DNA from: an uncultured delta proteobacterium
GTDB taxonomy: Bacteria; Myxococcota_A; Polyangia; Fen-1088
Direction of reading: 5' to 3'
Length of the DNA stretch: 64,000 nucleotides
Assembly (NCBI GenBank): GCA_963796685.1
Contig: CAWCMR010000025.1
Coordinates: forward strand, 1,056,001-1,120,000
The notes below the pieces were generated by a model that was not told the origin of the DNA, did no database searches, and worked only from the letters and a program-made list of their open reading frames with translations. Below are positions 1 to 64,000 of the stretch, piece after piece (position 1 is the stretch's first letter; every line of letters begins with the position of its first letter). Position numbers and translations under genes: made by a program.

Positions 1-105
1 GTCTTGATTGGGGGTGGACCAGGCTCTTTTGGCCGGCAAGACATGGACGTCGAGCGTGGCCTTGGAGACGTCGATACCTACGAATGTGTCAGCTGTTGGT
101 GTCAC
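1..105 (-). CDS. IS110 family transposase/recombinase, N-terminal part (continues beyond left window edge)
   Basis: Hand translation from GTG at 105: MTPTADTFVGIDVSKATLDVHVLPAKRAWSTPNQD. GIDVSK..LDV is the DEDD RuvC-like N-terminal motif of IS110; AAAGGAG just upstream. Not in the ORF track. Confidence 0.88.
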   Translation of the reverse strand, partial: MTPTADTFVGIDVSKATLDVHVLPAKRAWSTPNQD

Positions 106-137
106 GGGCTCCTTTCGCGAAGGACTTCTGCTCTTGG

Positions 138-384
138 TATGCCCAGCCTTGCGGAGTATGCGGGCTCGAGGCCCTCTCATCTGTTCGGGCTGCTTGTGAA
201 AGTCGACACGACGACCCTCGCTCACCCACGGTCTTTGTGACCTGAGGGGCATCGGTCTGTCGTGCCGTTGAATCTCGTCGTGCTCCTTCGCCTTTGGGGG
301 CGAGCGTAGCCCAGCTTTGCTGGGCGAAGCGAGGGGGGACCGGGGGACTGCGAGCGAGAGCGAGCCAGTCCCCCGTAAGATACA
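138..384 (-). ncRNA. Predicted bridge RNA (target-binding loop 207-264, donor-binding loop 141-190)
   Basis: Stem CACGAC-A-GACC/GGTC-GTCGTG encloses GATGCCCCTCA, hairpin GGTC-ACAAA-GACC and GTGGGTGAGCGAG. A second loop GCCCGA-ACAGATGAGA-GGGC..GCCC-GCATACTCCGCAAGG-CTGGGC resembles the IS621 donor loop. Transcript ends unknown. Confidence 0.75.
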
Positions 385-386
385 AG

Positions 387-625
387 GGGCTTTCCCCCCT
401 TGCCCACCCGTCCTCCTTGGATCACCCTCGCCCACCCGTCGTCCTCGGGTCCCCTCGCCCCGCGCAGCGGGGAGAGGGACAGGGTGAGGGGCTTCCCCCC
501 CTTGCCCACCCGTCCTCCTTGGATCACCCTCGCCCACCCGTCGTCCTCGGGTCCCCTCGCCCCGCGCAGCGGGGAGAGGGACAGGGTGAGGGGCTTTCCC
601 CCCCTTGCCCACCCGTCCTCCTTGG
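387..625. repeat. 102-bp tandem repeat (about 2.3 units) containing the BoxC-like palindrome
   Basis: cccctcgccccgcgcagcggggagagggacagggtgagggg starts at 451 and 553; intervening sequence also repeated. Confidence 0.9.
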
Positions 626-631
626 GCCTGT

Positions 632-994
632 TCAATCCACGTCGAAGAAGAGCGAGTCGCGCTGCTTGAGGAAGGCCTTGATGGCGTCCTTCGCCTGGAG
701 CGAAAGCTGCAGGAACTGAAGCCCCATGCCCGCCTCGCCGCCACCGCCGGGCAGCGCGGTCGAGCGCACCCAGCGCACCTCCGTGAGGGCGTCGATGGGC
801 TCGCGAGAGGTGGGCAGGGTGAGGCGCAACTGGATGCGTTCGCCCACCGGCCGAATCAGGTGGGTGGCCACGAAGAGACCGCCGCCGCTCAGATCCGAGG
901 TCAGCCCGGTGTAGAAGTTGTGCTCGCTCTCGAGGGTGACCGCCACGGCGACGGCGTAGCGAGGCTCCTGGCGTCGATCGGCGGGGGAAGTCAT
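632..994 (-). CDS. TIGR02266-type PilZ-domain protein
   Basis: RRQEPR (RxxxR) and DLSGGG (D/NxSxxG) motifs; SEHNFYTG..GGLFVAT is typical of the myxobacterial family. Confidence 0.85.
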   Translation of the reverse strand: MTSPADRRQEPRYAVAVAVTLESEHNFYTGLTSDLSGGGLFVATHLIRPVGERIQLRLTLPTSREPIDALTEVRWVRSTALPGGGGEAGMGLQFLQLSLQAKDAIKAFLKQRDSLFFDVD

Positions 995-1089
995 GACGAC
1001 CTTCAGTCTAGCCCGAAATCGCAACACAAGACGAATCGGGCCATCGCACACCCTGCGGCACCCTGGTTTCTGCTAGATTTGCGTGTGCA

Positions 1090-1680
1090 ATGGCATCCAC
1101 GCGGCCTCAGGCACGGGCAGCGACCTATGAAGATCTCTGTCGGCTCCCGGAGAACGTCATCGGCGAGATTGTCGACGGCGACCTGGTGGTCTCACCGCGT
1201 CCGGCACCCCGCCACGCCATCGCGACCTCGTACCTTGCCGGCGAGCTGACCGGCCCCTACGGCCGCGGTCGCGGCGGCCCCGGCGGTTGGCTGATTCTCT
1301 TCGGGCCCGAATTGCACCTTGGCGGCCATGTGTTGGTCCCGGACCTGGCCGGGTGGCTGCGCGAACGCATGCCCACCGCGCCCGAGACCGCGTGGTTCGC
1401 CGTACGACCGAACTGGGTTTGCGAGGTGCTGTCGCCCTCGACGGCCATCTTGGACCGCACGCGCAAGCAGGACATCTACCGCGAACAAGAAGTACCGTGG
1501 CAGTGGTTCGTGGATCCAAGCTCCCGCACCATCGAGGTGCTCAAGCTCACGGGCAAGGATCTGGTCGTGGCCGGCACCTTCGGCGGCGACGGAGAGATGC
1601 GCATCCCGCCCTTCAACGCCGTGGCCATCGACGTCGGCGCCCTGTGGGACAGTCCCGTATCGCGAGCCGAGAATCCGTGA
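1090..1680 (+). CDS. Uma2 family (DUF820) PD-(D/E)xK endonuclease
   Basis: ATYEDL..GEIVDGDLVVSPRP..H, VPDLAGW, WVCEVLSPST..DR..K motifs. Confidence 0.9.
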   Translation: MASTRPQARAATYEDLCRLPENVIGEIVDGDLVVSPRPAPRHAIATSYLAGELTGPYGRGRGGPGGWLILFGPELHLGGHVLVPDLAGWLRERMPTAPETAWFAVRPNWVCEVLSPSTAILDRTRKQDIYREQEVPWQWFVDPSSRTIEVLKLTGKDLVVAGTFGGDGEMRIPPFNAVAIDVGALWDSPVSRAENP

Positions 1681-2435
1681 AGCTCATCTCCTGGAACGTC
1701 AACGGTCTGCGCTCGATCTTGCGCAAGGGATTTCTCGACTACCTCGACAAGGAAAAGCCCGACATCCTGTGCCTGCAGGAGATCAAGTGTCGCCCCGAGG
1801 ACGTGGAGAAGACCATGCCCGCGGGCTACACCGTGTACTTTCATCCCGCCAAGAAGCCCGGGTACGCCGGCACGGCCATCTTGTGCAAGGAGCCCCCGCT
1901 GGCCGTCGCGCCCCACGCGGAGGTCGTGAGCAAGAACCCCGACAACGAAGGTCGCGTCCTGACCGCCGAGCTCGACGACTTCTTCGTGGTCAACGTGTAC
2001 GTCCCCAATTCCAAGCGCGACCTCAGCCGACTCGACTTTCGCCAGGAATGGGATCGCGGTTTCCTCAAGTACCTCAAGCGGCTCGAGAAGAAGAAGCCCG
2101 TCATCTTCTGCGGCGACCTCAACGTGGCCCACACCGAGATCGATCTGGCCAATCCCAAGGCCAACACCAAGAACCACGGCTTCACGCCCGAGGAGCGCCG
2201 AGGCTTCGATGCCTTGGTGAAGGCCGACCTCGTCGACACCTTCCGCGTATTCGAGAAAGCCGGCGGTCACTACACCTGGTGGAGCCCCATGGGCTCTGCC
2301 CGCGCGCGCAACATCGGCTGGCGCCTCGACTACTTCCTGATCAGCGCCGCGCTCCGCCCCCGTCTCGCCAAGGCGTTCATCCGCCCCGCGGTGCGCGGCT
2401 CGGACCACTGCCCGGTGGGCATCGAGATCGAGTGA
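1677..2435 (+). CDS. xth: Exodeoxyribonuclease III
   Basis: ISWNVNGLRS, LCLQEIK, GDLNVAH, GWRLDY, GSDHCP motifs; GTG start overlaps the Uma2 stop. Confidence 0.95.
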   Translation: MKLISWNVNGLRSILRKGFLDYLDKEKPDILCLQEIKCRPEDVEKTMPAGYTVYFHPAKKPGYAGTAILCKEPPLAVAPHAEVVSKNPDNEGRVLTAELDDFFVVNVYVPNSKRDLSRLDFRQEWDRGFLKYLKRLEKKKPVIFCGDLNVAHTEIDLANPKANTKNHGFTPEERRGFDALVKADLVDTFRVFEKAGGHYTWWSPMGSARARNIGWRLDYFLISAALRPRLAKAFIRPAVRGSDHCPVGIEIE

Positions 2436-2564
2436 AGCCTGGCCAAACGCCCGCGCTCGTGCCTTGCCGAGCAAACAGCCCGACACGCCGACATGCCGAC
2501 CCGAACGACGCGATGCCCGTTGCCTCGACACGCGAGGCCAGCTCGGGTATGCTTTTCGCCCTTC

Positions 2565-3200
2565 ATGCGTGAGCTCTCGCGGATCCAAGGCGTCATCGTG
2601 CGCCACGCTCGTCGTGGCTTGCCGGCGCTTGTCTTGTTTGCCGCTACCTTGGGGTGTGCCAGCAGGCCCCCGCCGCCCAGTGGTTCCATCCAGGCCGTGG
2701 AGCTTGCCCCGGAGGAGCGGTTGGGTATCGACGACGTGTTCGAGGTGCGCGTGCTCGGCGAGCAGGATCTCTCCGGCCCCTACCGCATCGCCGCCGACGG
2801 CACCATCGACTATCCCTTCATCGGCCGCATCGCAGTCATCGGCATGCGTAGCGGCGACGTGCAAGAGCTCATCGCCTCCAAGCTGGCCGACGGCTACCTC
2901 AAGAAGCCGCAAGTCTCGGTGATGGTCAAAGAGTGGAACAGCCGCAAGGTATCGGTGATCGGCCAAGTGCAGAAGCCTGGCTCGGTGACCTATTTCACCA
3001 ACATGACCATCGTGGACGCCATCGCCGCCGCGGGCGGCTTCACCGGCATCGCCTCGAAGAACTCGGTGACCTTGCGTCGCGAAATCAAGGGCTCCGTGCA
3101 GAGCAAGAACTACCCCGTGGCCGACATCAGCGAGGGCCGCGCCCCCAACGTGGTGCTGCGCCCCGGCGACATCCTGGTCGTCGAAGAGCGGCTGTTCTAG
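2565..3200 (+). CDS. wza: Polysaccharide export OPX lipoprotein, short form (Poly_export + SLBB)
   Basis: Lipobox TLGC; DGTIDYPFIG; VIGQVQKPG; AIAAAGGFT; ends LRPGDILVVEERLF. Confidence 0.88.
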   Translation: MRELSRIQGVIVRHARRGLPALVLFAATLGCASRPPPPSGSIQAVELAPEERLGIDDVFEVRVLGEQDLSGPYRIAADGTIDYPFIGRIAVIGMRSGDVQELIASKLADGYLKKPQVSVMVKEWNSRKVSVIGQVQKPGSVTYFTNMTIVDAIAAAGGFTGIASKNSVTLRREIKGSVQSKNYPVADISEGRAPNVVLRPGDILVVEERLF

Positions 3201-3605
3201 CGCACCGGTTCCCCGAGGATCAGCCGAAGCATTTCCAAGACTCCGTCGGTGTTCTCGAATAGAATCGCGGTTGGTGAACCTGACGACGCGGACCCCGCGC
3301 GAGGCAAGGTATTCGGTCCTCCGCCGGTCGTAGGCCAGGCCTTCAAGGGTGAAGTGTTGGCCGCCGTCCAGCTCAACGGCCAGCCGCTGGTCCGTACAAT
3401 AGAAGTCGACAATGTACGGCCCGACCGGATGCTGGCGGCGGAACTTCAGACCGAAGAACTGTCGCCTGCGCAGCAAGCGCCACAAAAGTCGCTCGGCGTC
3501 GGTCGAGCATGCCCGAAGCGCGCGCCGGCGTGTCCGTGCTACGTCCATGACTGGATTCTCGGATGCAGCGGCGGCGGAGTTGCTTGTGATTGTCCCTCGC
3601 ATCAT
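3197..3605 (-). CDS. DUF559 (YcjD-like) endonuclease-domain protein, with one frameshift near 3262
   Basis: TDAERLLW..LR, KFRRQHPVGPYIVDFYC, VELDGGQH, RTEYL..GVRVVRFTN. The C-terminus LFENTDGVLEMLRLIL follows in another frame after one extra T. Confidence 0.85.
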
Positions 3606-3660
3606 TGCGCCACCCTTGGTTTCCGGCTAGCGTCGGGAGCCCATGCTTGGCGCCACCGCG

Positions 3661-3702
3661 GCCCCTCACCCCAACCCTCTCCCCGCTGCGCGGGGCGAGG
3701 GG
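3661..3702. repeat. BoxC-like palindrome, inverted relative to the adjacent array
   Basis: gcccctcaccccaaccctctccccgctgcgcggggcgagggg. Confidence 0.9.
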
Positions 3703-3715
3703 GTAGCTAGAGGTG

Positions 3716-4880
3716 GTCCCCTCCCCGCCGCCTCCTCCTTGGGTCCCCTCGCCCCGCGCAGCGGGGAGAGGGACAGGGTGAGAGGCAACTTCCCCCTCCC
3801 CCACCGCCTCCTCCTCGGGTCCCCTCGCCCCGCGCAGCGGGGAGAGGGACAGGGTGAGGGGCAACTTCCCCCTCCCCGCCGCCTCCTCCTTGGGTCCCCT
3901 CGCCCCGCGCAGCGGGGAGAGGGACAGGGTGAGGGGCAACTTCCCCCTCCCCGCCGCCTCCTCCTTGGGTCCCCTCGCCCCGCGCAGCGGGGAGAGGGAC
4001 AGGGTGAGGGGCAACTTCCCCTTCCCCACCGCCTCCTCCTTGGGTCCCCTCGCCCCGCGCAGCGGGGAGAGGGACAGGGTGAGGGGCAACTTCCCCTTCC
4101 CCACCGCCTCCTCCTCGGGTCCCCTCGCCCCGCGCAGCGGGGAGAGGGACAGGGTGAGGGGCAACTTCCCCCTCCCCACCGCCTCCTCCTCGGGTCCCCT
4201 CGCCCCGCGCAGCGGGGAGAGGGACAGGGTGAGGGGCAACTTCCCCCTCCCCACCGCCTCCTCCTTGGACAGGGTGAGGGGCAACTTCCCCCTCCCCGCC
4301 GCCTCCTCCTCGGGTCCCCTCGCCCCGCGCAGCGGGGAGAGGGACAGGGTGAGGGGCAACTTCCCCCTCCCCACCGCCTCCTCCTTGGGTCCCCTCGCCC
4401 CGCGCAGCGGGGAGAGGGACAGGGTGAGGGGCAACTTCCCCCTCCCCGCCGCCTCCTCCTTGGGTCCCCTCGCCCCGCGCAGCGGGGAGAGGGACAGGGT
4501 GAGGGGCAACTTCCCCCTCCCCGCCGCCTCCTCCTCGGGTCCCCTCGCCCCGCGCAGCGGGGAGAGGGACAGGGTGTGGGCAACTTCCCCCTCCCCCACC
4601 GCCTCCTCCTTGGGTCCCCTCGCCCCGCGCAGCGGGGAGAGGGACAGGGTGTGGGGCAACTTCCCCCTCCCCACCGCCTCCTCCTTGGGTCCCCTCGCCC
4701 CGCGCAGCGGGGAGAGGGACAGGGTGTGGGGCAACTTCCCCCTCCCCACCGCCTCCTCCTTGGGTCCCCTCGCCCCGCGCAGCGGGGAGAGGGACAGGGT
4801 GTGGGGCAACTTCCCCCTCCCCACCGCCTCCTCCTTGGGTCCCCTCGCCCCGCGCAGCGGGGAGAGGGACAGGGTGAGGA
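3716..4880. repeat. 75-bp tandem array of BoxC-like palindromes (15 full units plus one 45-bp unit)
   Basis: Hairpin starts at 3745, 3821, 3896, 3971, 4046, 4121, 4196, 4316, 4391, 4466, 4541, 4616, 4691, 4766, 4841. The unit at about 4265 lacks the hairpin. No unique spacers. Confidence 0.97.
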
Positions 4881-4893
4881 GCGACCTTTGAAC

Positions 4894-7431
4894 ATGCCCG
4901 CGGATCTCCCAGCCAGGGTGCCCCCTAAAAGGCGAGGCCGGGACCGCAGAAGGGACCGCGGCTCCCGCAGCGCCGCGCCCACCTTCGCGACCGCGGCCCT
5001 CCTCGGCATCCTGCTCGTCGGCGCCCCCCTCGCCCTCGGCGACGTTCACCGCCTGACCTTTCTCATCACACTCGTCGTCGCCGCGTTCCTCTCCCTTGCC
5101 ACCGCCTGGCTGGCCACCCGCTGCACCAGCAAGCTCGCCACCGTCGCGCTGGCCTTTCCTCTCTTCTTTCTCGTGGTGGCCGCCGCCCAAGTCATCCCCC
5201 TTCCCCCCGGGCTGCACGCGCTCCTCGACCCCAAGGGCTCGGCCCTGCTCGCCCTGGCCGGCCTCAAAGGAGCACAGCCGCTCAGCCTGGATCCCCCCGA
5301 AACCTACGCCGAGCTCGCCAAAGCCGCCGCGGCCTTCTGCGTGACCCTGGCCGCGCTGGTGCTTGCAAGCGGTCGTCGCCTCCACTTCGTCGCGCCGGGT
5401 TTGGTCGCCAGCGCCGGCCTTCTCGCCTTGGCCGTGGGACTCGGCCACCGCGCGGCTGCCGAGTCCATGATCTACGGCCACTTCCCAACCGGCGGCGGCC
5501 TTCCCGTCGGCCCCTTCATCAACCCCAACCACACCTCCGAATTCCTCGAGCTTCTCCGCCTTCGCCGCCCTGGCCTTCGCCTTCTCTCGCCCCAGCCGCG
5601 ACGGACAGCGCATCTGGAAGCTGCTCGCCGCGGTCCTGGCCGCCGGCGCGATCTCCACCTTGTCGCGTGGCTCCGTGCTGGCCCTGGGTGCCGGCGCCTT
5701 CGCCTGGTTCATGCTCGCCCCTCGATCGGACGAAGGCGAGCCCTTTCACCGCAGCAAATTCGTGGCCGTCCTGCTCGCCCTGGTGGTCGTGGTGGGCCTG
5801 ACCATCGGCCTCGGTGGCGACAAGATCATCGACGAGTTCCGCGGCACCGTCAGCGACAACCTATCCAAGTTCGCCCTGTCGAAAGACGCCTTGTCCATCG
5901 TGTCCGCCCATCCCGCCGGCATCGGCCTGGGCGCCTTCGCCCGCGTCTACCCCGTCTACCAAACCCTGCCGGCGACCGCCTGGTTCCAGTTCGTCGAAGA
6001 CCAACCCCTCGGCATCCTGATCGAAGCCGGCATCGCGGGCATGGCCGTTCTGCTCGGCCTATGGCTCTGGGTCGCGCGCAGGTTCTGGAAGCAGGCGCGC
6101 CGGGATCGGGTCGAAGCCTCGCTGGTGGCCGGCATGGTCGCCGTGCTCGCCCACAACATCGTCGACTTCGGGCTCGAAACCGCGGGCGTGCTGCTGCCCT
6201 TCTGCGCCCTGCTCGGCACCGTCTTCGGCAGGCAAGCCGGCGGCGCCGACGACATGGCTGCCCGCAACCGACGCCCCACCTTCTTCGCCATCGTCGGACT
6301 TTTCTCCGCCCTCGCCGGCATCCTCTTGCTGCGCAACCCTGCCGCGCGCGACTTCGACGCGCGGCTCAAGCCACCCCTGACCGCGGCCAGCCGCGCCCTC
6401 GCCCACGCCGCCTCCCTCGCCCACCCGACGGACTACGCCTATGCGCTCGCCGAGGCGCGGCTCGAGCCGAAGGCTCCACCGCCGCCAGCACCCAGACCCG
6501 CCTGCGCATGCTCAACCGGGCCATGCTGCTGTGTCCCCGCTGCGTGGGCGCGCACGAGGAAGCCGCCCGTGCGCTGTGGGGCCTCGGCCGCCGAAAGCAG
6601 TCCTTGCTGGAATGGAAAACCGTGGTCACCGAGTCGCGCCCAAGCCTGGGCCCTGTCCTCGACGGCCTCCTCGCCAGCGGCGCCAAGCCCGACGAGCTGG
6701 CCACCCTGGCCGACAACGAGAATCGATTCGCCGTCAGCCGCTACCTGCTCGCGCACGGAGCAATCGAAGCCGCCAAGAGCACCCTGAGCCAAACCCCGAA
6801 CGAAGGGGCCGAGCTGTACCTCGTCAAGGCGCAGATCGCCCTTGCCGCCAAGGACACCCAGGGGGCGCGCAAGGCCATCGAGCGTGCCCAGACCATCGAG
6901 CCGCGCGGCGCACGCGTGGCGCTGATGGCCGCGGACATCGCGCTGCTCGATCCGGAGCGCACCGACGAGGCCATGACCATCCTGCGGGCGGGCCTTCGCT
7001 TCGCGCCCACCGACGTGGAGCTGAATCGCAGGGTGCTTGCCCTGCTCATGCAGACCGACAAGTGGCAGGCCATCGATCAGGCCCTGGCCGGATTCCGCGC
7101 GGCGCTGGCCGAGGCCGGCGCACCTAGCACCGACGCGAACCTTGCCGCCGCGCGCATCTTCGAGCAGCGCGGTCAGTTCCGTCGCGCCATGTCCGAATAC
7201 CAGGCCGCCCTGGCGCAGCTTCCCGACAACATCGGCATTCGACTGGCGCTGGCCCACGACGCCGAGGAAATCGGTGGCATCACCTCGGCCGTCGACGCGT
7301 ACGACGAAGTCCTGCGGCGCGATCCGACGAATCAGCAAGCCCGCGCCGCGCTGGCCAGAATCCAGGTCGACAAGAAGCAGCTTGAAGTCGACAGCATCCT
7401 GCACGCGCACACCGGCCAGGACAACAAGTAG
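4894..7431 (+). CDS. O-antigen ligase/Wzy_C-family membrane protein with C-terminal TPR domain (compensating frameshifts near 5550 and 6475)
   Basis: Multi-TM N-terminus, FINPNH motif, then SRG..GIGLGAF..AHNIVDF in ORF 5660-6787, then TPR-like helices in the original frame. Confidence 0.75.
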   Translation: MPADLPARVPPKRRGRDRRRDRGSRSAAPTFATAALLGILLVGAPLALGDVHRLTFLITLVVAAFLSLATAWLATRCTSKLATVALAFPLFFLVVAAAQVIPLPPGLHALLDPKGSALLALAGLKGAQPLSLDPPETYAELAKAAAAFCVTLAALVLASGRRLHFVAPGLVASAGLLALAVGLGHRAAAESMIYGHFPTGGGLPVGPFINPNHTSEFLELLRLRRPGLRLLSPQPRRTAHLEAARRGPGRRRDLHLVAWLRAGPGCRRLRLVHARPSIGRRRALSPQQIRGRPARPGGRGGPDHRPRWRQDHRRVPRHRQRQPIQVRPVERRLVHRVRPSRRHRPGRLRPRLPRLPNPAGDRLVPVRRRPTPRHPDRSRHRGHGRSARPMALGRAQVLEAGAPGSGRSLAGGRHGRRARPQHRRLRARNRGRAAALLRPARHRLRQASRRRRRHGCPQPTPHLLRHRRTFLRPRRHPLAAQPCRARLRRAAQATPDRGQPRPRPRRLPRPPDGLRLCARRGAARAEGSTAASTQTRLRMLNRAMLLCPRCVGAHEEAARALWGLGRRKQSLLEWKTVVTESRPSLGPVLDGLLASGAKPDELATLADNENRFAVSRYLLAHGAIEAAKSTLSQTPNEGAELYLVKAQIALAAKDTQGARKAIERAQTIEPRGARVALMAADIALLDPERTDEAMTILRAGLRFAPTDVELNRRVLALLMQTDKWQAIDQALAGFRAALAEAGAPSTDANLAAARIFEQRGQFRRAMSEYQAALAQLPDNIGIRLALAHDAEEIGGITSAVDAYDEVLRRDPTNQQARAALARIQVDKKQLEVDSILHAHTGQDNK

Positions 7432-7482
7432 CCGGCCGATCGGCGCGACGTCATTCGATTCCTGCCCGGCGCCCGCGGTTCG

Positions 7483-7528
7483 GTCCCCTCGCCCCGGCGG
7501 CAGCCGGGGAGAGGGACAGGGTGAGGGG
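7483..7528. repeat. BoxC-like palindrome
   Basis: gtcccctcgccccggcggcagccggggagagggacagggtgagggg. Confidence 0.88.
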
Positions 7529-7569
7529 CTCGATGTGAAACATGTTATCGCCCATGGTACCCTTGCCCC

Positions 7570-7824
7570 ATGACCTCGATGACGGTGCGTGACATACGAC
7601 TGCACTGGCCCAAGGCCGAGAAGGCTCTGGCTGAGGGCGAGGAGATCCTCATCACCCGCGATTCCAAGCCGGTGGCTCGACTGCTGCCCCTGGTGCCGGG
7701 CGCGGGACAGAAGCGGCAACGATTCGACCCCATCGCCCACGCGCGACGAATGCAACGATTCTGGAAGAACCGGCCCTCCCAGCCCTCGACCGATGTGCTC
7801 CTGGCCAAGGACCGCGAGCAGTAG
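7570..7824 (+). CDS. Phd/YefM family antitoxin
   Basis: MTVRDIR..GEEILITRDSKPVARL; near-identical to 12178-12432. Confidence 0.85.
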   Translation: MTSMTVRDIRLHWPKAEKALAEGEEILITRDSKPVARLLPLVPGAGQKRQRFDPIAHARRMQRFWKNRPSQPSTDVLLAKDREQ

Positions 7825-7836
7825 GACGCCGAGGAA

Positions 7837-8038
7837 ATGGATCTGTACCTCGACACGAGCTGTCTTCTGAAGCTGTTCTTTCCCGAGCCCGAGAGCACCA
7901 CCGTGGCCTCGCAAGTCGCCGCAGAAGAGCATGTCGTCGTTTCCACGTTGCCTGGGCCTGCGGCGTCTGCTCACCAACGACGAGATCCAAGGCCTGGCGG
8001 CGAAAGCCCGCGGTTTCGAGGTACTACTGCCTCGTTGA
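7837..8038 (+). pseudogene. VapC/PIN toxin with internal deletion
   Basis: Matches 12445-12879 but lacks the equivalent of 12559-12791 (junction at 7950/7951), causing a frameshift. Confidence 0.88.
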
Positions 8039-8513
8039 CTCCACGGCCAATAGCGCCCCCGGCCGGAATCCGAGGCGGATCAGGAGGCACGATGATGCGC
8101 GGACCGTGTTTGGCAGCCAGCCGCTCGAAATCCGCGGGGTTCAGCGTGACGAGAGCCTCCGACCGCGACGCCTCGGCTGCGACCAGATGAAGCGCATCGA
8201 AGATGGCCCCAGAGCGCTCACCGCGCTCGGCGCAGCGACGCATGGCCTGTCGGTACAGAGCCGCGGTCATAGCCAGTGGCCGGATATGTTCGGTCAACCG
8301 CTCGACCATCAGCTCGGCCGCGCGCGCTCCGACGAGGGGAGTGACTGGAAGGCGCGTAAGGACCGACCAGGTCTCGGCCACTGCGTGCCAGGCCATGACC
8401 CCCTGGATCTCGCCATTAGCGGCTGCCTGCACCCAGTGCAAGGCCCGGGCGTGGGCCGGATGGGGCGACACGAGCGCGGGAACGAGAACGGACGTGTCGA
8501 AGCAAACCTTCAC
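7971..8513 (-). CDS. PIN-domain (VapC-like) toxin
   Basis: CFDTSVLV..E..IFDALH..LVTLN..DF; C-terminus runs on into the antisense of the neighbouring TA copy. Confidence 0.85.
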   Translation of the reverse strand: MKVCFDTSVLVPALVSPHPAHARALHWVQAAANGEIQGVMAWHAVAETWSVLTRLPVTPLVGARAAELMVERLTEHIRPLAMTAALYRQAMRRCAERGERSGAIFDALHLVAAEASRSEALVTLNPADFERLAAKHGPRIIVPPDPPRIPAGGAIGRGVNEAVVPRNRGLSPPGLGSRRW

Positions 8514-8767
8514 GAGCGTGCCAGGCTCTCGAGTCTGTCGTGGCGAACGTGGCGATGGTCTGGCACGGTGCCGTCGAGTCGGCCACCAACTACCAGGATC
8601 CCGCCCTTCTCCTCGATCCGCGCCTCCTCGTGTTCGGGTTCAAGAAGAATGCTCTGGGGCCCCTCGGTGATCCGCAACCGACTGCCGGCGACCAGATGCA
8701 GACGGCGGCGCACAGGTAGGGGCACCACCAGCCGGCCCGCGGCATCAATGGTAATTGTTGATGGCAT
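8510..8767 (-). CDS. AbrB/MazE/SpoVT family antitoxin
   Basis: ITIDAAGRLVVPLPVRRRLHLVAG; overlaps the PIN start by 4 bp. Confidence 0.85.
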   Translation of the reverse strand: MPSTITIDAAGRLVVPLPVRRRLHLVAGSRLRITEGPQSILLEPEHEEARIEEKGGILVVGGRLDGTVPDHRHVRHDRLESLARS

Positions 8768-8807
8768 AATGGTAATGATAGCTGGCGGCCTGGGGTAGGG
8801 GCAAGCC

Positions 8808-8969
8808 TTATCTCGATGGGAGCGCACCCGGTTGCGGCTGGTTTTCCCAAAGCCCGCGAATAGGCACTGCGAAAAGGTCGTCACCGAACCTGACGACGTT
8901 CTCGCCGTCGTACAAGACCACGCCCGCGGCGAAGCGCGTGCCTGTCGCGGCCTTCAGCTTTCGTATCCC
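8808..8969 (-). pseudogene. C-terminal remnant of AAA/DUF4143 protein
   Basis: Hand translation GIRKLKAATGTRFAAGVVLYDGENVVRFGDDLFAVPIRGLW; cut off upstream near a GTAG-REP. Confidence 0.7.
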
Positions 8970-9016
8970 AAAGCACCCCTTCTCCTCGGTCCGCCGAGGA
9001 GAAGCTCCCAGACCGT

Positions 9017-9045
9017 GTAGGGGCGGGTTTCAAACCCGCCCCTAC
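9017..9045. repeat. GTAG-type REP palindrome
   Basis: gtaggggcgggtttcaaacccgcccctac. Confidence 0.85.
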
Positions 9046-9263
9046 TTCGATCCCGACCAAACTGTGCCTCGGACCCAACACCGCCCAGGCGTTCAGCGGC
9101 GAAGCGCGATGCCCCGTGCCAGAATGGTATGTTGCGTACAATGACGTGCGCCAGCGCAATCCCCGCCAGAATCCTGAGAACCTTCTTGAAGTAAATAGTA
9201 TCCTACCTGCCCATACTCGTGAGGAAGACCGGTAGACAGAATTAGCCGAATCTCGAATCATCC

Positions 9264-10704
9264 ATGCGAACCGCTGGCGTTGCATTCGTCGTAGCTTGCC
9301 TGGTGTCAGGCCTCCTGACCCCTCTGGTGCGGCGCTTTGCCCTCAGGCACCGTCTGTTCGACGACCATGTCTCGGCGCGCAAGATCCACGGCAGGCCCAT
9401 CCCCCGCCTGGGTGGCCTGGCCATCGCCGCCGGCTTCTACGCCCCCTTGCTGGCCCTGTTGATCGAGGCCAGCGGCGTGGGCGGGCAGTTTTACGCAAGC
9501 TGGCACAAGGCCATCGCCTTCTTGCTCGGCGGAGCCGCGATCTGCGCGCTTGGCCTCTTCGACGACATCCGCGGCTCGGGCGCGGGCAGGAAGTTCCTGG
9601 TCCAGTTCGCCATCGCCGGCGCGCTGTATTACGCCGGGTTCAAGATCGACGTGCTGTCCCTGCCCTTCCTCGGCGGGGTCCATCTGGGCGCGCTCAGCCT
9701 GGTGTTCACCCTGCTGTGGATCGTCGGCGTGATCAACGCCATGAACCTCATCGACGGGCTCGATGGCTTGGCCGCCGGCGTGGGTCTGTTCGGGGTCGCC
9801 ACCACGTTCGTGATGGCAGCCTCGCGCGGCGACGCCATCATGATGCTGTTCATGGCCTGCCTGGGCGGCTCGCTGCTCGGCTTCCTGGTCTACAACTTCA
9901 ACCCCGCGTCGATCTTCATGGGCGACACCGGCTCGATGTTCATCGGTTACGTCCTTGCCATCGGGTCGATCCAGACCAGCCAAAAGTCGTCCACCGCCGT
10001 GGCCATCCTGATCCCCATCGTGGCCCTGGGCCTGCCCATCGCCGACACCCTGCTGGCCATGATCCGTCGCGCTGTCCGCCGCCGGCCCCTCTTCAGCGCC
10101 GACCGCTCGCACATCCATCACAAGTTGATCGACCTGGGTTTGACCCAGAAGCAAGCCGTGCTGATCCTGTACGGCGCCAGCATCCTGCTCGGCGGAACCG
10201 CCCTGCTGTTGACCGTCGCCAGCAGCCTGCAATCCGCGGCGATCCTGACGACCATGGCCGCGCTCGGCTTCGTGGCCATCCGAAAGCTGGGCTACGGCCA
10301 GCTCCGGCGCGCCGCCGCCTCGCAGGCCGACATCGATGCTCGCCGGCAGCTCGACCGCCTGGCCGGCGCCACCGACGAAGAGCGCATGTGGCTCGAAGCT
10401 CAAGGGTCTGGCCCAGGTCTTCGCGATGGCCGCGATCCGCCTCTCCCTCGTCTACCGCAACGAAAGCGACTCGGTCGCCATCCAGCGCGCGCACGGAAAC
10501 TGGGATGAGCCGGGGTGCCGTCCGGGAGCCTTCGATTTCGTGGCGGACTCGACCTCGGTCAGGGTCGAGCTCCTCTCCACCAGCGAGCCGAGCCCGGCAA
10601 CCATCGAAAACATGCGACAAGCCACCCACAGCGCTTGCACCAGAATCTTCGGCCGGGAGCAGGAAGCCCGGGTCGCCCGTAGCAAAGAACCCGCCGCCGT
10701 GTAG
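9264..10704 (+). CDS. wecA: WecA/MraY-like undecaprenyl-phosphate sugar-1-phosphate transferase (frameshift near 10397)
   Basis: RKIHGRPIPRLGGLAI, GLFDD, NAMNLIDGLDGLA, FNPASIFMGDTGS, DRSHIHHKL. C-terminus continues in ORF 10336-10704. Confidence 0.88.
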
Positions 10705-10730
10705 CCCACAACCTGCATTGGTCCGGCGTA
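10679..10730 (+). repeat. 52-bp direct repeat, copy 1 (overlaps wecA 3' end)
   Basis: Matches 14215-14266 with 3 mismatches. Confidence 0.9.
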
Positions 10731-10795
10731 GCGGGCACCTGACCATCCAGCCTGCTACCCTGGCATACGTACGAATATTGCGCTAGTGTACGTAC

Positions 10796-11026
10796 ATGGC
10801 CAAGCTGACTCTCAATGTGGACGCAAAGGTCGCGGCGCAGGCCAAGCGCTACGCAGCTCGTTGCAATACCTCGGTCTCGCGCATGGTCGAGCGCTATCTC
10901 GACCTGGTTGGCGAGCCGGTAAGGGCGCAAGAGGATGATCCTCCGGTGCTGCGCATGTTGCGTGGAGCAGCCAAGGGTCTCTCCCAGGACGAATACGGGC
11001 GTCATCTGCGAAAGAAATATCGGTGA
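10796..11026 (+). CDS. DUF6364-like RHH antitoxin
   Basis: KLTLNVD..AKRYA...SVSRMVERYL; overlaps the PIN gene start. Confidence 0.8.
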   Translation: MAKLTLNVDAKVAAQAKRYAARCNTSVSRMVERYLDLVGEPVRAQEDDPPVLRMLRGAAKGLSQDEYGRHLRKKYR

Positions 11027-11439
11027 AGCGACTGCTGCTCGACTTGAACATCCTGCTCGACGTGGTTCTGGATCGAGCCGAATCGGCCAGCGCGGCGAGC
11101 TTGTGGGCAGCCTTAGAACGGGGCAAAGGTCGGGGCTACGTTCCGGCGCATGGAGTAACGACCATCTACTATTTGGTTGCCCGCGCCCAAGGCGCCGCTT
11201 TCGCTCGACGCGCGACCGACGGAATCTTGCGGACCTTCTCGGTAGCACCTGTTGACGAGAAAGTTCTGCGACGAGCATTGGCCCTCGGTTTTCCCGATTT
11301 CGAGGACGCTGTCTGCGCGTCCGCCGCGGAATTCTGCCGTTGCGACGCCATCGTCACGCGCGACCCCAAGGGATTTGCGGAATCACCGGTTCGGGTCGTG
11401 GATTGCCCGGCCGCGCTCGCCTGGCTGACCGAAGTCTAA
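11023..11439 (+). CDS. PIN-domain toxin
   Basis: LLDLNILLDV..DFEDAV..IVTRDPKGF. Confidence 0.88.
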   Translation: MKRLLLDLNILLDVVLDRAESASAASLWAALERGKGRGYVPAHGVTTIYYLVARAQGAAFARRATDGILRTFSVAPVDEKVLRRALALGFPDFEDAVCASAAEFCRCDAIVTRDPKGFAESPVRVVDCPAALAWLTEV

Positions 11440-11490
11440 GGGCGGACCATCGCCTTTTGGGTCATACAGAGATGCAAGCTTGAGAGTCTT

Positions 11491-12056
11491 GTGGCGTCAT
11501 TCCCTGTCGTCGTGGTCAGCGGGGCAAGGCAGGTGGGCAAGACCACGCTGCTTAGGCACGTGTTTCCCGATCTCGACTATGTCGTCTTCGATGCGAGCCT
11601 CGATGTCGAGAACGCCCGTGCCGAGCCCGAGCTGTTTCTGGTGTGTCCTCGAAGCCCAAGGGCTATCTGGCCGACTCCGGCTTCGCGTGCTACCACGCGC
11701 ACCTCGGAAGCCCCGGCGCGCTCGGTGGCCATCCCTTGGCAGGAGCCTTGTTCGAAACCGCCATGGTGAACGAGATCCGCAAGCGCGCATCGCTGCTGGC
11801 CGGCAGCACGGCATTCTGGCACTGGCGGTCGGCAGGCGGCGCGGAGGTCAATCTGCTGCTCGACCGAGACGGCATCCTCTACCCCTTTGAAATCAAGCTG
11901 ACCGCCAACCCCTCCCGCCACGACACCTCGGACCTGGCCGCATTCCGCCGGTCCTATCCCGAGGTGCGAATCGGCAAGGGCGCCATTCTCTGCAGTGTCG
12001 AGCGCCCCTTCTGGGTGACCGAGGACGTGGCCGCGCTGCCCTGGAACCTCATCTGA
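11491..12056 (+). pseudogene. AAA/DUF4143 ATPase with large internal deletion
   Basis: Walker A GARQVGKTT fragment joined out of frame to KPKGYLADSG..GALFET..EV..EIK C-terminus. Confidence 0.8.
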
Positions 12057-12074
12057 GCTGTGGATCGTCGGCGC

Positions 12075-12105
12075 GTAGGGGCGGGCTTCAAACCCGCGCC
12101 CCTAC
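12075..12105. repeat. GTAG-type REP palindrome
   Basis: gtaggggcgggcttcaaacccgcgcccctac. Confidence 0.8.
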
Positions 12106-12177
12106 ATTCTCCAAGGCTCGAAGTTATCGGCGAAGGGCCGGTGTGAAACATGTTATCGCCCATGGTACGCTTGCCCG

Positions 12178-12432
12178 ATGACCTCGATGACGGTGCGTGA
12201 CATACGACTGCACTGGCCCAAGGCCGAGAAGGCTCTGGCTGAGGGCGAGGAGATCCTCATCACCCGCGATTCCAAGCCGGTGGCTCGGCTGCTGCCCCTG
12301 GTGCCGGGCGCGGGACAGAAGCGGCAACGATTCGACCCCATCGCCCACGCGCGACGAATGCAACGATTCTGGAAGAACCGGCCCTCCCAGCCCTCGACCG
12401 ATGTGCTCCTGGCCAAGGACCGCGACGAGTAG
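12178..12432 (+). CDS. Phd/YefM family antitoxin
   Basis: Near-identical to 7570-7824; directly upstream of intact VapC. Confidence 0.87.
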   Translation: MTSMTVRDIRLHWPKAEKALAEGEEILITRDSKPVARLLPLVPGAGQKRQRFDPIAHARRMQRFWKNRPSQPSTDVLLAKDRDE

Positions 12433-12444
12433 GACGCCGAGGAA

Positions 12445-12879
12445 ATGGGTCTGTACCTCGACACGAGCTGCCTTCTGAAGCTGTTCTTTCCCGAGCCCGA
12501 AAGCACCACCGTGGCCTCGCAGGTCGCCGCGGAAGAGCATGTCGTCGTTTCCACGTTGGCGCGCCTCGAGTTGCGGGTGCAGATCCAAGGTCGGGTCGCC
12601 GGTGGCACGCTCTCGGCCAAGTCCGCGACCGCGCTCTTGTCCGTAGTCGACCGAACGCTTGCGGAGTCTCCCTACGAAATCGCGGAGACACCCAGCAATG
12701 TCTACTCGGTCGCAGCCGCGCAACTCCTGCCCCTGGGCCGCTCCGTGCATTGCAGGACCCTGGATCGGCTGCACCTAGCAGCCATGGAAGCCCTGGGCCT
12801 GCGGCGTCTGCTCACCAACGATGAGATCCAAGGCCGGGCGGCGAAAGCCCGCGGATTCGAGGTACTACTGCCTCGTTGA
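12445..12879 (+). CDS. VapC/PIN toxin
   Basis: YLDTSCLLK..E..RTLDRLHLAA..LLTND. Confidence 0.88.
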   Translation: MGLYLDTSCLLKLFFPEPESTTVASQVAAEEHVVVSTLARLELRVQIQGRVAGGTLSAKSATALLSVVDRTLAESPYEIAETPSNVYSVAAAQLLPLGRSVHCRTLDRLHLAAMEALGLRRLLTNDEIQGRAAKARGFEVLLPR

Positions 12880-12889
12880 CTCCACGGCC

Positions 12890-13015
12890 TGCCATCCAGT
12901 TCCGAATGGAGCAGGCGGGGCTGACCCTAAACGACCTTACCGATATCATCGGAACCCGAGCGCGCGTCTCCGAAGTGCTCCATCGCCGCACGCCCCGGAC
13001 CATCGCCATGATCCC
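12890..13015 (+). pseudogene. HigA-like HTH antitoxin fragment
   Basis: AIQFRMEQAGLT..DL..IIGTRARVSEVL.RR...TIAMI. Confidence 0.7.
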
Positions 13016-13150
13016 CGCCCAGCACGTGCGTGCGGTGAGAGGCACACGAGAGCTTCTCCACCTTCCGTCGCTTCCTTGGGTTGCTCGCCGACCCGCGCGG
13101 GACAAGTACTCAACAAGACGGACCGTGAGGGCCCCAAGTTGGTCCTTCGG

Positions 13151-13735
13151 CTACGGGCTCGGCGCTGCGGGAGCGTCCCACAAGGCACCGATATCAATGG
13201 CCACGGCCTCGAATGGCGGCACCCGCTTTTCGCCCTCACCGCCGAAGGTTCCGGCAACCACCAAGTCCTGCCCTGATAGCTTCAGGACCTCGATGGTGCG
13301 CGAGGCAGGGTCCACGAACCACAGCCAGGGGACACCGTGATCGCGATAGATGTCCTGCTTGCTTGTGCGATCAAGGACGGCGGTGGACGGTGAAAGGACC
13401 TCGCAAATCCAGTCCGGGCGAAGCTCGAACCACGCCGTGCTCGGGGCCTGCGGCATACGTTCGCGCAGCCAGCCGGCCAAGTCCGGGACGAGGATCTGTT
13501 CGCCCAGATGCAGCTCGGACTCGTCGATGATGAGCCAGCCACCCGGCCCGCCGCGACGACGACCGAACGCCCCACCTATCTCGACACCGAGATACGACGT
13601 CGCGATGGCGTGCGGCGGCCCGGGTCGCGGCGAAACGACCAAGTCTCCGTCGATGATTTGGCCGATCACGTTGACCGGCAACTCGAACAAATCCGCGTAA
13701 GTTGCCGGCCGCTTCTTGGGCAGTGCGAATGCCAT
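13151..13735 (-). CDS. Uma2 family endonuclease
   Basis: Same motifs as, and clearly paralogous to, 1090-1680. Confidence 0.9.
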   Translation of the reverse strand: MAFALPKKRPATYADLFELPVNVIGQIIDGDLVVSPRPGPPHAIATSYLGVEIGGAFGRRRGGPGGWLIIDESELHLGEQILVPDLAGWLRERMPQAPSTAWFELRPDWICEVLSPSTAVLDRTSKQDIYRDHGVPWLWFVDPASRTIEVLKLSGQDLVVAGTFGGEGEKRVPPFEAVAIDIGALWDAPAAPSP

Positions 13736-13741
13736 CGCACC

Positions 13742-13993
13742 CTAGAGCACCGAACGGGTTGAAAGTGCAGAGAATTCAAGAAGTTGCTACGCACGTGCCC
13801 CCTCCAATCCCCTCGCCCCGCGCAGCGGGGAGAGGGTTAGGGTGAGGGGCCAGCGCACCCTCTCGCATGGCCGAACCCCTCACCCGACGCGCTTCGCGCG
13901 TCGACCTCTCCCCGCTTCGCGGGGCGAGGTGAATTTTCCGAGCACTCGCAAGCTCTCGATTCTGCGCAGCATTCAACCCGTTCGGTGCTCTAG
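13742..13993. mobile_element. MITE with IS1182-type ends carrying two BoxC-like palindromes
   Basis: ctagagcaccgaacgggttgaa ... ttcaacccgttcggtgctctag inverted ends, same as the IS at 21629-22285. Internal palindromes at about 13809-13849 and 13876-13928. Confidence 0.8.
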
Positions 13994-14136
13994 GGTAGCA
14001 CGCCTTGTGCCCCCGGCGCCTTCCGCCACCCCTCCATCATGAGGAGTCCGGCGAGGCACAGTCTTACGCTGCCTTGCGTTCGACTTGTCCCTATCCTCCG
14101 AGCCATTTCCGAAATTGAGACGTGACCCTGCGCGGC

Positions 14137-14214
14137 TCCGAAGTGCTCAATCGCCGCAGGCCCCTGACCATCGCCATGATCGTCCGGTTGCGCCAGCAGC
14201 TGGGCATCTCGGCA
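14137..14214 (+). pseudogene. Second HigA-like fragment
   Basis: SEVLNRRRPLTIAMIVRLRQQLGISA, truncated by the 52-bp repeat. Confidence 0.6.
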
Positions 14215-14266
14215 GTAGCAAAGAACCCGCCGCCGTGTAGCCCACAACCTGTATTGGCCCGGTGTA
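14215..14266 (+). repeat. 52-bp direct repeat, copy 2
   Basis: gtagcaaagaacccgccgccgtgtagcccacaacctg identical to 10679-10715. Confidence 0.9.
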
Positions 14267-14290
14267 CCCGCCCACTTCTCGCGGATTCCC

Positions 14291-14952
14291 TTGCCATGCC
14301 CGCGCCGCAGACTGACGCGACGAGATGTGCGGCTTCCAAAAGTCGCGGGCAAGGCCAAGGCGGTCATCGGTCCCCGGCGAGGCGGCAAGACAACCTTTCT
14401 GTGGCAGGTGTTGGCCGAACGCGTGGCCGCGGGCGTACCGCGTTCTCACCTCCTCTACTTCAACTTCACCGACCACGGTCGCCAAGCGATGGACGAAGGG
14501 GGAGCGACCGGTTCTGGACAAGGCCCTGCACGCCTATCTGACGGGCGGCGGCTTTCCCGAAGCACAGAGCATCGATGCTCGTGATCGCTTCGAGCTCCTG
14601 CGTGGCCACATGGACACCGCTCTCTTTCGCGATGTGGTCGAACGGCACGCGGTCTCGCACCCGGCCGCTTTACGCTGGCTGGTTCGGCACCAAGAACACC
14701 TTGCACGCCTACCTCGCACATCTTGAAGATGCGTTCCTGGTTCGCGCTGTCCCTATCGCGACCGATTCGGAACGTCGGCGCATGGTCAACCCACGCAAGG
14801 CCTACCCGATCGATCCGGGCCTGATTCCCGCCCCTATCGAGTATCCAAGGGCGAGCCGGACCATCATCACGCTCGCAAGCGAAACGGTGCACGACAGGCC
14901 GGCGGGCATCCAAATCCTCCCGGCCGCTGACTGGCTCCTGACGGTCGAGTAG
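14291..14952 (+). pseudogene. AAA/DUF4143 ATPase, multiply deleted
   Basis: GPRRGGKTT, YLTGGGFPEA, RDVVERH, NPRKAYPIDPGL segments in different frames, total far shorter than a full gene. Confidence 0.8.
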
Positions 14953-15078
14953 CCCGGCCCACCCAGCGGCCACATCGCCTCGCCCCGCGACGTGGAGCAG
15001 CCCTGCCCATCGCCGACACCTTGCCGGACATGCTTCGTCGCGCCGTCCGCCGCCGGCCCAGGGCTAGCGCGCCATTCC

Positions 15079-15399
15079 CTACGGAGCCACCTCTCCGATC
15101 CCTTCGTCGCCTGCGTTTCCAGAACGCGGGCCCACTCGCGAAAGCGCATAGCGCACGGTCGCCGCAGCGGCCAGCACGAACACTGCGATAATCAGTGCGC
15201 TTTCTAGTCGCTTCTTGTGCCTCCGTAACCGACTGCGTGAAAAGCGGAGGCCGCGCCAACCGCATTGCGTCGTGCAACGGTACCCGCGCAGAAAAAGCAG
15301 GCGGGTCAGGGCGCCGGCAATTCCGGAATGCTCGTCGCAAGCCAGGAGCGAACCGCAGAGCGGACACACGTGACGCCTATGGACTGACGGTTGTGCCAT
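15079..15399 (-). CDS. Small putative Zn-ribbon membrane protein
   Basis: CPLCG...YRCTTQCGWRG followed by a basic stretch and one TM helix; divergent from wzc. Confidence 0.5.
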   Translation of the reverse strand: MAQPSVHRRHVCPLCGSLLACDEHSGIAGALTRLLFLRGYRCTTQCGWRGLRFSRSRLRRHKKRLESALIIAVFVLAAAATVRYALSRVGPRSGNAGDEGIGEVAP

Positions 15400-15488
15400 T
15401 CGAGGCAAAAGCTAGCACCAATCCTTGCCCAGGCGAAGTCCGCCCCATCATTGCGTGTGTGCCGTTTTAAGGCTAGCGTCGACCCTGC

Positions 15489-17630
15489 ATGGAGTCCGCA
15501 CCCGTCCCACCATCCAAGATCTCAGGGCCTGCCCGGGAGCTGCAACACTATCTCGACGTTCTGCGCAAGAGGTGGCGGGTCGTGACCACGGTCATCGTCG
15601 TCAGCTTGGCCGTGGCCTTCGTCCTCACCATCCGTATGCCCAAGACCTACGAGGCCACTTGCTCGCTGGTTATCGAATCCACCGCGCCGCAGGTGCTTGA
15701 GGGTGTCAAAGAGGTCATCGAGATGGCCGCCGCTACGCGCGAGTTCTACACCACCCAGTACCGTATCATCCGTTCGCACGAGGTCGCCCAACAGGTCATC
15801 GATCGATTAGGTCTGGCAAGCGATGCCAGCTATTTCGGTTCCGTCGACCCCTCCAAACCGGCCAACCGTGACTTCATGGTGGAGCAGCTGCTAAAGAAAG
15901 TGAAGGTCTTGGGCGTGCGAGAATCACACATCGCCAACATTCAGGTTAGCGACGTGGATCCCGAACGCGCCACGCGCATCGCCAATGCCTTTGCCGACAC
16001 CTATATCGAACAGAACCTCGATTTCAAGCTCGAGGGAGCCCGCTCGGCAGGAACTTGGCTGGGCGAACAGACCGTGGACCTGCGCAAGAAGCTCGAGAGC
16101 TCCGAAATGGAACTGTACAAGTTCCGCAAGGAGCGCAACCTGCTGGACGTTGGCCTGGACGACAAAATGGGAATGACCCGCCAGAACCTGCAAAGCCTCA
16201 ACAGCAAGATCACGGACGTCAAGGCCAAGCGCATCGAGCTTGAATCCATTCGCAAGCTGATCCTTGCCGCGAAGAACAACATCAAGGAGCAGGAGAGTCT
16301 GCCAGAGATCCGCGACAATCCGGTGGTACAGAAGCTGCGAGAGAACTATCTGGACCTGCTGAAGACCAAGGCGGACTTGGAATCCCGTTACGGCGAAAGG
16401 CACCCCAAGATCGAGACCGTCGAGCACGAGCTGGCCGCGACCCAGCACGACTACGCCACCGAGCTGGACAATGTTCTGCGCGCCTTCGACAAGCGCTACC
16501 AGGCCTTGGTCGAGACCGAAGATTCCCTACTGAAGTGGATGGCTCACGAGAAGCAACAGGCGCTAGAGCTTGCCAAGCTGGAAACCGAATACCGCCCCTT
16601 GGCTCGAGATGCCGAGAACGACGCCAAAGTCTATTCGCAGATCAACCAGCGCCAAAAAGAGATCAACTTGACGGGGATGCTCAAGGCCAACAATGTCCGC
16701 ATTCTGGATCGCGCCACCCCACCCCGCACTCCGGTCTTTCCACTCTTGCGTGTAAACCTGCCGGTGGGCGCGGTCGCGGGACTAATCTTCGGTCTTCTGC
16801 TCGCGTTCACCATCGAGGCCCTGGACAACACGATCAAGAGCCCCGAGGCCGCCGAGGAAATGGTGGGCGCACCTCTTTTGGGCGTCGTTCCCATGCTCTC
16901 GCAATCGCGGCAGCACTTGCCGACCGACGCCCCCGAGCGGGACCTGGCTGTTTTCAAGGATCCCTCGTCGTTGGCCGCCGAAGCCTGTCGGTCCATTCGA
17001 ACGAACATGCTATTCATCGCGGCGCAGAAGGAGTTCTCGCTTTTCTCGGTCACCAGTCCTGGCCCCCAAGACGGTAAGACCACGGTGGCCATCAACCTGG
17101 CGGTCACCATGGCCCAGGCCGGAGGGAAAATCCTGCTCATCGACACGGACATGCGCAGACCGCGCATCCACAGATCCTTCGGTCTAAAATCCGACAAGGG
17201 AATATCCAGTGTTATCGCTGGCGACACTCCATTGAAGGACGCTATTTCCAAATCGGAGGTCCCCAGCCTCGATGTCCTGCCCTGCGGTCCCATGCCCCCG
17301 AATCCGGCAGAGCTCCTGCACACAGAGCGTTTTCGGCAGATTCTTGCCGAGTGCCGCAGCAGCTACGATCGAGTTATTCTGGATTCTCCCCCCATCGGAC
17401 CAGTCACCGACCCGGCCATCATCGGCGGCGTAACCGACGGTGTGGTGTTGGTCCTACGCGCTGGCCACACCACGCGTGAGGCTACCCAGTTCGCGCGTCG
17501 TCAACTCGGGGACGCGGGCGCACGCATCTTGGGTCTGGTGATCAACCAGACCGACCGTAAAGGCGGCAGGTATGGCTATGGGTACTCGTACTACTCCCAG
17601 TATGGACGTTACTACCGGACGGCCACGTAG
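15489..17630 (+). CDS. wzc: Polysaccharide co-polymerase / tyrosine autokinase
   Basis: Two TM, coiled-coil, YGERHP, EACRSIRTN, Walker GPQDGKTT, LIDTDMRRP, Tyr-rich tail. Confidence 0.95.
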   Translation: MESAPVPPSKISGPARELQHYLDVLRKRWRVVTTVIVVSLAVAFVLTIRMPKTYEATCSLVIESTAPQVLEGVKEVIEMAAATREFYTTQYRIIRSHEVAQQVIDRLGLASDASYFGSVDPSKPANRDFMVEQLLKKVKVLGVRESHIANIQVSDVDPERATRIANAFADTYIEQNLDFKLEGARSAGTWLGEQTVDLRKKLESSEMELYKFRKERNLLDVGLDDKMGMTRQNLQSLNSKITDVKAKRIELESIRKLILAAKNNIKEQESLPEIRDNPVVQKLRENYLDLLKTKADLESRYGERHPKIETVEHELAATQHDYATELDNVLRAFDKRYQALVETEDSLLKWMAHEKQQALELAKLETEYRPLARDAENDAKVYSQINQRQKEINLTGMLKANNVRILDRATPPRTPVFPLLRVNLPVGAVAGLIFGLLLAFTIEALDNTIKSPEAAEEMVGAPLLGVVPMLSQSRQHLPTDAPERDLAVFKDPSSLAAEACRSIRTNMLFIAAQKEFSLFSVTSPGPQDGKTTVAINLAVTMAQAGGKILLIDTDMRRPRIHRSFGLKSDKGISSVIAGDTPLKDAISKSEVPSLDVLPCGPMPPNPAELLHTERFRQILAECRSSYDRVILDSPPIGPVTDPAIIGGVTDGVVLVLRAGHTTREATQFARRQLGDAGARILGLVINQTDRKGGRYGYGYSYYSQYGRYYRTAT

Positions 17631-17632
17631 CA

Positions 17633-19489
17633 ATGTGCGGGATCGCGGGTATCGTACAACTGGGTGATCCCAGCGACGTGGATCCGTCCGCACTGAACAA
17701 GATGCGGGGGGCGCTGAAGCACCGCGGGCCGGACGCCGATGGGATTTGGTTCTCACCGAATCGGCGGGCGGGCTTCGCACACACCCGGCTAAGCATCGTG
17801 GACCTGACGGCAACCGGAGCACAGCCGATGTCCACACCCGACGGGCTGTATACCATCGCGTTCAACGGCGAAATCTACAACCACGAAGAGCTTCGCCAGC
17901 GCTTGGTTACTTCGGGCGTCGCCTTTCGTGGACGGTCGGATACGGAGGTGCTGCTTCAACTATTCGTAGAGCTGGGGAGCCGGTGCCTCGATGAGCTCGA
18001 CGGGATGTTCGCGTTCGCTGTCTGGAACGAAAAGGAACAGACGTTGTTCTGCGCTCGCGATCATCTGGGCGAGAAGCCCCTCTATTACGCACACAATCGT
18101 GGTTGCTTCGCGTTCTCTAGCGAGGTGCGCGCCCTGGTCAAATCGGGCGTGGTCAAGGGAAGCCCTGACTTGCAGGGCATCGGGTACTTGATGAGCCAGG
18201 GATCAATTCCACCTCCATACACGCATGTGGAGGGCGTTCACTTTCTCGAACCGGCCTCCAAGCTGGAGCTGCACGTTGAGACAGGGAGCTTGGAGAAAAG
18301 GCGGTATTGGTTCATTCCGATGGTGCAGGAAGCGCAGGCTATTCAAGATCCGCAGCTCGGCACAGAGATGGTTCACGAAGCCCTTCGTCAGTCCGTTCGC
18401 CTCCGGCTTCGTGCGGACGTTCCTGTTGGTGCATTCCTGTCAGGTGGCATCGACTCGAGCCTGGTGGTCGCCTTGATGAGGGAACAGGGCGCAAGCGATC
18501 TGCGTACCTTCACAGTCTCCCTGCCCGGCCAGCCTGGCGACGAAGCCGCTCTGGCGCGGAACACCGCGAGGCTCCTCGGCACCGATCATCACGAAATCCT
18601 CTTGCATCCGGACTCCGAGGCGGGCTGGCTGGAGCAGGCCATGAACGACATGGACGTGCCGAGTGTGGACGGGCCGAATACCTGGCTGGTTAGCCGAGCC
18701 ACTCGGGCCACCGGAATAAAGGTTGCCTGTTCCGGCCTGGGTGGGGACGAGCTCTTCCATGGTTACCCGACCTTCAAATTGATCCCATGTCTTGCCCGGC
18801 TGCGCCTGAGTCGCGTGTTGCCCTACATACCCCTATCCATCAGACTGCGCCTAGAACACCGTATTCCCCCTGTGGCGCGCTGGTCACGCATGGCCGAGGC
18901 GCTCCTAGCAGGAGGGAGCATAGCTGCTCTTTGGTATGCCTATAGGAGCCTCATGAGTGATCGCGAGGTTGCCGACTTGCTCGTCGAAAGCGCGCTTGCT
19001 GCGCGACCCTGGCACCACCTTCGCCGTATTGAGGATTTGGCCTGCCCAGAAGGACTGTCCGTTGAAAGACAGGTCAGCTTCTACGAACTCAGCGTCTACA
19101 TGCACGATCAGCTGCTGCGCGACACCGACCAAATGAGCATGGCACACGCCTTGGAGGTACGAGTTCCGCTCATCGGCAGAAGGGTCGTGGAGACGGTTGC
19201 GAGCTTGGGACAGGGAGCGTTAGCCGGTAACGAGTCCAAGGCAGTGTTGAGACGAATCCTCGCGCGATACATGCCAAGCGATCAGTTTCGAAGGCCAAAG
19301 CAAACCTTTGCGCTGAACTGGGACCGTCTTCTCAGCGCGTACTCGGAACAATCGAAGCCACCTGCTTCGACCTTCTTCCGCCAGGTATCAATAGACCGAC
19401 TCCAACGGCAGTTCCGAAAACGCAAGTCCAGCTTTGGACCCATATTTGCAATGCGGGCCCTTGAAGCCTGCTGCCGTGGCCCTTGTTGA
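17633..19489 (+). CDS. asnB: Asparagine synthase-type glutamine amidotransferase
   Basis: MCGIAG, HRGPD, FNGEIYN, FLSGGIDSS, SGLGGDELF. Confidence 0.93.
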   Translation: MCGIAGIVQLGDPSDVDPSALNKMRGALKHRGPDADGIWFSPNRRAGFAHTRLSIVDLTATGAQPMSTPDGLYTIAFNGEIYNHEELRQRLVTSGVAFRGRSDTEVLLQLFVELGSRCLDELDGMFAFAVWNEKEQTLFCARDHLGEKPLYYAHNRGCFAFSSEVRALVKSGVVKGSPDLQGIGYLMSQGSIPPPYTHVEGVHFLEPASKLELHVETGSLEKRRYWFIPMVQEAQAIQDPQLGTEMVHEALRQSVRLRLRADVPVGAFLSGGIDSSLVVALMREQGASDLRTFTVSLPGQPGDEAALARNTARLLGTDHHEILLHPDSEAGWLEQAMNDMDVPSVDGPNTWLVSRATRATGIKVACSGLGGDELFHGYPTFKLIPCLARLRLSRVLPYIPLSIRLRLEHRIPPVARWSRMAEALLAGGSIAALWYAYRSLMSDREVADLLVESALAARPWHHLRRIEDLACPEGLSVERQVSFYELSVYMHDQLLRDTDQMSMAHALEVRVPLIGRRVVETVASLGQGALAGNESKAVLRRILARYMPSDQFRRPKQTFALNWDRLLSAYSEQSKPPASTFFRQVSIDRLQRQFRKRKSSFGPIFAMRALEACCRGPC

Positions 19490-21660
19490 TTGACTACATT
19501 CGGCGTCTGGCCAAGCAACACCCACCCTCGGGGTTCGCTGCGGGCGGGTTCATCTCTGCGAGACGACCATGCACCTCCAGGATGAGTACAATACCGTACG
19601 AGAAGGGCATAGTCAACGGATATCGCGCAGACATTGATGGCCTGCGTGCGGTGGCCGTATTGTCCGTAATCTTGTACCACTTGAACCATGTTTGGCTCCC
19701 TGGCGGATTTGTCGGCGTAGACATCTTTTTCGTAGTTTCTGGGTATGTCGTAAGCTTGAGCCTTGCGCAGCTTGATGGGAGTCGAGGTCTACTTGCGTTC
19801 CTGGTAACATTCTACTCTCGACGTCTGAAGCGGTTGTTACCAGCAGTTGCGGTGTGTATATCAACCACGGTAATACTGGTTGCGCTCTTACTCGTGCCGT
19901 TTCCGCAGTTCACTGTAACAAGCTTCTATCGTACTGCGATTGCGTCGATGGTTGGGCTTTCCAATGTGTACCTGATACGCGCAGGCACTCAGTACTTCAA
20001 CATTGGCTCCGCTCCAAACCCATTCCTGCACACCTGGTCCCTAGGTGTTGAAGAGCAGTTCTACGTGACCTTTCCGGCGTTACTGTTCCTCGCGGGTTGC
20101 AAAGCCACTGCGCGAGCAGCAGATTGTCGACGCTTGGGATTAGTTCTGTTACTGTGTCTGCTCTCCCTGCTTCTCTCATGGCACTGGTGTTTGGCATCGC
20201 CAAACGTTGCGTACTTCGCAATGCCCAGCCGTCTTTGGGAGCTTGGATGCGGAGCGGCTCTCGCGTATGCGCAACGTCTCGGGTATCTTGAAGTCTTGTC
20301 GAGGCACCACCTAGTCAACACGGGGTTGCGATGGATGGGTATTGGATTGCTCGCAAGCGCCTTCGCCACGACCGTGGAAAGCGGATTTCCCTTTCCCGGG
20401 GCGCTCCCATCTGTGCTCGGTACGGCTCTTGTTATCGCCACCGGCCTCACCGGTAATTCTATGTTCGTGCAGGTGCTACAGTCGAAGCTTCCCGTCTTCG
20501 TTGGCAAACTGTCCTACTCTCTATACCTTTGGCACTGGCCAACGATATGCGTGCTGTATCGCCTCGTTGGCGTCCACCGTCCAATTATAATTCTTGCCGC
20601 CCTGCCCATTACTGCGGGCTTTTCACTCGTATCTTACTACACGGTGGAGCGCCCTCTAAGATACCGTCTGACAATCACCCCGCGGCTTGTGTTCCTGTTC
20701 GCAGCTGCGGTCGTCGCTCTCGTAGTCGCAGGCACCGAGGTTGTTAGCAGCGAGAGATTTGCAATTTATCTTGGAACCCAATCAAACTGGAACGAAGACT
20801 GGCAGCAAGAACCCGAAGTCCTCCGCTTTGAGACTGGCTCGATTGCTGCTGCCGAATGCGATTTGACTGGCCGAGCGAAACTAGACGGCCGATGGGCACA
20901 GCATTGTCTTGTCCGATGGGACGACAGCCGGCGATATCCGAGGCTGTATTTGCTTGGTGATAGCCATGCACTTGCCGACCTGCATATGGTGCGGGTTGGT
21001 GTCGATCGGCGGACTTATGAGCTATTTGCGTTCATGTTTAGCGGCTGCGACATCCAACTGTCGGCTGCACCCCACGAGGCAAGCGATCTCTGTCAATCAT
21101 ATTGGAGCAGCATGCGCGACTTCATTGTAGGTGACGTCCGCTCTGGCGACTTGGTCATGTTAGCCACCTACTTGCGCAGTTACAAGAGTTTAGACGATGA
21201 CCTTGCCTCAGGAATACTCGGTTTTGCACGTTCGCTGCGCGAACGAGGCGCAACCCTGATCATCCAGTCGCCCTTACCGGTGTATGACTCCCATCCTTAT
21301 GATTGCCTGCCGACGTGGTTCAAGGTCACACCCGAAGGTTGCACGAAGGATAGGCGGGTTGACGATTACCAGCGACGCCCTGCAGTGGCATTTCTCAAAC
21401 GCCTTGTTGCCCAAGACGGAGCTATCAAGATATGGAATCCCTATGACATCCTATGCCCAGGGATGAGGTGCTTCCCGTTTCGCGATGGTAAGCCTCTGTA
21501 TCGGGATAGCAACCATCTTGCATTATACGGCGCCGCCTATCTTGGGCCACACTTCCTGAAATTTCTGCGCAATTCTGGTCTACTCACTCCTCGTATTTCC
21601 CCGACGGTCGATGACAGCCGTAGCCAGCCTAGAGCACCGAACGGGTTGAAAGTGCAATAA
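19483..21660 (+). CDS. Acyltransferase-3 + SGNH domain O-acyltransferase (OafA-like); true start probably near 19582
   Basis: YRADIDGLRAVAV, GVDIFFVVSGY, HTWSLGVEEQFY, GDSHA, YRDSNHL. Confidence 0.9.
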   Translation: MLIDYIRRLAKQHPPSGFAAGGFISARRPCTSRMSTIPYEKGIVNGYRADIDGLRAVAVLSVILYHLNHVWLPGGFVGVDIFFVVSGYVVSLSLAQLDGSRGLLAFLVTFYSRRLKRLLPAVAVCISTTVILVALLLVPFPQFTVTSFYRTAIASMVGLSNVYLIRAGTQYFNIGSAPNPFLHTWSLGVEEQFYVTFPALLFLAGCKATARAADCRRLGLVLLLCLLSLLLSWHWCLASPNVAYFAMPSRLWELGCGAALAYAQRLGYLEVLSRHHLVNTGLRWMGIGLLASAFATTVESGFPFPGALPSVLGTALVIATGLTGNSMFVQVLQSKLPVFVGKLSYSLYLWHWPTICVLYRLVGVHRPIIILAALPITAGFSLVSYYTVERPLRYRLTITPRLVFLFAAAVVALVVAGTEVVSSERFAIYLGTQSNWNEDWQQEPEVLRFETGSIAAAECDLTGRAKLDGRWAQHCLVRWDDSRRYPRLYLLGDSHALADLHMVRVGVDRRTYELFAFMFSGCDIQLSAAPHEASDLCQSYWSSMRDFIVGDVRSGDLVMLATYLRSYKSLDDDLASGILGFARSLRERGATLIIQSPLPVYDSHPYDCLPTWFKVTPEGCTKDRRVDDYQRRPAVAFLKRLVAQDGAIKIWNPYDILCPGMRCFPFRDGKPLYRDSNHLALYGAAYLGPHFLKFLRNSGLLTPRISPTVDDSRSQPRAPNGLKVQ

Positions 21661-22285
21661 TCACGCGGCCCTCTGCTGCGGCAGGGCTGCGACAATGCGG
21701 CGGTCGAGTACCTCTAGGTTCAACACGGCGGCTGCCCGCCTGACGTCGAAGAGGTTCTTGCGCGTGCCGCGGTAACGAGCGCGTCGCCCTTGCCGACGCC
21801 CGAGGTGGGCCAGACGATGTTCAATGGCGACTCGTTCGCGCAGGCGTTCACGCCCGCTTGGAGTCGACATGAGCTTGCGCAGCTTGTGCTGAAGCAGCCT
21901 CCAACTCCGCCTGAAAGGCGTCATCGAAAAGCTGCTGCCGATGGTCACGCAGAAATGCGAACAGCTTTCGCGTGCGCCGCAGTCTGTGCAGAAGACGCTC
22001 CTCCTGCTTCGTGTGGTCCTGTCGTGGTGTCCAGCGCTCGAATGCCATGTGTTCCTCCGCCAGCGCAATCAATCGCGCCGCCGGCACTGATCAAGATCAT
22101 GGCCTGATTGGCAGAGCCAATTTTCCACCATTCGCAATGTGAACCGGCGTAGGGCTCACTTCACCGAGCGCGCTGTGGCCGTGTTGATGGACAGACGGCC
22201 GTTGTGTGCGCTCGGCGAAGTGAGCCCTCTCGGCCCCACGCAAGTCCTCGATTTGACTCGGCTTTCATCCCGTTCGGTGCTCTAG
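21629..22285 (-). mobile_element. Internally deleted IS1182-like element
   Basis: Inverted ends with flanking CTAG. N-terminal fragment (LFAFLRDHRQQLFDDAFQAEL) is joined to C-terminal fragment (RERVAIEHRLAH..RARYRGTRKN). Confidence 0.8.
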
Positions 22286-22485
22286 CGCTGGCGATGGGCG
22301 TGTCGGTCCAGTCGTGCTGCCTGGGTCGAACGCGATGTGACCGTCAGATCAGGTCCGAGGTGGTTAGTTTAGTAGGCTTGCACGGGCCTTTGCACGGTTG
22401 CGCGTACCATGTGCGCATGCGTCAGCCGCACTATTGCTCCCTAGTGAGGATGGTGACTGTAATCTTCGTATGGTTCATATTCGCT

Positions 22486-24027
22486 TCAGCTTAGCCTTTT
22501 CGCTCGATCCAGCGATCGTGAGACGAATGACCTTATGTTTTCCGGCAGATGCCTTCCGACTTGCTGCCGGACCAGGGGTGCAGCTAGAACTGTGGCGACC
22601 AGAACCGACGCGGCACTAGCTAGCAGATACACGAATGAGGCCAGTAGCCCCGGGCTCTTCGGGACCATATATCGGCAAAGAAAGGCTGTGGTCCCCGCGG
22701 CGGCGATGGGAAGCGCCACGTCCTGACAGTACCATCGCCATTTTTCATCGGGAAGCAGGCGTCGGTGCATGAAATGAATATGGAAGATTAGATAGCCAAC
22801 ATTCAGCAAGACCCAGACTGACGCCGCACCGATGGCACCGAACCTCACCACGGCCAGCCAGAGGCCAGGCAGCAGAACAATGACGGCCACTATGTTCACC
22901 TTGATGGACAACGCCGTCCATCCGTAGGCCAACTGGAGGTGAAATGGTATCCACATAAGCCCGTGTATCATCGTGCCCGTCACCAGAACCACCATCAAGG
23001 ATTCCACGTGGATCGTCAGTCCCTCATCTCGTGTCCATAGTCGTAGGACGGTGTGACTGAATGCTATCAATACGAATGCCACAGCGCCGATCAGAACCGT
23101 CACCATCTGGGCGCTCTGGTGATATGCAGCGCCCAGCTTCTTGGTGTCCCCCAGCGCGGCCAGTTCAGAGAAGCGCGGGTAGTAGGCAACGCTGATTGGG
23201 CCAGTGAGTATGTAAAGAGCGTTGGCGACCGTCCCAGCCAAGACGTAGTGTCCGAATGCCGTGAGTGACAGGAATCGTGATAAGAGAACCTTGTCGATCT
23301 GCGTAAGCAGAAGCGACAGTATTGTGATGGCTAGCATCCCCGACGCGAATCGCCATATCTTCACTAACTCCGTCGGTGAGAACCTAACGCGACGTGGAGC
23401 GAGCGGTATTGTCGAGTAGACAATGTAACCATAGACGATGACATTGGCGAGCGAGATTGCGCCCTGCCACAGGAAAAACGCGGTGATGGTGGGGGACACC
23501 CAGGCCAATAGGAGGAACGCGCCGAGACTTCGCACCGTGCTCGCAATACTAGCCACGACGTTCTGAAGGACCTGACGCTGCAATCCCGTGATGGCGCTGA
23601 GGTAGATATTCTCTATAAAGGACAGCGCGGTGACGCCCCCCATTGCCGAGAAGGCCTTGGCCACGGTCGCGACCGGAAGTTTTTCGGACCTGAGCCAATC
23701 AGTCGCCAACCAGCCCGAGACAGCCCACACGCCGACCGCAATAGCCACTGCGGTGGCGATTCCGATCATCTCGGCCGTCCGCAAGAGATCGCGGATCGAC
23801 TGAGAGTCGCGCGCGCCAGCGGTGAAGCGGGCCATTTCGCGTCCGAGGGTGGGCCGCATTCCCATGTCCAGGATGCCCAGCCACGCCTGGAGGATGGCGA
23901 AGAGACCGATGAGCCCGTAGGCCTCGATACCGATGTACTTGATGTATAAAGGGACAAACGCCAGGCCCATCAGTGCCCGCCAGCCTTGCCCGAAGTAGTT
24001 GGCTACAACATTCTTTCTGACCGACAT
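22486..24027 (-). CDS. wzx: Wzx-type oligosaccharide flippase
   Basis: KNVVANY, YIKYIGIEAYGLIG, LTQIDKVLLS, many TM helices. Confidence 0.9.
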   Translation of the reverse strand: MSVRKNVVANYFGQGWRALMGLAFVPLYIKYIGIEAYGLIGLFAILQAWLGILDMGMRPTLGREMARFTAGARDSQSIRDLLRTAEMIGIATAVAIAVGVWAVSGWLATDWLRSEKLPVATVAKAFSAMGGVTALSFIENIYLSAITGLQRQVLQNVVASIASTVRSLGAFLLLAWVSPTITAFFLWQGAISLANVIVYGYIVYSTIPLAPRRVRFSPTELVKIWRFASGMLAITILSLLLTQIDKVLLSRFLSLTAFGHYVLAGTVANALYILTGPISVAYYPRFSELAALGDTKKLGAAYHQSAQMVTVLIGAVAFVLIAFSHTVLRLWTRDEGLTIHVESLMVVLVTGTMIHGLMWIPFHLQLAYGWTALSIKVNIVAVIVLLPGLWLAVVRFGAIGAASVWVLLNVGYLIFHIHFMHRRLLPDEKWRWYCQDVALPIAAAGTTAFLCRYMVPKSPGLLASFVYLLASAASVLVATVLAAPLVRQQVGRHLPENIRSFVSRSLDRAKRLS

Positions 24028-24110
24028 GAGTGCACGAGTTTCGAAGTGCTGGGCTATTCCTGATGCCTGGTTCTATTTGACACGACAACATGGCCAGCGA
24101 TCAGCCTATA

Positions 24111-24365
24111 TTATCGCATGAGAACGGTATCGAATTGGAGAATGCGAATCCTGCAAAGCTGGAAACCGAGGGCATTCAGGCGCGCCAACATTGTTTCACA
24201 GGTCTGGGCACCGCTGTAGGGGCGAACCACGGAGAGCTCAATCTGTATGCCTACGGCGTGTGTCAGCTTCCGTGGACCACCGTCGAGCACCGCATCTTCG
24301 AATCCTTGGACATCGAGTTTGAGGCGGCGTCTTTCACCGCCAACGGCGAATCCCGTCACTTCCAA
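24111..24365 (-). pseudogene. FkbM-family methyltransferase C-terminal remnant
   Basis: LKLDVQGFEDAVLDGG..IQIELS. Confidence 0.65.
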
Positions 24366-24473
24366 GCCGAAACCCTTGCGCTAAGCCGCGCTCTTGCCTA
24401 GGGTTCAGGGCTGCCCTACCTGGGCAAGAAAGCCACGCGCATCGAAGAAAACGACCCGTTCGGAGATCAACCC

Positions 24474-25238
24474 ATGAAAGTCGTGATTCTGGCAGGCGGA
24501 CTGGGAACTAGGCTGGCCGAGGAAACGGAGATGCGACCGAAGCCGATGGTTGAGATCGGCGGAAGGCCGATCCTCTGGCACATCATGCGCCACTACGCGC
24601 ATCACGGATTCCGCGAGTTCGTCGTCGCCCTCGGGTACAAGGGTGACGATGTCAAGAGATTCTTTCTCGACTACCGGACGCTGACCGGTGACATGACGAT
24701 CGATGTCGCGGCCGGTACGATTGTCTCGAATGACAGGAGGTGCGAGGATTGGCGCGTACACCTCATCGAGACGGGCTTGAAGACGAACACGGGTGGCCGC
24801 CTGCGCCGCTTACGCGAGATCCTCGGCCAGGAAACCTTCATGCTCACCTACGGCGACGGGGTCAGCGACGTCGACCTGACCGAGCTCTTGAGCTTTCACC
24901 GCGCGCAGAAGCGCATCGCCACGCTCACCGCCGTGCGACCGCCAGCGCGATTCGGAGGTCTCATCTTCGACGGAGATCTGGTCACTCAGTTTTCCGAGAA
25001 AGCACAGATCGGCGAGGGTTGGATCAACGGCGGCTTCATGGTCCTCGAACCAGCCATCTTCGACTACTTGCCCGGCGATGACGCCAGCCTGGAGGCAGAC
25101 GCGCTCGAACAAGTCGCCTCCGGCCGCAACCTGGCGGCCTTCCGCCATGATAGGTTCTGGCAGTGCATGGATACGCTGCGCGAAAAGCACTACCTTGAAG
25201 CCCTTTGGAACTCGGGCGAAGCACCCTGGCGATACTAG
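24474..25238 (+). CDS. rfbF: Glucose-1-phosphate cytidylyltransferase
   Basis: [41 protein letters not shown]. Confidence 0.95.
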
Positions 25239-25240
25239 GC

Positions 25241-26224
25241 ATGACGAATTTTTGGCGAGATCGCCCGACCTTTGTGACCGGTGGTACGGGCCTGGTTGGT
25301 TCTTGGCTCCTCAAACGTCTTGCCGACGAAGGCGCCGAGGTCATTGTCCTCGTGCGCGATTGGGTGCCTCAATCCGAAGTGGTGCGTGCGGGGCTCTTCG
25401 ACCGCGTGAAGGTCGTGCGCGGCGATGTGTGCGATCGGCAGGTTCTGGAACGCGCGCTTGGGGAATACGAAATCGCAACGGTCTTTCACCTGGCTGCGCA
25501 GACGACCGTGCCAGTGGCCAACCGCAACCCGGTTTCCACCTTTGAGACCAACGTGGGTGGCACCTGGAATGTGCTGGAGGCTTGCCGGCGCAGCCCCAAG
25601 GTCGAGCAGATCGTGCTGGCGTCGTCGGACAAGGCCTACGGCTCGCATGATCGACTTCCCTATGTCGAGGACACGCCGCTCGTTGGCCGCACGCCCTACG
25701 ACGTCAGCAAGTCTGCTGCGGATCTGATCGCGCAGGCCTACGCCGCGACCTATGGCACCCCCGTGGTCATCACCCGCTGTGGAAATTTCTACGGCGGCGG
25801 CGACCTCAACTGGAACCGCATCGTGCCCGGCACCATTCGCTCGGTCCTGCGCTCGGAGCCGCCCCTGATTCGTTCCGACGGACAATTCATTCGCGACTAC
25901 TTCTACGTCGAGGACGGAGCGGCCGCCTACATGCTGCTGGCCGAAAAGCTGGCCTCGAATCCGTCGCTAGCCGGTCAGGCCTTCAACTTCTCGAACGAAG
26001 AGGCCATCACCGTGCTAGATCTGGCAGGATACATTCTCAAGACCATGGGCTCCGATCTTGCGCCCAAGGTGCTGAATCAGGCCAATAGCGAAATCCGCGA
26101 ACAGCGGTTGTCGTCGGTCAAGGCGCGCAAGGTTCTGGGGTGGAAGCCTCTCTTCGATCTCGATCGCGGTCTAGCGAACACCATCGCCTGGTATCGCCAG
26201 TTCTTTTCCGAGGCCAAACCGTGA
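25241..26224 (+). CDS. NDP-sugar 4,6-dehydratase (RfbG-like SDR)
   Basis: [30 protein letters not shown]; follows rfbF. Confidence 0.85.
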
Positions 26225-27444
26225 GTGGCGTCGGATGCCGCTCCTGCGGCGCCAGCCGCATCGAGACGGTCCTGGATCTCGGGCAGATCCCGCTGGTCAA
26301 TTCTTTGCCGGCCCAGAATGAGCTTGGGCGGCCCGATCCGCGCTATCCGCTGGTGCTCGCGTTTTGCCCAGCCTGCGCCCTAGTTCAGATCACGCACACC
26401 GTTCCGCCGAAAGAACTCTTTCGTGACTACCTCTATTTCTCTTCCTACTCCGACACCATGCTGGCCCACGCGCGAACGCTCGTCGACCGTATCGTCGCCG
26501 AGAGAAACCTGGGCGCGAAGCACTTGGCCCTCGAGATCGCCAGCAACGACGGGTACCTGCTTTGCAACTACCAGCGCCTGGGAGTTCCCGTGCTCGGTGT
26601 CGAACCCGCGCGCAACATCGCACGGGTCGCCGAGGCCAAAGGAATTCCAACCCTGGCCGAGTTCTTTGGCCGAGAGTTTGGACAACAGCTTGCGCGCGAA
26701 GGCCGGCGCGCCGACGTCATCCACGCCCACAACGTCTTCGCGCACGTGCCGGATGTGAATGGATTCGTGGCCGGCATGGCGGCCGTGCTGGCCACCGGCG
26801 GGGTCGCGGTCATCGAAGCGCCCTACGTGCGCGACATGATCGAGCGGATCGAGTTCGACACCATCTACCACGAGCACCTCTTCTATTTTTCCGCCACGGC
26901 CGTACAGCCTCTGTTCCAGCGGCATGGTTTGGAATTGGTCGATGTCGAGCACGTGGCCATCCACGGCGGTTCGCTCAGACTTTGGGTCGCGCACACTGGC
27001 GCGGCAGTGAAGCCTTCGGTGGCCGCGTTGCTGGCCGAAGAGCGCGCGCTCGGCATGAACCGGCGGGACTACTACCGCGACTTCGCAACTCGCGCGTCCA
27101 ACCTGCGTGAAGAGCTTCGTGGCCAGCTCCGCGGACTCAAGAGCCGGGGGCTAAGCATCGCCGGCTACGGCGCGGCCGCCAAGGGCGCGGTGCTGCTGAA
27201 CTTTGCCAGCATCGGTACGGAGCTGATCGACTTCGTCGCGGATCGAAGTCCGCACAAACAGGGCCGGTACGTGCCAGGCGTCCACATCCCCGTGCTGAGC
27301 CCCGCCGCGTTGCTGGAAAAGCAACCCGACTACGTGCTGCTGCTTGTCTGGAATTTCGAAGACGAGATTCGTACACAGCAGGCGGAGTATCTGCGCCGGG
27401 GCGGGCGATTAATCGTCCCGGTTCCCAAGGTTCGCATCGACTAG
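26221..27444 (+). CDS. NDP-hexose C-methyltransferase
   Basis: CRSC..CPAC zinc motif, [29 protein letters not shown]. Confidence 0.9.
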
Positions 27445-27448
27445 CAGC

Positions 27449-28000
27449 ATGCGATTCTCGAACACCAAGATCCCTGGCGTGATTCTTATCGAGCCCGAGC
27501 TTCGCGCGGATCCACGAGGTTTCTTCACACGGGTCTTCTGCCGAGAGGAGTTTCGGGCCCAGGGTCTGGTCGATCACATCGAGCAGAGCAGTCTCTCATT
27601 CAATCATCGGCGGGGCACCGTGCGCGGAATGCACTTCCAGGCCGCACCCCACGAAGAAACCAAAGTGGTTGCATGCGTGGAGGGTCAGATCTTCGACGTC
27701 GCCATCGATCTACGGCCTACCTCCCCCACCTTCGGCAAGTGGTTTGGTATCGAGTTGTCGTCGAAAAACCGCCGCCAGCTCTATCTGCCCGCCAGCATCG
27801 CACACGGTTTCCAAACCCTTGAAGACCGCAGCACGGTCCTCTACCAGATTTCCACGCCGTTCCACCCCGAGTCGGCGCGGGGGATCCGCTGGAACGATCC
27901 GAAGCTGGCTATCGTCTGGCCGATTTCCGAGGGCGTTATCGTCTCGGACAAGGATCGCGGGTGGCCGGAGTGGCCTGCCGGAATCGAGAGCGCGACATGA
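27449..28000 (+). CDS. rfbC: dTDP-4-dehydrorhamnose 3,5-epimerase family
   Basis: DPRGFF, RGMHFQ, DVAIDLR, AHGFQTL, RWNDP. Confidence 0.92.
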   Translation: MRFSNTKIPGVILIEPELRADPRGFFTRVFCREEFRAQGLVDHIEQSSLSFNHRRGTVRGMHFQAAPHEETKVVACVEGQIFDVAIDLRPTSPTFGKWFGIELSSKNRRQLYLPASIAHGFQTLEDRSTVLYQISTPFHPESARGIRWNDPKLAIVWPISEGVIVSDKDRGWPEWPAGIESAT

Positions 28001-28902
28001 GCAGGGTGCTGGTCACAGGCGCGCCAGGCTTCGTAGGAGCAGCCGCCGTGCGCGCACTCTCGGACCAAGGGGACGAAGTTATTGCCATTGTGCAACCTGG
28101 GACCTCGGCAAGGCGCCTCGACGGACGGCCGGTCCCTTCCGTGACTCTCGATCTCGATGATGGCGGAGCTGTCGAGCGCACTCTCAGGGAGGTTCGACCA
28201 GAGACCATTCTTCACGCTGCCTGGTATGCGAATCCCCAGGACTACCTGACCTCGTCCATGGCGCTGGCGTCACTTCACACCACCACGACGCTCTTCCAGG
28301 TTGCCGCGCGGCAGGGATGCCGTCGGTTCGTGGGTGTAGGGACCTGTCTCGAATACGGACGCAGTGACCATCCCCGTCGCGAAGGCGACGCATGCGAACC
28401 GCGAACGCTCTATGCCGCGTGCAAGTTGTCCGCATGGCTGGTTTGTCGAGCTCTGGCCGCGCAGGCCGGAATGTCCACCGCTTGGGCGCGGCTGTTCTAT
28501 CTCTATGGTCCTGACGAAAATCCAGGCCGCGTGCTTCCTGCATTGGTTACGGCGCTTCGAGACGGCAGGGCCTTCCCGATGACAGACGGTACGCAGATCC
28601 GGGACTACCTTCACATCGATGACGCCGGACGCGCGCTAGCCTTGCTTTGCCGGAAGGAAACCGAGGGGGTAGTCAATGTCGCATCGGGGCAGCCCACGGC
28701 CTTGCGGGACTTTGCCCTGACGGCGGGATCCATCCTCGGTGCCGAATCACACATTCGGATGGGCGAGATCCCCATGCGCCGCGATGAGGAAATGTTCGTG
28801 GTTGCGGACATTGCCCGACTGCGTGGGCTAGGGTTTACACCGAAACACCTGACCCTGCGCGAAGGGCTCGACCACGCGCTCAAGAACTGGAGAACCACAT
28901 GA
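27997..28902 (+). CDS. NAD-dependent epimerase/reductase
   Basis: VTGAPGFVG, GTCLEYG, YAACK, RDYLHIDD. Confidence 0.88.
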   Translation: MSRVLVTGAPGFVGAAAVRALSDQGDEVIAIVQPGTSARRLDGRPVPSVTLDLDDGGAVERTLREVRPETILHAAWYANPQDYLTSSMALASLHTTTTLFQVAARQGCRRFVGVGTCLEYGRSDHPRREGDACEPRTLYAACKLSAWLVCRALAAQAGMSTAWARLFYLYGPDENPGRVLPALVTALRDGRAFPMTDGTQIRDYLHIDDAGRALALLCRKETEGVVNVASGQPTALRDFALTAGSILGAESHIRMGEIPMRRDEEMFVVADIARLRGLGFTPKHLTLREGLDHALKNWRTT

Positions 28903-29663
28903 AGCTCACACTGGACACGTCGGCCGGATCGTTGCAGGTGTCGGAGGACGGTAGGAACAAGCAACTTTCCCTCTACTCACCCGAGGCCTTCGCGGCCCTG
29001 TCGCGAGCTTGGGTCAAGGTCGGGTGGTCGCTCAAGCAAACCTATTCCTTCACGTGGATGGGCCGGCCAATCATTCAGCTGCCCGAGGACATGGTTCGTA
29101 TCCAGGAGGTGCTCTATGCCGTCAAGCCCGACGTGGTCATTGAAACGGGCGTTGCCCATGGTGGATCGCTCATCTTCTATGCCAGCCTATTCAAAGCCAT
29201 GGGGCACGGGCGCGTCGTCGGTGTCGACGTGGAGATTCGCCCCCACAATCGCAAGGCCATCAAGGAACATCCGATGTCCTCCCTCATCACGCTGGTTGAG
29301 GGTGATTCGGTCGCTCAGGACACCCTTGCCCGCGTGCGTTCGCACGTTGGCGCTGGCGACCGCATACTCGTACTCCTTGATTCGAATCACAGCAAGGCCC
29401 ACGTTCTCGCCGAACTGGAAGCCTACGCGCCTCTAGTGACGCCCGGGTCCTACATCGTGGCTACCGATGGCCTCATGGAATTCCTCGACGACGTTCCGCG
29501 CGGGCAACCGTCATGGAAGACCGACAACCCCAAGGCAGCCGCCGAGGAGTTCGCAAGCAAGCATCCTGAGTTCGTGCCGGGCCATCCACCCTTCGTCTTC
29601 AATGAAGGCCCAATCCATGAGCCCGTCACGCACTGGCCTGGGGCCTACTTGAAGCGACGCTAA
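28899..29663 (+). CDS. CmcI/cephalosporin-hydroxylase family methyltransferase
   Basis: WMGRPIIQLPED, IETGVAHGGS, LDSNH. Confidence 0.9.
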   Translation: MKLTLDTSAGSLQVSEDGRNKQLSLYSPEAFAALSRAWVKVGWSLKQTYSFTWMGRPIIQLPEDMVRIQEVLYAVKPDVVIETGVAHGGSLIFYASLFKAMGHGRVVGVDVEIRPHNRKAIKEHPMSSLITLVEGDSVAQDTLARVRSHVGAGDRILVLLDSNHSKAHVLAELEAYAPLVTPGSYIVATDGLMEFLDDVPRGQPSWKTDNPKAAAEEFASKHPEFVPGHPPFVFNEGPIHEPVTHWPGAYLKRR

Positions 29664-29679
29664 CGCGGAAGCGCCAGGT

Positions 29680-29890
29680 CAAAGCGACCGTGGATGGCAG
29701 CGCGCGTCCGCGAAGACGGCCGCGATGCCTAGCGCTCTGCACTTGTCACGAATTTCGTTCAGATAGTTCGGGTGTATGACGAAATGAGGATTTCGCTGGC
29801 CAATCCTCGGAGCGCCTCCGGAGGCTGGATGAGGTGGGCCGAGCCGGGGGCTGACTTTCCCTGCTTGTTCGAATTCACATCAATGCAGTG
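29680..29890 (-). pseudogene. C-methyltransferase C-terminal remnant
   Basis: CIDVNSNKQGK..PG..H.I.PPEAL, then HPNYLNEIR..LGI in the next frame. Confidence 0.45.
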
Positions 29891-30061
29891 TTCCCTGGTG
29901 GATGGTTCCAGGCCGTCCCCGGCAGTTGACCATCCGCTCCGGGCGACCTGCGCTTGCATGTCAGATGCCGAGCGAAGCAAGAAGAGACTTGGCGGGCCAG
30001 CTCGGACAGAGGTATTAAACATCGATGGCCTGTCTCGAAAGTTCCGCTCTGTTGATTTCTA

Positions 30062-31198
30062 GTGCCCCTTCGCATTCGTGGCGTGAATGCGCAGGTCGTG
30101 TGGTCAGAAGCGGCTGGTGATGGCGTGGAACGAGGAATCGTAACCGTCATCATTCCGACGCACAACCGTGCCCGGATGCTTGCTCGTGCCGTGCAGAGCG
30201 TGCTTCGGCAGACATATCCGCACCTGCGCGTACTCATTCTCGACAACGCGTCCGATGATGACACGCAAGCGGTCGCCAGAGAGCTCGTCGCGGCCGACTC
30301 TCGTTTACGCTATCACCGCCATGATCGAAACATCGGCATGATTGAGAACTTCAATTTCGGTCTTCAAAGGATCGACACAGAGTTCTTCACATTGCTCCCT
30401 GATGACGACGTTTTCCTTCCGGAGTTCTTCGAGCTGGCGATGGAAGGATTTCGTAACAACCCAGAGGTCGCATTCTCCGCTGGAATCCGAGTTGAGGTGA
30501 CGCCGTTCGGTCGCGTTCTGGCGGCTCCCCTGGCTGGAGTTCGTGTTGGGCGTTTCGACCCACCGGAAGGAGTAGATCTCATTTTGCGTACCAGTCTTCC
30601 AGGCATTACGGAGAGTATCTTCCGACGAGATGTTCTGGACCGAACGGAAATCTCCGCCCATGTCCTTGCCAGCGACCTCGGGTTCGTGCTTCAGGTAGCC
30701 TTGAGGCGCCCTTACGTCGTGGCTACCGACCGGCCTTGTGCGTTTTTCGTGAGCCACAGCGGTCCCCGGGGCGGGCTGGGTGAGGAAGCTCTGCTTGACG
30801 AGCTCGTTCCGGCCTACGACTCCATGTGCGCCCACGTTCTCCGCATGCAGGACGTACCCTCGGCATTGCGCTCTCGCGTCGTTACTTGGCTCGAAGGACA
30901 GTTGCGCACGCGCTTGGCCGTGACGGCGGTAGGCTACGTTCGCAGACAACATTACGAGCTGGCTGCGTTAGCGCGCTCGATTCTTGCGGCCCGCGAAGGA
31001 CAAACTATTCGCGTCAGATGCCTCGCGGGATTGGAGTCAGTTGCGGATCGGCTGCCCCAGTCGATGGCTGCTCTGAACGCCTGTAATGCGGCACGCGTTG
31101 CGCTGGCGCGGTGGCGAGCCGATCACAGACTCAGGGCGTGCTGGTCTGCGGGGCTAACGGAAGTGGCCTCCAACGTGAACCTGTTGGCTCTATGCTAG
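30062..31198 (+). CDS. GT2 glycosyltransferase
   Basis: VIIPTHNR, DNASDD, NIGMIENF, PDDD. Confidence 0.88.
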   Translation: MPLRIRGVNAQVVWSEAAGDGVERGIVTVIIPTHNRARMLARAVQSVLRQTYPHLRVLILDNASDDDTQAVARELVAADSRLRYHRHDRNIGMIENFNFGLQRIDTEFFTLLPDDDVFLPEFFELAMEGFRNNPEVAFSAGIRVEVTPFGRVLAAPLAGVRVGRFDPPEGVDLILRTSLPGITESIFRRDVLDRTEISAHVLASDLGFVLQVALRRPYVVATDRPCAFFVSHSGPRGGLGEEALLDELVPAYDSMCAHVLRMQDVPSALRSRVVTWLEGQLRTRLAVTAVGYVRRQHYELAALARSILAAREGQTIRVRCLAGLESVADRLPQSMAALNACNAARVALARWRADHRLRACWSAGLTEVASNVNLLALC

Positions 31199-31282
31199 CG
31201 AGATGGTCTCCACATAACGCGCCGTGCTCCAGTCGCCAAAGGCATCTTCCACGATATTGACCACTACCAGATCTTTGTGATC

Positions 31283-32491
31283 TCATATCCTTCTCTTTGT
31301 GCTCCACCGGCCGCCCTTTTCGACCAACGCCCGTTTGATTCCCGAAACCGACGCCTCAAGCCCGTATTGGGATATCAGGTTCTTTGCCTTCTCTCCCATC
31401 TCGGAAATCTTCTCCGGTTGCGTAAGCATTCGGTCAAAGACTTCCGCGAGCATGTCGGAGGATCCGGTTGGAAAGGTGTATCCGGTTTCATCGTCATGAA
31501 CAAGATCGTAGGAACACCCCACGCGGTCGCTCACGATCACGGGCAGGCCGAAATTCATCGCTTCGTTCACAACCAACCCCCAGGTTTCTCCGAACGCCGA
31601 AGGCAGGACCATGAAATCCGCAGCCTTATAGTAGCGGGGTAGTTCGCTCTGATTCTGGAACCCTGCGAACAGGAAACCGCCGATCCCACTGCGACCAACG
31701 CTCTCTTCCATCTCCTTCCTCAACATGCCGTCTCCGACCACCAGGAGAGAAAGTCTGTCCTTGTGCTGCACCTTGTGTAGTGCCTCCGCGAGAAGGAGAG
31801 GCGCCTTCTTTGCAATTAGTTTTCCGCAGAAGAGCGCCACAATCTGATCTTCTTTGAACCCAAGCCCCTTCTTCAACTCGGCCTTGGAGGGGAGCTTCGT
31901 GGCCAGGGAACGGAAAAAGTCGTTGTCCACGCAAAAGGGCGACCAGAAGATATTTTCGGGTCGGCCTGCGTGGTTGAGGTAGTGGTCCTTCGAAAGCGCA
32001 CCGACTGCCAGGTAGGCGCTAATGCGTCGGTAAAGGAACCTGAGCATGCGATCCCTCACCACTTCCTTGAACTTTCCGCGGTCATGGACGCGGTCATTGC
32101 TATCGGCCCGGATCAGGATAGGGATCTTGCAAGCCAGCGCTGTGAAGATGGCCTGACAGTCCAGGAGTGCGGCGCCGTAGCTCATCAGCAACACCGCGTC
32201 GAAGTTTCCCTTCGGCAGTTTCCAAAGGAGTGAGGGGCAATTGTATTTAAGAAAAGTTCGGTTGCCAACGCTTACGCCCCAATTCTTCAAGAAGGTGTAC
32301 TTGTACCCTTCCAGCAGCGGGATGTCCCACGACACTGGTACTCCAAAATCAGGATCAATCCCTCCTTTCACGCTTTCGTCAGAGGCGAAAAACACCGTGA
32401 GGTCGATCTCCGGATCCTTGGCTAGCTCCTGGAAGACCGGCGTCTGATATTGGATGGGATGACTAATCACAACCGCCAGGTGGCAAGTCAT
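31283..32491 (-). CDS. GT4 glycosyltransferase
   Basis: SHPIQY, GFQNQSELP, ETWGLVVNEAM. Confidence 0.9.
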   Translation of the reverse strand: MTCHLAVVISHPIQYQTPVFQELAKDPEIDLTVFFASDESVKGGIDPDFGVPVSWDIPLLEGYKYTFLKNWGVSVGNRTFLKYNCPSLLWKLPKGNFDAVLLMSYGAALLDCQAIFTALACKIPILIRADSNDRVHDRGKFKEVVRDRMLRFLYRRISAYLAVGALSKDHYLNHAGRPENIFWSPFCVDNDFFRSLATKLPSKAELKKGLGFKEDQIVALFCGKLIAKKAPLLLAEALHKVQHKDRLSLLVVGDGMLRKEMEESVGRSGIGGFLFAGFQNQSELPRYYKAADFMVLPSAFGETWGLVVNEAMNFGLPVIVSDRVGCSYDLVHDDETGYTFPTGSSDMLAEVFDRMLTQPEKISEMGEKAKNLISQYGLEASVSGIKRALVEKGGRWSTKRRI

Positions 32492-32556
32492 ATTTGTCCC
32501 TTTAGTTATCTTCCCCTCCATTCTTGGTCCTTTGAGCGGTCATCAGAAACGTGCTT

Positions 32557-33936
32557 CTACCTTCGTTGGACTGGACGGAGTTGATTGTGATGTTCGATCC
32601 TGTCGCCCTCTGCCATCCCGACGACCATGCCGACGTTTAGCCAGATCATGAAGATCGAAAAATAGAGCCAGATCATCGAGTGTGAAAAGAGAAACGACAC
32701 CAAAGAACCGAGCAGAAAACCGAAGATGGAGTAGTACAATGACAGCTTCAGCTGGCCGTGGAGGTAGCGGCGCGCCTGCAACATCATAGTGATGCCTCCG
32801 GCCATCACTACCACCACTGCCAACAGGCCTGGCACACCCAGTTCCCAGTAGAGGGCGCCCAGACCTCCCTCCGGAACCTCGCCGGATTCATCGGACAGGA
32901 ACTGGGCGCCGACGGCACCGTAACCAATCCCCGCGCCCAAGGGCCCGACGCTGCTGGCGGCGTCCTGCAGGCCGATTACGGTCATATCTTCGAACCTCGA
33001 AGATGACTCCTCCGAGGTGTCCATGACAAACCGATTGAAGAAGTCGTCAAAGGTTCCAGGCGCGCGCTGGTGGAAAATGAAACCGCCGACCACCGAAACC
33101 GCGACCAGGAGCACCAGCGCGCCAACCGCCTTCTTGACCAAGATCTTGCGCTGAGAGAAGACCAGGCCCATCTGGAACAACAGCACTCCACCAAACAAGA
33201 GTAGGCCCTTTCTCCGTATGCCAAGCAGGCTGGTCACGAAGAAGGCCAGAGCCAAGATGACGTTGTGCCGTCGGCGGTCTCCGTGAATAGCCAGGGTGAT
33301 GCTGTACATAAAGGCCAGCGCCAGACAAAATACCATCGGCTCCATTGCCTGGAAGAAGCCACTGTACTGGATGAGGCCCAACCCTCTTTGGACAACATTG
33401 AGCTTATCGTCATAGAGGTGGCCAGTGTAACCGATGCCGGACTTGATTTGCTCGCCGTAAACAAATTCCATCCACACCCCTACGATCTGGATGGAGGACA
33501 TCAAGACATAGTTCCTCATGAACTCAATGATCGCCTCTTCGGAGCGGAGACAATCCTGTGTTAGAAGGAAAACCGGTGCAAAGAACAGATAAGTGAAGAA
33601 GCCGAGGGTGGTGACGAGAATGTTGAGCTCGTGGGCGTGACCAGCCGTGCTCAAGACAAGGACGAGCACCAAGGGCATAGCCGAAAGGAGAAACGGCCAA
33701 GCCCATTGTGGATAATTGCCGACGAGGCCTCTCCAGCGGTATAGAATATAGAGGATTGCAACCATGCTGGTAAAAAGCAGCTGCAGGTAGGGCGGCGAGC
33801 CGGGTAGTATCTTCCTAAGTGGGTCCTGGACGAAATAGAATGAGACCACACACAGCAGATACTTCACTTCTACATGCTTGGCACGGAACGGGATGGCAAG
33901 CCACAGGGCAATAGCAATGATGGTAACGACTATCAA
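32557..33936 (-). CDS. Multi-TM protein, candidate Wzy polymerase
   Basis: About 11 hydrophobic helices, QDPLRK, PLGAGIG, EGGLG..WELG; located in the polysaccharide locus. Confidence 0.6.
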   Translation of the reverse strand: MIVVTIIAIALWLAIPFRAKHVEVKYLLCVVSFYFVQDPLRKILPGSPPYLQLLFTSMVAILYILYRWRGLVGNYPQWAWPFLLSAMPLVLVLVLSTAGHAHELNILVTTLGFFTYLFFAPVFLLTQDCLRSEEAIIEFMRNYVLMSSIQIVGVWMEFVYGEQIKSGIGYTGHLYDDKLNVVQRGLGLIQYSGFFQAMEPMVFCLALAFMYSITLAIHGDRRRHNVILALAFFVTSLLGIRRKGLLLFGGVLLFQMGLVFSQRKILVKKAVGALVLLVAVSVVGGFIFHQRAPGTFDDFFNRFVMDTSEESSSRFEDMTVIGLQDAASSVGPLGAGIGYGAVGAQFLSDESGEVPEGGLGALYWELGVPGLLAVVVVMAGGITMMLQARRYLHGQLKLSLYYSIFGFLLGSLVSFLFSHSMIWLYFSIFMIWLNVGMVVGMAEGDRIEHHNQLRPVQRR

Positions 33937-34545
33937 CCTTCAACCGCCTCTGCGTCTCTTCTCCGCAACGATATGACTAGGTGCGATGTCTGACAAAGCC
34001 TTGCCCCGCGGATGGTCGTAGTCTCGTAGTTTTGTCTAATCAAAGCGTCCCAAACACCGCGAGCCTGCTTTTCGCCGTGCAACCCAATCAGCCAGACCGG
34101 TGGACGGTCACGCTCGAAGAGCTTCATGCGGCCGAGGATTGCGTCGAGGTCCGCGCCTTCCACGTCCATCTTGATAATGTGCGGTGCACGATGATCCTTG
34201 GTTCCTCGCTGTTTGAAATGGATTGATTGAGCGCTGAAATGCCTTGGACTTCTCGGTGCCAGCGCCGGGCAACGGTGGCAAGGCCAAGCGGCCTGCGGCC
34301 GTCGCTTCGCGAGCCTTGACACCATCGTCCCGTCGCTGGCGGAGCGCATTTATGCGTGCATGCCGCGGGCATGCCCGCGTGAACGGCAGGCCAAGGCGTA
34401 CAGCAGATGGGGGCGCAGGTGGTCATTTGTTCAGTGGTCGCTGTCCATTTGCAACAGCGAGGAGCCTGATCCTTTAAGAAATCATCGAGCGTGGCAACCC
34501 GCACAGCAATGCACCTTTCGATTCTTGAACTGAACGTGCCCATCG
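33933..34545 (-). pseudogene. Degraded FkbM-family methyltransferase fragments
   Basis: VATLDDF and PHIIKMDVEGA..IGLHG segments in different frames. Confidence 0.55.
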
Positions 34546-34908
34546 TCCTTTCACCTTTCCCATGATACCAGCACCCTCCCCCGCGGGTGTCAAATCCACC
34601 GCGTTTGTCCGCTGGTCTGCCCGGGGCGATAATCCCCCACGCTACTGTAAGTGCCACGAATCCGATTGCGATGGGCGCTTCTTAGCGCTTCCTCCTTAGT
34701 CATTCCCCCGTGCGTAGACGCCTTGCAGCCAGGATACCCTGACAGGAACGTCGTGACAGAAGAACACGTCGCGGTTTTCTTGCCCATTGAGTCGTCCTAC
34801 GATTGCCTCCAGGATCTTGAGTAGGAGTGCCTGGAGATCGCTAAGTTGCCGCGCGTCGCTCTCCCCACTGCATCCGATGTCGTGGTCACGGCGTCTGCCT
34901 GGCCGGCG

Positions 34909-36357
34909 TCACCACAGCCTTCGCACCTGGCCGTTCAAGGCCACTTCGATAGCGGGCCCCTCCCCGCGCCGACACTCGTCGGGGCTGGTGACGACCTGAA
35001 AGGTTACTTGGTGCCGCCATCCCCAATGCATTCTTCCCGCCAGACCGCAGTTCGACGCGATTCCGGGCGGCGCTTCATAGACCGAGTAGCCGAACCTCCC
35101 AGAGGGCTGCTCGCAAACCGCACAGATGTGGTCGGGCACGTCACGACCGATGATGTCCGCGACCTTGCTTCCTACCACGGCGGATAACCTTCCGACCTCC
35201 ACCATGGCTGCCAGCTTGTGTGCGTTGCCCACCAGGCAGGCGAGTATGGCGAGAAGAGCGACCATGGGGGCCAGCCGGTTCAAGGCCGACGCAACTCGAG
35301 CAGAAGAATACTTGTGGCCAATTAGCATGATGGCAAGAACCGCGGCCGGACGTTGCGCATACATCTCGCCGACGTGCCCCATGACGCAGAATGGGGAGAC
35401 CACGGCGAGACTCACGCAGGCCGCGAGCAGCCATTGGTGAGCTGTCCATGACCTCCTTGCGCGACCCAAGAAGATGACCAGAAGCGGCAGACCTAAGGCC
35501 AAAGTCAAAAAGGCCAACCACATCTTGGGTTTCGGAGAGAGGAGCGCGAGCGTGTCTACGGTGCTCAGCGCCATGCCAACGATCATGGCGGCATGTTTGG
35601 CGAGGGTGATCGGGTTGAAGCCGACACCGTAGCGTTCACCAGGGACGCCCAGCGAGACGCTGCCCAAAAGCAGAAACCTAGCTGCAAAGTACAACGCGAC
35701 GCACAATATGCCAATTGCCAGCTCCTCCCCACAGCGCATGTAGACCTGCCGCAGGCTTACTTCAAAGTGGGTACGCGCGAATGCCTTCAGCAACGGCGCG
35801 GCCGCGAACCAAGCGATCCCCCCTTCGTTCCACAGCACGGACACCATGGCAAAGATCAACCACCCTGCGTACGAACCCAGCGTAGCCTTGTCGCCACGGA
35901 TGAGGATGGCGGCAGATGCCAGGCCAAAGACGTTGGACCATACCTGGTTTTCGCTGTCGACGGACCACACGGCTGCTCCCACAGCGGGCGCTAGGGCATA
36001 GGCAAGGGCCGCCAGCAGCGAGCTCCTGCGCGAGCCTCCACACTGCCGGGTCAAGATGCTGACTAGGCCTACGGCGGCGAGATGGCCGAGGGCGTTCGTG
36101 GCATGCACGAAACCTGGATAGGGAAAGGCAAAGGCCACGACCCTAAAGAGGTGTTGAAACGGCCGCCAGAGCATGAAATCAGGGAGCAGCAGATTCCAAG
36201 AGAACGTGGAAATGGGCGCACTGGCCACCCAATCATCCATGGCAGGCATCACCCAAAACGCCGGGATGGTCATGAGTGCCCAAGCGAGGATGACGAGCGC
36301 GACCAAGAGGTGATGAGCGCCGTCAGGCGAGTTGCGTGCGGTCTCTCTGGTCGGCAT
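34909..36357 (-). CDS. Multi-TM protein, possible GT-C-type glycosyltransferase
   Basis: TM1 followed by DDW, WRP, then many TM helices; start uncertain. Confidence 0.55.
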   Translation of the reverse strand: MPTRETARNSPDGAHHLLVALVILAWALMTIPAFWVMPAMDDWVASAPISTFSWNLLLPDFMLWRPFQHLFRVVAFAFPYPGFVHATNALGHLAAVGLVSILTRQCGGSRRSSLLAALAYALAPAVGAAVWSVDSENQVWSNVFGLASAAILIRGDKATLGSYAGWLIFAMVSVLWNEGGIAWFAAAPLLKAFARTHFEVSLRQVYMRCGEELAIGILCVALYFAARFLLLGSVSLGVPGERYGVGFNPITLAKHAAMIVGMALSTVDTLALLSPKPKMWLAFLTLALGLPLLVIFLGRARRSWTAHQWLLAACVSLAVVSPFCVMGHVGEMYAQRPAAVLAIMLIGHKYSSARVASALNRLAPMVALLAILACLVGNAHKLAAMVEVGRLSAVVGSKVADIIGRDVPDHICAVCEQPSGRFGYSVYEAPPGIASNCGLAGRMHWGWRHQVTFQVVTSPDECRRGEGPAIEVALNGQVRRLW

Positions 36358-36464
36358 TCGAGGCTGTCCGCAGTCTACAACGATGCGGGCTGGCAGAGCA
36401 CGCGATTCAACCCAAGACGGGTCGGACTGACCGAACGACACTGGTGCCCAGGTAGTGTTATTGT

Positions 36465-37625
36465 ATGGCCGCTTTGTCAACGGTAGTCGCCCTCGTTACG
36501 GATGCCTTTGGTGGATTCGGCGGAATCGCGCAGTACACTCGCGATTTTCTGACAGCGTTGGCCGAATCGCCTCGAGTTCGGCGCGTCGTAGCCATACCGC
36601 GCGCTATCCAGGGTCCTGCCGAGGGCGTCCCCGCACTCGTGGACTATCGAGCCGAGGCGGTTGGCGGTCTACGCAATTTTGCGCTCGCCTGCTCGAAGAC
36701 TATGTTCAACGACCCGCCGGCACTTATCCTGTGCGGGCACGTCAATCTGCTGCCCTTTGCCGTGCCCCTGGCCCTACGCCATCGAACCTCTCTGGCACTC
36801 ATGGTCTACGGTATTGACGTTTGGCAACCGCCGCGTCTGGCGTCTCGCTTGATGCTAAGGCGAGTCGATCATTACGTGTCCATCAGTCGGCTAACGATCG
36901 ACAAGATGTTGACCTGGACCGACATGCCGGATCGAGTTCCGCTGACCATCGTGCCCAACGCCGTGGATCTGGATCGATTCGGTGCATCTACAGACAAACC
37001 GCGTGAGTTGCTGGACCGATACGGCCTGCACGGCAAGCGTGTCATCATGACCTTGGGCCGCTTCGTGGCGAGGGAACGCTACAAGGGCGTACGAGAGGTC
37101 CTCGATGTACTGCCGGAGCTGATCGGTCGGGATCCCGACATTAGATACCTGGTTGTGGGCGACGGAAGCGATATGCCAAGCATCCGCCATCACGCGGAGT
37201 TGCTCAAGATAGCGGACCACGTGATTTTCGCAGGTCGTATCAATGAGGCAGAAAAAGTGGCGCACTACCAAGTGGCTGATGCCTACGTCATGCCCGGCCG
37301 TGGCGAGGGTTTCGGGTTTGTGTTCCTTGAAGCCATGGCCTGTGGCGTCCCGGTGGTTGCCAGTGTGCTGGATGGAAGCCGTGAGGCGGTTCGTTTCGGC
37401 GCCCTGGGCGAGCTTTGTGATCCACGCGACCCGCCAGCCATCATATCCGCGATTTTGAGAGCCTTGGCCAAAGGCAGGGGAGCACCCCCCGAAGGGCTTG
37501 ACTACTTCGGCATGCCGAACTTCAGGAGCCGCGTTCATCAATTCGCGGATACCGTGATGACCGCGGGGCCCAGGCCTCGCTTGCGCAAACCGCTGCCGCT
37601 TCGGGCCCCGCCGGTCTACCGATAA
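36465..37625 (+). CDS. GT4 glycosyltransferase
   Basis: GGIAQY, RYKG, EGFGFVFLEAMACG. Confidence 0.9.
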   Translation: MAALSTVVALVTDAFGGFGGIAQYTRDFLTALAESPRVRRVVAIPRAIQGPAEGVPALVDYRAEAVGGLRNFALACSKTMFNDPPALILCGHVNLLPFAVPLALRHRTSLALMVYGIDVWQPPRLASRLMLRRVDHYVSISRLTIDKMLTWTDMPDRVPLTIVPNAVDLDRFGASTDKPRELLDRYGLHGKRVIMTLGRFVARERYKGVREVLDVLPELIGRDPDIRYLVVGDGSDMPSIRHHAELLKIADHVIFAGRINEAEKVAHYQVADAYVMPGRGEGFGFVFLEAMACGVPVVASVLDGSREAVRFGALGELCDPRDPPAIISAILRALAKGRGAPPEGLDYFGMPNFRSRVHQFADTVMTAGPRPRLRKPLPLRAPPVYR

Positions 37626-37680
37626 TCTGTCATGTGCGCCAACAGCGGTAATTTGCGGCGTCACCTGGGCATCACCAACC

Positions 37681-39192
37681 ATGGGTAGACAATCGGAAAA
37701 TGTGAGGACGCGGATTCTCCTCCTGATCCTCGGGCTTGGTGGCTTGTGCTTCGTCGTGTGCTGGCCGGCAGCGGAGCGGATGGCTTTCAGCGCGAAGAAC
37801 CTCGGTTTTTATGTCTACTCGCGCGTTACCCTGGATCTATCGCAGCAAATGATCGAGGCCTGGAATTACGGCTTGTTCAGGCCTTTGGATGTGCTGGCCA
37901 GCAGGCTGGGCGATCCGATCGGCAGGTCAGCTCTGGCTTCGCTGCTTTTGCATCTTCCGGCGCTTGCCGCGACTGTCGGCGGTCTCGCCCTCCTTGTTAG
38001 GCGCCTCTTCAGCGCTTCCGGAACGGCGTTCTTGACGGCGTTCTTGTCGGCGTTCTCGTGGTGGCTGCTGAACCCTGGGACCACGGTGGCGCTCTGGCAG
38101 CCGGACACCGTGAGTCAGAGTTGGAGCGGCGCCGCTGGCCTATGGCTAGTGATCTTCTTGTGGTCGGCGGTGCAACGAATCAATAGCGGCCAGTCCATCA
38201 GCCGTTTCCTCGCGGCGGAAGTCTTCATCTGCCTCATCGGCGTGCTGACGAAGGAGACCTTCCTGGGCTGGGCCGCGTCCGGGGGTCTCCTGTTGGCGGT
38301 TCTTTGGCTGAAGAGCGCGGTTGAAGGCCGGAAGACCTCAGCGAAGCATTGGCTCGCGTTGTTTACTCCGATTGTTCTTGTCCCGTCGCTCTATCTTGTT
38401 GCGCGGTTCTACTGGGGCGGGCTTGGCGTGATGCTTTCCGATCCCGGCGGCAGATATACCCTCCATCTGGGTTTCACTCTGGTCAAGAACACGATCACCG
38501 CTGCTGCGGGATTCTTGTGCGTCGGCCCGGTGCATCTGGTCAGCGTTCGGAATGCCAGCCTGCTTTTGCGCAGTCTGCCCTTCATCGGCATACTGCTTAC
38601 CGTTGGGATCGTATTGCTTCCCTTGGGTGCCCTACGGTTCAGCCCAAAGACCGGGGATGGTGCCGTCCGTTGGTTCGACGCCTATCTGATTGCGATGGCC
38701 TGTTTTGCGAGTCTCTCACCCACGTTGCCTTCCGGTGGGTTCTCGGAGCTGTATCTGATGGGGCCCAACGTCGGGGTTGCTTTGCTGGTCGGGATGAGCC
38801 TCGCGTCTGCGTTCGCGCACAGAGAAGCCAGGCGGACTCTTTACGTGGTGATTGCCGTTGCATTGTTCTCAACCGGTTGGTTCGGCCTGGTTTCCCGCGC
38901 CAAATGCTTTGCCGTGACCTGGAAAGCCAGCAGACATTACAATCAGGAGCTCATGAGTCTTCAGCAGGGGCTTCACAGCGGCGCAGCGCCAACAAGAGTC
39001 ATGCTGCGGAGGAACTGCGCGGAAGGCCCGGTCCACAGCGTTTACGTACTGCCGCCCGCGGAAGCGTTGAACGTCGGCGCTACGGAGAGGCTGCTCAACC
39101 ACCTCCATCCGGATAAGAAGCTAGAGATCTTTGTCGAACCGGACAAGCGCTGGCCTTCACCGAGGGTCCTTGAGGTCGACTGTTCTCAATGA
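37681..39192 (+). CDS. Multi-TM protein, possible GT-C-type glycosyltransferase
   Basis: FRPL, LTKET, many TM helices; similar layout to 34909-36357 (D...Q.WS, E.Y, SVY..PP). Confidence 0.55.
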   Translation: MGRQSENVRTRILLLILGLGGLCFVVCWPAAERMAFSAKNLGFYVYSRVTLDLSQQMIEAWNYGLFRPLDVLASRLGDPIGRSALASLLLHLPALAATVGGLALLVRRLFSASGTAFLTAFLSAFSWWLLNPGTTVALWQPDTVSQSWSGAAGLWLVIFLWSAVQRINSGQSISRFLAAEVFICLIGVLTKETFLGWAASGGLLLAVLWLKSAVEGRKTSAKHWLALFTPIVLVPSLYLVARFYWGGLGVMLSDPGGRYTLHLGFTLVKNTITAAAGFLCVGPVHLVSVRNASLLLRSLPFIGILLTVGIVLLPLGALRFSPKTGDGAVRWFDAYLIAMACFASLSPTLPSGGFSELYLMGPNVGVALLVGMSLASAFAHREARRTLYVVIAVALFSTGWFGLVSRAKCFAVTWKASRHYNQELMSLQQGLHSGAAPTRVMLRRNCAEGPVHSVYVLPPAEALNVGATERLLNHLHPDKKLEIFVEPDKRWPSPRVLEVDCSQ

Positions 39193-39232
39193 CCGGGTTG
39201 GTATTTGATTTCCTGCTCGTCGGAGACTGTCT

Positions 39233-39898
39233 ATGAGCGAAGAAAAGAACAAGAACGACATAAGCGATTTTTACGAGCGCTACTGGAGCGCGGAGAACCC
39301 AGCCCCGCTAACCGACCCGACCACGCCGGAACGCAAGGCACGTCTCAAAACCGCCATCTCTAGCCTGAGTCCAGGCGCGAGCGTGCTCGATCTGGGCTGC
39401 GGCCGCGGCATCTTCGCGTCCTACCTCGCATCGCTCGGCTGCGCCGCCAGAGGCGTTGACATTTCGCACACCGCGGTTGCCGCGGCAGCCAAGGAGTTCC
39501 CGCAAATCCCCTTCGAGCCACTCCGGCCGGACCTGAGCATCCCAGCGGAAGCGGCCTCGTTCGAAGCGGTGTGGTCAAGTGAGGTCATCGAGCATATCTT
39601 CGATGTCCACGCCCACCTCGCGGAGATCAACCGGGTGTTGAAGCCTGGGGGTCTCTACATTCTGACTACTCCCTACCACGGCAGGCTCAAAGACGTCTTG
39701 GTGTCACTTCTAAAGTTCGACGCGCACTTCGACCCGCAGGGGGCACACATCAGGTTCTTCGATAGGTGCGGCCTAACCCGTTGCCTTGTCGCCGCAGGGT
39801 TTGAGCCAGTGTCCTTCAGCGGCATCGGCAGGCTCTGGAAACTCTACCGAACTTGGTTCGTCGTTGCGAAGAAGGTTTCGCAACCTGGGCCTGGGTAG
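39233..39898 (+). CDS. Class I SAM-dependent methyltransferase
   Basis: VLDLGCGRG, SEVIEH, LKPGG..LTTP. Confidence 0.9.
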   Translation: MSEEKNKNDISDFYERYWSAENPAPLTDPTTPERKARLKTAISSLSPGASVLDLGCGRGIFASYLASLGCAARGVDISHTAVAAAAKEFPQIPFEPLRPDLSIPAEAASFEAVWSSEVIEHIFDVHAHLAEINRVLKPGGLYILTTPYHGRLKDVLVSLLKFDAHFDPQGAHIRFFDRCGLTRCLVAAGFEPVSFSGIGRLWKLYRTWFVVAKKVSQPGPG

Positions 39899-39954
39899 CC
39901 GCACCTTGGGTTGGCGAGGAGGTTTGCAATGACCGAAGTAGCGGACGCATTTAC

Positions 39955-40591
39955 ATGAAAGACTATTCACACGTTCAATACGGATGCGGCATGTCCGCGC
40001 CTCCAGGCTGGCGAAACTTCGATGCTTCACCAACGCTTCGTATCGAGAAGGTTCCCGTGATAGGCAGGCTGTTCACGAGGAAGAGGGTCCAATTCCCCAA
40101 GGAGGCGGAGTATGGGGACATTGTCCGCGGCCTTCCGGTACCACCCGGATCGTGTCAGGGGGTCTATTGCTCGCACGTTCTAGAACACTTGGCCCTGAGT
40201 GACTTCAGGGTGGCGTTGCGCAACACGAGCCGAATCCTGAAGAAAGGTGGCACATTCAGGCTAGTGGTGCCGGACCTGGAGTACCTTGCGAGAAAGTATC
40301 TGAACGATCAATCGCCGACTAGCGCGTCGACTTTCATGGAGGAGAGTGGCCTCGGTTGCCAAACCCGAAACCGCAATCTCGCGGGCATTGTGGCGTCCTA
40401 CTGGGGCAATTCCCGGCACCTTTGGATGTGGGATTTCAAGTCAATCCAATCAGGAGCTCACAAACGCGGGTTTCGACCAAATTCGCAAGGCATATCTCAA
40501 CGACTCTGTAGATCCGCGGTTCCTCGAGGTGGAAGACAAGTCGAGGTGGGAAAACTGTCTTGGCGTCGAATGCAACAAGACGAGCTCGTAG
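39955..40591 (+). CDS. Methyltransferase-domain protein (frameshift near 40447)
   Basis: QYGCG..GWRNFD, YCSHVLEHL, LVVPDL, HLWMWD; C-terminus in ORF 40346-40591. Confidence 0.8.
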
Positions 40592-40621
40592 GTGGACCCG
40601 CACCTTGGGTGCTGAGACCCA

Positions 40622-41785
40622 TTACTTGGTCCAGTGATAGCGCTGGATCTCCTTCTCATAAACTTGGACCATCTGTCTCGCCACAGTCGGCCAGGTGTAT
40701 TTCTGCCGCACGAGCTCCCTCCCGGCCTCGCCCGCCCTAGCACGAGCCTCGGGCGATGTGACAAAGGGCGCGATCGCGTCGGCGAGCTGTCTTGGCCCGT
40801 TGGCGACCCAGGCCCCACAGCCTAGCTCCCCCAGTTCAGCCCAGGGTGTGCCCAAGCTGGCGACCACGGGTGTTCGCACATTGAGCGCTTCGACGACCAC
40901 GTTGCTAAAGTTCTCCGAGTGTGACGCCACCACCAGAACGCTACAACGGGCATAGAAGCGTAGCTTGTCCTTCCCGTACAGAGGTCCGCACAACTCGAAG
41001 GAGTCAGCCAGCCCCAATCGATTTGCCTGGGCCAGCAGCGAATCACGATAGGCGAGATCTTGAAAGGGGCCAACGAATTGCAGACGTGCTGTCACGCCCT
41101 CTCGCCGAAGTAGATGCAGAGCCTCGATCACACAGTCGACGGCCTTGATGGGATGAAGCCGACCGAGCATGCCGATGATGGGGGGATCGCTCGGGCTTTG
41201 GCCACGAAGCTCGCCAACCTCGGTATCGGTCAGGGGCTCGGTTCCGTTAGGGATGATGACCAGACCACGGTTCGTCCCAAAGGTGTCTTGGATCGCACAC
41301 GCTTCGTGCTGGGCGGTCGCGTGAAAAACCCTAACCTCATCGTATAGGCATGAGAATAGCTGCAGCCAAGCCTGCTTCCTGCCTTGCCTGGTCTGCATGG
41401 CCACGGGCTGGAGAGCACCCCGCACGGAATAGACGATGGGTCTTCCGGCCGCCCGCGCTGCCAGCAACCCAAACACAGAAGGCACACAGAAGACCGTGTT
41501 TATGTGAACCAGATCCGCCCAGCGAGAGGAGTCGACGGCCTCGGGCAGGAGCGAGGGTGCAATGTCTGGCGCGCACCAACGGGGCATGTAGCGAGTCGGC
41601 ACGCCGTTGCGGATGGTCCAGCCGCGGGGGACATCGAGCGTGCGATCCCAATTCGCGTTCGTGGTGACCACCCTCTGCTCGATGCCCAGGTCCGACAGCG
41701 CGGCAACCAGACGTTCGACGCTTTGTATGGGCCCGCCGTAGCCGTAGGCCGGAGCGTACGAAGGTGTCACATGCAGCACTCGCAT
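40622..41785 (-). CDS. GT4 glycosyltransferase
   Basis: MRVLHV..YGGP, GRLHPIK, SENFSNVVVEAL. Confidence 0.9.
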   Translation of the reverse strand: MRVLHVTPSYAPAYGYGGPIQSVERLVAALSDLGIEQRVVTTNANWDRTLDVPRGWTIRNGVPTRYMPRWCAPDIAPSLLPEAVDSSRWADLVHINTVFCVPSVFGLLAARAAGRPIVYSVRGALQPVAMQTRQGRKQAWLQLFSCLYDEVRVFHATAQHEACAIQDTFGTNRGLVIIPNGTEPLTDTEVGELRGQSPSDPPIIGMLGRLHPIKAVDCVIEALHLLRREGVTARLQFVGPFQDLAYRDSLLAQANRLGLADSFELCGPLYGKDKLRFYARCSVLVVASHSENFSNVVVEALNVRTPVVASLGTPWAELGELGCGAWVANGPRQLADAIAPFVTSPEARARAGEAGRELVRQKYTWPTVARQMVQVYEKEIQRYHWTK

Positions 41786-41792
41786 CCTGGTC

Positions 41793-42776
41793 CTAGTCCG
41801 GCGTAGAAGGTCCACTCTTGGCGATGTCCTGCATTTCCTGTTGCTTGGCCACGGACACGAGCTCGTACCAGGCCAGCAGACTGCACATCACGAATCCGGG
41901 ATAGCCGTCCATGAACCCGCGCTCGACCAGATAGCTGTAGACAAAGCGCAGCCCCGGACGTCCCGGCAGCTTTCGGCTCATGCTTTTGAGCCATCGGCGA
42001 CGTTCGATCGCAGAACCGAACAGGTTGGGTTTGACCTCCCCAGCGTCGGCGGCCAGGGCAGCATGAGCCTCCCATGTGCTATAGCGATTGTGCTTCTCGA
42101 TCCAGGTCGCAAGATCAGGGTAGGCATAGTGCAGGAATTCGTGTTTGAGATGGCCGCAGCGCCCGGTCGAGACCTTCACGTGTTCGTGGACCTCGTTGTC
42201 GCCAGACCCCGTGTCGCCGAGATTCCCGATGCGCTCGTAGCGGCCGAGGGCGTGCTTGAAAAGACGCATATTCCACGATGGGTAGTAGCCGCAGCCCTTG
42301 ATCCAGCGCCCCATGAACATGAAGCGCCGGTTGATCCAGTAACCGTCGTTCGTGCCGGGCGATGCCGCGTTCGGGTCGCCCGAGCGCCCCGAGACGACAG
42401 CCTCTATCTCGCGGGCCAACTCGGGCGTCATGTGCTCGTCGGCATCCATGATGAGTACCCATTCATTCTTCCAGGAGACGCTTTCGAGTGCCCAGTTCTT
42501 TTTCTTCGGCCATCCCTCACTGGAGTAGTCGAACTGATGGATCTGGGCACTGAAAGCCTGCGCGATGGAGACGGTCGCGTCAGTAGAGTGGCTGTCCACG
42601 ACCACGATTTCGTTCGCCCAGGTGAGACGACGCAGGCATGCGGGGAGATTCCGCTCCTCGTTCTTGACCGGAACAAGCACCGACAATGCCACTGAATGAG
42701 GCGCAGGCCAATCGCCTGGGGGCATCTCGGAGTTGACGGACTTGGTATGGGTGGAAGGTTCTGGATGGTGCTGCAC
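41793..42776 (-). CDS. GT2 glycosyltransferase
   Basis: PVKNEE, VVDSHSTD, MDADE, EVHEH, KHNRYS. Confidence 0.9.
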   Translation of the reverse strand: MQHHPEPSTHTKSVNSEMPPGDWPAPHSVALSVLVPVKNEERNLPACLRRLTWANEIVVVDSHSTDATVSIAQAFSAQIHQFDYSSEGWPKKKNWALESVSWKNEWVLIMDADEHMTPELAREIEAVVSGRSGDPNAASPGTNDGYWINRRFMFMGRWIKGCGYYPSWNMRLFKHALGRYERIGNLGDTGSGDNEVHEHVKVSTGRCGHLKHEFLHYAYPDLATWIEKHNRYSTWEAHAALAADAGEVKPNLFGSAIERRRWLKSMSRKLPGRPGLRFVYSYLVERGFMDGYPGFVMCSLLAWYELVSVAKQQEMQDIAKSGPSTPD

Positions 42777-42862
42777 GACGGTTGTCTCAACATATCACCG
42801 CGGGAACCCCAATGCCCACGCCAACCCCAGGGGCACCGTGAGAGTGGCACGGAGGAACCAGG

Positions 42863-44092
42863 TCACGCCGGCGCCGCAGCAAACAATCTTGCGAGCCCAC
42901 CCTCCCACTCCATCAGCGCCTGCGAACGCTGAAAGCGAGCGCTCCACAGATCGTGGGCGCGTTTGCCCATGTTGGCGACTTGGTCTGGGTGGCCAGCCAT
43001 CTGGCGAATCTCCGCCGCCAGTTCGGCAAATGCCCCAACCGCAAACGCCCGTCCGCAGTCGGCTTCGTCGAGCCGCTTGGCCATCTCGGACTTGGGATCC
43101 CCGATGAAAAGGACCGGTCGGCCAGCGGCCAGCGCCGAATAGAACTTGCTCGGGACGATCAATCCTTCAAGCTCGGGCTTCAAAGACACCAGGTGCACGT
43201 CGGGCACGGCCAAGCTTAGCGCCAACCGATCGAGGGGCTGGTAAGGCTGGAACGTGACGTTGCTCAGACCCAGCGCGGCCACGCGCGTTTCCACCCACGC
43301 GCGTTGGGCCCCGGCGCCGACGAACAGGAAGTGGACATCAGGCTGGTCGCGCAGCAAGGCCGCGGCATCCAGCACCGTGGCGAAGTCGTGGGAGCGACCG
43401 AAGTTGCCCGAGTAGCCCACCACGAGCTTGCGGCCGAGATTCCATTCCGCGCGCAACGGGTTTGCGACAGGCGACCCCATGGATGAGGCGGTTTCGGCCG
43501 GCGACCAGTTGTGGATGACTTCGATCTTCTCGGCCGCGATCCCCTCGGCGCGCAGGCGCGCGGCCATGCCTTCGCTGAGCACGACATTGGTGCGCGCGTG
43601 CTTGAGCGAGAGGTTGCGCAGGCGACGCAGCACCGGCGAGACAAGCGCGATGCCGGGAACCTTCAGGCTTTCCGCGATCTCGGGAAAGAGATCCTGCGTC
43701 CAGTTCACCAGGGTGGATCGCTTCAGCCATGTCACAAGAGCGCAGGGCACTGACAGCAGCGGTGGATCGGTTTCCGCGATGACCACCGTGCCGGAATCCG
43801 CGAGGGCCGCGAGCTTCGCGGTCGCGCTCAGGTAGAAGGTCAGGTAGTCGATGGCCCGCGGCACGAGCCGGCCGCGTCCGAAATGTGTGGTCCATACCCG
43901 GTACACGCGCACGCCGCGCACGGTCTCGCGTGCGGGCAAGAGCTGCGAGGAATTGTCGTAGAGCTGCCGGCTGGTGAGGACTTGGACGTCGAACCCTGCC
44001 TCGGCGAGATGGAAGGCGAGATCGCTCAGGATCTGGCTGGTTGCCGAATGATCGGGGTGGAAGAAGCGATTGACGAAAATCAGGCGAGGCAT
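42863..44092 (-). CDS. GT4 glycosyltransferase (WbuB/WcaI-like)
   Basis: NRFFHPD, TDPP, QDLFPE, YSGNFGRSH, VPSKFY. Confidence 0.9.
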   Translation of the reverse strand: MPRLIFVNRFFHPDHSATSQILSDLAFHLAEAGFDVQVLTSRQLYDNSSQLLPARETVRGVRVYRVWTTHFGRGRLVPRAIDYLTFYLSATAKLAALADSGTVVIAETDPPLLSVPCALVTWLKRSTLVNWTQDLFPEIAESLKVPGIALVSPVLRRLRNLSLKHARTNVVLSEGMAARLRAEGIAAEKIEVIHNWSPAETASSMGSPVANPLRAEWNLGRKLVVGYSGNFGRSHDFATVLDAAALLRDQPDVHFLFVGAGAQRAWVETRVAALGLSNVTFQPYQPLDRLALSLAVPDVHLVSLKPELEGLIVPSKFYSALAAGRPVLFIGDPKSEMAKRLDEADCGRAFAVGAFAELAAEIRQMAGHPDQVANMGKRAHDLWSARFQRSQALMEWEGGLARLFAAAPA

Positions 44093-44197
44093 CGATCAGC
44101 TACCCCGCGACGATGGCCAGCCGTGGCTTTGGGCTGCCTTGTACCGGGCTACTCCCTGAGGGCAGTTGTTCGAACATGGCCGCAGCACACCTGTCTA

Positions 44198-47100
44198 TCA
44201 GACGAGCTCGCAGAGCGACTCGATGAAGCTCCGCGAGCCGTCGCGATCCCACCCGTCAAGTTGGGCGACTTCCTTGAGCTGCTGCCCGCGCTGGCGTGGA
44301 ACCAGGAAGAACTCGGTGGTGGCCTCGGGCAGCGATGTCATGTCACCCCAAAGCTTCTCGAACTGGGTGACCGGGAATATGTCCTCCTGCGCGTGACCCC
44401 AGCGCCGCTTGACTTCCTTGATGGTGATGTAGGTCGGCAGCCGGGCGGCGAGCGTGCGCACGGCTTCGAGCACGGTCTGTGGATCATTCAGGGTGTGGCG
44501 GGAGAGCCCAAACAAGGCCAGCAGGGGATCCAGGGAGATCCAGGTCGTAAGCGAGTTGTAATAGGTCAGCTTGGATTCGTCCTCCTCGCGCGGCAGTGCC
44601 AGGCCCTCGACAATCCGCAGGCGGTCAGCCACGCGCGCCAGGCCCCCGCCACGGTCGTCGAAGTGGCGCGCCGTGACCTCGAAGCTGAGCGCGACCCCGC
44701 TGGTGATGTGACGCCCGAGCCAGCGTGCATCCAGGCTGGCCCCCAGGGTATCGATATTGTGCAGCAACAGGTATTTCAGCTGAGGACGCTTGGCAAGCAA
44801 GTCTCTGAGGGTGCCATTGAGCAGAAGGTTGGGAATCTCATACCAGTGTCCGACAGGATGAACGCATTGTGCTGGCAAGTTCCCGCGATAGTCGCTTGCC
44901 TCGCCGGAGCTGGTCGCCCAGTCCAGCAGCGCATTGCGTGCGCTGTCGCGGACCTTCTGCTTTCGCGGTTCAAGTTGCTGCTGTTGCATATGCTCCCAGG
45001 CGAATTGCAGATCGACCACGGTCGGGATGAATCGAAGACCGATCGAGCGCCCGGGCGAAAGCAGCAACTCCCCGGGAAACCCATAGCGCTTCTCGCGCTC
45101 GAGCAGGTCCGTGACCGCCGAGTCGGTCAGGTGGCTGGTGGTGAACACGTGGGGCGGGATGCAACCGAAGATCGAGCCCGTGCGCCGCGTTTTGGCCAGG
45201 TGAACCTCGACAAAAGTTCGGAAGCGCCCCGCCAGCCGCGCGAATGGATGCGCGGCCTTCACGGTGCCCGCGCCCTGGGTCCAGCGGCTTCCCGCGCCGG
45301 CCGCGAGGGTGACCACCGCAACCTCGCCGCGCGCGATGGCTGCTTCGCCGGCGTGCTCGGCCGCGCTACCGATGTCGCTGCCGCGCACGACGTCCCCCGG
45401 CTGGACGTCCTCTATCAGCACATCAGCCGGCAGTCGGTTCTTGGCAAGACCTATGCGCCCTGCCTTGAGATCGGCGCGAATTCTCTCGTGCTGCGTCCGA
45501 TCGAATCCGCAGCGTTGCAACAACTCATCCAAGGACTCGGCATGGGATGCCAACTCGCCCCCGCTTGGTGGAAAGAGACGCTTTACCAGGGCCTGGCCGA
45601 CCTTGTCGGCATGCACGCCGCCCAGGTCACGGCGGGAGAAGGCATCGACCTCTTGACGACGCGCCTCGGAGAACAGGCGCGACCCCTGGTGCAGCCAGCG
45701 CGGCAGCATGTACAGGTAATAGTCCGAGGAGAGTATTGCGCTCGGACCACGCCGCAGCTCGCCGCATGTGCCCGTATCATTGATGGAAAATCGATAGACG
45801 ACCGGATCCATCGCAAAGGGCAGGCCCGACTCCAGACGTCGCTTCTCGCTATGCATGGTCTCGAGCATCCGCGCTTCGGCTTCGCGCTTCACCTTGGGAT
45901 CGAACACGAAACCCATACCGCCGCCAGACATGCCGCCCAGCATCCAGAAACCCCAGAAACGGTCGCCAAACATGGCTTTGGCCTGCTCGATGAGTCGCTC
46001 GGTGTAGTGGTTCGACACCCAGGGGATGATGCTCTGGAGCGGACCCTGGAAGTTCCGCGTGGTCAGACCGCCGAACGCCTTCAAATCGCCCTTGTGAAGA
46101 ACCTCGATGATGTCGCCGAAGATCTTCAAGAGTTCCTGGCGCGCCTCCCACTCGCGGTTGGTGCCAAGCAGGAACTTCTCGGTCACCATCTCGAGAATCG
46201 GGCCAACGTCGGCGGCCATTCCGCCGTGCACCATGACCAATGAATCGGAAAGCAGGTCGCGCACCCGTGGTTCCACGACGTCGGGGCCGAGCAGGGTGTG
46301 TTTCGGTAGCAAGCGCCCACGGCTGGAACCGTATTCGACATCGCCGGGTGAAGCCGGCACGCCCTCGATGAGCTTGATTCCGGGCCACAAGCCGCCGCTG
46401 TCTTGCCAGCCTCCGCCGGAGCCACCCAGCCACTCGCCGAGAATGGACCGCGCGGCCACGATGCGGCGTTCGGGCTCGGTCAGCGCCCCGGTGAAAGACG
46501 CCACCTGTGCGGTGGCGCGCATGCACACGGAGATCAGCGAGCCGAGCAGGTTGGTCGACACGGCCAGACGGCTGCCTTTGGGAATGGCGTTGACCTGGCT
46601 GACCAGCTCTAGTCCGAGACCCGGACCCATCATCTGCTCGAAGAAGAAGCGACAGGGGTTGCCCCGAGCCCTCGAGGCCGGGTGGCACCAGGCCCGCGGC
46701 GATGACCGCGGCCTTGAGCAGTCCCAGGTAGTCCCGTCCGTAGTCGAATACCTCCGACACCTCGGTCAGCTCGACGGCGGCGCCGAGATCCACACTGACC
46801 AGACGCAGGACCGGCTGATCGATGGCGCGCAGAAAGCAGGTGATGGGGGGAGCGGTCCGATCGTCTCGGCCGTACACCGCGAGGTCGATCGAAACATTCA
46901 GGACGCGCGCGCCCTCGGGATAGTCCATGCCGAGAAAGAAGATGTCGCTCCAGCCGCTGTGGCTGAGATCCATGCGCACCGGCGTGCGCTCGACCAGCAG
47001 CGGGAAGAACCCATCGGCATCCTTGGCCAGAAGCTCGCGGCGCAGCCGCAGCGGTTGGTCCAGCCCGTGGGTGGTGCGGAACATCCATTGATTGCCGGGC

Positions 47101-47543
47101 AGCGAGCGAACGGAGGTTTGCACCTGCTCGGCCAAGTACTGAAAACCGAGCCCGTGGCAGGCAACCGACAGCGCGCTCGCCAGAGGGTCGCAGAGCTGGT
47201 CCGCGTTCGCCGCGGACAAGAACACGCTGACGGCCTCGCGAAAGCGACGCTCGAGCACCAGCCGATACCCCTCGTAAGGAATCCGTCCGGTGCCAGGCAG
47301 CTCTGGCCGCGCAGGCAAGACGAAGCGATAGATGGAATGGAGCTGCAACAAGGCCCGCACCCGCTGGTAGGTATTGGTAGTGGCGGCGTCGGCGAACGCG
47401 TGCAGCGCCTTGGTCGCATCGAGGATCTCCCCGAAGCTGGACTGCGCGCAATAGCGCTCGAGCATCCCGACCTTGGACTCTTGCGACGGATCGGCGATCG
47501 CCGCCACAAGTGGATGGCTTGAAAGGTTGCGCATGGAAATCAT
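44198..47543 (-). CDS. Large fusion: GHMP-type sugar kinase + UDP-sugar pyrophosphorylase domain (frameshift near 46640)
   Basis: PVRMDLSHSGWSD, IPKGSRLAVST, GGGWQD, LGGMSGGG (fucokinase-like), then LAAGAGSRW, PVGH, HNIDTLGA, QFEK (UDPGP-like). Confidence 0.8.
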
Positions 47544-47561
47544 CGGGCCGTTCAGCCTGCC

Positions 47562-48419
47562 TCAGACGCGCTGGGCCTCGGCTACTTCTTCCAGGATCAA
47601 TCGCAGGATCTCATCTCGGTGGGGACCGTGCATGGCCAGCGCCAATTGCGCGCGCAGGAGCCCGAACCTGCCCTCCAGATCCACGCGGTGGCCATGCACC
47701 TCGAGCGCCAGGTACTTTTGACGAGCGGCCAAGAGCGCCAGGGACTCCGAAACTCCGAGCGTGGCGCCCGGCGGGAGCGTGCTCTGGCAGTCGCGCAGCT
47801 GATCGAAGATGGCCGGCGTCAGCGCGTGCACGCCAAAGAAGGCGAGGTACTTTCCCCGGCGCACCCCGGGCACCACACAATGCTCCTCGGCCACCGTGGG
47901 CGTCGGCTTTTCGAGCACCTTGCTTACCTCGTAGAGGTCGTCGCTGCCCTTCACCCGCCGACCCCCGACCACGCCGAAATAGGGAAGCTCGCTCTCGTTG
48001 GTCGCTTGAACCCCCGATACCGAGCAGTTTTCGCGCACGGCGATCTCGAGCAATTGGCGGGTAGAGGAGGGGTTCGGATAGGTGACGAAGATGTGGTCGC
48101 AAACCTGCGTGACGAATGGCTCGTGCCCAACCCAGCTTTCCGCGCACAGGATGGCGTGGCCGAATCCCAGGGGCTCGGGCTGTTCGATCAGCACGATCGA
48201 AGAGCCGAATCTCGCCAGCAACTGGGCGACCAAGCTGGCTGCCCCGGGCATGGTCACGAGCGCCACCTGCTCGATTCCCGCGCCCAGCAGCTCTTCGATG
48301 TGAAGCTCGACCACGTGCTGCGTGCGGCCGCTGCCGGTGGTAATGAGCTGAAGAGGCAGATCGCGGTGCGATGCACCGGCCATGGGGATGACTGCTTTGG
48401 TAAACGTCGTTCGTGACAA
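47562..48419 (-). CDS. Sugar-phosphate nucleotidyltransferase (GalU-like, degenerate signature)
   Basis: KAVIPMAG, QPEPLGFGHAI, VLEKP; the usual GTR..K is replaced by ASHRDLP. Confidence 0.8.
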   Translation of the reverse strand: MSRTTFTKAVIPMAGASHRDLPLQLITTGSGRTQHVVELHIEELLGAGIEQVALVTMPGAASLVAQLLARFGSSIVLIEQPEPLGFGHAILCAESWVGHEPFVTQVCDHIFVTYPNPSSTRQLLEIAVRENCSVSGVQATNESELPYFGVVGGRRVKGSDDLYEVSKVLEKPTPTVAEEHCVVPGVRRGKYLAFFGVHALTPAIFDQLRDCQSTLPPGATLGVSESLALLAARQKYLALEVHGHRVDLEGRFGLLRAQLALAMHGPHRDEILRLILEEVAEAQRV

Positions 48420-48600
48420 GGCTCTGCTCCGCGGTTCGTACCGCCGACGCGGCGCGAGCTTACTACAGGAGCCCCCCTACGGGATGATCTTCCGGAAAGA
48501 AGGACCACGTCATCTGCATTGTGGCTTCAACGAAAAGCGTCCTACGCTGGCCTTCTCGGCACGGGGTCGTGGCGCGCGGCTCGTCCGTGTAGTCGGGGCG

Positions 48601-48626
48601 GAACTGTCCGGGCGCCCGGACAGTTC
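48601..48626. repeat. Perfect 26-bp palindrome
   Basis: gaactgtccgggc|gcccggacagttc. Confidence 0.9.
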
Positions 48627-48913
48627 GAGTGCCGTCGAATCGACGTATGGGACGTGCTTGACCGTCACGTTGTACAGGGTCAAGACCAAGTACCGGATGG
48701 CCGCTAGAAAGTCATGCCGTGCACCCGGGTGCTGGCGCTGGGGGGCCAAGGAGAATCCGACTTCTTGGGCGCCGAGCTTGAGGGTCGCGGCAACCTTCGC
48801 GCGAATCCACCTCCCAGGTGGTGGGAGGGCCGTCCCTACCGGGGCGTAGGTTGCGCGTTTGGTGCGTCCTGGTAGGCTAGACGCAGAGGCAGGCGGACAA
48901 GGCAAGGAGCGAG

Positions 48914-49129
48914 ATGATGGCTAGCGACAAAGCCGAGAAGATACGAGGGCTCGAACGGGAGCTCTATCTCCAAAAGAGCGGGTGCGCTTCTCGTGAGATG
49001 GACGTGCCACGCATCCTTCCGGCCGGTTCGGCTGACCTGGCGGCATGGCGGCAGCTCATTGATGCGATCGGCAAGGCGTCTACCGGCGGGCACGCTGTCG
49101 CTGACGTTCGCGCCGAGAGACGGAGATGA
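48914..49129 (+). CDS. Putative antitoxin
   Basis: Small ORF with AGGAG RBS overlapping the PIN start; ends AVADVRAERRR like VapB tails. Confidence 0.6.
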   Translation: MMASDKAEKIRGLERELYLQKSGCASREMDVPRILPAGSADLAAWRQLIDAIGKASTGGHAVADVRAERRR

Positions 49130-49554
49130 AGCTCGTCGTCGACAGCAACATCTTCATCGGTGGACTGGACCCCAAGGACGCTCTACACCAGGAATGCCTA
49201 CCGGTCGTCGAACGCATCGTGACCGGCGAGATCGAGGCGCTCTGTCCAGTCCTTGTCCTGGCCGAGACCACTTGTGCTTTTCGTCGCCGGACGACGGTCG
49301 ACTTGGCCTTCAACGTCAAGGAGGCACTGGCGCGGCTGCCCTCCATTCTCTGGCTCGATATCAACACGGACGTGGCCGAACGGGCCTGCGTTCTCGGAAT
49401 TCAGACAAGGTTGCGCGGCGCAGACGCGCTGGTGCTGCAGGTAGCGGAGCAGTACGGTGTTCCGCTGGTCACCATGGATCGAGAGATCCACGACAAGGCA
49501 CCCGGCGGCATCTTCGTACTCGAGCCGCGAGACGTTCTGGCACGGCTGTCTTGA
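49126..49554 (+). CDS. VapC/PIN toxin
   Basis: VVDSNIF..E..LRGADAL..LVTMD. Confidence 0.88.
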   Translation: MKLVVDSNIFIGGLDPKDALHQECLPVVERIVTGEIEALCPVLVLAETTCAFRRRTTVDLAFNVKEALARLPSILWLDINTDVAERACVLGIQTRLRGADALVLQVAEQYGVPLVTMDREIHDKAPGGIFVLEPRDVLARLS

Positions 49555-49677
49555 ACCGAGGCAGGTCAACAACGTCGCTACGCGGGGCGAGGGGGCCGTT
49601 CGGAGATCCAACAGTCGAGGCCTTCTGACCCAGTCTAAGTTGGAGGACAATCCCCAGTTGCTCGCCAGGGGAAAGTC

Positions 49678-50127
49678 TTGCATCCTGAATTCGTGAAGGC
49701 TGCTGGCTCTGAGCTCGTGAACAAGCTGGCCGGGGTACTGGCCGGCCGGGCGGAGATCTTGGAAGCTTATCTCTTCGGCTCGCAGGCACGGGGGACGGCG
49801 CAGGCCCACAGCGACGTCGACGTGGCAGTGTACGTCGACCCCGCGACCGACATGGACCGAGGATTCGGGATAGATGCAGAGATTTCGGCCGACCTGATGA
49901 GTGTCCTCGGCCGCAACGATGTCGACGTCGTGATGCTCAACCGCGCCGATCCTGTGCTGTACCACAGGGTTCTTCGCGATGGTGTCCGCCTACTCGTTCG
50001 GGATCCGAAAGGCACCGCTGGCCGCGAGGGGTACGCCCTGTCTCGCTACTTCGACTTCTTGCCACAGCTCGAAAAGATTCGCGTAGCCACGGACGGCCGG
50101 GCGGCGCGAGGACAGTTCGGCCGATGA
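49678..50127 (+). CDS. mntA: Type VII TA MNT adenylyltransferase antitoxin
   Basis: YLFGSQARG....SDVDVAV (GSx10DxD). Confidence 0.87.
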   Translation: MHPEFVKAAGSELVNKLAGVLAGRAEILEAYLFGSQARGTAQAHSDVDVAVYVDPATDMDRGFGIDAEISADLMSVLGRNDVDVVMLNRADPVLYHRVLRDGVRLLVRDPKGTAGREGYALSRYFDFLPQLEKIRVATDGRAARGQFGR

Positions 50128-50555
50128 CGCCAGCGCGGCGAGACGAGCAGCTCGTCAGGAGGCACTTGGAAGCGTTGGACGGCGCTCTCGCCCAGCTCCG
50201 CCGGCACGCGGGCCATCCGCTTGCTCTGCTCAACACCAGCCTCGACGAGCAATGGGCAGTCGAACGCGGCCTGCAGGTTTGCGCCCAAAATTGCATAGAC
50301 ATCGCCACCCACCTCGCGGCCAGCGCGGGTCATAGCCCGACCGACTACGCTTCGGCAATCGACTCCTTGGTTCCCATGAAGATCCTCGATCCGGCTTTCT
50401 CCGCCCGATTCCGCACAGTCGCCGGCTTCCGCAATCTCCTCGTTCACGGCTACCTCGAAGTCGATCTGTCCCGCCTACACAGACTGCTGAATGAGCGCCT
50501 GGAGGATTTCGCCGAGTTCGCCGCGCGCATTCGCGATGCCCTGCGTGAAGAGTAG
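50124..50555 (+). CDS. hepT: Type VII TA HEPN (DUF86) RNase toxin
   Basis: GFRNLLVHGY (Rx4HxY); overlaps mntA. Confidence 0.88.
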   Translation: MTPARRDEQLVRRHLEALDGALAQLRRHAGHPLALLNTSLDEQWAVERGLQVCAQNCIDIATHLAASAGHSPTDYASAIDSLVPMKILDPAFSARFRTVAGFRNLLVHGYLEVDLSRLHRLLNERLEDFAEFAARIRDALREE

Positions 50556-50669
50556 CCGTGAGCGGGCGATGGGCAGCCACGTCCCCGCGACCGGCGGCGT
50601 CAGCGTCGGCTCGCCGCGCCCCTTGGAGCCATCTTCTTTGCGGTGATGTGCAGCTAGGAAACTGTTCGG

Positions 50670-51428
50670 TCACATCTTCTTGAGCTTGCTGACCAGATCC
50701 TTCAGCTTCTCGATAAGCTCCTCGGCGGATTCCAGGGCGTCCTTCCTCTGCTCGTCATCCAGTTCCTCGACCTGGGCCTTGGTAAAGGATCTCCTTCCCG
50801 CTTCCAGCGTGAAAAGCCTGAGCGAGCGGCCCAAGGTCTTGACGATAAGCGGCATCGCCGGCCGTCCTCCCCGCGAATCATCCTTCGGCATCTTCGCGCG
50901 CTCCTCGGCCACCGCCTGCCGCAGCTCGCGGAAAGACAGGTCCTTGGCCACCGCGTGTTTCGCGACCTTCTCGACCTTGGTCGGATCCATCAGCGGCAAG
51001 AGCGTTTCCTGGTACGAAGGGGGAAGCTCGCGGAAGGCTGTGGCGCCATCGGGAAGTTGCCGGAGGATCAAGGCGACACCCACGGCGTTGTTCAGCCAGG
51101 TTTTGGAGACCGGAAGCTCTGGAGTTCCGCATCTTTCGGCGAGGGCCCGAAACGACGCATCCTTGTTGGGATTCTTCGATTTGGCGAGAGCGGGGTCGCC
51201 ACGGAAGAATGTGCCGAGCACGTACTCTCCGACTTCTTGAGCGCCGAGCTTGAGGGTCGCGGCAACCTTCGCGCTGATCCACTTCGCTGCCTGATCGACG
51301 AGCTCTTCGTCCACGACTCCCCGAAGCGCCGGCACAGGTTTAGAGCTGTCCGGCACAAGCTCGCGGGGTTCCCTGTTCTTCACTTGGTTGCTTTTGCTGG
51401 CCGATTCCATGTTGGCTAACCTAACCAT
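50670..51428 (-). CDS. Hypothetical protein, possibly DNA-binding
   Basis: 252-aa ORF with coding-like codon use; SFRALAERC..VSKTWLNNAV helix-turn-helix-like segment. Confidence 0.6.
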   Translation of the reverse strand: MVRLANMESASKSNQVKNREPRELVPDSSKPVPALRGVVDEELVDQAAKWISAKVAATLKLGAQEVGEYVLGTFFRGDPALAKSKNPNKDASFRALAERCGTPELPVSKTWLNNAVGVALILRQLPDGATAFRELPPSYQETLLPLMDPTKVEKVAKHAVAKDLSFRELRQAVAEERAKMPKDDSRGGRPAMPLIVKTLGRSLRLFTLEAGRRSFTKAQVEELDDEQRKDALESAEELIEKLKDLVSKLKKM

Positions 51429-51475
51429 ACTTTACCGCAAACCTCATCGCCAATTGGGCCGATCCGCGAGCTCGG

Positions 51476-51501
51476 AGGGCGGGTTTCAAACCCGCCCCTA
51501 C
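51476..51501. repeat. GTAG-type REP (partial)
   Basis: agggcgggtttcaaacccgcccctac. Confidence 0.75.
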
Positions 51502-51806
51502 CCCCCCGCCTCGAGGACGCCGAGAGCGCGTCGAATTTCCCGCCGAAGGATTTCGCGCTGGCGTTTCCGAGGCCCTCGACTTCCCACGCCCGCCCGGACG
51601 CGGGGCGAGGGGACTGGAGCGCGAGACATCGGGGCGGGAACGGTCGCAGATGCCGGGCTTCGCCTGCTGGACTGGTCTGCCCCGCTGGCTGGCACGCCCA
51701 GAATCAGCGACGTTGCCCCCAGTAGGCCGGCCTACGGCTGTGGGCAAGGCGAGGAGGGACGGGCTCAAACGGGCAACGCCGCGCAGCCAGGGTTTCTGCC
51801 GAGCAA

Positions 51807-52991
51807 TCAACCCGGGAACCAGCGCTCTGGGTCGGTGAGAAGGAAGTCTTCCAGATCGATGCCGCCTCCACCCACGAGCAACCGGCGGACGGCGGGGTGA
51901 TGGCGCGCGAATAGGTCCAATCCGGGCAGGGCATCGCGCCTCCTGCCGCTCTTGACCTCGATGGCGACCAGGCTACGGCCCTTGCGCATCACGAAGTCCA
52001 CCTCACAGTTGGCCTCGCGCCACCAAGACACCTCGAAGCCCGAGGCCTGGGCACCACGCAAGAGGTGGGCGCCAACCGCCGTCTCGACCAAGCGGCCGCG
52101 CACCTCGGGTTCTTCGGCATCGTCCGGTCGCAGAGCCGTGATGAGGGCGTTGTCGAGAGCGAGCAACTTGGGGCTGGATCCGCGCCGACTTACCCGGCTG
52201 CCGGAGTAGCGGTCAAGTCCCGTCAGAAGTCCCGCGCCGCCGAGAAGCTCGAGGTAGTGGGCAAGCGTGACCACGTTACCGCGTTGTTGCATTTGGCCAA
52301 GCATCTTCTGATAGGTCAGAACCTGCCCCGAATAGAGACACCCCAGCTCGAAAAGGCGGCGCAAGAGTGCCGGCTTGTCCACGCGCACGAGATAGAGAAT
52401 GTCGCGCGAGACGGTCGTCTCGATGAGCGAGTCGCGAACGTAGGCCAAGAAGCGCGGGCGATCGTTGACCAGAGGTGCTGCGCCAGGATACCCGCCCCAT
52501 TGAACGAACTCGTCGAGCGTGAAGCCAAAGGCCTCGCGCATCTCTGAAAACGACCAGTGGGGCACGGGGATCATTTCGAAACGGCCCGCCAAGCTCTCGG
52601 TGATGCCGGACATCAAGAGGAGCTGCGACGATCCGAGTAAGACGGTGCGCAAGGGTCGCCGTCGACGCGTGTCCTCGTCCCACAGCTTCTTGACCAAGGC
52701 CGACCAATCGGGAATCTTCTGCACCTCATCGAGAAAAAGCACCGCGCCCTTTGGCGATCGACCGGCCAGCGTCCGCGCTTTTTCCCACTCGGTTTCAAGC
52801 CAAGACGAAGGGGACGCACCCACGGCATCCGCTGCGGCGTAGTGCGTGGGCATCGTCAGCCTCTCGCTCACCTGCAAGGCCAGCGTGGTCTTCCCTACCT
52901 GACGTGGCCCGGCCAGCACCTGCAAGAACCGTCGTTCCTGCTCGAGCCGCTCCCAAAGGACGGAGAACGGCTTTCGTTTGATTACATTCAT
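51807..52991 (-). CDS. AAA ATPase with DUF4143 domain (intact)
   Basis: GPRQVGKTT, FLDEVQ, ESLAGR, GGYP, GRLVE, EVDF, IEVKSG. Confidence 0.92.
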   Translation of the reverse strand: MNVIKRKPFSVLWERLEQERRFLQVLAGPRQVGKTTLALQVSERLTMPTHYAAADAVGASPSSWLETEWEKARTLAGRSPKGAVLFLDEVQKIPDWSALVKKLWDEDTRRRRPLRTVLLGSSQLLLMSGITESLAGRFEMIPVPHWSFSEMREAFGFTLDEFVQWGGYPGAAPLVNDRPRFLAYVRDSLIETTVSRDILYLVRVDKPALLRRLFELGCLYSGQVLTYQKMLGQMQQRGNVVTLAHYLELLGGAGLLTGLDRYSGSRVSRRGSSPKLLALDNALITALRPDDAEEPEVRGRLVETAVGAHLLRGAQASGFEVSWWREANCEVDFVMRKGRSLVAIEVKSGRRRDALPGLDLFARHHPAVRRLLVGGGGIDLEDFLLTDPERWFPG

Positions 52992-53059
52992 CCATAGATA
53001 ATTATCTCAGGTTATCTAGATAAACAACTAGGTTGTGCATGATGGACAAAATCCAAAAC

Positions 53060-53226
53060 GCATTCCAGCCCGTGGGAGGTATCAACGCGGCGTCGACTGA
53101 GGCGGCCGTGGCACTTTATGAAGCAGGGCTGGTCTGCATGGTGCCGGTGTCGCACGCGCGCGTGGCGGAGTCGTGCAAGTTGCTCGAGAACATCCTCCGC
53201 TCGGTCAACATCGCGCTGGTGAACGT
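53060..53226 (+). pseudogene. Internal fragment of a UDP-GlcNAc/ManNAc dehydrogenase (WbpA/WecC family)
   Basis: VGG..AVALYE..VPVS.ARVAESCKLLENILRSVNIALVN; no N- or C-terminal domains. Confidence 0.75.
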
Positions 53227-53284
53227 TCGCCGAGTTGCTGGACTGGCCAGCCCACAAGCAGATACCGCTTGATAGCACAGGACG

Positions 53285-53420
53285 CGAGCTTGCGAGGTAC
53301 TCGGAAGATTCACCTCGCCCCGCGAAGCGGGGAGAGGTCGCCGCGCGAAGCGGGGAGAGGTCGCCGCGCGAAGCGCGTCGGGTGAGGGGTTCGGCCATGC
53401 GAGAGAGTGCGCTGGCCCCT
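53285..53420. repeat. BoxC-like doublet, inverted copy of the MITE interior at about 13845-13955, interrupted at GCCCCT|CACCC
   Basis: Near-identical to the reverse complement of the 13.8-kb doublet, with an extra internal duplication. Confidence 0.85.
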
Positions 53421-53560
53421 TGTATCTTACGGGGGACTGGCTCGCTCTCGCTCGCAGTCCCCCGGTCCCCCCTCGCTTCGCCCAGCAAAGCTGGGCTACG
53501 CTCGCCCCCAAAGGCGAAGGAGCACGACGAGATTCAACGGCACGACAGACCGATGCCCCT
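53421..53560 (+). mobile_element. 140-bp orphan IS110 left end
   Basis: Reverse complement of 245-384; flanked by gctggcccct on the left and caccctagccc on the right. Confidence 0.88.
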
Positions 53561-53582
53561 CACCCTAGCCCGGGCGTCGGGC

Positions 53583-54332
53583 TCACCGGTTGGTCAGGGC
53601 GTAGAACAAGATGCCGTAGATCTCGCGCAGGGTGCTTTCGGTCTCTTTCAAGGCTTCGGCCCTGGGCAAGAAATCGAGCAAGGTCAGGCGACCTTTCGGG
53701 GTGTCCTGAAAGTCGACGGGAAAGGGGACGAAGTCGACGCCGGCCTTGCGAAACAGGCGTGCCGCGCGCGGCATGTGCCAGCCCGACGTCACCAGGATGA
53801 TCTTGTGCCAGCCCCGCTCGCGCATGAGGCTGGCGATGGCGTGGGCCTCGTCGAGGGTGTTGCCCACTTCGCCCGTGACCAGGATCCGCTCGGCGGGGAT
53901 CCCGCGCGCGATGGCGACGCGTTTCGAAATCACACCCTCGAGCTCGGCCTGGCGGTCCCAGGGAAGGCGTCCGCCCGTGAACACGAGCCACGGGGCCTTC
54001 TTCTTCTGCCAAAGCTCGATGCCCGCCTCCAGCCGCTCGCTGGCTTCGCCCACATTGGGCAGATACCCATCGCGCGTGGGCGGCCCGAAGATCCCACCCA
54101 GGGGCACGATGGCGTCTGCGGTTTCCACCTGGTCGATGGGCACCGCCGGGTAGCGCGTCTCAAGCCAGTGGGTCAGCCGCTGTCCGACGATCGGCATGCT
54201 GCTGAGGTACAAGATGGCCAGCGCGGCGACAATCGGCCTGCGTTTCTTGCGCCAAAGCCCGACCACGAGCAGCAGCACGACCAAGCCGAGCGGCAGAACG
54301 AAGATGGGCAGGAGCTTGTTCAGGAACAGCAT
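53583..54332 (-). CDS. YdcF/ElyC (DUF218) family protein
   Basis: IVPLGG, VFTGG, NTLDEA, LVTSGWHMPRA, LREIYG. Confidence 0.9.
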   Translation of the reverse strand: MLFLNKLLPIFVLPLGLVVLLLVVGLWRKKRRPIVAALAILYLSSMPIVGQRLTHWLETRYPAVPIDQVETADAIVPLGGIFGPPTRDGYLPNVGEASERLEAGIELWQKKKAPWLVFTGGRLPWDRQAELEGVISKRVAIARGIPAERILVTGEVGNTLDEAHAIASLMRERGWHKIILVTSGWHMPRAARLFRKAGVDFVPFPVDFQDTPKGRLTLLDFLPRAEALKETESTLREIYGILFYALTNR

Positions 54333-54342
54333 GGGCTCCCGA

Positions 54343-54384
54343 TCCCCTCGCCCCGCGAAGCGGGGAGAGGGCTAGCGTGAGGGG
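54343..54384. repeat. BoxC-like palindrome
   Basis: tcccctcgccccgcgaagcggggagagggctagcgtgagggg; a further partial copy at about 54449-54475. Confidence 0.85.
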
Positions 54385-54477
54385 CGATCGCAAGCTCTCG
54401 ATTTCGGTTCTGCACTGGGTTCAAAGATTAGCATGGGCGCCGGGCGCGCCCTCGCCCGCTGCGCGGGGCGAGGCGAG

Positions 54478-55491
54478 TTAGAGGGCTACGGGGGCGCCGT
54501 TGCTTTCCAGGGATTTTTGCGCGGCTTCCAGCACGCGCACCACGCGCAGGGCGGAATGCCCGTCGGTGAGGGGGCGCTTGCCCTGGGTGATGCAGTCGAC
54601 GAAGTGACGGCACTCGCGCTCGAGGGGCTCGACCATCGGGATCTGCGGTATGTGAATGTCGCCGTTGCGGATGGAAAGGAACTGCGCGTACTCGGTGAAC
54701 GCGGGCGGGCGATCGACGCCCTTGTCGTAGATGCGGATCTTCTCTACCGGATGAACGTCGTCGAACTCGACCATCTTTTGCGATCCCACGATGGTCAGGC
54801 GACGCTCTTTGCGCGGATCGAGCCACGAGACTTGGATCTGCGCGCTGACCCCGCTGCGGAAGCGCAGGTTGACGAACACCACGTCCTCGATGCGGCTTTG
54901 CAGATAGGTTCCGCCGCGCGCGCTGACCGATTCGGGTTCGTCCGAGAGCAGGTACTCGATCATCGAGACATCGTGCGGGGCCAGGCTCCACAGGGCGTTT
55001 TCATCCTGGCGCACGCGACCCAGGTTCACGCGCAGCGCATAGATGTAGTAGACGCGGCCAAGCTCGCCCTTGTCGATCATGGCCTTCAGCCTCTCCACCG
55101 CGGGATGGAACAACATCAGGTGACCCACCATCAAGATGCGCTTGTGGGTTTCGGCGGCCGAGACCACGGCGTGGGCGTCCGCGGCGTCGAGGGCGAGCGG
55201 CTTTTCCACCAAGACGTGCTTGCCGGCATTGAGCACCATGCGCGCTTGCTCGGCGTGATCCCTGGCCGGCGTGGCCAGCACCACCGCGTCGACGTCGGTG
55301 GCGGCCAGCGCGGACGCCAGGTCATCCTGCAGACGCGCGCCGGGGGCGATGGCATGGGCGCGGTCGAGGGCGGACTCGGCGCCGTCGCACACCATGACCA
55401 GCTCGGCGCCCTTGGTGCGGCTCATGGCGCGCACGTGGTTGATACCCCAGGCGCCTGCTCCGACGACGGCGATGCGTACCGTATCAACCAT
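54478..55491 (-). CDS. Gfo/Idh/MocA oxidoreductase (WbpB/WlbA-like role by context)
   Basis: VVGAGAWG, HVLVEKP, LAPHD; downstream of wbpD and wbpE homologues. Confidence 0.85.
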   Translation of the reverse strand: MVDTVRIAVVGAGAWGINHVRAMSRTKGAELVMVCDGAESALDRAHAIAPGARLQDDLASALAATDVDAVVLATPARDHAEQARMVLNAGKHVLVEKPLALDAADAHAVVSAAETHKRILMVGHLMLFHPAVERLKAMIDKGELGRVYYIYALRVNLGRVRQDENALWSLAPHDVSMIEYLLSDEPESVSARGGTYLQSRIEDVVFVNLRFRSGVSAQIQVSWLDPRKERRLTIVGSQKMVEFDDVHPVEKIRIYDKGVDRPPAFTEYAQFLSIRNGDIHIPQIPMVEPLERECRHFVDCITQGKRPLTDGHSALRVVRVLEAAQKSLESNGAPVAL

Positions 55492-55492
55492 G

Positions 55493-56572
55493 TCAGCTCC
55501 TTGGGCGGTAGAAGGTGGCGATCTGTTCGACGACGAAGGCTTGCTGCGCCTCCGTCAGCTCGGCGTAGATGGGCAGGGCCAGCGTCTCTCGGGTGGCCCG
55601 TTCGGCGTGGGGAAAGGCGCCTGGCGCGAGGCCTAGATCGGCGAAGCAAGGCTGAAGGTGCAGCGCCAGCGGGTAGTAGATCTCGGTGCCCACGCCGTTC
55701 CGGGTGAGGTGCTCGCGCAAGGCATCCCGGCGTGGGGCCCGAATCACGAACTGGTTGTAGATGTGGCCCGGGGCATCCGAGGGCAACATCAATTCGGCCG
55801 GCAGGCCGGGCGTGGCCGCGAACAGGCTTCGGTAGCGCTCGGCGTTCCTGCGCCGGCCAGCCGTCCAGTCGGCGAGCCTGGCCAGCTTCACGCGCAAAAC
55901 AGCGGCCTGCAAGGCATCAAGGCGGAAGTTGCCGCCGACCTCGTGGTGAACGTATTTCGGCTTGCTGCCGTGGGCGCGCAGGATCGCGACCTTGTCGGCG
56001 AACCCGTCGTCGTCGGTCACCAGGGCGCCGCCGTCGCCGAAGGCGCCAAGGTTCTTCGAAGGAAAGAACGACAGGCAACCGGCGATCCCCGCCACCTTGC
56101 ACGCGCCGATGGCCTGCGCGGCGTCCTCGACGATGGGAACCGAAACCTTGGGCAGAACTGCCGGCCGGCCGAAGAGATGGACCGGGATCAGGGCGCGCGT
56201 CTTCGGCCCGCACGCGGCCGCGGCCGCCGCCTCGTCGAGATTGAAGGTTTGCGGGTCGATGTCCGCGAAGACGGGCCGCGCCCCCAGGCGCGCGATGCAA
56301 CCCACGGTGGCGAAGAACGAATACGGCGTGGTCACCACCTCGTCGCCAGCGCGCACCTCCAGCGCCGTCAGCGCCACCAGCAGGGCATCGGTCCCCGACG
56401 ACAGCCCGACCGCGCGGCGGGTGCCGAGCGCGGTGGCCAGCTCTTTCTCGAAGGCCTCGACCTCGGGGCCCAGGATGAAGGCGCCGCCGTCCACCACGCG
56501 GGCGATGGCGGCCATGAGCGCCTCGCACAGTGGGGCGTTCTGCGCCTTGACGTCGAGCAAGGGCACCTTCAC
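55493..56572 (-). CDS. DegT/DnrJ/EryC1/StrS aminotransferase (WbpE-like)
   Basis: SSGTDAL, EDAAQA, SFFPSKNLGAFGDGG, NFRLDALQA. Confidence 0.92.
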   Translation of the reverse strand: MKVPLLDVKAQNAPLCEALMAAIARVVDGGAFILGPEVEAFEKELATALGTRRAVGLSSGTDALLVALTALEVRAGDEVVTTPYSFFATVGCIARLGARPVFADIDPQTFNLDEAAAAAACGPKTRALIPVHLFGRPAVLPKVSVPIVEDAAQAIGACKVAGIAGCLSFFPSKNLGAFGDGGALVTDDDGFADKVAILRAHGSKPKYVHHEVGGNFRLDALQAAVLRVKLARLADWTAGRRRNAERYRSLFAATPGLPAELMLPSDAPGHIYNQFVIRAPRRDALREHLTRNGVGTEIYYPLALHLQPCFADLGLAPGAFPHAERATRETLALPIYAELTEAQQAFVVEQIATFYRPRS

Positions 56573-57189
56573 GGGGTGACCTCGGGGATCACAGCTTCGG
56601 CGTCGCCCGCGTCTCGACCAAGCACGTACCTTTGGCCGCACGAGGCACAGGCCAGCGAGGGTCCCTTGGGCAAGCGGATCCCGCACCGGCACATCCAGCC
56701 AGCCACGCTCCCTGGCACGCCCAGCACCAGCGCGTAGGCCGGAACGTCCTTGGTCACCACGGCGCCGGCGCCGACAAAGGCGTACTCGCCAATCGTGTGC
56801 CCGCACACCACGGTGGCATTGGCCCCGATGGAAGCGCCACGCCCCACCACGGTCTTGCGGTATTCATGCTTGCGCTCGATGAAGGCGCGCGGATTGTTCA
56901 CGTTGGTGAACACGGCCGAGGGCGCGACGAAGACCTCGGCCTCGAGCACCACGTCGTCGTAGAGCGAGACGTTGTTCTGGATCTTGCAGCCATCGCCCAG
57001 CACGGCCCGGCTGGCCACGAAGACGTTTTGGCCAAGCACGCAACGGGCGCCGATGCGCGCCCCGGCCATCACATGGCAGAAGTGCCAGATGCGCGTGCCG
57101 TCGCCGATGTGAGCCGGCTGATCGACGACCGCCGTTTCGTGGGCCCAGTAGCCGGCGCCTGCCTGCTGGTTCGATGTTGGATCGGCCAT
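56569..57189 (-). CDS. wbpD: Hexapeptide N-acetyltransferase (WbpD/WlbB-like)
   Basis: IWHFCHV, LGQNV, KIQNNVS, VFTNV.NPR, GANAT. Confidence 0.88.
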   Translation of the reverse strand: MADPTSNQQAGAGYWAHETAVVDQPAHIGDGTRIWHFCHVMAGARIGARCVLGQNVFVASRAVLGDGCKIQNNVSLYDDVVLEAEVFVAPSAVFTNVNNPRAFIERKHEYRKTVVGRGASIGANATVVCGHTIGEYAFVGAGAVVTKDVPAYALVLGVPGSVAGWMCRCGIRLPKGPSLACASCGQRYVLGRDAGDAEAVIPEVTP

Positions 57190-57236
57190 CCAGGGCCATA
57201 GTACACCAGGGCCGTTCTCCTCGCGCGAGCGAGAGA

Positions 57237-57646
57237 GCCCCTCACCCTAGCCCTCTCCCCGCTTCGCGGGGCGAGGGGACCGGAGGGGAGAACGCGCGCG
57301 CCCAGGGGCGGCGGGACCGGAGGGGAGAACGCGCGCGCCCAGGGGCGACGGGACCGGAGGGGAGAACGCGCGCGCCCAGGGGCGGCGGGACCGGAGGGGA
57401 GAACGCGCGCGCCCAGGGGCGACGGGACCGGAGGGGAGAACGCGCGCGCCCAGGGGCGACGGGACCGGAGGGGAGAACGCGCGCGCCCAGGGGCGAGGGG
57501 ACCGGAGGGGAGAACGCGCGCGCCCAGGAGCGAGGGGACCGGAGGGGAGAATGCGCGCCGGGGGGGCGGGGAAGACGGGAGGCAGACACCTGGTCCCCTC
57601 GCCCCGCGAAGCGAAGCGCAGCGGGGAGAGGGACAGGGTGAGGGGG
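57237..57646. repeat. Inverted pair of BoxC-like palindromes enclosing about 8 tandem 37-bp units
   Basis: Units start at 57281, 57318, 57355, 57392, 57429, 57466, 57503, 57540; palindromes at about 57237-57280 and 57593-57646. Confidence 0.93.
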
Positions 57647-57651
57647 CCGCG

Positions 57652-58938
57652 CTAGTACATCACGCCGAGGCGGAAGAGCAGGACGTGCTTGGTGTAGTCG
57701 AGGCCGAGATCGGGGGGGACGGTCTTTGCGGTCTTCGTGGTGCGGTTGAGATTCAGCGAGTAGCTGGCGCCCATGAGAAGGAACTTGCCGATGACGTAGT
57801 CCAGGGCCACCCCACCCATGACATAGTTGTCAATTCTCCCGGTCCCGAAGCGGCGATTCTCGAACCGACCGAAGAGATAGGTCACGACCCTACTGGCGAC
57901 CATCTGCTGAAAGCTGCCGTAGACGGCGTCCATGTTGTAGTACCCGCCGAGGAACGGCGAATTGACGAAGTCGTGGTGGTAGCCAAGCCCGGCGCGCGAG
58001 AGCATGGACACGGAGTAGTTGACCTCGGTGAGGACACCAAGGTTGCCAAGACCAGTGGGATTGCCGCCCGACGAGTAGAAGGCGTTTTGGTAGCCACCCG
58101 CGATGTTCACGGACAGCTTCTCGGTCAGAAGACCGCGGAGTCCGAGGAGGGTACGGAGCGGATAGGAGGCGCTGTTACCGGAGCCGGAGTTGAGATAGGT
58201 GATCGCCCCTTGCGCCACCTGGGCATAGATCGAGGTTCGCGGCAGCCAGCGCCAGCCGATGTCGAGCACCCCTTCGTTCCCCATGTTGCTGCCGTTGCTG
58301 TAGGTGCTGCCTTCGTATTTGTCGATGAGGTTCGAGTAGCGGAGCATGACGTTCAGACGGCCGCCCCCAGGAGCGAAGTGCAGGCTGGCCGAGGCCATGT
58401 TGTCGTCGCGGATGATGGGATTGGCACCAGCCGCATAGGGCGCTTGTTGGTAGCGGCTGAAGGTCTCGGAAAGCGTGAAGCTGAGCGCCTGGCCCGAAGA
58501 GAACTCGGCCGTTCCGCCGAGGCTGGGATTGGTTGCGCTTTGGTTGTACACATCGTTGTTGCTGCTGAGGTAGCGCAGAAAATCGACTGACCCGACGAGA
58601 TCGTAATAGGTGCCAGAGGGGATGCTGCCGTCGCGCTCGGCGTTGGTGATCTCCAGCCTGGGCGTCACGTGCAGAACCGCCGAGGTGTCCTGCCCCGACG
58701 AGCCGTAGAACACGTTCGAATCGTAGCCGATGTCGGCCAACACCGCCGCGTGCAGAATCGCCTCCTCGCCCAGCTTGAGGCCCGAGGGCAATCCCTTGGT
58801 CACGAGCTGGCGGCCCGCGCCCGTGGACATGGACTCCAGCGCCGGTCCCTGCGAGCTCGTCAGCGCCGCCTGCGCCCACGCCATGGGGCTTGCCGCGAAG
58901 GCAATGCAGAAGGCAAGTACAAGTGGCCGTAGTCTCAT
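57652..58938 (-). CDS. Outer-membrane beta-barrel protein (polysaccharide-export EpsX/WzpB-like by context)
   Basis: Signal peptide, GYDSNVF motif, alternating aromatic strands, C-terminal aromatic residue (LGVMY). Confidence 0.75.
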   Translation of the reverse strand: MRLRPLVLAFCIAFAASPMAWAQAALTSSQGPALESMSTGAGRQLVTKGLPSGLKLGEEAILHAAVLADIGYDSNVFYGSSGQDTSAVLHVTPRLEITNAERDGSIPSGTYYDLVGSVDFLRYLSSNNDVYNQSATNPSLGGTAEFSSGQALSFTLSETFSRYQQAPYAAGANPIIRDDNMASASLHFAPGGGRLNVMLRYSNLIDKYEGSTYSNGSNMGNEGVLDIGWRWLPRTSIYAQVAQGAITYLNSGSGNSASYPLRTLLGLRGLLTEKLSVNIAGGYQNAFYSSGGNPTGLGNLGVLTEVNYSVSMLSRAGLGYHHDFVNSPFLGGYYNMDAVYGSFQQMVASRVVTYLFGRFENRRFGTGRIDNYVMGGVALDYVIGKFLLMGASYSLNLNRTTKTAKTVPPDLGLDYTKHVLLFRLGVMY

Positions 58939-59003
58939 GGAGTTCCGATTAGGTATGGCTGGTTCCGCGCGTCCTTGTCAGATTGAATGACCCTGGGGTT
59001 GGT

Positions 59004-59612
59004 TTATTGAAACGGGCTCGCCACGGGTGGTCTCTCGACGACCGTGACCGGGGGCGCGGGCGGGGCCGGCTGATCGACGGTGGCGTTCAGGCCTTCCGGC
59101 GCCTCGACGACCACCTTGGTCGGCCCCACGTAATTGGTCTCGGCCCCGACACAGGCGTCGGCCTCGGTGCGCAGAACCTGGACCTTCTGGTTGATGATGG
59201 TGACCCGCGTGTACTCGTGCAGCTCGGTGCCCTCGTCCCGGCGCGCCACGCTTTCCTGCAAGGCCTGCAACGTCTGGTCCATCATGTTGCCGTTGACCTT
59301 CACCTGGGTCAGCTTGTCGAGCAGGCAGTTCAGGCGAATCACGTCCTTGTCCGCCTTGGCTTGGTCGACCTGGGCCTGAATCTGCATGGTGGTGGAGCCG
59401 ATCTGCGTGCGGTACTCGCGCCCCTGGCTCAGCATCTCATCGCCGCTGATCGTCGCGTGTTGGGTGCTCGGCGGGGCAAGCAGCGCCGGTGCCGGCGCCG
59501 CTACCGGTGCCGGCGCTGGGGCCGGACCTGGTGCTTCCCCGCCCGCGGTTTGGGCCAGCGCCACCGGCGCGACCAGCAGGAACAACCACATGACTCTGAA
59601 CGCCCTAAACAT
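59004..59612 (-). CDS. Secreted helical hypothetical protein
   Basis: Signal peptide, KDVIRLNC..EADACVG, Pro-rich tail ending ASPFQ. Confidence 0.75.
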   Translation of the reverse strand: MFRAFRVMWLFLLVAPVALAQTAGGEAPGPAPAPAPVAAPAPALLAPPSTQHATISGDEMLSQGREYRTQIGSTTMQIQAQVDQAKADKDVIRLNCLLDKLTQVKVNGNMMDQTLQALQESVARRDEGTELHEYTRVTIINQKVQVLRTEADACVGAETNYVGPTKVVVEAPEGLNATVDQPAPPAPPVTVVERPPVASPFQ

Positions 59613-59729
59613 GATGCACCTCGCAACTATGGTAGACGCGCACCGTTAATGACGCGCTATGCACTACGCCGTGAAAAACTGGTGAAATATATGGCTCGGA
59701 TAAACGACGTGTCAACCTGACCTCCGCAA

Positions 59730-61133
59730 TTACTGTGATGCCTGGAATAGGAATGGGTAGACGACATCGACCGATCCGCCAGACGGTGCCGGGAAGCGCC
59801 AACGGCTGACCAGTCCCTTGATGCATGAGGCCACTTCGTTGTCGCCCATGCTGTCCTCTTCGATTTCGACCGCCGAAACCGTTCCGGCCGCGGTAATCGT
59901 CCAACGCACCTTGACCTTGCCGCTGAGGTTGGGATTGCGCTTCAGGGCGCGCTCGTAGCAGGCCTTGATGGCGCCGATTCTCGTCCGCACCTCTTTCGAA
60001 ACCAGGGACGGATCGAGCTCCCCGTCCACGGCCGGGGCCTCGCTCTTGACGATGCCGGTGATGCGCTTTTCCGTCAGGCCGGCGCCGGTGTTGCCGCCCG
60101 CGATGGCTCCTGCGCCGCGCAGGCCCGAGATGTTGGCGACCTTGCCCGAGCCACCGGTTCCCGTCTTCACGCCGCGCAGAGCCGCGTCGCCGGTGGCCAC
60201 GGTCAGACCGCCCACGCCTTGAAACGCCTTCTCCTGATCCCGATCCACGTCGCCCTTGCCCAGCACGTCCGCGATGGAGCCGGAGCCGTCCGCCTTGGCG
60301 CCAAGAAGCTTGAGGATGCCGGTGTTGCGAACCTGCTCGGCCAGCCGGGCCCGGCGCTCGGCATCGAGCCGCGCCTTCTCCTCGGGCGAGATCTCTTTCT
60401 TGGGCGCCTTGTTCGCCGAGCTGTTCGACGCGACCTTCTTCTCGGGCTTCTTCTCGTCGGCCTTGTTGTCGTCCTTGTTCGCGGTCTCCTTGGGCGGCTC
60501 GGGCGGCTTGGCCTTGACGATCATCTGCACGAAGCGGTCGGGGATCTCTTCGAGGTCCGGCTTGCGCGGCCAATCCACGCTGCGCAGGTAGATGACGAAA
60601 ATCAGGTGGGCCAGAAAGGATCCCGACGCGATGGCCGTGTACACCCAGTCCATGCCGGTGAAGAACGATCCGCGCACCGAGGCAGGAAGCTGGGGCCGCG
60701 GTTGCGGCGGAGGCGGCGTGACGAACTGGAAAAGGATGCTCAGATCCCCGATGGTGACCTTGCCGCGGGAGCGCTCGTCGAGCAGGTAGCGCGAGCTTGG
60801 TCCTTGCTTGCGCAGGCGCCCGGCGTGCTTGAGCTGGGCCAGGGAAACGACCTCGTTGCCCACCGCGATGCGCGCATCCATGGCGTCGGCGAAGTGCGCG
60901 ATGTAGCCGCGCGGATTGGCCTCGAACAGCAGCCATTGCTTGGGCAAGGTCTCGGAGGGAACGGTGAAGGTGGCTTTGGACGACCAGCCTATGCTGATGT
61001 TCTCGCGCTTGCGGATCAGACGTTCCTCGACGATGCGGCCACCCTGGACGATACCGATGCGTAGAATGCGGGAAGACTTCGGGGCGGTAGGTCCGACCTT
61101 CTTCGGGGGTAAAGCCGCTTTCTGGGTAGCCAT
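59730..61133 (-). CDS. gltG: GltG/NfsG-like TonB/TolA-type protein (AgmX/PglI C-terminal domain)
   Basis: N-terminal cytoplasmic domain, single TM, Gly/Lys linker, IKACYERAL..LSGKV..WRFPAP..YPF.F; follows gltF-like gene. Confidence 0.75.
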   Translation of the reverse strand: MATQKAALPPKKVGPTAPKSSRILRIGIVQGGRIVEERLIRKRENISIGWSSKATFTVPSETLPKQWLLFEANPRGYIAHFADAMDARIAVGNEVVSLAQLKHAGRLRKQGPSSRYLLDERSRGKVTIGDLSILFQFVTPPPPQPRPQLPASVRGSFFTGMDWVYTAIASGSFLAHLIFVIYLRSVDWPRKPDLEEIPDRFVQMIVKAKPPEPPKETANKDDNKADEKKPEKKVASNSSANKAPKKEISPEEKARLDAERRARLAEQVRNTGILKLLGAKADGSGSIADVLGKGDVDRDQEKAFQGVGGLTVATGDAALRGVKTGTGGSGKVANISGLRGAGAIAGGNTGAGLTEKRITGIVKSEAPAVDGELDPSLVSKEVRTRIGAIKACYERALKRNPNLSGKVKVRWTITAAGTVSAVEIEEDSMGDNEVASCIKGLVSRWRFPAPSGGSVDVVYPFLFQASQ

Positions 61134-61159
61134 GGAATCGTTCCCTTTGGTTAGTCCGC

Positions 61160-61600
61160 TTAGAACGGCGCTTTCGTCACGCTGTCCAAGATCTTGGGCA
61201 CGAACTCCTGCTTCAGCTCGTGCCAGTCGTAGTTGATGCTGGATTTCTGAAGCACGTAGAATGCTTCGGGTTTCTGGATTTTGCCCTCGATCACGATCTC
61301 GCCCTCGATCTTGTAGATTTTCCTTCCGCCGGCGCCGCGTTCGACCTTGACCTTGGCCGGCTCGGCGTCGGCGGCCTCTTTCGCGGCCGGTGCCGACTCG
61401 GCCTTGGTGGGCTCGGCCTTGACCGGAATCTCCTCGGCCTTGACCGGGATTTCCGCGGCCTTGACCGGAGCTTCTGCGGAGGCCTTCTTCTTCCCTTGGG
61501 CGTGAGCAACGGGCAAGAAGAACAGTGAGACGAGCAAAGAGATGAGCAGGCCCGTGGTGACGGGCAGGAATCGGTGCTTGTGCGAAGAATGGATCGTCAT
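61160..61600 (-). CDS. gltF: GltF-like small secreted protein
   Basis: Signal peptide, C-terminal IEGKIQKPEAFYVL..FVPKILDSV..PF; synteny with gltE and gltG. Confidence 0.65.
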   Translation of the reverse strand: MTIHSSHKHRFLPVTTGLLISLLVSLFFLPVAHAQGKKKASAEAPVKAAEIPVKAEEIPVKAEPTKAESAPAAKEAADAEPAKVKVERGAGGRKIYKIEGEIVIEGKIQKPEAFYVLQKSSINYDWHELKQEFVPKILDSVTKAPF

Positions 61601-62775
61601 GGCCGCCTCTGGGCTGGGGCTGCCGGCCAGCCCGGTGGTGGCGTCGCACCTGGCGCCGCGGAAGCGGGTGCCGGAGCCGCCGGGTAGCCGGCAGGTGCGG
61701 GTGCCGCGGGGTAACCTGGGGCAGCCGGGTATCTGCCGGTTGCGGGCGCGGGCGCCGCCGGATAGCCGGGCGCGGGCGCGGGCGGATAGGCGGGCGCGGG
61801 CGCCGCCGGATAGGCGCCTTGGCCAGGAGGCCGCTTGGCGTCGTCGGCGGCCTTCTTGGCCGCGCGCTGGCGCTCGCGCTCTTCCTGCTTCTTCTGCCGT
61901 TCGATGCGCTTCTGCTCTTTATTGATCCCTTCTTGCGCCTCGCTGATATAGGCGTCCGCCTCGGGTGGCACCGGCTGTCCTGCGCTGACCAGCATCTGCC
62001 GATACTGCTGGAGGTAGGTGATGGCGGTGTTCAGCTTCGCCGTCGTATCCATGTTGGGCATCTTCTCGGCGTCGAGGTACAGGATGCCCAGGTTGAAGAC
62101 CGCATCGGCGTAGCGCGGGAAGAGCGCCAGGGCCTGCTTGTATTCGGCCAGCGCCTTGTCGTACTGCTTGACGCCCCGGAAGGCGCTGCCCAGGTTGAGG
62201 TGCGCCTTGGTGAAGGTGGGTTGCAGTTGGACGGCTCTCTGCAGCACCGGTCCCGCCTCGCGGTAGTTCTTGACCACCAGGTACTCGGCCCCGAGGTTGT
62301 TCCACAAGATGGCGTTGTCGGGCCTGGCCTCGGCGGCCTTCCTGAATTGCTCGATGGCGCCGGAGGTGTTCTTCTTGTCGATCTCCATGAAGCCCTGCAT
62401 CTCGTAGATGTCCGAGCGCTCGGCCTCGCTGGCGCCCGCGTTCTTCATCATGTCGCCCAGGGTCTTGACCCACTCGTTCTTGCCCATCTTGAAATAGGCC
62501 TTGGCCATGACCAGCATGGCCGGGGTGTAGCGCTCGTTCTTGTTCAGCGCGGCCTTGGCCTGGATGACGGCGCCCTGGTAGTTGCGCGCCTCGTAGAGCT
62601 TCTGCGCGGCCTTGACCTCGGCGGTGGGGATCACCGCCGGCGGGGGCTGGCGCCGCTTGTGCACGCCCGGCGCGGTCGCGTCTTGCGCCCCGGCCAGAAC
62701 CGGCCACGCCAGGCTGACCGTAAGAGCCAGGGCGGGAAGGGCACGGCGCATGATCGTCATCCTGGTGGCCATCAC
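61597..62775 (-). CDS. gltE: GltE/AglT-like TPR protein with YPAAPAPA-repeat tail
   Basis: Signal peptide, NNLG/LNLG/FNLGILY TPRs; synteny. Confidence 0.7.
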   Translation of the reverse strand: MMATRMTIMRRALPALALTVSLAWPVLAGAQDATAPGVHKRRQPPPAVIPTAEVKAAQKLYEARNYQGAVIQAKAALNKNERYTPAMLVMAKAYFKMGKNEWVKTLGDMMKNAGASEAERSDIYEMQGFMEIDKKNTSGAIEQFRKAAEARPDNAILWNNLGAEYLVVKNYREAGPVLQRAVQLQPTFTKAHLNLGSAFRGVKQYDKALAEYKQALALFPRYADAVFNLGILYLDAEKMPNMDTTAKLNTAITYLQQYRQMLVSAGQPVPPEADAYISEAQEGINKEQKRIERQKKQEERERQRAAKKAADDAKRPPGQGAYPAAPAPAYPPAPAPGYPAAPAPATGRYPAAPGYPAAPAPAGYPAAPAPASAAPGATPPPGWPAAPAQRRP

Positions 62776-64000
62776 GGGTACTCCAGCCCGATGCGTTCAT
62801 CCTTGATGAAGGGGAACTCGTCGGGCAGGTACTTCGACAGGTTCTCCCTCGCCTTCTTCACGTATTCGTTGGTCACGCCGAGATCGGCCGCCCGGTCGAG
62901 CGTCGCCTTCCATTGCTTCTTGGCCTCGTCCTCGACGGGCGTGACGAACTGGTAGATGGCGTCCTTGTACTGGCTCTCGGCCACGCCGCACAAATCGGGA
63001 TCGGCCTTACACGCCTTCTTGGACAGCTTCTTGACTTCCTCGGGCGGATTGTCCGCGGCCTTGATCAGCTTCTGCGCGAACTCGTAGAAGATGTCGCCGC
63101 GGCGGAGGAACGAGGCCAAGGTCCAGTTGGCGTCCTTGTAGTCCCAGATCTTGGCGTACTCGTCTTCCAGCTCCTTGGCTTCGGCGGTGAACGCGTCGAA
63201 CACCTTGCGCACCTGCTTGGGGTCGCTGGTGAAGTGCAGGGTCTTGGCCTGGAAGGCCTTGAACTTGTCTTCGAGGATGAGGTAGTCGGCCTTGGCAGCA
63301 GCCGCGGCGGCCGGGGTCGCCGCCGGTAGGTTCCGCGCGATGAACTCGTCGCGCACCTTCTTGTAGGCGGCCAGGACCGCGCGCTTGTCGCGCCCCTGCT
63401 CGGCCAGGGTGGCGAGCTGAAGGTAGGCCTTGACCACGTACTCGCCAGCGCCGTCCTGCTTGCCGTAGCGCTTGATGAGCTCGTGCAGACACGACACCTG
63501 CTTGGCGGTGTCCATGGCCTTTTCATACGCCGTGCAGGCAAAGGAGAAGGCCTGCGCGGACTCGGTCGGCTTGTCGGAGATGTTGGTGGAGTACTTCTTG
63601 TACAAATCCGCCGCGCGTTCGTACTGCTGATCGTTGTCGAGCAGTTGGGCCGCGATCCCCAGGGCCTCTTTGCGATGCTCGTAGTTCGCGAACCTGGGAT
63701 CCGTGGCTACCTTGAGATAGCCGGTCACGGCCTTCTCGAACTCGAAGAAGCGGTACTCGTTGCGGGCCGCGTTCCACACCGCGTCCTTGGCCAGCGGCGT
63801 GTCCGGGTAGTCGTGCGCCAGGCGGTCGTAGCACTTGGTGGCCTCGCCGTACTTGAAGATCTTTTCGTAGATCACGCAGGCGTTGTTGAGGTTGCTCGGC
63901 GCATCCTGATCCTTGGGATTGGCGGCGACGAGATCCATCAGGTCCAGGGCCAGGCCTTCGTCGAGCTCGGTTCCCGTCTTGCTGCGCGGCTGCGCCCCGG
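62772..64000 (-). CDS. gltD: GltD/AgmU-like large TPR protein (5' part beyond window)
   Basis: TPR helices; C-terminal PVEDEAK..NEY..ARENL..Y.PDEFP typical of GltD; frame open to the window edge. Confidence 0.7.
   Translation of the reverse strand, partial: GAQPRSKTGTELDEGLALDLMDLVAANPKDQDAPSNLNNACVIYEKIFKYGEATKCYDRLAHDYPDTPLAKDAVWNAARNEYRFFEFEKAVTGYLKVATDPRFANYEHRKEALGIAAQLLDNDQQYERAADLYKKYSTNISDKPTESAQAFSFACTAYEKAMDTAKQVSCLHELIKRYGKQDGAGEYVVKAYLQLATLAEQGRDKRAVLAAYKKVRDEFIARNLPAATPAAAAAAKADYLILEDKFKAFQAKTLHFTSDPKQVRKVFDAFTAEAKELEDEYAKIWDYKDANWTLASFLRRGDIFYEFAQKLIKAADNPPEEVKKLSKKACKADPDLCGVAESQYKDAIYQFVTPVEDEAKKQWKATLDRAADLGVTNEYVKKARENLSKYLPDEFPFIKDERIGLEYP

Follow-up and report, generated by a model that had tools for sequence, protein, structure and literature searches.

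A clearly readable RNA-guided IS110 insertion sequence beside REP-like repeats in a bacterial genome, and the solo left ends that accompany it

In this study, a 64,000-nt stretch of DNA from an uncultured delta proteobacterium (hereafter the window; C25:1056001-1120000 of genome G000, 7.3 Mb in 26 contigs) was analyzed. Positions 1-384 of the window (minus strand) comprise the left end of a 1,253-bp IS110-group insertion sequence and the first 35 codons of its recombinase gene; the remainder of the element lies just upstream of the window. The recombinase gene (1..105, minus; 316 aa in total) starts with GTG at 105-103 and has AGGAG at 113-109, in agreement with a first-pass annotation, prepared from the sequence alone, which had placed a transposase start on the minus strand. 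Next to the gene lies the non-coding left end (106..384, minus), which begins with TGTATC at 384 and measures 279 nt, the initial estimate having been 280 bp. The left end of IS621 starts with TGTAT, too. The left end is the predicted source of the bridge RNA and holds the match to the covariance model described below. The left target half (385..390, minus), consisting of GCCC and the CT core at 386-385, abuts the left end and equals positions 4-9 of the left target guide. The element interrupts a 102-bp tandem repeat (386..640, minus). Also, the window contains a solo left-end remnant (53421..53560, plus) and, within the left end, an extra 5' module (297..382, minus).

By sequence comparison, the protein belongs to the IS110 family. 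It matched Pfam PF01548 (DEDD_Tnp_IS110; E 2.7e-23) and PF02371 (Transposase_20; E 9.6e-17), and the NCBIfam equivalog NF033542, "IS110 family RNA-guided transposase", was reached with 212.7 bits compared with a cut-off of 140. In the PDB, ISCro4 (E 2.9e-31) and IS621 (E 1.2e-26) were matched over residues 8-308, and the GIDVSK, EAT, KTDA-DA, and SG motifs are kept in the ISCro4 alignment. An N-terminal DEDD RuvC-like domain is combined with a C-terminal domain bearing the conserved serine.

Both ends of the element were read from the genome sequence. The left flank is ...AAAGCCCCT, while the right end, located upstream of the window, is ...GGAACACAGATGCT followed by CACCCTGTCC; the left junction is ...GCCCCT|TGTATC and the right one ...ACAGATGCT|CACCC. 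A right end of ACAGATG+CT followed by CACCC had been predicted beforehand and is present exactly in the upstream genome sequence. The right end covers only 23 nt, counted from the stop codon to the final CT. A long non-coding left end (279 nt) and a short right end (23 nt), without long terminal inverted repeats, are characteristic of the IS110 group. Removal of the element together with one CT restores the interrupted 102-bp repeat. Insertion is assigned to GCCCCT|CACCC, with CT on both sides, because the flanks were compared with intact units of the 102-bp repeat (GCCCCTCACCC).

A BLAST search in the own genome revealed six intact copies with 100% identity, one further copy split by a 2,075-bp insert at left-end nt 56/57, and seven loci with left-end fragments. 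In 7/7 full copies, the CT core is present at both junctions, the left flank ends with CCCCT (preceded by G in six copies and by A in one), and the right flank starts with CACCC. The mapping of genomic copies, suggested earlier as a check, found all seven full copies at the same site, in three different repeat contexts. The element had been described as sitting at GCCCCT|CACCC here and again at 53420; the first location holds, but at the second one only the 140-nt left-end remnant was found.

Two further observations were made on the copies. At G000:C25:706137, an eighth ACAGATGCT|CACCC junction occurs without the element, where a 9-nt right-end stub is joined to the target repeat's right half. 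The 2,075-bp insert was identified as a group II intron (G000:C11:75849-77923 and G000:C25:1543397-1545471, opposite strand), which interrupts left-end nt 56/57 in one full copy and in one remnant. It starts with GTGCG at its 5' end, carries a reverse-transcriptase/maturase ORF of ~580 aa with YADD, and was found by BLAST in ~11 more copies or places of the genome with 99.8-100% identity.

Within the interrupted tandem repeat, empty sites (GCCCCTCACCC) are located at 594-584 and 492-482, each with a REP-like palindrome 16 nt further downstream. In the whole genome, this 11-mer is present unoccupied 121 times, compared with ~18 occurrences expected from composition. Of these 121 empty sites, 65 have the REP-like palindrome (CTCTCCCCGC...GCGGGGCGAGGG) between -60 and +80 nt, nearly always 16 or 31 nt downstream. 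The 17 occurrences of GCCCCTCACCC in the window comprise 16 empty sites and the junction of the remnant at 53555. The first-pass annotation had named a "BoxC-like repeat" as target. The targeting of repeats stands, but the label was its own, and the targets flank the REP-like palindrome, for which at least three repeat contexts were found. Also, a tandem array with a 75-bp period (window ~3860-4510, minus) contains ten perfect unoccupied copies of GCCCCTCACCC, most of them followed by the REP-like palindrome.

For the analysis of the RNA, 80 related loci were retrieved with the protein, and the upstream regions of 19 of them could be aligned. Unguided RNAalifold of these 19 orthologues gave two stem-loops with an internal loop in each. 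In the element, the target-binding stem-loop (205..266, minus) is formed by the outer helix 254-266/205-217 and the inner hairpin 242-230, with guides at 253-245 and 227-221. The outer helix, which has one bulged base, refines a stem previously placed at 207-216/254-264, and the contents reported for this stem, GATGCCCCT(CA) at 253-245 and (GT)GGGTGAG(CG) at 227-221, were found again. The donor-binding stem-loop (142..192, minus) is formed by the outer stem 187-192/142-148 and the inner hairpin 174-162, with guides at 184-178 and 161-148. Among the 19 orthologues, paired cells amounted to 92.4%, compared with 36-42% when the partners were slid, and compensatory changes on both sides were detected in 14/23 pairs. 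In the target-binding stem-loop, these were 8/11 pairs in helix 1 and 2/4 in helix 2. On four of five measures, none of 500 shuffles reached the observed value.

A covariance model (R1) built from the RNAalifold structure matched 76/81 loci. Every match lay upstream of the gene and on its strand, at a distance of a few tens of bases. Folding and a covariance search had been recommended for the left end, and they turned out differently: the single-sequence fold barely beats shuffles (z -1.99), base-pairs one target guide with the other and was not counted as evidence, whereas the orthologue-built R1 matches this element at L001:2139-2271 (window 139-271, minus) with 110.6 bits. In window 1-1000, Rfam had no matching bridge-RNA family and returned only sub-threshold sX15 and chance microRNA-type matches. 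Judged from the alignment, the left end is predicted to encode an RNA with two internal-loop stem-loops, the structure of which is conserved. The layout described by Durrant et al. comprises a 5' stem-loop and two internal-loop stem-loops, the first of these being variable and the second conserved (PMC11208160).

The guides can be read within the two loops. The left target guide GAUGCCCCU (253-245) matches the left half of the target plus core with its last six bases, GCCCCU, while its first three bases (GAU) match no flank. The right target guide GGGUGAG (227-221) has 7 nt and is complementary to CT+CACCC in 7/7 positions. Thus, the earlier statement that GGGTGAG is the reverse complement of CTCACCC stands in full, and the equation of GCCCCT with the left target including the CT core is correct but covers only 6/9 positions of the guide. 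On the donor side, the left donor guide ACAGAUG (184-178) is identical in 7/7 positions to the 7 nt that precede CT in the right end. The two core positions behind it are AG, not CT, and the first of them is C in 15/19 orthologues. The region of the right donor guide, GCAUACUCCGCAAG at 161-148, was read by eye only. A discontiguous guide ...AU...GCAAG is proposed, with GCAAG facing CTTGT including one G-T pair and AU facing AT; this pairing is the least certain one, because the region is 3 nt longer than in the 18 other aligned orthologues. According to Durrant et al. 2024, the left guide has the sense of the target top strand and the right guide is complementary (PMC11208160), which is the polarity seen in this element. 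The same paper describes the core as part of every pairing, a right target guide that is longer in some orthologues, and a discontiguous right donor guide (PMC11208160).

For the comparison of guides and flanks among the orthologues, identical pairs were collapsed and loci with unmappable ends were left out. Outside the core, the five bases of the right target guide agreed with the right flank in 4.48/5 positions for cognate and in 1.38 for non-cognate combinations (27 unique pairs). For the left target guide and the left flank, the longest suffix match was 5.15 for cognate compared with 2.80 for non-cognate combinations (33 unique pairs). The observed agreement was reached by 0/10,000 permutations on each target side, figures which overstate independence because the orthologue loci are related. 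The left donor 7-mer plus core was found exactly downstream of the gene in 51/57 loci, compared with 11/11,373 for shuffled guides, and ten different combinations of left donor guide and end occur among the orthologues. Left-end boundaries were picked by TGTAT and the core from the right target guide, which is mildly circular, for the core only. On these sequence comparisons, the agreement between guides and flanks exceeds chance. As a side observation, the core positions of the right target guide are AA in L025 and L031. Both may be natural TT-core elements because of this AA guide core and because L025, the locus with both ends mapped, has TT on both sides; the left loop of both is without an obvious matching core.

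The whole is best explained by an element moving through bridge-RNA-guided recombination, and we assign this reading a probability of about 0.93. In the proposed mechanism, the left end would give rise to an RNA folded into two stem-loops that both contain an internal loop. Of these loops, the first would present the left target guide (GCCCCU, top-strand sense) and the right target guide GGGUGAG, pairing with CT+CACCC, while the second loop would present the left donor guide ACAGAUG for the right end and the discontiguous right donor guide facing CT+TGTAT of the left end. The element would leave as a circle, at whose junction TTGACT of the right end would be set 17 bp from TATCTT (left-end nt 3-8), thereby creating a sigma-70 promoter for the RNA. 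The complex of RNA and recombinase would put the circle into GCCCCT|CACCC, with CT on both sides, at a target 16 or 31 nt upstream of a multi-copy REP-like palindrome. The observations behind this reading are the protein family, the conserved RNA structure, the agreement and covariation of guides and flanks, the ends, the target consensus, and the identical copies; from the sequence, we infer transcription, circle formation, and guide dependence of recombination.

In the joined ends, TTGACT-17 bp-TATCTT scored 9/12, and the same geometry was the best one in 23/25 orthologues with both ends mapped. A promoter scan of the integrated copy detected no sigma-70-like site. This geometry fits the published circle-dependent promoter, which is rebuilt on the circle (Durrant 2024; PMC11208160). 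None of the public sequencing runs contained half of the sampled sequence words. In the covered parts of the contigs of four public runs, which carry no information on the strand, start, or level of an RNA, neither a circle junction nor an empty-site joint was seen.

The extra 5' module (297..382, minus; left-end nt 3-88) is predicted to form hairpins at 374-342 and 325-309 and also occurs as a stand-alone repeat of ~85 nt. Compensatory changes were found in 10/21 of its pairs, and no Rfam family matches it. The stand-alone module (loci L082-L091) has 83-96% identity and is found in related genomes without the rest of the element. It lacks TGTAT and is partly arranged in tandem, with four units in L082. 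In genomes of the same family, the module matched 13 times in G012, 16 times in G020, 13 times in G022, and 8 times in G015. In two soil metatranscriptome runs, contig depths of 366 and 687 were obtained over left-end nt 3-83 (L001:2301-2381, window 301-381), compared with ~0-40 in the remaining parts of the element; a DNA run gave 38. This measure is based on contigs only and includes other organisms. The metatranscriptome contigs also contained two "go back" joints of 58 and 83 nt. The depth peak may hint at the stand-alone 85-nt repeat and was not treated as expression of the bridge RNA.

The remnant at 53421-53560 is 100% identical to left-end nt 1-140. It is preceded by GGCCCCT (core at 53419-53420). 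Its last bases are the target-guide-coding GATGCCCCT; CACCC adjoins them at 53561-53565, and the full target is thereby regenerated. In G000, 4/7 left-end fragments stop at the target-guide DNA, followed by the right flank of the target repeat. Two of these four junctions are exactly GATGCCCCT|CACCC, including that of the remnant in the window, and two are decayed. G002, which belongs to the same genus, has eight full left ends and, in addition, 13 fragments that stop at left-end nt 136-141. Two solo left ends in G002 directly precede a full element, and one precedes another solo left end; in the case that was checked, the full element is followed by CACCC. By type, five junctions are exact (two in G000, three in G002), six have lost 2-4 bases, among them the core, three are degenerate in other ways, and two are GATGC|TCACCC.

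For the origin of these solo left ends, guide-directed recombination at the guide-coding DNA, which is a perfect left-target half-site with CT core, may be considered at somewhat below even odds; the CACCC junction would then regenerate a target that can be hit again. The recurrent stop at the guide DNA in both genomes and the solo left ends of G002 followed by a full element or by another solo left end argue for it. Moreover, two preprints report that IS110 elements recombine at half-matches, form partial circles and tandem non-coding units, and give rise to fragments that reintegrate (Xie 2026; Hu 2026). However, the junctions are heterogeneous, and the two GATGC|TCACCC cases fit a crossover in a 5-nt homology instead of one at the CT core. 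Neither a circle nor a nested intermediate was observed, and the informative data come from one element family and one genus only. If an intact copy had received an insertion into its guide-coding DNA, two diagnostic junction motifs would mark it, and both occurred 0 times in G000. In G002, the one full element checked behind a solo left end continues into CACCC and not into the remainder of a resident element, and an insertion of this kind was thus not detected directly.

Alternatively, the solo left ends could be plain slippage or microhomology deletions formed without the recombinase, an unlikely but sizeable possibility. The internal GATGC-CCC-TCA resembles the right-end junction GATGC-TCA, both regions thus having GATGC and (C)TCA, and the junctions of L098 and L099 in G002 are exactly those predicted for a crossover in GATGC. 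Other internal-deletion derivatives with both ends exist as well (L097 and L100). Homologies of 3-5 nt, however, rarely yield the same deletion at >15 separate loci, and the solo copies in G002 are more numerous than the full copies, which both speak against simple deletion.

In L097 (G002) and L100 (G001), an internal deletion has spared left-end nt 1-141 or 1-125 together with the terminal 43-57 nt on the right; both resemble miniature elements which a full copy could mobilise. Candidate solo left ends of another IS110 element in five Undibacterium-related genomes were not informative: the matches in G043 cover nt 1-122/123, one covers nt 1-109, and they are partly located at contig starts and look like assembly overlaps.

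Building on the guide-directed origin, we tentatively propose, with the odds rather against it, that guide-coding DNA could be a natural built-in target half-site and that recombination there could shed 140-nt solo left ends which attract insertions and build tandem arrays, while the first 85 nt would be a structured repeat that also spreads alone. Attraction of insertions and formation of tandem arrays would be expected because the full target is regenerated at the junction. If true, half-match bridge recombination would have left a footprint in the genome in the form of these solo left ends, with a recurrent, defined internal endpoint, and they may record the half-match and partial-element reactions of the 2026 preprints. 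The Hu 2026 preprint treats partial IS110 elements in general terms.

Another RNA is known from the same region of related elements. Among the Xanthomonas/Stenotrophomonas orthologues L068, L073, L075, L076, and L080, Rfam RF02234 (sX15) was matched in L073, L075, L076, and L080 with 107-149 bits, and no match was found in L068. In L073, L075, and L076, sX15 overlies the R1 match on the opposite strand. In a paper from 2011, sX15 and asX7 are described as mutually antisense, with 10 S. maltophilia homologues (PMC3300014). sX15 is probably the antisense partner of a bridge RNA, because it overlies the R1 match on the opposite strand and because of this mutual antisense relation. The idea that the left end of our element is a leader or antisense regulator of transposase expression, comparable to sX15/asX7 in Xanthomonas, and that the protein alone picks the site can draw on sX15 being Rfam's only match in the region apart from chance ones (29.4 bits compared with a threshold of 55, opposite strand), on its above-threshold matches at the same place and on the opposite strand in Xanthomonas/Stenotrophomonas orthologues, and on the detection of RNAs from both strands in Xanthomonas (PMC3300014), but it is highly improbable, since, among the orthologues, the loop sequences covary with both the target flanks and the ends of the element itself, for which a pure regulator has no reason, and since solved relatives use exactly this RNA as guide (PMC11208160). 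An antisense transcript could coexist with guiding by the bridge RNA.

The element is thus an ordinary but very clearly readable RNA-guided IS110 insertion sequence. The observation made in the first-pass annotation is confirmed, and its interpretation is supported, as each testable part held. As a discovery, the element contributes little: bridge RNAs have been known since their description in 2024, with predictions for 85.7% of the IS110-group elements (PMC11208160), the NCBI model already names the protein an RNA-guided transposase, and the supplementary IS110 orthologue lists of Durrant et al. may already include it. A literature search found nothing joining IS110, bridge RNA, and Myxococc*. 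The element can be useful as a clean natural example that offers guides, both ends, a target consensus, 121 empty targets, and identical copies in one genome. Also, ~75 orthologues with varied guide/target pairs can be mined as natural programming rules, for which the 7-nt right target guide, the short left-target match, and the two loci with TT core provide material.

Among the known systems, IS621 of E. coli is closely comparable. It shares the same two protein domains, with homology over residues 8-308, a left-end RNA with target and donor internal loops, the guide polarity, a CT core in each pairing, and insertion in REP-type repeats; the promoter rebuilt on the circle of IS621 has a predicted counterpart here (PMC11208160). 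The IS621 bridge-RNA layout claimed at the outset was borne out in the IS110 protein, the two-loop RNA, the guide polarity, and the CT core. In contrast to IS621, the left-target match has 6 instead of 9 nt and the right target guide 7 instead of 4 nt (PMC11208160). The left end is longer (279 nt compared with 191 bp in IS621; PMC11208160) because of the extra ~85-nt two-hairpin module. Further differences from IS621 are a longer linker in the right donor guide, another target repeat, and another host, and the element described here is known from sequence alone. The ISCro4 transposase (PDB 9t56) is the best solved relative (E 2.9e-31) with aligned catalytic motifs, a distant one that was compared by protein only. 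ISPpu10 and ISPpu9 of Pseudomonas putida, likewise of the IS110 family, are multi-copy elements at one conserved intergenic or REP sequence and are likened here by description only. sX15 (RF02234) covers the same left-end region in the Xanthomonas/Stenotrophomonas orthologues, but its model lies on the other strand than the recombinase gene and bridge RNA. With the IS1111 group, the element shares the protein family and the principle (PMC11208160), whereas the RNA lies in a long right end there and in the left end here.

Follow-up and report, generated by a model that had tools for sequence, protein, structure and literature searches.

The 64,000-nt window (the whole stretch of DNA analysed) contains two parts of the same mobile element (Table 1). 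The left edge carries the beginning of a full-length insertion sequence (IS) of the IS110 family, and the region near 53 kb carries a stub that consists of the first 140 bp of this 1253-bp element. Arms 243-390 and 53415-53562 (148 nt, 100% complementary) are made up of the 140-nt element segment and shared target bases, and the sequence-only reading of 53421-53560 as the reverse complement of 245-384 is confirmed; an exact match of 140 nt cannot be explained by chance. Both junctions can be read from the sequence, and the proposed insertion at gctggcccct/caccct (a slash marks a junction here and below) stands. The left junction, 53420/53421, reads gctggcccct/TGTATCTTAC, and the right one, 53560/53561, reads ...CAGACCGATGCCCCT/CACCCTAGCC; past the shared CT, a full copy runs on as CAGGTCAC. 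The target of the stub is a REP-like GCCCCT/CACCC. An empty version of this repeat had been placed at 13.8 kb. That site is indeed unoccupied, with an alignment that is continuous through GGCCCCT-CAC... where the stub interrupts the 53-kb repeat, but it is a paralogous repeat of the REP-like subfamily at a different locus from that of the stub.

Table 1. Positions of the stub, its target, and the full-length copy in the window
Feature	Position	Strand	Evidence or remark
IS110 left-end stub (IS 1-140)	53421..53560	+	100% identical to full copies
LTG-coding DNA GATGCCCCT in stub (IS 132-140)	53552..53560	+	Guide/flank covariation in 4 lineages, consensus fold
Core CT of stub LTG	53559-53560	+	Last base pair homologous to IS
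Right-end-like 9-mer ACCGATG-CC (IS 129-137), overlaps LTG	53549..53557	+	6/7 vs true right end ACAGATG; fits 3-nt-shorter joints of 7 other stubs
Left target half + core GCCC-CT, left junction	53415..53420	+	GCCCCT likewise in 6/7 full copies, ACCCCT in one
Right target half CACCC	53561..53565	+	Complementary to RTG GGGTGAG
REP-like repeat, left flank of target	53338..53420	+	96% complementary to 13845-13927
Paralogous unoccupied target GCCCCTCACCC, same REP-like subfamily	13840..13850	-	Alignment
Full-length IS copy, left 384 bp: bridge-RNA region and start of recombinase gene	1..384	-	1253-bp element runs off the window's left edge
LTG-coding DNA in full copy (IS 132-140)	245..253	-	Covariation, consensus fold
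RTG GGGTGAG in full copy (IS 158-164)	221..227	-	Covariation, consensus fold
LDG ACAGATG in full copy (IS 201-207)	178..184	-	Identical to last 7 nt of right end before CT

Parent element and its guides

The genome of the window (G000) encodes seven full copies of the 1253-bp element, which are 100% identical; six are intact and one is split by an intron. Their recombinase ORF matches the DEDD RuvC-like N-terminal domain (PF01548, E 8.6e-18) and the Transposase_20 C-terminal domain (PF02371, E 1.6e-16), and CT is found at both junctions of all seven copies (...CCCCT/IS...GATGCT/CACCC), always with CACCC as the right flank. These Pfam matches and the CT duplicated at 7/7 insertions place the parent in the IS110 family, as the sequence-only reading had it. 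The element also displays two IS110-type traits, namely site-specific insertion with a 2-nt core at both junctions and a left end that precedes the recombinase gene, is non-coding, and folds into two guide loops. Inspection of the full copies by eye revealed no terminal inverted repeats but did reveal a putative circle-junction promoter, in which TTGACT of the right end (-35) would lie 17 nt from TATCTT (IS 3-8). A search of window positions 1-700 against Rfam found no family at gathering score; the sole hit is a weak one to sX15 in the reverse orientation, with E 0.007 and 29 bits where 55 are required.

Related genera commonly carry, as an independent repeat, a sequence similar to the first ~88 nt of the left end, an observation missing from the sequence-only reading. 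The idea that the stub is a mere copy of this 88-nt repeat was rejected, as the stub carries IS-specific sequence 89-140.

Covariation between guides and flanks across four related IS lineages places the left target guide (LTG) at IS 132-140. The LTGs and their left targets pair as GATGCCCCT with GCCCCT, GATCGGCCT with CCTCGGCCT, GTCAACCCT with CTAACCCT, and CCAACCCT with CAAACCCT; the corresponding RTG and RT pairs are GGGTGAG with CTCACCC, GGGAGAG with CTCTCCC (twice), and GCGGGAG with CTCCCGC. For LDG and LD, the two guides ACAGATG and ACAGCTT agree with the right ends of their respective elements. In the consensus fold, there are two modules, each with a stem, an internal loop, and a hairpin; both outer stems contain compensatory pairs, and the outer stem of the target-binding loop, formed by IS ~119-131 and ~169-180, spans the 140/141 boundary. 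Evidence for the guides was taken from this alignment fold and not from the single-sequence MFE fold, in which LTG and RTG pair with each other and which surpasses shuffled sequences only weakly (z -2.0). According to the published pairing rule (PMC11208160), LTG-coding DNA has the same sequence as the left target half and core together. The predicted assignment of GATGCCCCT as LTG-coding DNA holds, and the stub ends on the LTG core CT, because covariation and the fold both put the LTG at this position; the endpoint proposed from the sequence alone is therefore the same. When the internal boundary is compared with the guides, GATGCCC-CT matches the LTG at 9/9 positions, and ACCGATG, with the core CC, matches LDG/LD at 6/7.

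Endpoints of the fragments and re-use of the junction

The census covered three genomes of the same genus (G000, G001, and G002) with IS 85-200 as the query and every candidate scored; copies related by descent do not count as independent. Among 23 left-end-only fragments, 21 end at IS 136-142, and the other two end at IS 125 and IS 106. Random truncation, the outcome that the sequence-only reading had named as damaging to it, is thus not what is found. The 21 fragments come from two separate assemblies and have varied joints and flanks: 4 copies, the genome-wide count that had been asked for, are in G000, and 17 (16 and one 5'-truncated) are in the sister genome G002, where 16 stubs compare with 8 full-type left ends. 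Nearly all of the sites are REP-like targets (...CCCCT/.../(C)ACCC), and the left terminus is canonical in 19 fragments, with L055 and L056 being 5'-truncated.

The joints fall into three classes. Six are in the LTG register, as described in the sequence-only reading, seven are shorter by 3 nt, a point that it missed, and eight fit neither register cleanly, showing small idiosyncratic lesions (deletions or substitutions around the core). The 3-nt-shorter joints read GATGCC/CACCC in five cases and GATGC/TCACCC in two, both from G002. These two versions are equal in length and differ solely at the second core position, which fits the expectation if a CC donor core that follows ACCGATG was exchanged with a CT target core. 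The LTG-register class and the 3-nt-shorter class each occur with either base (G or A) at IS position 109, and therefore arose more than once.

Outside this lineage, the proposed search for truncations that end at the LTG yields an example from a second IS lineage, in which fragment G008:C108 loses homology exactly after its own LTG core; such a core endpoint is seen in only one of the three G008 fragments. Stubs were not found in the single-copy relatives G009, G010, and G015. Scans of public collections for an exact 23-nt pattern, which may omit the genome of the window and its close relatives, returned one genome contig and three metagenome contigs, all of the full-length type.

The MITE-forming route that had been suggested is represented by L043, a MITE-like derivative with both ends, whose internal deletion starts at the same CT; L030 is a deleted version. 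The stub itself, as would a MITE, occupies multiple distinct sites with the target signature of the parent (in G000 and G002), but it keeps only IS 1-140 and has an internal right boundary instead of the second parental end. The excess of stubs over full copies in G002 and a pair of adjacent stubs there hint, indirectly, that the parental enzyme may mobilize it in trans. Like partial circles, it combines one canonical terminus with a recurrent internal position, and the boundary consists of one guide arm plus the core.

Tandem arrangements in G002 include a stub followed by a full IS (C21 and C14) and a stub followed by a stub (C34), all joined at GATGCCC-CT-TGTATC. Because of these tandems, the right junction of the stub appears to be reused as a target, and the suggestion that the scar restores a usable target looks sound. 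This junction, GATGCCC-CT-CACCC, matches the guide at 9/9 positions, compared to ~6/9 for natural targets, and therefore can be hit again; against this, both intact stub junctions in G000 are unoccupied, as is a natural 9/9 target (G000:C25:1597156).

Origin of the stub

We consider it reasonably probable that the stub is a non-autonomous, left-end-only derivative of the 1253-bp IS110 element and that its right boundary was set at the LTG DNA by the element's own RNA-guided recombinase. The position and recurrence of the endpoints suggest that this enzyme treats guide-coding DNA as a false end built into the element. By construction, LTG DNA copies the left target half and the CT core perfectly, and here it also overlaps a 6/7 copy of the true right end. 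The recombinase would take this spot instead of the real right end, and either IS 1-140 (LTG register) or IS 1-135 plus the core dinucleotide (right-end-like register) would be joined to the right half of a REP-like target. This could happen through a partial circle joined at GATGCCC-CT-TGTATC or by direct strand transfer with the second step on LTG DNA. The anatomy of the stub, its guide assignment, the recurrent endpoint, and the re-use in tandems are shown; that the recombinase took part, by which route, and in what order, we infer from the joints and from published behavior of such elements. In IS621, the CT core and one matching arm suffice for recombination (Xie et al., 10.64898/2026.08.31.748434); partial circles of IS110 elements use the left terminus again, close at internal positions that recur but are unexplained, and can reintegrate (Hu et al., 10.64898/2026.08.14.744561); and an RNA limited to the target-binding loop (TBL-only) supports the first transfer step in CazIS110 (10.1101/2025.10.25.684509).

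Points against this interpretation include the eight joints outside both registers, the single-copy relatives without stubs, and the four full-length-type left ends of the public collections. In addition, an identical ACCGATGCC is present at IS 568-576 and CATGCCCCT, with 8/9 matches to the LTG, at IS 916-924, but neither serves as an endpoint in any fragment, so the choice of site is not explained by sequence match alone. A possible reason for the preference, by analogy, would be a target-side hairpin that aids recognition, an idea put forward in 10.64898/2026.03.19.712850. The right-end mimic ACCGATG was also considered as the sole explanation and rejected, given that no fragment ends at the identical 9-mer of IS 568-576.

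The sequence-only reading favored a self-targeting excision, in which a full copy once occupied this target and the recombinase joined LTG DNA with the right junction, deleting IS 141-1253. The IS110 parent, the LTG endpoint, its recurrence, and the usable junction of that proposal all stand; the deletion of a full copy in place is unproven, and we view it as unlikely. The product predicted for an exchange at the two CT cores, GATGCCC-CT-CACCC, is the joint seen here and in G000:C8, half-match recombination is documented (10.64898/2026.08.31.748434), and the internal deletion in L043 begins at the same CT. Full copies are also present at paralogous sites of the same REP subfamily, such as the two C11 copies with the flanks ...GCGAGAG(A/C)GTGC(G/C)CTGGCCCCT/IS/CACCCTAGCCC. 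However, no full copy was found in G001, G002, and G010 at the sites orthologous to three G000 stubs (for the first of these, flanks were searched in G004 and G012 as well). In these intergenic regions, the flanking genes are conserved and the REP cluster is missing or different, with neither the REP cluster nor an IS in place, so these sites are uninformative as to a former full copy. Further, the published data, as far as the available texts go, favor copy-out with the donor left intact (10.64898/2026.08.31.748434; 10.1101/2025.10.25.684509), and the presence in G002 of 16 stubs and 8 full copies, with one stub beside another, would mean that many full copies had been lost. A degenerate pattern for the intermediate, the right end joined to IS 141 onward, had 0 matches in G000, G001, and G002 (IS-IS tandems are outside the scope of this pattern). 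Copying of a partial element by half-match recombination fits as well as or better than excision in situ. Most likely, the stub arrived as a copy, with loss from a full copy already in place being a less likely origin.

A deletion independent of the recombinase, through slippage or microhomology-mediated repair between short repeats of the left-end site CCGATGCCCCTCA and the right junction CAGATGCTCACCC, is in our view improbable as the general explanation. The LTG-register joint coincides with the 4-nt direct repeat CTCA, which would yield the joint of the stub, and GATGC/TCACCC, found twice in G002, coincides with the 5-nt GATGC, which would yield that joint; therefore, some joints could be recombinase independent. 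In the GATGCC/CACCC class, however (five copies, both position-109 alleles, two genomes), the microhomology is <=1 nt, and a 4-nt repeat is a weak substrate at a distance of 1.1 kb. The fragment from the second lineage likewise ends at its own, different LTG core, and the tandem joints GATGCCC-CT-TGTATC have the form of insertion junctions and not of deletions.

There is very little to recommend the converse scheme, with an older, self-standing repeat of 140 bp at whose right end a smaller element (IS 141-1253) inserted, so that the two together look like a full IS. IS ~5-88 resembles a short repeat found alone in many related genera, and the older A allele at IS 109 is common among the G002 stubs, but those independent repeats stop at about IS 88 and not at 140. 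The outer stem of the target-binding loop, together with the LTG and RTG, straddles 140/141 and is conserved, with compensatory changes, in four lineages with different flanks; the relative L009 is without the 88-nt module and yet has the same loop; and the putative TTGACT/TATCTT junction promoter would not form if the left end began at IS 141.

Least credible of all is an error of assembly that collapsed or misjoined a full-length IS: the genome was obtained by binning, its contamination is estimated at 6.5%, and the public runs (24 found, the best with 35% of the sampled words) are uninformative either way, as contigs from four of them are short, repeat derived, and none spans the locus, but the stub lies ~1.1 Mb inside a 2.1-Mb contig, similar fragments recur with different joints in a second assembly, short contigs of other public soil runs carry stub-type right junctions (with loose ends after 53559 that match G002 flanks), and a precise target-restoring junction is not expected from a collapse.

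Implications and comparison with known systems

Bridge recombinases are under development as programmable genome editors. These genomes document, in natural sequences, an internal endpoint that coincides with target-guide DNA to base-pair precision, and they suggest a testable rule, namely that the guide gene mimics its own target. If this is true, bridge-RNA expression cassettes would be predictable, built-in off-targets in bridge editing, the origin of non-coding satellite repeats from IS110 elements in REP-rich genomes would be explained, and IS110 elements may make their own high-affinity landing pads; if true family-wide, the rule would also explain the recurrent undefined internal endpoints of IS110 partial circles. 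Only tentatively can it be extended to all IS110-type elements, such that guide-coding DNA would be their intrinsic self-target, a perfect half-site spawning left-end-only mini-elements that plant 9/9 landing pads and thereby collect tandem copies. Should the rule fail beyond the present IS lineage, the stub is still a well-documented partial IS110 derivative.

As in solo LTRs and one-ended IS remnants, a terminal segment is left in the stub without the coding part. Solo LTRs form by homologous recombination between long direct repeats, whereas the stub has no long repeat and its endpoint is fixed to a 9-nt guide-coding site.

The partial circles and fragments of Hu et al. (10.64898/2026.08.14.744561) are alike in the reuse of the canonical terminus, the recurrent internal endpoint, and the one-sided guide matches, as well as in the non-coding tandems beside the element and the near-identical partial fragments at independent sites. 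According to its available text, matches were scored there for the donor guide only (LD/RD), and the other internal boundaries stayed undefined; here, the boundary is LTG DNA that overlaps an LD-like 7-mer. The parent in that work is an expanded locus, and the parent here is a canonical 1.25-kb element. With respect to half-match recombination in IS621 (10.64898/2026.08.31.748434), the LTG DNA is such a site, with a perfect left-target arm and a right-target arm of 2/5. In that work, LT-only and LT+RT sites are inseparable in vivo, and the bridge-RNA gene as a half-site is not discussed in its available text. Direct transfer in CazIS110 (10.1101/2025.10.25.684509) is similar in that the left junction moves first and the second step is limiting and, by analogy, could fall on an LT-like internal site; unlike here, the available text reports no truncated products, and its bearing on the present element is indirect.

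The ISPpu9/MITEPpu9 pair of Pseudomonas putida (PMC12288879) also involves an element of the IS110 family that targets REP sequences and repeats an end motif internally, with circles of the sub-element and a solo or tandem non-coding module. [quoted passage not shown] In contrast, the module described here comprises the 5' half of the bridge-RNA gene, with a guide-coding sequence as surrogate end. In full-text literature searches and in the available texts of these reports, we found no statement of LTG-coding DNA as a recombination site or internal endpoint; Fig. S7-S10 of 10.64898/2026.08.14.744561 could bear on this point. Judging by its sequence, the stub appears to belong to a known kind, the partial IS110 derivatives, and what appears to be new is an internal endpoint at the DNA that encodes the target guide.

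The element and its truncated copy

The 140-bp fragment in the window (the stub) is an exact reverse complement of the first 140 bp of the full IS110-family element (IS) at the left edge of the window, as the sequence-only reading had described base for base; the repeat finder extends the pair to 148 nt (100% identity), including shared target bases on both sides. The stub's left junction reads gctggcccct|TGTATCTTAC and its right junction CAGACCGATGCCCCT|CACCCTAGCC, whereas the copy at the left edge goes on after the same CT as CAGGTCAC. An empty-site version of the repeat, as proposed at 13.8 kb, is indeed present: a paralogous repeat, 96% complementary to the left flank of the stub, runs uninterrupted through GGCCCCT-CACCC, the stub's insertion point.

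A BLAST search of the region against the whole source genome (G000, where the window lies at C25:1056001-1120000) delimits a parent element of 1253 bp, TGTATCTTAC...ACACAGATG-CT, which occurs seven times at 100% identity; six of these copies are intact, and a 2075-bp insertion splits the other. The CT and the right-side CACCC flank are found in 7 of 7 copies, and the left flank is GCCCCT in 6 and ACCCCT in 1. The ORF contains the DEDD_Tnp_IS110 and Transposase_20 domains and is preceded by a non-coding left end of ~280 nt. In a circle, TTGACT of the right end would be spaced 17 nt from TATCTT (IS 3-8; numbers denote element positions), by inspection a putative junction-promoter layout, as described for the IS110 family. 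The parent is an ordinary member of that family.

The 2075-bp insertion, located between IS 55 and 56, is a group II intron that is antisense to the IS, starts with GTGCG, and encodes a 554-aa protein with RVT_1 and GIIM domains. It interrupts one full copy and one stub. G000 has 11 near-identical copies of this intron, and wherever the upstream sequence is readable (10 copies), a GC-rich hairpin precedes the intron by a few nt; class C introns typically insert just after such hairpins. Opposite the bridge-RNA region of the full copy, the other strand gives a weak Rfam match to the Xanthomonadaceae sRNA sX15 (29 bits, cut-off 55, E 0.007), which may be due to chance or mark an antisense RNA. 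At the start of the left end, ~88 nt form two hairpins and resemble a short stand-alone multicopy repeat, sometimes in tandem arrays, from other genera of the bacterial family (G012, G020, G022, G015, G013, G018, and others). Its stems stay paired through changes on both sides, it matches no Rfam family at gathering score, and a related IS (locus L009) is without it.

The left target guide and the fragment endpoints

A bridge-RNA guide has the same sequence as the top strand of its site (PMC11208160). When the IS was compared with three relatives (65-69% identity) carried by other genomes in the same bacterial family, each candidate guide changed with its flank, and the candidate right donor guide tracked the first left-end bases (GCAAG/CTTGT, GCCAG/CTGGC). 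The consensus fold of five sequences has two stem/internal-loop/hairpin modules with the guides in the loops; of its 31 predicted pairs, 3 show changes on both sides, with compensatory pairs in both outer stems. Covariation and fold thus place the left target guide (LTG) on GATGCCCCT, where the sequence-only reading had put it, and the stub ends on its core CT.

Features of the element, its fragments and their surroundings
Feature	Position or sequence	Remark
Stub	window 53421-53560	reverse complement of 245-384
LTG	IS 132-140 = window 53552-53560	guide/flank covariation, consensus fold
LTG/left target	GATGCCCCT/GCCCCT; GATCGGCCT/CCTCGGCCT; GTCAACCCT/CTAACCCT; CCAACCCT/CAAACCCT	
Right target guide/right target	GGGTGAG/CTCACCC; GGGAGAG/CTCTCCC (twice); GCGGGAG/CTCCCGC	
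Left donor guide/right-end donor arm	ACAGATG/ACAGATG; ACAGCTT/ACAGCTT	
LTG-register joints	window stub; G000:C8; G002:C21, C14; G002:C34; L043	C21, C14 stub/full-IS tandems; C34 stub/stub tandem
Derivative L043	G002:C43:75155-...	IS 1-140 + IS ~1197-1253
Derivative L030	G001:C2:825781-825953	IS 1-125 + 1211-1253
Stub L029	G002:C23:152867-153005	CG cores
Paralogous empty site	window 13845-13927	
Long tandem arrays of REP-like units with IS target motif GGGTGAGGGG	window 3643-5037, 57194-57632, 385-588	periods 75, 37, 102 bp; 102-bp pair directly adjoins full IS copy
Direct duplications, 98%, 4.6-4.8 kb apart	window 7531-8048 and 12139-12889	also a 579-nt complementary pair of coding segments (72%), 1085-1663 and 13162-13740
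Group II intron within IS sequence	L002:398-2472 = G000:C25:1543397-1545471; L003, G000:C11:75849-77923	one in a full copy, one in a stub
sX15 match	window 126-277 (+)	
~88-nt module	window 53425-53508, IS ~5-88	similar repeats: L015-L022, L054, G012:C25:80233-80549
Natural 9/9 target	G000:C25:1597156	REP variant

Truncation endpoints elsewhere proved to be clustered rather than random. A census queried with IS 85-200, in which every candidate was scored, covered G000 and two genomes of the same genus, G001 and G002 (IS 99% identical). It found 7, 1, and 8 full-type left ends, respectively, and 23 left-end-only fragments, fragment counts being inflated by copies related by descent; shorter pieces outside the queried region (IS 1-103, 1-87, 1-79, 1-61, and 1-43) are not included. 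Of these fragments, 21 end, in alignment terms, at IS 136-142 (G000 has 4 and G002 has 17, including one that is also 5'-truncated), and the other two end at IS 125 (G001) and IS 106 (G000:C1). All genomes are metagenome-assembled, with G000 88.6% complete at 6.5% contamination. Among the four stubs in G000, identity to the current IS is 100% for two and 96-98% for the other two, so stubs formed both recently and earlier. For a second IS lineage, one of three fragments in G008 (on C108) loses homology exactly after its own, different LTG core; of the other two, one stops at the LTG's 5' edge and one past the whole target-binding loop.

The joints fall into several classes. Six are in the LTG register (GATGCCC-CT-next); two of these, the C21 and C14 tandems, may be one locus, because C14 runs out at a contig edge, with a left flank nearly identical to that of C21. 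L043 is a both-ended, MITE-like derivative joined at the LTG core CT, and L030, a further-deleted version in another species, has right-end variants in common with it. Five joints read GATGCC|CACCC and two GATGC|TCACCC; these are equal in length, 3 nt below the LTG register, and differ solely by C or T at one position. Both shorter classes fit a second register, ACCGATG-C(C/T)-CACCC: the ACCGATG at IS 129-135 agrees with the true right end (ACAGATG) in 6 of 7 positions, and CC comes next. Eight more joints, chiefly from more diverged copies, carry small, idiosyncratic lesions around the core, either deletions or substitutions. IS 109 is polymorphic (G/A), and each main class is found with either allele, so each probably arose more than once; allele A also occurs in four full copies found in metagenomes and other genomes. 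In the L029 stub, CG replaces CT at both junctions (left, GCAGCCC-CG-TGTATC; right, GATGCCC-CG-CCCGCC), which would be consistent with insertion at a target variant whose core is CG.

Origin and possible reuse of the joints

The sequence-only reading took the stub for a scar of excision in place at the LTG DNA. Such a deletion is possible, and its product would look no different from an inserted partial copy. For three stub loci of G000, the orthologous intergenic regions in relatives have neither the REP cluster nor any IS, and G000, G001, and G002 yielded no intermediate in which the right end adjoins IS 141 and the sequence after it. We lean towards partial-copy insertion because G002 stubs outnumber full-type left ends (16 versus 8), a stub/stub tandem exists, and excision has recently been reported to leave the donor intact in most cases (10.64898/2026.08.31.748434, 10.1101/2025.10.25.684509).

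The form of the joints speaks for the element's own recombinase: as in insertion, they keep the left junction, core, and right target half intact, and the tandem joints GATGCCC-CT-TGTATC are insertion-type junctions. Microhomology could yield the LTG-register joint (CTCA, 4 nt) and GATGC|TCACCC (GATGC, 5 nt) but not GATGCC|CACCC, a class as common as the LTG-register one in which no more than 1 nt is shared. If the element's own recombinase made the partial copies, the left junction would first be transferred to a new target and the second step would land on the LTG DNA; this is the only other left-target-like site nearby, and a second step there would, we infer, give the exact 140-bp product. 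Two internal sites argue against a simple sequence-match rule: ACCGATGCC recurs at IS 568-576 and CATGCCCCT, 8/9 to the LTG, lies at IS 916-924, and no census fragment ends at either site. Some other factor favors the LTG site, candidates being left-end proximity, local hairpins (a target-side hairpin effect is reported for ISPpu10; 10.64898/2026.03.19.712850), or cis action during bridge-RNA transcription.

The match to the guide is 9/9 at the right junction of LTG-register stubs, against ~6/9 at natural targets. All three G002 LTG-register stubs with a complete 140-bp unit are directly followed by another copy, a full IS in C21 and C14 and a stub in C34, and the solo G002 stubs all have altered cores. 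Both intact stub junctions in G000 are free, as is the natural 9/9 site. These small numbers, with an order of events that we infer, are suggestive of reuse of the restored junction as a target. G000 has 50 ordinary empty 14-nt targets (GCCCCTCACCCGCC), and G002 has 54. Outside stubs, GATGCCCCTCACCC occurs twice, at the natural 9/9 site and at G000:C5:354715, where it follows CAGACC and may represent a 5'-deleted stub reduced to its last ~20 nt.

Relation to other IS110 systems

Guide-coding DNA as an internal boundary was not found in a full-text literature search, although the supplements of 10.64898/2026.08.14.744561 may bear on the point. Left-end-only derivatives, partial circles, half-match recombination, and MITE-like modules have been in print since 2025. 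IS110 loci are reported to shed partial circles that reuse the left terminus, with recurrent internal endpoints that donor-guide matches do not explain, and partial fragments reintegrate elsewhere (10.64898/2026.08.14.744561). Internal copies of its end boxes let ISPpu9 form sub-element circles (PMC12288879), and IS621 recombines where only the core and one arm match (10.64898/2026.08.31.748434). In CazIS110, an abundant RNA with only the target-binding loop allows the left junction to be transferred to a new target, and the full bridge RNA is needed for the second step (10.1101/2025.10.25.684509). This published biochemistry makes a recombinase step in stub formation plausible.
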